From assembly GCA_037440825.1 (NCBI GenBank), contig JBBITJ010000016.1:1-10405 (forward strand): DNA of 10,405 nt, given 5' to 3'. This document shows positions 1-10,405 of this stretch, piece by piece. The notes beneath the pieces are model-generated. The model had not been told where the DNA came from. It saw only the letters and a program-made list of their open reading frames with translations, and made no database searches. A program made the translations under genes and the position numbers. This DNA comes from Candidatus Micrarchaeota archaeon. Lineage in GTDB: Archaea; Micrarchaeota; Micrarchaeia; Anstonellales; Bilamarchaeaceae. How positions within the stretch are numbered: position 1 is the stretch's first letter; every line of letters begins with the position of its first letter.

Positions 1-2
1 TG

Positions 3-266
3 TTCGGCAACGCGCTGAGCTTCGACGGCACCAACTACATATTAGTTCCGGACGCGCCCCAGTTCCACGTTGTTTCCTGGACGCTGGAGGCGTGGGCGAA
101 GCCAAATTCTTGGCCTTCAAGCGATTACGGTACCGTAGCAGGGAAAGTGGGAAGCTGCAGCGACGCCGCGATCGGTTTCAAGGGCAACGGCAGCGTGGTA
201 GCGTTCCCCTCGCGCTCCAGTGCAGCTGACGTGCCTGCAGTCGGCCGCCCATGCAAATATTTTTAA
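3..266 (+). CDS. 3' end of a LamG-like / concanavalin A-like jellyroll domain protein (5'-partial; domain appears C-terminally truncated)
   Basis: Manual translation from position 3: FGNALSFDGTNYILVPDAPQFHVVSWTLEAWAKPNSWPSS...PCKYF*, TAA at 264-266. 'GNALSFDG..Y' and 'WTLEAWAKP' are typical N-terminal strands of LamG-like domains. Not in the ORF track because it runs off the window edge. Confidence 0.7.
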   Translation, partial: FGNALSFDGTNYILVPDAPQFHVVSWTLEAWAKPNSWPSSDYGTVAGKVGSCSDAAIGFKGNGSVVAFPSRSSAADVPAVGRPCKYF

Positions 267-287
267 ATAGTTTATTCACATATAAGA
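260..287 (+). promoter_or_regulatory. Candidate archaeal TATA promoter(s) for the rps13 operon
   Basis: AT-rich block with TTTTTAAATA (260-269) and ATATAAG (280-286) upstream of a ~100-nt leader; which element is used cannot be determined. Confidence 0.45.
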
Positions 288-390
288 AGAGCGAATAATT
301 CTACTCAACGAGAATTAATGAGCTAAAGTAGGTGCTCGACACCTTCTCCGCCGCATGGAGAAAATCGAGATGTAAAACCGGAAATCACAT

Positions 391-395
391 GGTGA
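391..395 (+). promoter_or_regulatory. Shine-Dalgarno site for rps13
   Basis: GGTGA ending 4 nt before ATG 400; archaeal SD consensus GGAGGTGA. Confidence 0.7.
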
Positions 396-399
396 ATCG

Positions 400-1062
400 A
401 TGGCAGAGAAAAAAACTGAAGCTAAAAAGGACACAAAGGACGCTCCGAAGGAGGAGCCGAAGAAGAAATTCGGGGAGAAGGAGACGCCCCGCGCCAAGAA
501 GCAGGAGGCGAACATAAAGGGAATCAAGAGGATTGCGGGCAAGGACGTGAGCGGAGACTACAAGCTCACAAAGGCACTTCTCAGGGTGCGCGGCATCGGC
601 ACCACGCTCAACCGCGCAGTAGCCAAGATAATAAACAAGAAGCTCGGCATCACGCCAGCGACTCAGGTCGGAGACCTGAGCGATCAGCAGATCGAGGAGA
701 TCGACAAGATCGTCACCTCGCTCCACAAGCATGGAGTGTTCGAGTACATGCTCAACAGGCGCAAGGACGTTTCCGAAGGCGGGAACAAGCACGTCATAAT
801 GAACGACCTGATCTTCGCGAACAAGCAGGACGTGGACAGGGAAAAGAACGTTTACAGCTGGAAAGGCTACAGGCACGCATACGGCCAGAAGGTGCGCGGA
901 CAGAGGACCAGGAACACGGGACGCGTGGGAATGACCGTCGGTGTGCTCAGGAAGGCGATACTCGCCCAAGCGAAAGCGGCTGCGCCAGCAGCGGCAGGAG
1001 GAGCGGCGCCAGCAGCGGGCAAGCCCGGAGCCGCAGCGGCCAAGCCGGCAGAAAAGAAATAG
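400..1062 (+). CDS. rps13: 30S ribosomal protein uS13 (archaeal) with Lys/Glu-rich N-terminal and Ala/Pro-rich C-terminal extensions
   Basis: RIAGKD, AL..VRGIG, 'LNRRKD...G..KH' and the hallmark 'SWKGYRH..GQKVRGQRTRNTGR'; first gene of the archaeal S13-S4-S11-RpoD cluster. Confidence 0.98.
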   Translation: MAEKKTEAKKDTKDAPKEEPKKKFGEKETPRAKKQEANIKGIKRIAGKDVSGDYKLTKALLRVRGIGTTLNRAVAKIINKKLGITPATQVGDLSDQQIEEIDKIVTSLHKHGVFEYMLNRRKDVSEGGNKHVIMNDLIFANKQDVDREKNVYSWKGYRHAYGQKVRGQRTRNTGRVGMTVGVLRKAILAQAKAAAPAAAGGAAPAAGKPGAAAAKPAEKK

Positions 1063-1071
1063 GTGGATTGA

Positions 1072-1623
1072 ATGGGAGACCCGAGGAAGCTCAAGAACAA
1101 ATACTCAAAGCCGAAGAAGCTCCTGGACAAGGCCAGGATTGAGGAGGAGAGCAAGCTCAAGTACGCGTATGGACTCAAGAACATGCGCGAACTTTGGCTT
1201 GCATCCCAGGAACTCAAGAAGTCCAGGCGCGAAGCGAGGCGCCTTCTCTCCCTCACCGAGTCGCAGAGGAAGAGCGAGGAGGGAATAGTGCTCTCCAAGC
1301 TCCAGAGGCTTGGAATACTTGACGACAAAGCCAAGGTCGAGGACATACTTTCGCTCACGGTGAAGGACATGCTCGAAAGGAGGCTCCAGACCCGCGTGTT
1401 CAGGAAAGGGCTCGCCAAGACCATGGCGCAGGCGCGCCAGCTCATCACCCACGGCTTCATCGCAGTGGGCGATAGGCGGATAAACGTCCCTTCGTACCTG
1501 GTGAGCGGAAAGGAGGACGAGGGCATCAGGCACTACAAGAAGATCGAGATAGAGCACAACTTCATGCAGGCAAAGCCGTCCGCTGAAGCGGCCAAGCCCG
1601 CAGAAGCCAAGACCGAAGCGTGA
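1072..1623 (+). CDS. rps4: 30S ribosomal protein uS4 (archaeal)
   Basis: MGDP start, YGLKN.RELW, S4 domain '[31 protein letters not shown]....INVPSYLV'; SD-like AGGTGG at 1061-1066. Confidence 0.98.
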
Positions 1624-1628
1624 TTCTT

Positions 1629-2123
1629 ATGACTGAAAAGATCGAAACCAAGGAACCTGCGGTTGCAAAGCCTGCCGAAGCACCGGCTGCGGCACCTGCT
1701 GCAGCAGCTCCGGCTGCACCTGCACCAGATCCACGGAAGAGGGGCAAGCTCGCAATAGTGCATGTCTATTCGTCCAAGAACGACACCATAATAACCGCGA
1801 CTGACGTGAGCGGCGCAGAGACGCTAACGTGGGCCAGCGGCGGAATGATGGTGAAGTCCGACAGGGAGGAAGGAAGGCCGTACGCAGCCATGCAGGCCGC
1901 AATCAAGGTCGTGAACTCCCTCAAGGAGAAAGGAGTGACGAACGTGCAGATCAAGATAAGGGCGCCGGGAGGCAACCAGTCCAAGACTCCGGGCGGAGGA
2001 GCCCAAGCGGTCGTCCGTGCGATGGCCAGGATGGGCATCCGCATAGAGAGGATAGATGACGTCACCCCGATACCCACCGATTCGATGAGGAAGAAGGGAG
2101 GAAAGAGAGGAAGAAGGGTGTAA
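1629..2123 (+). CDS. rps11: 30S ribosomal protein uS11 (archaeal) with Ala/Pro-rich N-terminal extension
   Basis: '[19 protein letters not shown]...SGGM.VK.DR....PYAAM', 'RAPGG..SKTPG.GAQ', 'DVTPIP...GGKRGRRV'. I prefer ATG 1629 to GTG 1620 because GTGAT (1620-1624) is then placed as an SD. Confidence 0.97.
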
Positions 2124-2127
2124 TCCC

Positions 2128-2712
2128 ATGAAGATAAACTTCACCAGGGAGGACGGGAACAAGCTCCAGTTCGAGCTTTCGGACACGACCACTGCGTTCG
2201 CGAACGCGGTGCGCCGCTACATTATGAACCGCGTGCCAGTGATGGCGATAGATAATGTGACGTTCTACGAGAACACGTCCTCGCTTTTCGACGAGTTTGT
2301 GGCGCACAGGCTCGGACTGATCCCGCTGACCACTCCGAAAGGCGTTCCGGCTGACTCCGAAGTGATGTTCTATCTTGATGCGAAGGGTCCGAAGATGGTC
2401 TATTCTTCGGAGCTCGAGACCAAGGACAAGGACGTCAAGCCTGCGAAGGACAAGATTCCGATAGTCACGCTCTCCAAGGACCAGTCCTTGAGGCTGGAGG
2501 CGAAAGCCAAGCTGGGCACGATGGACAAGCACGCGAAATTCCAGCCCGGCCTCGCGGCTTATGAGATCGCTGACGGGACCTACAAGTTCATCGTCGAGTC
2601 CTTCTTCCAGATGCCTCCCAAGGAGCTCGTCTCCCGCGCGCTCGTTGCGCTCGAGGACGATATCTCGGAGCTCTCCAAGGAGCTCGAGAAGGCGGGCAAG
2701 AAGAAAAAGTAG
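2128..2712 (+). CDS. rpoD: DNA-directed RNA polymerase subunit D (Rpo3), short form without the Fe-S domain
   Basis: 'FANAVRRYIM..VP.MAID.V.FYENTS.LFDEFVAHRLGLIPL', 'G....HAKFQP', 'YKFIVES'; follows rps11 as expected. Confidence 0.96.
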   Translation: MKINFTREDGNKLQFELSDTTTAFANAVRRYIMNRVPVMAIDNVTFYENTSSLFDEFVAHRLGLIPLTTPKGVPADSEVMFYLDAKGPKMVYSSELETKDKDVKPAKDKIPIVTLSKDQSLRLEAKAKLGTMDKHAKFQPGLAAYEIADGTYKFIVESFFQMPPKELVSRALVALEDDISELSKELEKAGKKKK

Positions 2713-2732
2713 TTCTTTTTTAAACTCTTTTT
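2713..2732 (+). terminator. Oligo-T tract(s) after rpoD (archaeal-type terminator), overlapping a TTTAAA TATA-like element
   Basis: TTCTTTTTTAAACTCTTTTT directly after the rpoD stop codon. Confidence 0.55.
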
Positions 2733-2751
2733 ACGTAGTCAATCAATAAAT

Positions 2752-2964
2752 GCGTCCAGAACTTCTGAACGCCTATGCAAGGGTGGCAGCGCTATGCAAG
2801 CCATTTCCCTGCATCATGAACCGTAAGGTTCCAGGTCTCCAGTCGCCAGTTGCGACTGTCTCGAAAAGTTGCGTGGCAACTTTCCGATCGGGTTTCCAGT
2901 TTCGTCGTCACGGAACGGGGGACAGAAGACAAGAACCACAGGCGTGTTCAAAACTCGGAACACG
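2752..2964. ncRNA. Candidate structured non-coding RNA or long structured leader of the tRNA pair (family unknown)
   Basis: Seven nearly back-to-back stem-loops found by eye, including GAACC-GTAA-GGTTC (GNRA loop), CAGTCGC/GCGACTG, AAAGTTGC/GCAACTTT and CGTGTTC/GAACACG. No convincing coding frame. Confidence 0.55.
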
Positions 2965-2982
2965 AAACACATAACATTTCTT

Positions 2983-3068
2983 GCAGGGGTGGCGGAGCCC
3001 GGTCAAACGTGCTAGCTTGAGGGGTTAGTGGCCTAGCGCCTGCGCAGGTTCAAATCCTGCCCCCTGCA
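2983..3068 (+). tRNA. tRNA-Leu(GAG)
   Basis: Acceptor GCAGGGG/CCCCTGC, discriminator A; anticodon arm CTAGC-TTGAGGG-GTTAG (GAG at 3019-3021); long variable arm; T arm GCAGG-TTCAAAT-CCTGC; CCA not encoded. Confidence 0.96.
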
Positions 3069-3079
3069 ATTTTTCTCAC

Positions 3080-3150
3080 GCGATCGTAGTCTAGTGGTAG
3101 GATTCAAGCCTTCCAAGCTTGTGACCCGGGTTCAAACCCCGGCGATCGCA
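3080..3150 (+). tRNA. tRNA-Gly(TCC)
   Basis: Acceptor GCGATCG/CGATCGC, discriminator A; anticodon arm CAAGC-CTTCCAA-GCTTG (TCC at 3112-3114); T arm CCGGG-TTCAAAC-CCCGG; CCA not encoded. Confidence 0.97.
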
Positions 3151-3155
3151 TCAGA

Positions 3156-3204
3156 AGAACCAGGGGAAACTTATTTTCTGATATCTTGCGTTTCCCCCAG
3201 TTCT
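3156..3204. repeat. Inverted repeat / stem-loop between the convergent tRNA-Gly and sufU
   Basis: AGAAC-CA-GGGGAAAC (3156-3170) vs GTTTCCCC-CA-GTTCT (3190-3204), 19-nt loop. Confidence 0.65.
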
Positions 3205-3272
3205 CTTTACATTCCCGCCTCCCTTCCAATCACGGTCGCTACGCTCCCTGGCATTTCCGCTGTAAAAATAGA

Positions 3273-3644
3273 CTACTTCATCTCCTTTATTCCCTGCTTC
3301 AATACAGTAAGGGGAAGCATCGCACACTTCACTCTCGAAGGGTTTTTGCTCAAATCAATTCCGATAAGCGTGAAAATCTCCTTCTGCCCCATCTTCTCTA
3401 TTTCAGAAATCTTCTTCCCTTTGATATGCCCTGCAAGAAGGGAAGCCGAAGCCGTGCTTATCGCGCATCCATGGCCCTTGAACTTCGCGTCAGCAACCTT
3501 CTCCCCATCCAGCTTCACGAACATCTGCACCATGTCTCCGCAGGAAGGGTTGTAATCCGTCTTCTTCACTTCAGCGTCAGCTATCTCGCCGAAATTCTCG
3601 GGTTTTTTGTACAATTCCAGAATCCTCTCCATATAGATATCCAT
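3273..3644 (-). CDS. sufU: SufU/IscU-family Fe-S assembly scaffold / sulfur-transfer protein
   Basis: Y..P.NFG, NPSCGD, F.G.GCAIS.ASAS, RVKCA: three Cys plus the Asp; directly downstream of sufS. Start ATG 3644 preferred to GTG 3653. Confidence 0.93.
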   Translation of the reverse strand: MDIYMERILELYKKPENFGEIADAEVKKTDYNPSCGDMVQMFVKLDGEKVADAKFKGHGCAISTASASLLAGHIKGKKISEIEKMGQKEIFTLIGIDLSKNPSRVKCAMLPLTVLKQGIKEMK

Positions 3645-3649
3645 GAGAA

Positions 3650-4864
3650 TCACGAGAACAGCTTCTTCGCCTTCGCCAATCCGGAGCAGAGCGCGTCTAT
3701 GTCCTTCTCATCATTGTAGATGTAGAAGCTCGCACGCGCGCTGTTCTCTATGCATAATTTCTCGTGCAAGGGCTGGGTGCAGTGGTGCCCCGCCCTTATC
3801 GCCACCCCTTCGGAATCCAGCACCTGCGCCAAATCGTGCGGGTGCACGCCCTTCATGGTGAAAGCGATAAGCCCAGTCCTCTTCTCAGGGTTCTTTGGCC
3901 CGAGAATCGAAATCCCTCCTACTTCATCCAGTTTCTCCATCGCGTACTTGAGCAGCCTCAGATCGTGCTTCCTCACGTTCTCCATCCCTATCTTTTCCAA
4001 GTAATCGATAGCAGAAGCGAGTCCAACGACCCCTTCCACATTCGGGGTTCCCGCCTCGAATTTCGCCGGAGGATCGGCCCATTTGCTTCCTTTCTCATGC
4101 ACTTCGGAGATCATCTCCCCTCCGTAGAAGAATGGCTCCATCTTCTCCAGTATCTCGTATTTCCCGTAAAGCACGCCTATTCCCATCGGACCGAGCATCT
4201 TGTGCCCTGTGAAAGCGAAGAAATCTACGCCTATCTTCTTCACATCGACCTTCATGTGCGGGACGCTCTGGCTTCCGTCAGCAACGAAAACCCCGTCCCC
4301 TTCATGCACTATATTCGCCATCCTCTGCACGTCGTTTAACGTTCCCACGACGTTGGACGCGTGCACCACTCCTGCAATAGCGGCGTTTTCCAGCTTGGAA
4401 AGCTCGCTGTCCGGAATGGTCCCTTCCTTGTCAACGTACATGATCTCCAGCTTCGCGCCCTTCTTTTTGGAAACTACCTGCCACGGGACGAAGCTGCTAT
4501 GATGATCCATCACACTGGTTGTAACGCGCTCCCCCTTCTTCACAGCATTCATCCCATACGCGTACATCACCAGGTTGAGCGCTTCGGTCGCGTTCTTCGT
4601 GAAGATTATCTCCTCGGGTTTCGCGTTTATGAACTTCGCGATGCTCTTCCTCGCTTCCTCGTACGCGAGCGTCGCCTCCTCCGCGAGCGTGTACACGCCC
4701 CTGTGCACATTCGCATTATGATTCTCGTAGTAATCGGTTATGGATTGGATGACCTGCTTAGGCTTCTGCGTCGTAGCAGCGTTGTCCAGGTAAACGAGCC
4801 TCTTTCCATTGATCTTGCGCGCAAGTATGGGAAAATCGCCCTTCAACTTATCTGCGTCAATCAT
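3650..4864 (-). CDS. sufS: Group II cysteine desulfurase SufS
   Basis: YLDNAATTQKP, NANVHRG, PLP-lysine motif GHKMLGP, FEAGTP, catalytic loop RAGHHC, RASFYIYN. Confidence 0.97.
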   Translation of the reverse strand: MIDADKLKGDFPILARKINGKRLVYLDNAATTQKPKQVIQSITDYYENHNANVHRGVYTLAEEATLAYEEARKSIAKFINAKPEEIIFTKNATEALNLVMYAYGMNAVKKGERVTTSVMDHHSSFVPWQVVSKKKGAKLEIMYVDKEGTIPDSELSKLENAAIAGVVHASNVVGTLNDVQRMANIVHEGDGVFVADGSQSVPHMKVDVKKIGVDFFAFTGHKMLGPMGIGVLYGKYEILEKMEPFFYGGEMISEVHEKGSKWADPPAKFEAGTPNVEGVVGLASAIDYLEKIGMENVRKHDLRLLKYAMEKLDEVGGISILGPKNPEKRTGLIAFTMKGVHPHDLAQVLDSEGVAIRAGHHCTQPLHEKLCIENSARASFYIYNDEKDIDALCSGLAKAKKLFS

Positions 4865-4867
4865 GTT

Positions 4868-5593
4868 CTACTGCCTCATCCACTCGTATCCCTTCTTCTC
4901 TATCTCCTTGGCGAACTTCACTCCTCCTGACTTCACTATCCTGCCGTCCATCATCACGTGCACGGAATCCGGCTTTATGTATTTGAGTATGTTCGCGTAG
5001 TGCGTGATTATCAAGAACATCCGTTTCCCGTCCCGCGCTTTATCTATCGCCTTCGCCACGGTTTTCAGCGCATCAACGTCCAGCCCGGAATCGATCTCGT
5101 CCAGCACAACGAGCCGAGGAGAAAGGGAAAGCATCTGCACGATCTCGCTCTTCTTCCTCTCCCCTCCGGAGAGCCCCGTGTTCAAATCTCTGGAAAGGAA
5201 AGAGGAATCCATCTTCACTTCCTTCGCGTGCTTCTCCAGTTCGCTCCAGAACTTCATTATGTCCGCATCAGCCTTCCCAATCGCACCTTTGGCTTTCCTT
5301 ATGAAGCTGCGCAAACTGACCCCTTCAACAGCTACGGGATTCTGGAACGCAAGGAACACTCCTCTCTTGGCCCTCTCGTTCGCAGGCATTTTTGAAATAT
5401 CCGTGCCGTCCAGCCCTATTTTCCCTGAAAGGATGTATCTTGGGTGCCCTGCAATCGAATAGCTGAGCGTGGTCTTCCCGCTTCCGTTCGGGCCCATTAT
5501 TACATGCACCTCTCCGTCAGCCACGCTGAGCGAGAAGTTGCGCAATATCTCCTTTGAATCCGTTTTCGCATTCAGCCCCTCTATCCTGAGCAT
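4868..5593 (-). CDS. sufC: Fe-S cluster assembly ABC-type ATPase SufC
   Basis: Walker A GPNGSGKT, FLAFQ.P, LSGGE.KK.EI.Q, DEIDSGLDVDAL, ITHY. The true start is likely ATG 5593 (MLRIEGL, 241 aa) with SD GAAGGTG at 5608-5602; the ORF-track extension to 5671 runs through the TATA box. Confidence 0.96.
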   Translation of the reverse strand: MLRIEGLNAKTDSKEILRNFSLSVADGEVHVIMGPNGSGKTTLSYSIAGHPRYILSGKIGLDGTDISKMPANERAKRGVFLAFQNPVAVEGVSLRSFIRKAKGAIGKADADIMKFWSELEKHAKEVKMDSSFLSRDLNTGLSGGERKKSEIVQMLSLSPRLVVLDEIDSGLDVDALKTVAKAIDKARDGKRMFLIITHYANILKYIKPDSVHVMMDGRIVKSGGVKFAKEIEKKGYEWMRQ

Positions 5594-5660
5594 TTCAAAA
5601 GCACCTTCAAAACTATGCATTATTTCGTTTATTAATCGTTTTGCATGCGTATTCAGCACG

Positions 5661-5668
5661 TATTTAAA
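5661..5668 (-). promoter_or_regulatory. TATA box for sufC-sufS-sufU
   Basis: TTTAAATA on the minus strand, ~70 nt upstream of ATG 5593. Confidence 0.6.
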
Positions 5669-5712
5669 CACTATTATACACTAATAACCATATACATTTG
5701 CCAGTGGTTCTG

Positions 5713-5938
5713 ATGGACGCACTTGTTTGGAGAAGGACCCGCCTGCGCCCCGTAATGAAGGAAATGCTCGAAAAAGGCGCATGCAGATAAGCAGCCCTCC
5801 TGATAAAAGGGGCTGATAGGGAATAAAATACAGGAAATATTCTCCCGGTTCGGGCCGGCAGTAGAATTCCTCATAGGCGCACCAGCATTCATAGGCGAGG
5901 CGTGGAAAGACGAGGTAATGAAAGCGTTCAGGCGCTGA
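5713..5938 (+). pseudogene. Possible decayed small gene between the two SUF arms
   Basis: ATG 5713 MDALVWRRTRLRPVMKEMLEKGACR* (TAA 5788-5790), then AALLIKG, then a +1 shift in a G run (5809-5812) into LIGNKIQEIFSRFGPAVEFLIGAPAFIGEAWKDEVMKAFRR* (TGA 5936-5938). TTATA-like element near 5674. Confidence 0.35.
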
Positions 5939-5948
5939 TTTTTTAAAT
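5939..5948 (+). promoter_or_regulatory. TATA box for sufB-sufD-protease (probably a leaderless mRNA)
   Basis: TTTTTTAAAT ~25 nt upstream of ATG 5971; no SD before the start. Confidence 0.6.
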
Positions 5949-5970
5949 TCCTGAATCCGAATCCTTTTGC

Positions 5971-7356
5971 ATGGTCGAGCCAGACTTGTCCAAATACTAT
6001 TTCAAAACCCCTGAAAAGCCCGTGTTCAGGCTTCCGAAGGGGCTGAGCGAGAATACTGTAAAGGAAATCTCGGCTGAGAAGGGCGAGCCAGACTGGATGC
6101 TCAAGAAAAGGCTGGATGCATACAATCTATTCGTCCGCCTCCCCATGCCCGCCTACGGCCCGGATCTCTCGCATCTGGACTTCAACGAGATAACATATTA
6201 CATAAAACCCAGCCAGCAGAAGGCGCGGAAATGGGAGGATGTTCCGAAGGAGATAAAGGACACGTTCGAAAAACTCGGAGTACCTGAATCCGAACGCAAG
6301 TTTCTCGCCGGAGTGGAAGCGATGTTCGAGAGCGAGGCGGTCTACCATGGCTTGCGCAAGGAATGGGCTGAGAAAGGCATCATTTTCACGGACACAGATA
6401 CCGCTGTGCGCGAATACCCGGAAATTGTAAAGAAGCATTTCGGAACCGTGGTTTCCCCTGCTGACAACAAGTTCTCGGCCCTGAACACCGCAGTGTGGAG
6501 CGGAGGCAGCTTCCTCATCATTCCTAAAAACGTGAAATTGGAAATCCCTGTGCAGGCGTATTTCCGCATAAATGCAAAAGCGTTCGGGCAATTCGAAAGG
6601 ACGATGATCGTATTGGAAGAAGGCAGCAAAGTCCATTATACAGAGGGTTGCACCGCGCCTATCTATTCAGAAGCTTCCCTGCACGCAGCAGTGGTGGAAT
6701 GCATCGCGAAGAAGGATTCGCACCTTCGCTACACCACCATACAGAACTGGAGCACGAACATCTACAACCTCGTCACGAAAAGGGCGTTCGCTTACGAAAA
6801 TGCGCTCGTGGAATGGGTGGACGGCAACATAGGTTCAGGGATAAACATGAAATATCCCGCAGTCTATCTCAAAGGCAGGAACTCCCGTGCTGAATTCCTC
6901 TCCATCGCCTATGCAGGCAAGGGGCAATACCAGGACGCAGGCGCTCGCGCGATCCACGAGGCGCCTGACACCACATCAGTGATAAACAGCAAGAACATCG
7001 CCAAGAACGGCGGCATTACCGCATTCCGGGGCACGGTGCGTTTTTCCCCTGAAGCGAAAGGCGCCAAGAGCAGCGTGAAGTGCGACGCCCTTCTCCTAGA
7101 TTCCATTTCGAAGAACATCACCCATCCCGCCTTGCAGACTTCCCAGCCGCACGCCACGCTCACGCATGAGGCAAGAGTAGGAAAAATAAGCGAGGAACAA
7201 GTCTTTTATCTCATGAGCAGGGGGCTTTCCGAGGATGAAGCCACATCCCTTATAGTGCTCGGATTCATAGAGCAGTTCATGAAGGAGCTTCCGCTGGAAT
7301 ACGCAGTAGAATTCAACAGGCTCGTGCAGCTCGAAGTGGAAAAGAAGCTGGGATAA
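5971..7356 (+). CDS. sufB: Fe-S cluster assembly scaffold SufB
   Basis: ISAEKGEPDWML..RL, DNKFSALNTAVWSGGSF, QAYFRIN...GQFERT, EGCTAP, LHAAVVE, QNWS..IYNLVTKR, KCDALL, HEA.VGKISEEQ.FYLMSRG, ELPLEYAVE. Confidence 0.98.
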   Translation: MVEPDLSKYYFKTPEKPVFRLPKGLSENTVKEISAEKGEPDWMLKKRLDAYNLFVRLPMPAYGPDLSHLDFNEITYYIKPSQQKARKWEDVPKEIKDTFEKLGVPESERKFLAGVEAMFESEAVYHGLRKEWAEKGIIFTDTDTAVREYPEIVKKHFGTVVSPADNKFSALNTAVWSGGSFLIIPKNVKLEIPVQAYFRINAKAFGQFERTMIVLEEGSKVHYTEGCTAPIYSEASLHAAVVECIAKKDSHLRYTTIQNWSTNIYNLVTKRAFAYENALVEWVDGNIGSGINMKYPAVYLKGRNSRAEFLSIAYAGKGQYQDAGARAIHEAPDTTSVINSKNIAKNGGITAFRGTVRFSPEAKGAKSSVKCDALLLDSISKNITHPALQTSQPHATLTHEARVGKISEEQVFYLMSRGLSEDEATSLIVLGFIEQFMKELPLEYAVEFNRLVQLEVEKKLG

Positions 7357-7997
7357 TGATGAAAATTTACAATTCGAAATGGAGCGCCGCAGAAACGGAC
7401 GGCAATTCGGTCAGGGTTCCTACAGGCAAATCCGCCTCTGTTCTAGTCGTGCATCAGGCAGGAAAGAATTCGCTCTCCTATGAATTGGGCGCAGGCTCCA
7501 CCCTGATTCTATTCAATTTCTATGGAAAAGGGTGCGAAGTCCGCAGCAGCTTCTCGCTTTCCGAGAACAGCAGGCTGGAAATCCGCGACCTCTTTACAGG
7601 GGGCGCTAAAGCCGACATCTCGATTCCAATGGAGAAAAAAGGGTGCATGTTGGATCTGCTCGCGAAAGGGATAATAGAGGACAAACAGTTCTCATCCTAT
7701 TCCGCGCTCGCGTCCGTAGGGAAGCACGCATCAGGCGCGAACGTCAATTTGGAGGAGCATGCTTATCTATTGGGCGAAGGCGCGCGCGCCACTCTCGTTC
7801 CCGGTTTGGAGATCATCAATAACGACGTGAGCGCAAGGCATGCGTCCAGCATGCGCGAGCTGGACGAGGAACAGCTCTTCTATCTGATGAGCAGGGGGCT
7901 TTCCAGGGAAGAGGCGAAAAATGAAATCCTTTCAGGCTTCGTGATGCATGAAAAGGAGAGGGTAAAGGAGCTGTTCGGCTACAGCGTGGAACTATGA
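7356..7997 (+). CDS. sufD: SufD-like protein (short, mostly the C-terminal beta-helix and helical domain)
   Basis: 'LL.EGARA..VPGLEI.NNDV.ARHASS...LDEEQLFYLMSRGLSREEAK..IL.GF'; TAATG overlap with the sufB stop. Confidence 0.88.
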   Translation: MMKIYNSKWSAAETDGNSVRVPTGKSASVLVVHQAGKNSLSYELGAGSTLILFNFYGKGCEVRSSFSLSENSRLEIRDLFTGGAKADISIPMEKKGCMLDLLAKGIIEDKQFSSYSALASVGKHASGANVNLEEHAYLLGEGARATLVPGLEIINNDVSARHASSMRELDEEQLFYLMSRGLSREEAKNEILSGFVMHEKERVKELFGYSVEL

Positions 7998-8359
7998 AAG
8001 TTCTTGTGTTCGGAAACCCTCTGGTTCCAGAAGACTCCCTTGCGCTCAAAGTCGCGGAAAAACTTAAAGGAAATTTCGAATTCAAAATCCTAGAAGCAGT
8101 GGAAGATATAGAAAATGAGGGCAGGAACCCGGTAATCCTGGACGTTGCGGAAGGCATCAAAAAACCCGTCCTCATCTCGGATTTGGAAAAGCTCCATACG
8201 AACCCTATCTACTCCATGCACGATTTCGACATCTCGCTCGCGCTCAAATTGCTAAAGAAGATAGGAAAAATCGATTCGGTGCGCATAGTAGCCATTCCAA
8301 TCGGCTATCCCATGGAAAAAGCGACAAAAGAATCCGAAAAGCTCCTCAATTCCCTCTAG
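7994..8359 (+). CDS. Hydrogenase maturation protease-like protein (HybD/HycI fold), compact
   Basis: MKVLVFGNPLVPEDS (cf. GN.L..DD/DE), VILDVA (Asp), YSMHDF (His): the three metal-binding positions are present. ATGA overlap with sufD; abuts the hydrogenase large subunit gene. Confidence 0.8.
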   Translation: MKVLVFGNPLVPEDSLALKVAEKLKGNFEFKILEAVEDIENEGRNPVILDVAEGIKKPVLISDLEKLHTNPIYSMHDFDISLALKLLKKIGKIDSVRIVAIPIGYPMEKATKESEKLLNSL

Positions 8360-9652
8360 CTACCTCCACTTTACTTTCAAAAAGTTGGTAGCGCAGCTCA
8401 TGCAGGGATCGTACGCCCTTATGAGCATCTCCATGCCCCTCTTTATCTCGTCCTTATTCGCCCCTGCATCCAGCTTCTCCTGCACCACCTGCCCCAGATC
8501 CCTCTCCATTTTCACTTGGTTTTGCGCCGTAGGTATGACCAGATTGGCGTATTCTATCTGCCCTCCGCTGTTCGTTATTATCTTATGGTAAAGCAGCCCC
8601 CTCGGAGCTTCAACAACCCCTATTCCGACGCCCTTCCGTATCTGCGCCTTCTGCACAGGCTCCTGTTTGAATTCCATCGTTTCGAGCATCTCTATCGAAA
8701 CATCTATTCCGTGCACAATTTCTATTGCCTGCGCCACGTTATTGTCGAACATGTTGAGCGACGGAAAACGCCCCAGGTATTTCTTCACGTCTTTCTTCGT
8801 TTCCCTGTGGAGCGCCCTCTTGTTGTAATTCATCCTAGCCAGCGCGCCAACTATGTAAGGCTTGTCCTTGTAGGTGAATCCCCTAGCTTGCGAATAAGGT
8901 ATGACCACCTTTTCCAGGTAATGGTCGAACGCGCTTTTGAGTATGCATCCCTGCCCGTCCCCGCATATTTCCCCCTGCACGTAATCGTAATCGTCATTGG
9001 TGAGCGCAACGAAATAGGTGTCGGATTTGAGCTTGAAATCCGCATTAGCGAATATCTCTATGAATTCCAGCGCGGCTTCCCTCACCTTCTTCAGCTCGGC
9101 TATGCTCTTCTTCACGTCCTCGTTCGTGGGCACCCTGAGGAATCCGCCCACCAATGGAAGAGGGGAGTGGATTGCCCTCCCTCCTATCATGGTCGCGAGC
9201 CTGTTCCCCGCGCCCTTCACTTCGAACGCCTTGTGGAGCAGCTCATGCTGGCTTTCGTCGAATTCCAAAACCGAGTCCTTGTTGAAATAATCCGGAAGGC
9301 AGAATAGATAGAGGTGCATTGCATGGTCCCTTATGTACGTGCCGTGCATGAGCAGCTTCCTCATATCCACGGTCTGCTCGCTCGGAACCAGCTCGAACGC
9401 GTTCTCCACGGCTTCTATTGACGCGAGCATGTGCGCCACGCTGCACGTTCCGCAAATCCTCGAAAGAGTTTGAGGCGCAGCGAGCGCATGCTTCCCTATT
9501 ATTGCCTCACTGAAGAACCTCTTGTTCTCGCTTATCACCAGCTTGGCGTCCTTCACCTTGCCTTTTTGCACCTTCACTTCGAGCTCGGCATGGCCCTCTA
9601 TCTTGCTCAGGTCCTCCACGCCTATGGAGAAATCAGCGTCAACTTCATGCAT
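8360..9652 (-). CDS. [NiFe]-hydrogenase large subunit, group 3 (3b-like)
   Basis: KIEGH, RICGTCSVAH, GGRAIH, VGALAR, EAPRGLLYH, PTAQN, RAYDPCMSC: all four Ni-binding Cys present; 430 aa as for group 3b alpha subunits. Confidence 0.95.
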   Translation of the reverse strand: MHEVDADFSIGVEDLSKIEGHAELEVKVQKGKVKDAKLVISENKRFFSEAIIGKHALAAPQTLSRICGTCSVAHMLASIEAVENAFELVPSEQTVDMRKLLMHGTYIRDHAMHLYLFCLPDYFNKDSVLEFDESQHELLHKAFEVKGAGNRLATMIGGRAIHSPLPLVGGFLRVPTNEDVKKSIAELKKVREAALEFIEIFANADFKLKSDTYFVALTNDDYDYVQGEICGDGQGCILKSAFDHYLEKVVIPYSQARGFTYKDKPYIVGALARMNYNKRALHRETKKDVKKYLGRFPSLNMFDNNVAQAIEIVHGIDVSIEMLETMEFKQEPVQKAQIRKGVGIGVVEAPRGLLYHKIITNSGGQIEYANLVIPTAQNQVKMERDLGQVVQEKLDAGANKDEIKRGMEMLIRAYDPCMSCATNFLKVKWR

Positions 9653-9688
9653 AGGTGTTCCCAGTCTTCGGTTTCCCGTCTTGCCTCA

Positions 9689-10168
9689 TCATTCTACTCC
9701 GAATTCCTTCAAGTACTTGTCCATTATCGCCAGAAATGTTTTTTCGTCCATGGGGCAGCCGGGCACCTCCATGTCCACATTGACGAATTTCTTCACAGGC
9801 TCCACTTTGTCATTCAGCCCGTGCAATTTGAGGAACGGCTGTATCTTCTCCATCTGCTCCTCGCTGAACGTGTTACGCTGCGCCGAAGGCAATCCAGTGA
9901 CGGCGCACGCTCCGACCGCTACGAGCTTTTTGGAATTGGCGCGTATCTTCTCCAGCTTTTCAACCTCCTTCTTCCCGCTTATCGCGCCTTCCACGAACGC
10001 CACGTCCAGGTCCTTCAGCTCGTTTTTGGACCTGAGCATCTTCGCGTGCACGAAATCCAGCTTCCTTATCCATTCCGCGTGGCGCTCGTTCATCAGCTCT
10101 AGGAACACGATTGTATTGTCCTCTGAACAAGTAAATGTAAACCAGCCTACGCGGAGTTTTTTCTGCAT
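9689..10168 (-). CDS. [NiFe]-hydrogenase small subunit, truncated single-cluster form (HoxY/NuoB-like domain only)
   Basis: D.AFVEGAI, LVAVGACA.TG, VD..VPGCP; 159 aa; directly upstream of the large subunit. Confidence 0.92.
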   Translation of the reverse strand: MQKKLRVGWFTFTCSEDNTIVFLELMNERHAEWIRKLDFVHAKMLRSKNELKDLDVAFVEGAISGKKEVEKLEKIRANSKKLVAVGACAVTGLPSAQRNTFSEEQMEKIQPFLKLHGLNDKVEPVKKFVNVDMEVPGCPMDEKTFLAIMDKYLKEFGVE

Positions 10169-10187
10169 GCCTGCGCTTCTCAGATAA

Positions 10188-10197
10188 CTATTTTAAG
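10188..10197. promoter_or_regulatory. Central AT-rich element, candidate bidirectional TATA box
   Basis: CTATTTTAAG in the middle of a 55-bp gap, roughly 20-30 nt from both divergent ATGs (10168 minus, 10224 plus). Confidence 0.5.
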
Positions 10198-10223
10198 CAC
10201 TTCTGGTCGAGTAAGCGCTTGCC

Positions 10224-10405
10224 ATGAAAGACGCGCACATAGCGGGCGTAATGAAGAGCCATTGCTGCAAGGCAGTTTTCATCCTCGCCTTCTTCGGAGC
10301 TTATTTCCTCGTCCCTGAGAAGGTCTTCTACGACGGCTACGCAATCCTCGGATTTGCGTTCATGCTGTCCTTTGCGGCAGTGTTCACCTGCCTGATAAGG
10401 AACCT
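10224..10405 (+). CDS. Hypothetical integral membrane protein (3'-partial)
   Basis: Manual translation: MKDAHIAGVMKSHCCKAVFILAFFGAYFLVPEKVFYDGYAILGFAFMLSFAAVFTCLIRN..., open to the window end, with two hydrophobic stretches. Confidence 0.75.
   Translation, partial: MKDAHIAGVMKSHCCKAVFILAFFGAYFLVPEKVFYDGYAILGFAFMLSFAAVFTCLIRN

Follow-up and report, generated by a model that had tools for sequence, protein, structure and literature searches.

Does the run of closely spaced hairpins that separates rpoD from a pair of tRNA genes in a Micrarchaeota genome represent an RNA gene in its own right, or does it belong to the transcript of its neighbors? The original prediction, made from the sequence alone, took positions 2752-2964 for a single undescribed ncRNA of about 215 nt, an orphan that would be co-transcribed with the tRNAs and released at their 5' processing, or else for a conformational switch controlling them. 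We folded the region, compared it with RNA and protein families and with related genomes, and traced its individual parts through the family and order of the source organism.

The locus and its predicted structure

By the window we mean the whole stretch of DNA that was analysed, 10,405 nt in length. It comes from a genome (G000) of 875 kb in 45 contigs that is 95.6% complete. A plus-strand archaeal operon, rps13-rps4-rps11-rpoD, occupies positions 400-2712 upstream of the hairpin element, and the order on the contig is rpoD, the element at 2752-2964, tRNA-Leu(GAG), tRNA-Gly(TCC) and a convergent nifU / cysteine desulfurase / sufC operon. The features of the locus are given below, where heptad units are copies of a 7-nt repeat, NSRRAAC, and MFE denotes the minimum free energy fold.

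2714-2724, plus strand: T-run and TATA-like box directly after the rpoD stop codon, read from the sequence
2750-2974, plus strand: 74-aa ORF, rejected as a gene
2752-2772, plus strand: H0, hairpin from two heptad units (CCAGAAC, TTCTGAAC), from the MFE fold
2775-2814, plus strand: H1, acceptor-stem mimic, from sequence reading and the MFE fold
2818-2831, plus strand: H2, 5-bp hairpin with a GUAA loop, competing with a pairing to GAACC at 2931-2935
2840-2858, plus strand: H3, perfect 7-bp palindrome, lineage-specific
2861-2887, plus strand: H4, 11-bp hairpin with one A.C mismatch (G.U on the minus strand), lineage-specific
2892-2923, plus strand: H5, inverted heptad units (GTTTCCA GTTTCGT, then GGAAC GGGGGAC)
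2910-2936, plus strand: degenerate GRAAC-type heptad run (GGAAC, GGGGGAC, AGAAGAC, AAGAAC), read from the sequence
2943-2964, plus strand: H6, 7-bp hairpin, first part of a conserved tRNA-Leu leader module
2948-2975, plus strand: GRAAC-sense heptad array (AAAAC, TCGGAAC, ACGAAAC, ACATAAC), ending 7 nt before the tRNA; called at C16:2948-2968
2983-3068, plus strand: tRNA-Leu(GAG), without an intron, 49.7 bits
3080-3150, plus strand: tRNA-Gly(TCC), 69.3 bits
3153-3207, strand not assigned: inverted heptad hairpin (GGGGAAAC ... GTTTCCCC; hairpin at 3163-3197) between tRNA-Gly and the convergent nifU, read from the sequence

Sequence reading confirmed all seven helices of the original prediction. 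H0, H1, H3, H4, H5 and H6 are present together in the plus-strand MFE fold of 2752-2964; H2 appears when 2815-2890 is folded alone, and in the longer fold its GGTTC is taken up by GAACC at 2931-2935. A repeated CTATGCAAG at 2773 and 2792, two crossing long-range pairings and a TTTAAA at 2719-2724, all pointed out beforehand, are likewise readable in the sequence. The plus strand of 2752-2964 folds at -79.4 kcal/mol in ViennaRNA, compared with -63.8 +/- 5.0 kcal/mol for shuffled sequences (z = -3.12; 2 of 200 shuffles as good), and the minus strand at -86.5 kcal/mol (z = -5.00; 0 of 200 as good). When folded by themselves, H2-H4 give z-scores of -3.95 (plus) and -5.46 (minus). The shuffle check suggested along with the original prediction thus came out in favor of stable structure, at z-scores of -3.1 and -5.0 for the two strands.

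The T-run and box at 2714-2724 are likely to combine the terminator of the rps13-rpoD operon with the promoter of the tRNA unit, and the TATA core, TTTTTAAA, is invariant right after the rpoD stop codon in all six aligned rpoD-tRNA loci of the same genus. Transcription of the tRNA unit would be predicted to start near 2748-2751. Because the element lies between a TATA-like box that is kept in 6/6 genus loci and the tRNAs, its reading as a leader is a natural one. At the opposite end, the inverted heptad hairpin at 3153-3207 is a candidate for the 3' boundary of the unit and probably serves as such. Contigs of four DNA runs were also compared over the locus: one source-like run (X1) covers the region in full with a single low-depth variant (2918 G>A), and another (X2) holds a relative in which 250 nt replace the 342 nt between 2639 and 2982.

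Family membership and conservation of the 213-nt unit

Rfam 15 covariance models, those for tRNA, SRP, RNase P and C/D and H/ACA sRNAs among them, gave no match inside 2752-2964, either at the gathering score or at E ≤ 10; the matches at the locus consist of the two tRNAs plus chance-level ones located on the tRNAs or on their 3' side. The element matches no known RNA family, in agreement with the earlier statement that it bears no signature of RNase P, SRP, 5S, group I or C/D-box RNA. An SRP or RNase P identity was ruled out, both RNAs mapping to other contigs: SRP RNA to C17 (E 2e-17) and RNase P RNA to C9 (E 3.5e-19, 67.9 bits), each with a match under the Rfam cut-off.

A DNA search with 2700-2985 found no full-length homolog among 40 relatives; only G005 and G019 matched, over 33-37 nt, and in G000 itself contig C31 bears another, partial copy. 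Of the 41 genomes, 38 yielded RpoD. Thirty of the loci were fetched, and in 22 of them a tRNA-Leu start comes after rpoD at a distance of 10-320 nt, which indicates that the synteny is old and the spacer fluid. A metagenome scan with RpoD yielded four loci, all of them distant (45-49% identity). Conservation of the spacer in relatives, which the original prediction proposed to examine, is contradicted by this variation in length and by the lack of a full-length homolog.

The close subclade is represented here by three genomes (G000, G004 and G005), whose leaders share the order TATA box, heptad hairpin and a 13-mer resembling the 5' end of tRNA-Leu, and then diverge. What the orthologous leaders of G004 and G005 have in common with the window is limited to the promoter-proximal hairpin, this 13-mer and heptad repeats. 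The unit of ~215 nt, absent from 40 relatives and represented in its closest counterparts by only a few modules, is not supported as one undescribed ncRNA. The word orphan remains apt for the complete unit but does not extend to the modules in it; H1 resembles a tRNA-Leu leader element (LLE) described below, and H0, H5 and H6 are built from the heptad repeat.

H0 is collinear with the first hairpin past the TATA box in G004 and G005, and it is a diverged copy of a leader module that is found again at H6. A module comparison gave a score of 6 for H0 and of 33 for G005 versus H6, and H0 together with the 13-mer at 2777-2789 forms a far more diverged second copy. Segment 2941-2997, composed of H6, its spacer and the beginning of the tRNA, agrees with the leader module of G005 in 46 columns out of 57 aligned, with a compensatory GC-to-AU change in the stem, and a paralogous H6-type module precedes tRNA-Glu(CTC) on contig C31. 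The arrangement of H5 is also seen in the G004 leader. Sequence similarity within the window does not by itself support a duplication: the best local alignment of 2713-2940 with 2941-3075 spans 12 nt, a score equalled in 24 of 300 shuffles. A 15-nt spacer common to the tRNA-His leader of G000 and the tRNA-Leu leader of G010 was considered as a mobile motif and rejected, as G000 has only one good copy of it.

H2 has no homolog among the 40 relatives, H3 and H4 are missing from the G004 and G005 leaders, neither of which holds anything resembling H2-H4, and no counterpart of H2-H4 was found anywhere searched. We regard the three as young, species-specific palindromes that are very stable and may have a species-specific function.

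The tRNA-Leu leader element and the heptad repeat

In G005 the leader module precedes not the tRNA itself, but an element of ~80 nt that opens with the first 13 nt of the tRNA. A near-identical element lies 5' of tRNA-Leu(TAA) on contig C18 of G000, and DNA searches found further copies in G001, G005 (two), G007 and G107, all of them before tRNA-Leu genes with differing anticodons. The LLE opens with a 13-mer that repeats tRNA positions 1-13. A variable hairpin of 7-9 bp follows, then a strand complementary to positions 9-13, a second hairpin, CAAG and a strand complementary to positions 1-7; a spacer of 11-16 nt (TCACTKCGTTC type) leads from there to the tRNA. The element combines mimics of the acceptor stem and the D stem with two hairpins. 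No Rfam family matches it at E ≤ 1, and it scores as a tRNA in no search.

A covariance model of the LLE (R1) gave 74-98 bits for the six founder copies, 26-98 bits for true copies overall and 12-14 bits for true tRNA-Leu genes. The element was found in 28 of 99 family genomes, representing 12 of 23 genera (R1, E ≤ 1e-3), and in 22 of 151 genomes of the order (R1, E ≤ 1e-4), where it is distributed over families f1 (16/73), f6 (2/42), f7 (1/3) and f8 (2/3), with none in the other seven. LLE-type copies adjoin tRNA-Leu(GAG) genes in genera g12, g18 and g32. Of 30 fetched loci, 25 were used as alignment input, five weak or off-type ones being omitted, and 23 copies passed E ≤ 1e-5. In this alignment, which is fitted to the model and so favors the structure, 92.9% of cells form standard pairs compared with 76.4% in shuffles (a level reached by 0 of 500), 18 of 28 pairs change on both sides, double-change cells number 99 against 26.7 in shuffles, and slid controls are 33-46% paired.

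The link to the adjoining tRNA is close. The first 13 nt of the element are identical to those of the downstream tRNA in 21 of the 23 copies, and this identity is kept in 14 of the 15 loci at which the tRNA departs from the majority 13-mer. ARAGORN placed a tRNA-Leu (gag, tag, taa or cag) directly 3' of 11 of the 23 copies and called no other isotype there; the other 12 have no ARAGORN call directly downstream, and on reading, the tRNA at those sites looks interrupted by an insert. The tRNA starts 80-98 nt past the first base of the LLE in 18 copies and 101-160 nt past it in the remaining five. An AT-rich box is centered 31-43 nt upstream of about 10 of the 23 copies, and a further two come directly behind a different tRNA gene; on this evidence the LLE would lie within the transcribed leader. 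Mimicry of this kind is not a general feature of tRNA genes, since acceptor mimics were counted before 3 of the 41 tRNA calls in G000 with 1.8 expected; exact 8-mer mimics were present at 4 of the 41, compared with 2% in mismatched controls.

Two other identities for the LLE were considered, one of them rejected and one judged unlikely from its geometry. The interior of the G005 copy is no more similar to tRNA-Leu than shuffled sequence is (488 of 500 shuffles reach its score), so the element is not simply a decaying copy of the whole tRNA. The stretch that runs from the 13-mer copy to the 13-mer of the tRNA itself might be read as a bulge-helix-bulge intron, which has two 3-nt bulges with a 4-bp helix between them, formed at both junctions. 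By this geometry an LLE would not qualify, for the bases that precede the presumed 3' junction are a repeat of the exon end instead of its complement, and splicing with the mismatched 13-mer of the window, or with the 13-mer on contig C18 that is one base short, would be expected to yield a faulty tRNA.

H1 resembles this element in several respects. Its 5' strand (2777-2789) equals the tRNA-Leu 5' 13-mer at 11 of 13 positions, compared with full identity in 21 of 23 true LLEs, and complement strands are located at 2800-2803 and 2807-2812. The P1 stem forms, ATGCA-GGG pairing with CCC-TGCAT around one bulged A, and was counted as a hairpin in the mimic test, in which 5 of 22 rpoD-tRNA-Leu loci including the window had the 5' copy and a complementary strand arranged as in a hairpin (shuffles: mean 0.075, maximum 2). 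The position of H1 also matches that of the intact LLE at the orthologous rpoD locus of G005, on the same strand and on the promoter side of tRNA-Leu. With filters off, R1 aligned to 2777-2821 at 4.3 bits (E 0.31), which is not significant; hairpin 1, P3 (AATCGCC/GGCGATT type) and the TCACTKCGTTC spacer are lacking from H1, none of them aligning to R1, and directly before the tRNA the window has a heptad array in place of the LLE spacer. Given the insignificant R1 match and the two mismatches in the 13-mer, descent of H1 from an LLE rests on its position and on the acceptor-mimic pattern, from which we infer that H1 may be a decayed copy.

The pairing of H0, H5 and H6 comes from inverted runs of NSRRAAC, a repeat that extends well beyond this locus. 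Defining a heptad array as at least three RAAC cores at a spacing of 6-8 nt, we counted 152 arrays of at least three units in G000 compared with 5-9 in shuffled genomes, and 77 arrays of at least four units compared with none in any genome of two shuffled sets (5 and 3 genomes); the step is exactly 7 nt in 225 of 242 cases. Within the window an array was called at C16:2948-2968, and degenerate units can be read at 2756-2770 and 2892-2936. Strictly intergenic positions account for 31 of the 77 arrays in a genome that is 90% coding on the same crude ORF map, and many others lie at ORF edges.

Array orientation follows that of the genes. In the 100 nt upstream of 41 tRNA calls there are eight GRAAC-sense arrays, one of which is that of the window, and one GTTY-sense array; in the 60 nt downstream there are seven GTTY-sense and one GRAAC-sense, with 0.44 expected per class in both cases, and around stable-RNA genes the overall polarity is 15 to 2. 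The genes for SRP RNA and RNase P RNA are likewise followed by arrays in GTTY sense. Of 14 such arrays located behind protein ORFs, 10 begin 0-5 nt from the stop codon, and GRAAC-sense arrays before ORFs cluster 2-17 nt from the start codon. Close inverted pairs (≤ 35 nt apart) have the GTTY array first and the GRAAC array second in eight cases and the reverse in one, and arrays are found inside tRNA introns as well. Successive convergent arrays do not show greater complementarity to each other than arrays paired at random (-23.3 vs -24.0 kcal/mol), a result that gives no sign of leader-trailer pairing.

The copy number of the repeat differs strongly between genomes, G000, G004, G005, G020 and G034 being rich in arrays. 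An exact four-unit pattern has 71, 76 and 56 matches in G000, G004 and G005, respectively, and 1-11 in the other five genomes of the genus; at least one match occurs in 21 of 24 genomes of family f1, compared with 2 of 16 genomes of other families, and a reversed-pattern control gave 0-2 matches per strand per genome. As to function, the arrays may, when read as GUUY, act as U-rich signals for termination or 3' ends, or they may be selfish repeats of the REP type. In a single case, that of SRP RNA, the flanks pair at 18 of 19 positions by reading.

Interpretation and relation to known systems

We consider it reasonably probable (about 0.6) that 2752-2964 constitutes the transcribed 5' leader, ~230 nt long, of the tRNA-Leu(GAG)/tRNA-Gly(TCC) unit, and that this leader is a patchwork of three types of module, not a discrete RNA gene. 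Its transcription, promoter, strand and processing route are deduced from sequence. Transcription would begin ~25 nt past the conserved TATA box behind rpoD, pass through H0-H6 into tRNA-Leu and tRNA-Gly, and end near the inverted heptad hairpin at 3163-3197, and an RNase P cut at tRNA-Leu +1 would free the leader. H0 and H1 would make up the first module, a diverged upstream copy of an ancestral combination of leader hairpin and tRNA-Leu 5' end in which H1 resembles a decayed LLE remnant. The second would be H0, H5 and H6 as inverted or direct arrays of the genome-wide NSRRAAC repeat, with AAC ends toward the gene, and the third the young, lineage-specific palindromes H2-H4. The leader as a whole would require no function of its own, the modules being what recurs. 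Co-transcription with the tRNAs and release at 5' processing, as originally proposed, are thus in keeping with a position between the TATA-like box and the tRNAs; a single undescribed ncRNA is not supported.

Other explanations account for parts of the data. Folding that is significantly better than that of shuffles on both strands and in H2-H4 alone, the perfect stems of H3 and H4 (with one A.C in H4), the failure of any known RNA family to account for the element and a promoter-like box at a suitable distance would all suit one functional, species-specific structured ncRNA of ~215 nt that is freed by RNase P and acts in trans. We regard this as unlikely; the unit is missing from 40 relatives, G004 and G005 do not have it in their orthologous leaders, and three of its seven helices are generic heptad-array hairpins that recur genome-wide, with inverted pairs at other intergenic sites. 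H1 might instead be a still-working toggle of the LLE type, in which the C-rich 2807-2812 pairs either with the mimic strand or with the tRNA-Leu 5' strand and so gates folding or RNase P processing. With tRNA positions 1-6 the strand CCCTGC pairs without any mismatch, whereas a bulged A is required with the mimic strand; in intact LLEs, mimic strand, complement and tRNA 5' end co-vary. The MFE fold of leader plus tRNA does take the swapped pairing, which gives the proposed conformational switch some basis, but its ensemble frequency is just 0.0003, and the case for a switch at this locus, of which this predicted fold is the sole support, is weak. H1 furthermore lies ~170 nt from the tRNA, whereas in 18 of 23 intact LLEs the tRNA lies within some 15 nt of the element end; it has no hairpin 1, P3 or conserved spacer motif, and co-transcriptional folding would favor the local hairpin. 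A working toggle is accordingly rather improbable here.

It is distinctly improbable that the palindromes act as DNA or on the minus strand, whether as protein sites or as a terminator or barrier against the convergent sufC-csd-nifU operon, even though the minus strand folds better (z = -5.00 vs -3.12), A.C mismatches become G.U on that strand, and heptad arrays occur in both orientations around genes and in gaps with no obvious RNA role. Two tRNA genes and the separate inverted hairpin at 3163-3197 stand between nifU and the element. A scan with bacterial promoter and terminator models, which are not informative for an archaeal host, marks H0 on the minus strand, but this is 1 site with 1.0 expected. 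The polar orientation of arrays at stable-RNA genes fits a transcript-level or polar signal better than it fits a symmetric DNA site. The 74-aa ORF at 2750-2974 has an ATG ~26 nt past the TATA-like box, as would suit a leaderless archaeal mRNA, yet a small protein is scarcely credible: the frame crosses hairpins and heptad repeats unrelated to codons, it matches no Pfam family, the best of the chance-level matches from 98 further genomes of the family (E 0.0015) contains four internal stops, and no relative exists at the syntenic site in G004 or G005. The view that the region is non-coding is upheld by this lack of a conserved relative.

Beyond the reading of 2752-2964 as the leader of a tRNA unit, we tentatively put forward a wider one as a possibility. 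H1 would be a decayed copy of an undescribed, tRNA-Leu-specific element, the LLE, an order-wide two-armed tRNA mimic with an exact 13-nt copy and its complement. The LLE, so far as its function can be gauged from its sequence, would act in cis on the folding or processing of pre-tRNA-Leu, whether as a toggle of three strands or by offering RNase P or tRNase Z a handle. The NSRRAAC arrays would be lineage-specific punctuation, a terminator or processing mark, that brackets stable-RNA genes and many protein genes and fills introns.

Archaeal pre-tRNA leaders are usually short. The leader in the window is like them in lying between a promoter and tRNA +1, in having no coding capacity and in varying by species, and an RNase P RNA gene is present in G000 (67.9 bits, below the Rfam cut-off); at ~230 nt it is far longer, and it is composed of recurrent modules (an LLE remnant and heptad arrays), not of unstructured sequence. 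Bacterial REP and BIME sequences are extragenic palindromes. Heptad arrays are likewise short, abundant and intergenic, are often inverted at gene ends and swing in copy number between related species. Unlike REP and BIME sequences, however, they are tandem 7-nt units and not a single imperfect palindrome, are polar with respect to genes and occur inside tRNA introns.

For the LLE, two further comparisons can be drawn. In Haloferax volcanii, a tRNA-like structure 5' of 5S rRNA is cleaved by tRNase Z (Holzle et al. 2008, cited in PMC3296008). The LLE is comparable in that a tRNA-mimicking fold lies immediately 5' of a stable RNA, with an acceptor-like stem, then 11-16 nt, then the tRNA, and by analogy it may be a handle for a processing nuclease; it differs in preceding a tRNA and not an rRNA, in being an exact copy of its own tRNA over the first 13 nt (21/23) and in having two arms and no cloverleaf. 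Fragments of tRNA 5' ends are also left beside tRNA genes by the integration of mobile elements (Sugahara et al. 2012, PMC3293823). The LLE similarly has a duplicated 5' piece upstream of an intact tRNA and a patchy distribution (28/99 genomes), and the 13-mer direct repeats may permit precise loss of the element. Its repeats, in contrast, enclose 80-90 nt with no recombinase gene, it holds the complement of the duplicated piece, and its intervening sequence is conserved with compensatory changes in at least 12 genera. The element is not assignable to any of these known systems as a family. We found no description of the LLE or of heptad arrays in the literature covered, most subscription journals being outside its scope, and a prior description is possible.

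The element in the window is most likely a species-specific leader of modest interest by itself, and greater interest attaches to the regularities at the family level, namely the LLE and the heptad arrays. For annotation, both breed spurious ORFs and calls of orphan ncRNAs such as this one. The polar heptad repeat marks gene boundaries and may be a termination or processing signal in organisms whose transcription signals are unmapped. Micrarchaeota are a lineage already known for disrupted tRNA genes. The LLE, a covarying element that stands before tRNA-Leu of four isoacceptors (GAG, TAG, CAG and TAA) and tracks the tRNA 5' sequence, is a concrete instance, open to experiment, of a cis element linked with maturation or gene turnover for one tRNA isotype.

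Modules directly upstream of tRNA genes

LLE, a covarying two-armed tRNA-mimic of ~80 nt, lies directly 5' of tRNA-Leu genes, and the 13 nt at its start are identical to the first 13 nt of its own tRNA. No Rfam match to LLE was found. Copies occur at the following loci fetched from the window's own genome (G000) and related genomes.

Copies of LLE
L047:217-298, minus strand, G000 contig C18
L060:1503-1592
L050:225-314, minus strand
L049:1497-1586
L051:1502-1593
L052:1464-1553

By reading, a third recurrent leader module was recognized directly 5' of several different tRNAs, in which a G-run is followed by AAATCAAGGAAAAACC or TATCAAGGAAGAAGG, a C-run and a terminal TATGAGGTTTGTC or GAGAAGCCCCCT.

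Occurrences of the G-run/C-run module (by reading)
G000 C18:~15690-15765, minus strand
G000, 5' of the C13 tRNA-Ala(CGC) and the C3 tRNA-Asn
L011 (related genome G001), 5' of tRNA-Leu(GAG)

The tRNA-His(GTG) gene of G000 is preceded (C8:~17000-17071) by a mini acceptor-mimic hairpin, made up of a sequence closely copying the 5' end of tRNA-His, a hairpin resembling the LLE helix P3 and the complement, and then by a 15-nt spacer. A nearly identical spacer precedes tRNA-Leu(GAG) in a different genus (locus L016 of G010), and G000 contains a single good copy of the spacer.

SRP RNA flanks and a hydrogenase-like ORF

Around the SRP RNA gene (G000 C17:16676-17096), a 19-nt segment upstream of the promoter can, by reading, pair with a segment just past the 3' end of the gene at 18/19 positions, two of them G.U. 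A general test for such cognate pairing in G000 was negative.

A 430-aa ORF in the window matched the Pfam Ni-dependent hydrogenase large subunit profile in two stretches, the best-scoring of which joins residues 51-139 to profile positions 7-95 of 508.

Window 8360-9652, minus strand, 430-aa ORF

Heptad arrays and tRNA gene structure

Polar arrays of the 7-nt unit NSRRAAC number 152 genome-wide in G000 versus 5-9 in shuffles. They lie tight against start and stop codons and against the termini of genes for tRNAs, SRP RNA and RNase P RNA; tRNA introns are filled with them as well. Inside one genus, matches to the pattern range from 1 to 76 per genome.

Examples of heptad arrays
G000 C7:26914-26969
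G000 C33:4392-4447
G000 C5:39248-39343
Window 2892-2975
Window 3153-3207

ARAGORN calls tRNA-Pyl(CTA) and tRNA-Stop(TTA) for intron-containing G000 genes, labels that are probably wrong because the introns were misplaced. Copies of these genes on C1 and C39 are near-identical.

Intron-containing genes typed tRNA-Pyl(CTA)/tRNA-Stop(TTA)
C1:82988-83108
C39:174-294
C1:83444-83536

When rpoD-linked tRNA-Leu(GAG) loci of one genus were compared by reading (L011-L015 versus L008-L010), T-loop and/or D-loop inserts were seen in G001, G002, G003, G006 and G007, whereas G000, G004 and G005, the three genomes that are rich in heptad arrays, carry the gene without interruption.

At window 2886-2969, the assembly of X1, a source-like DNA sequencing run, was fragmented into contigs of 61-72 nt, one of which shows the low-depth substitution 2918 G>A. 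The fragmentation and the substitution hint at strain variation within the heptad region of the window.
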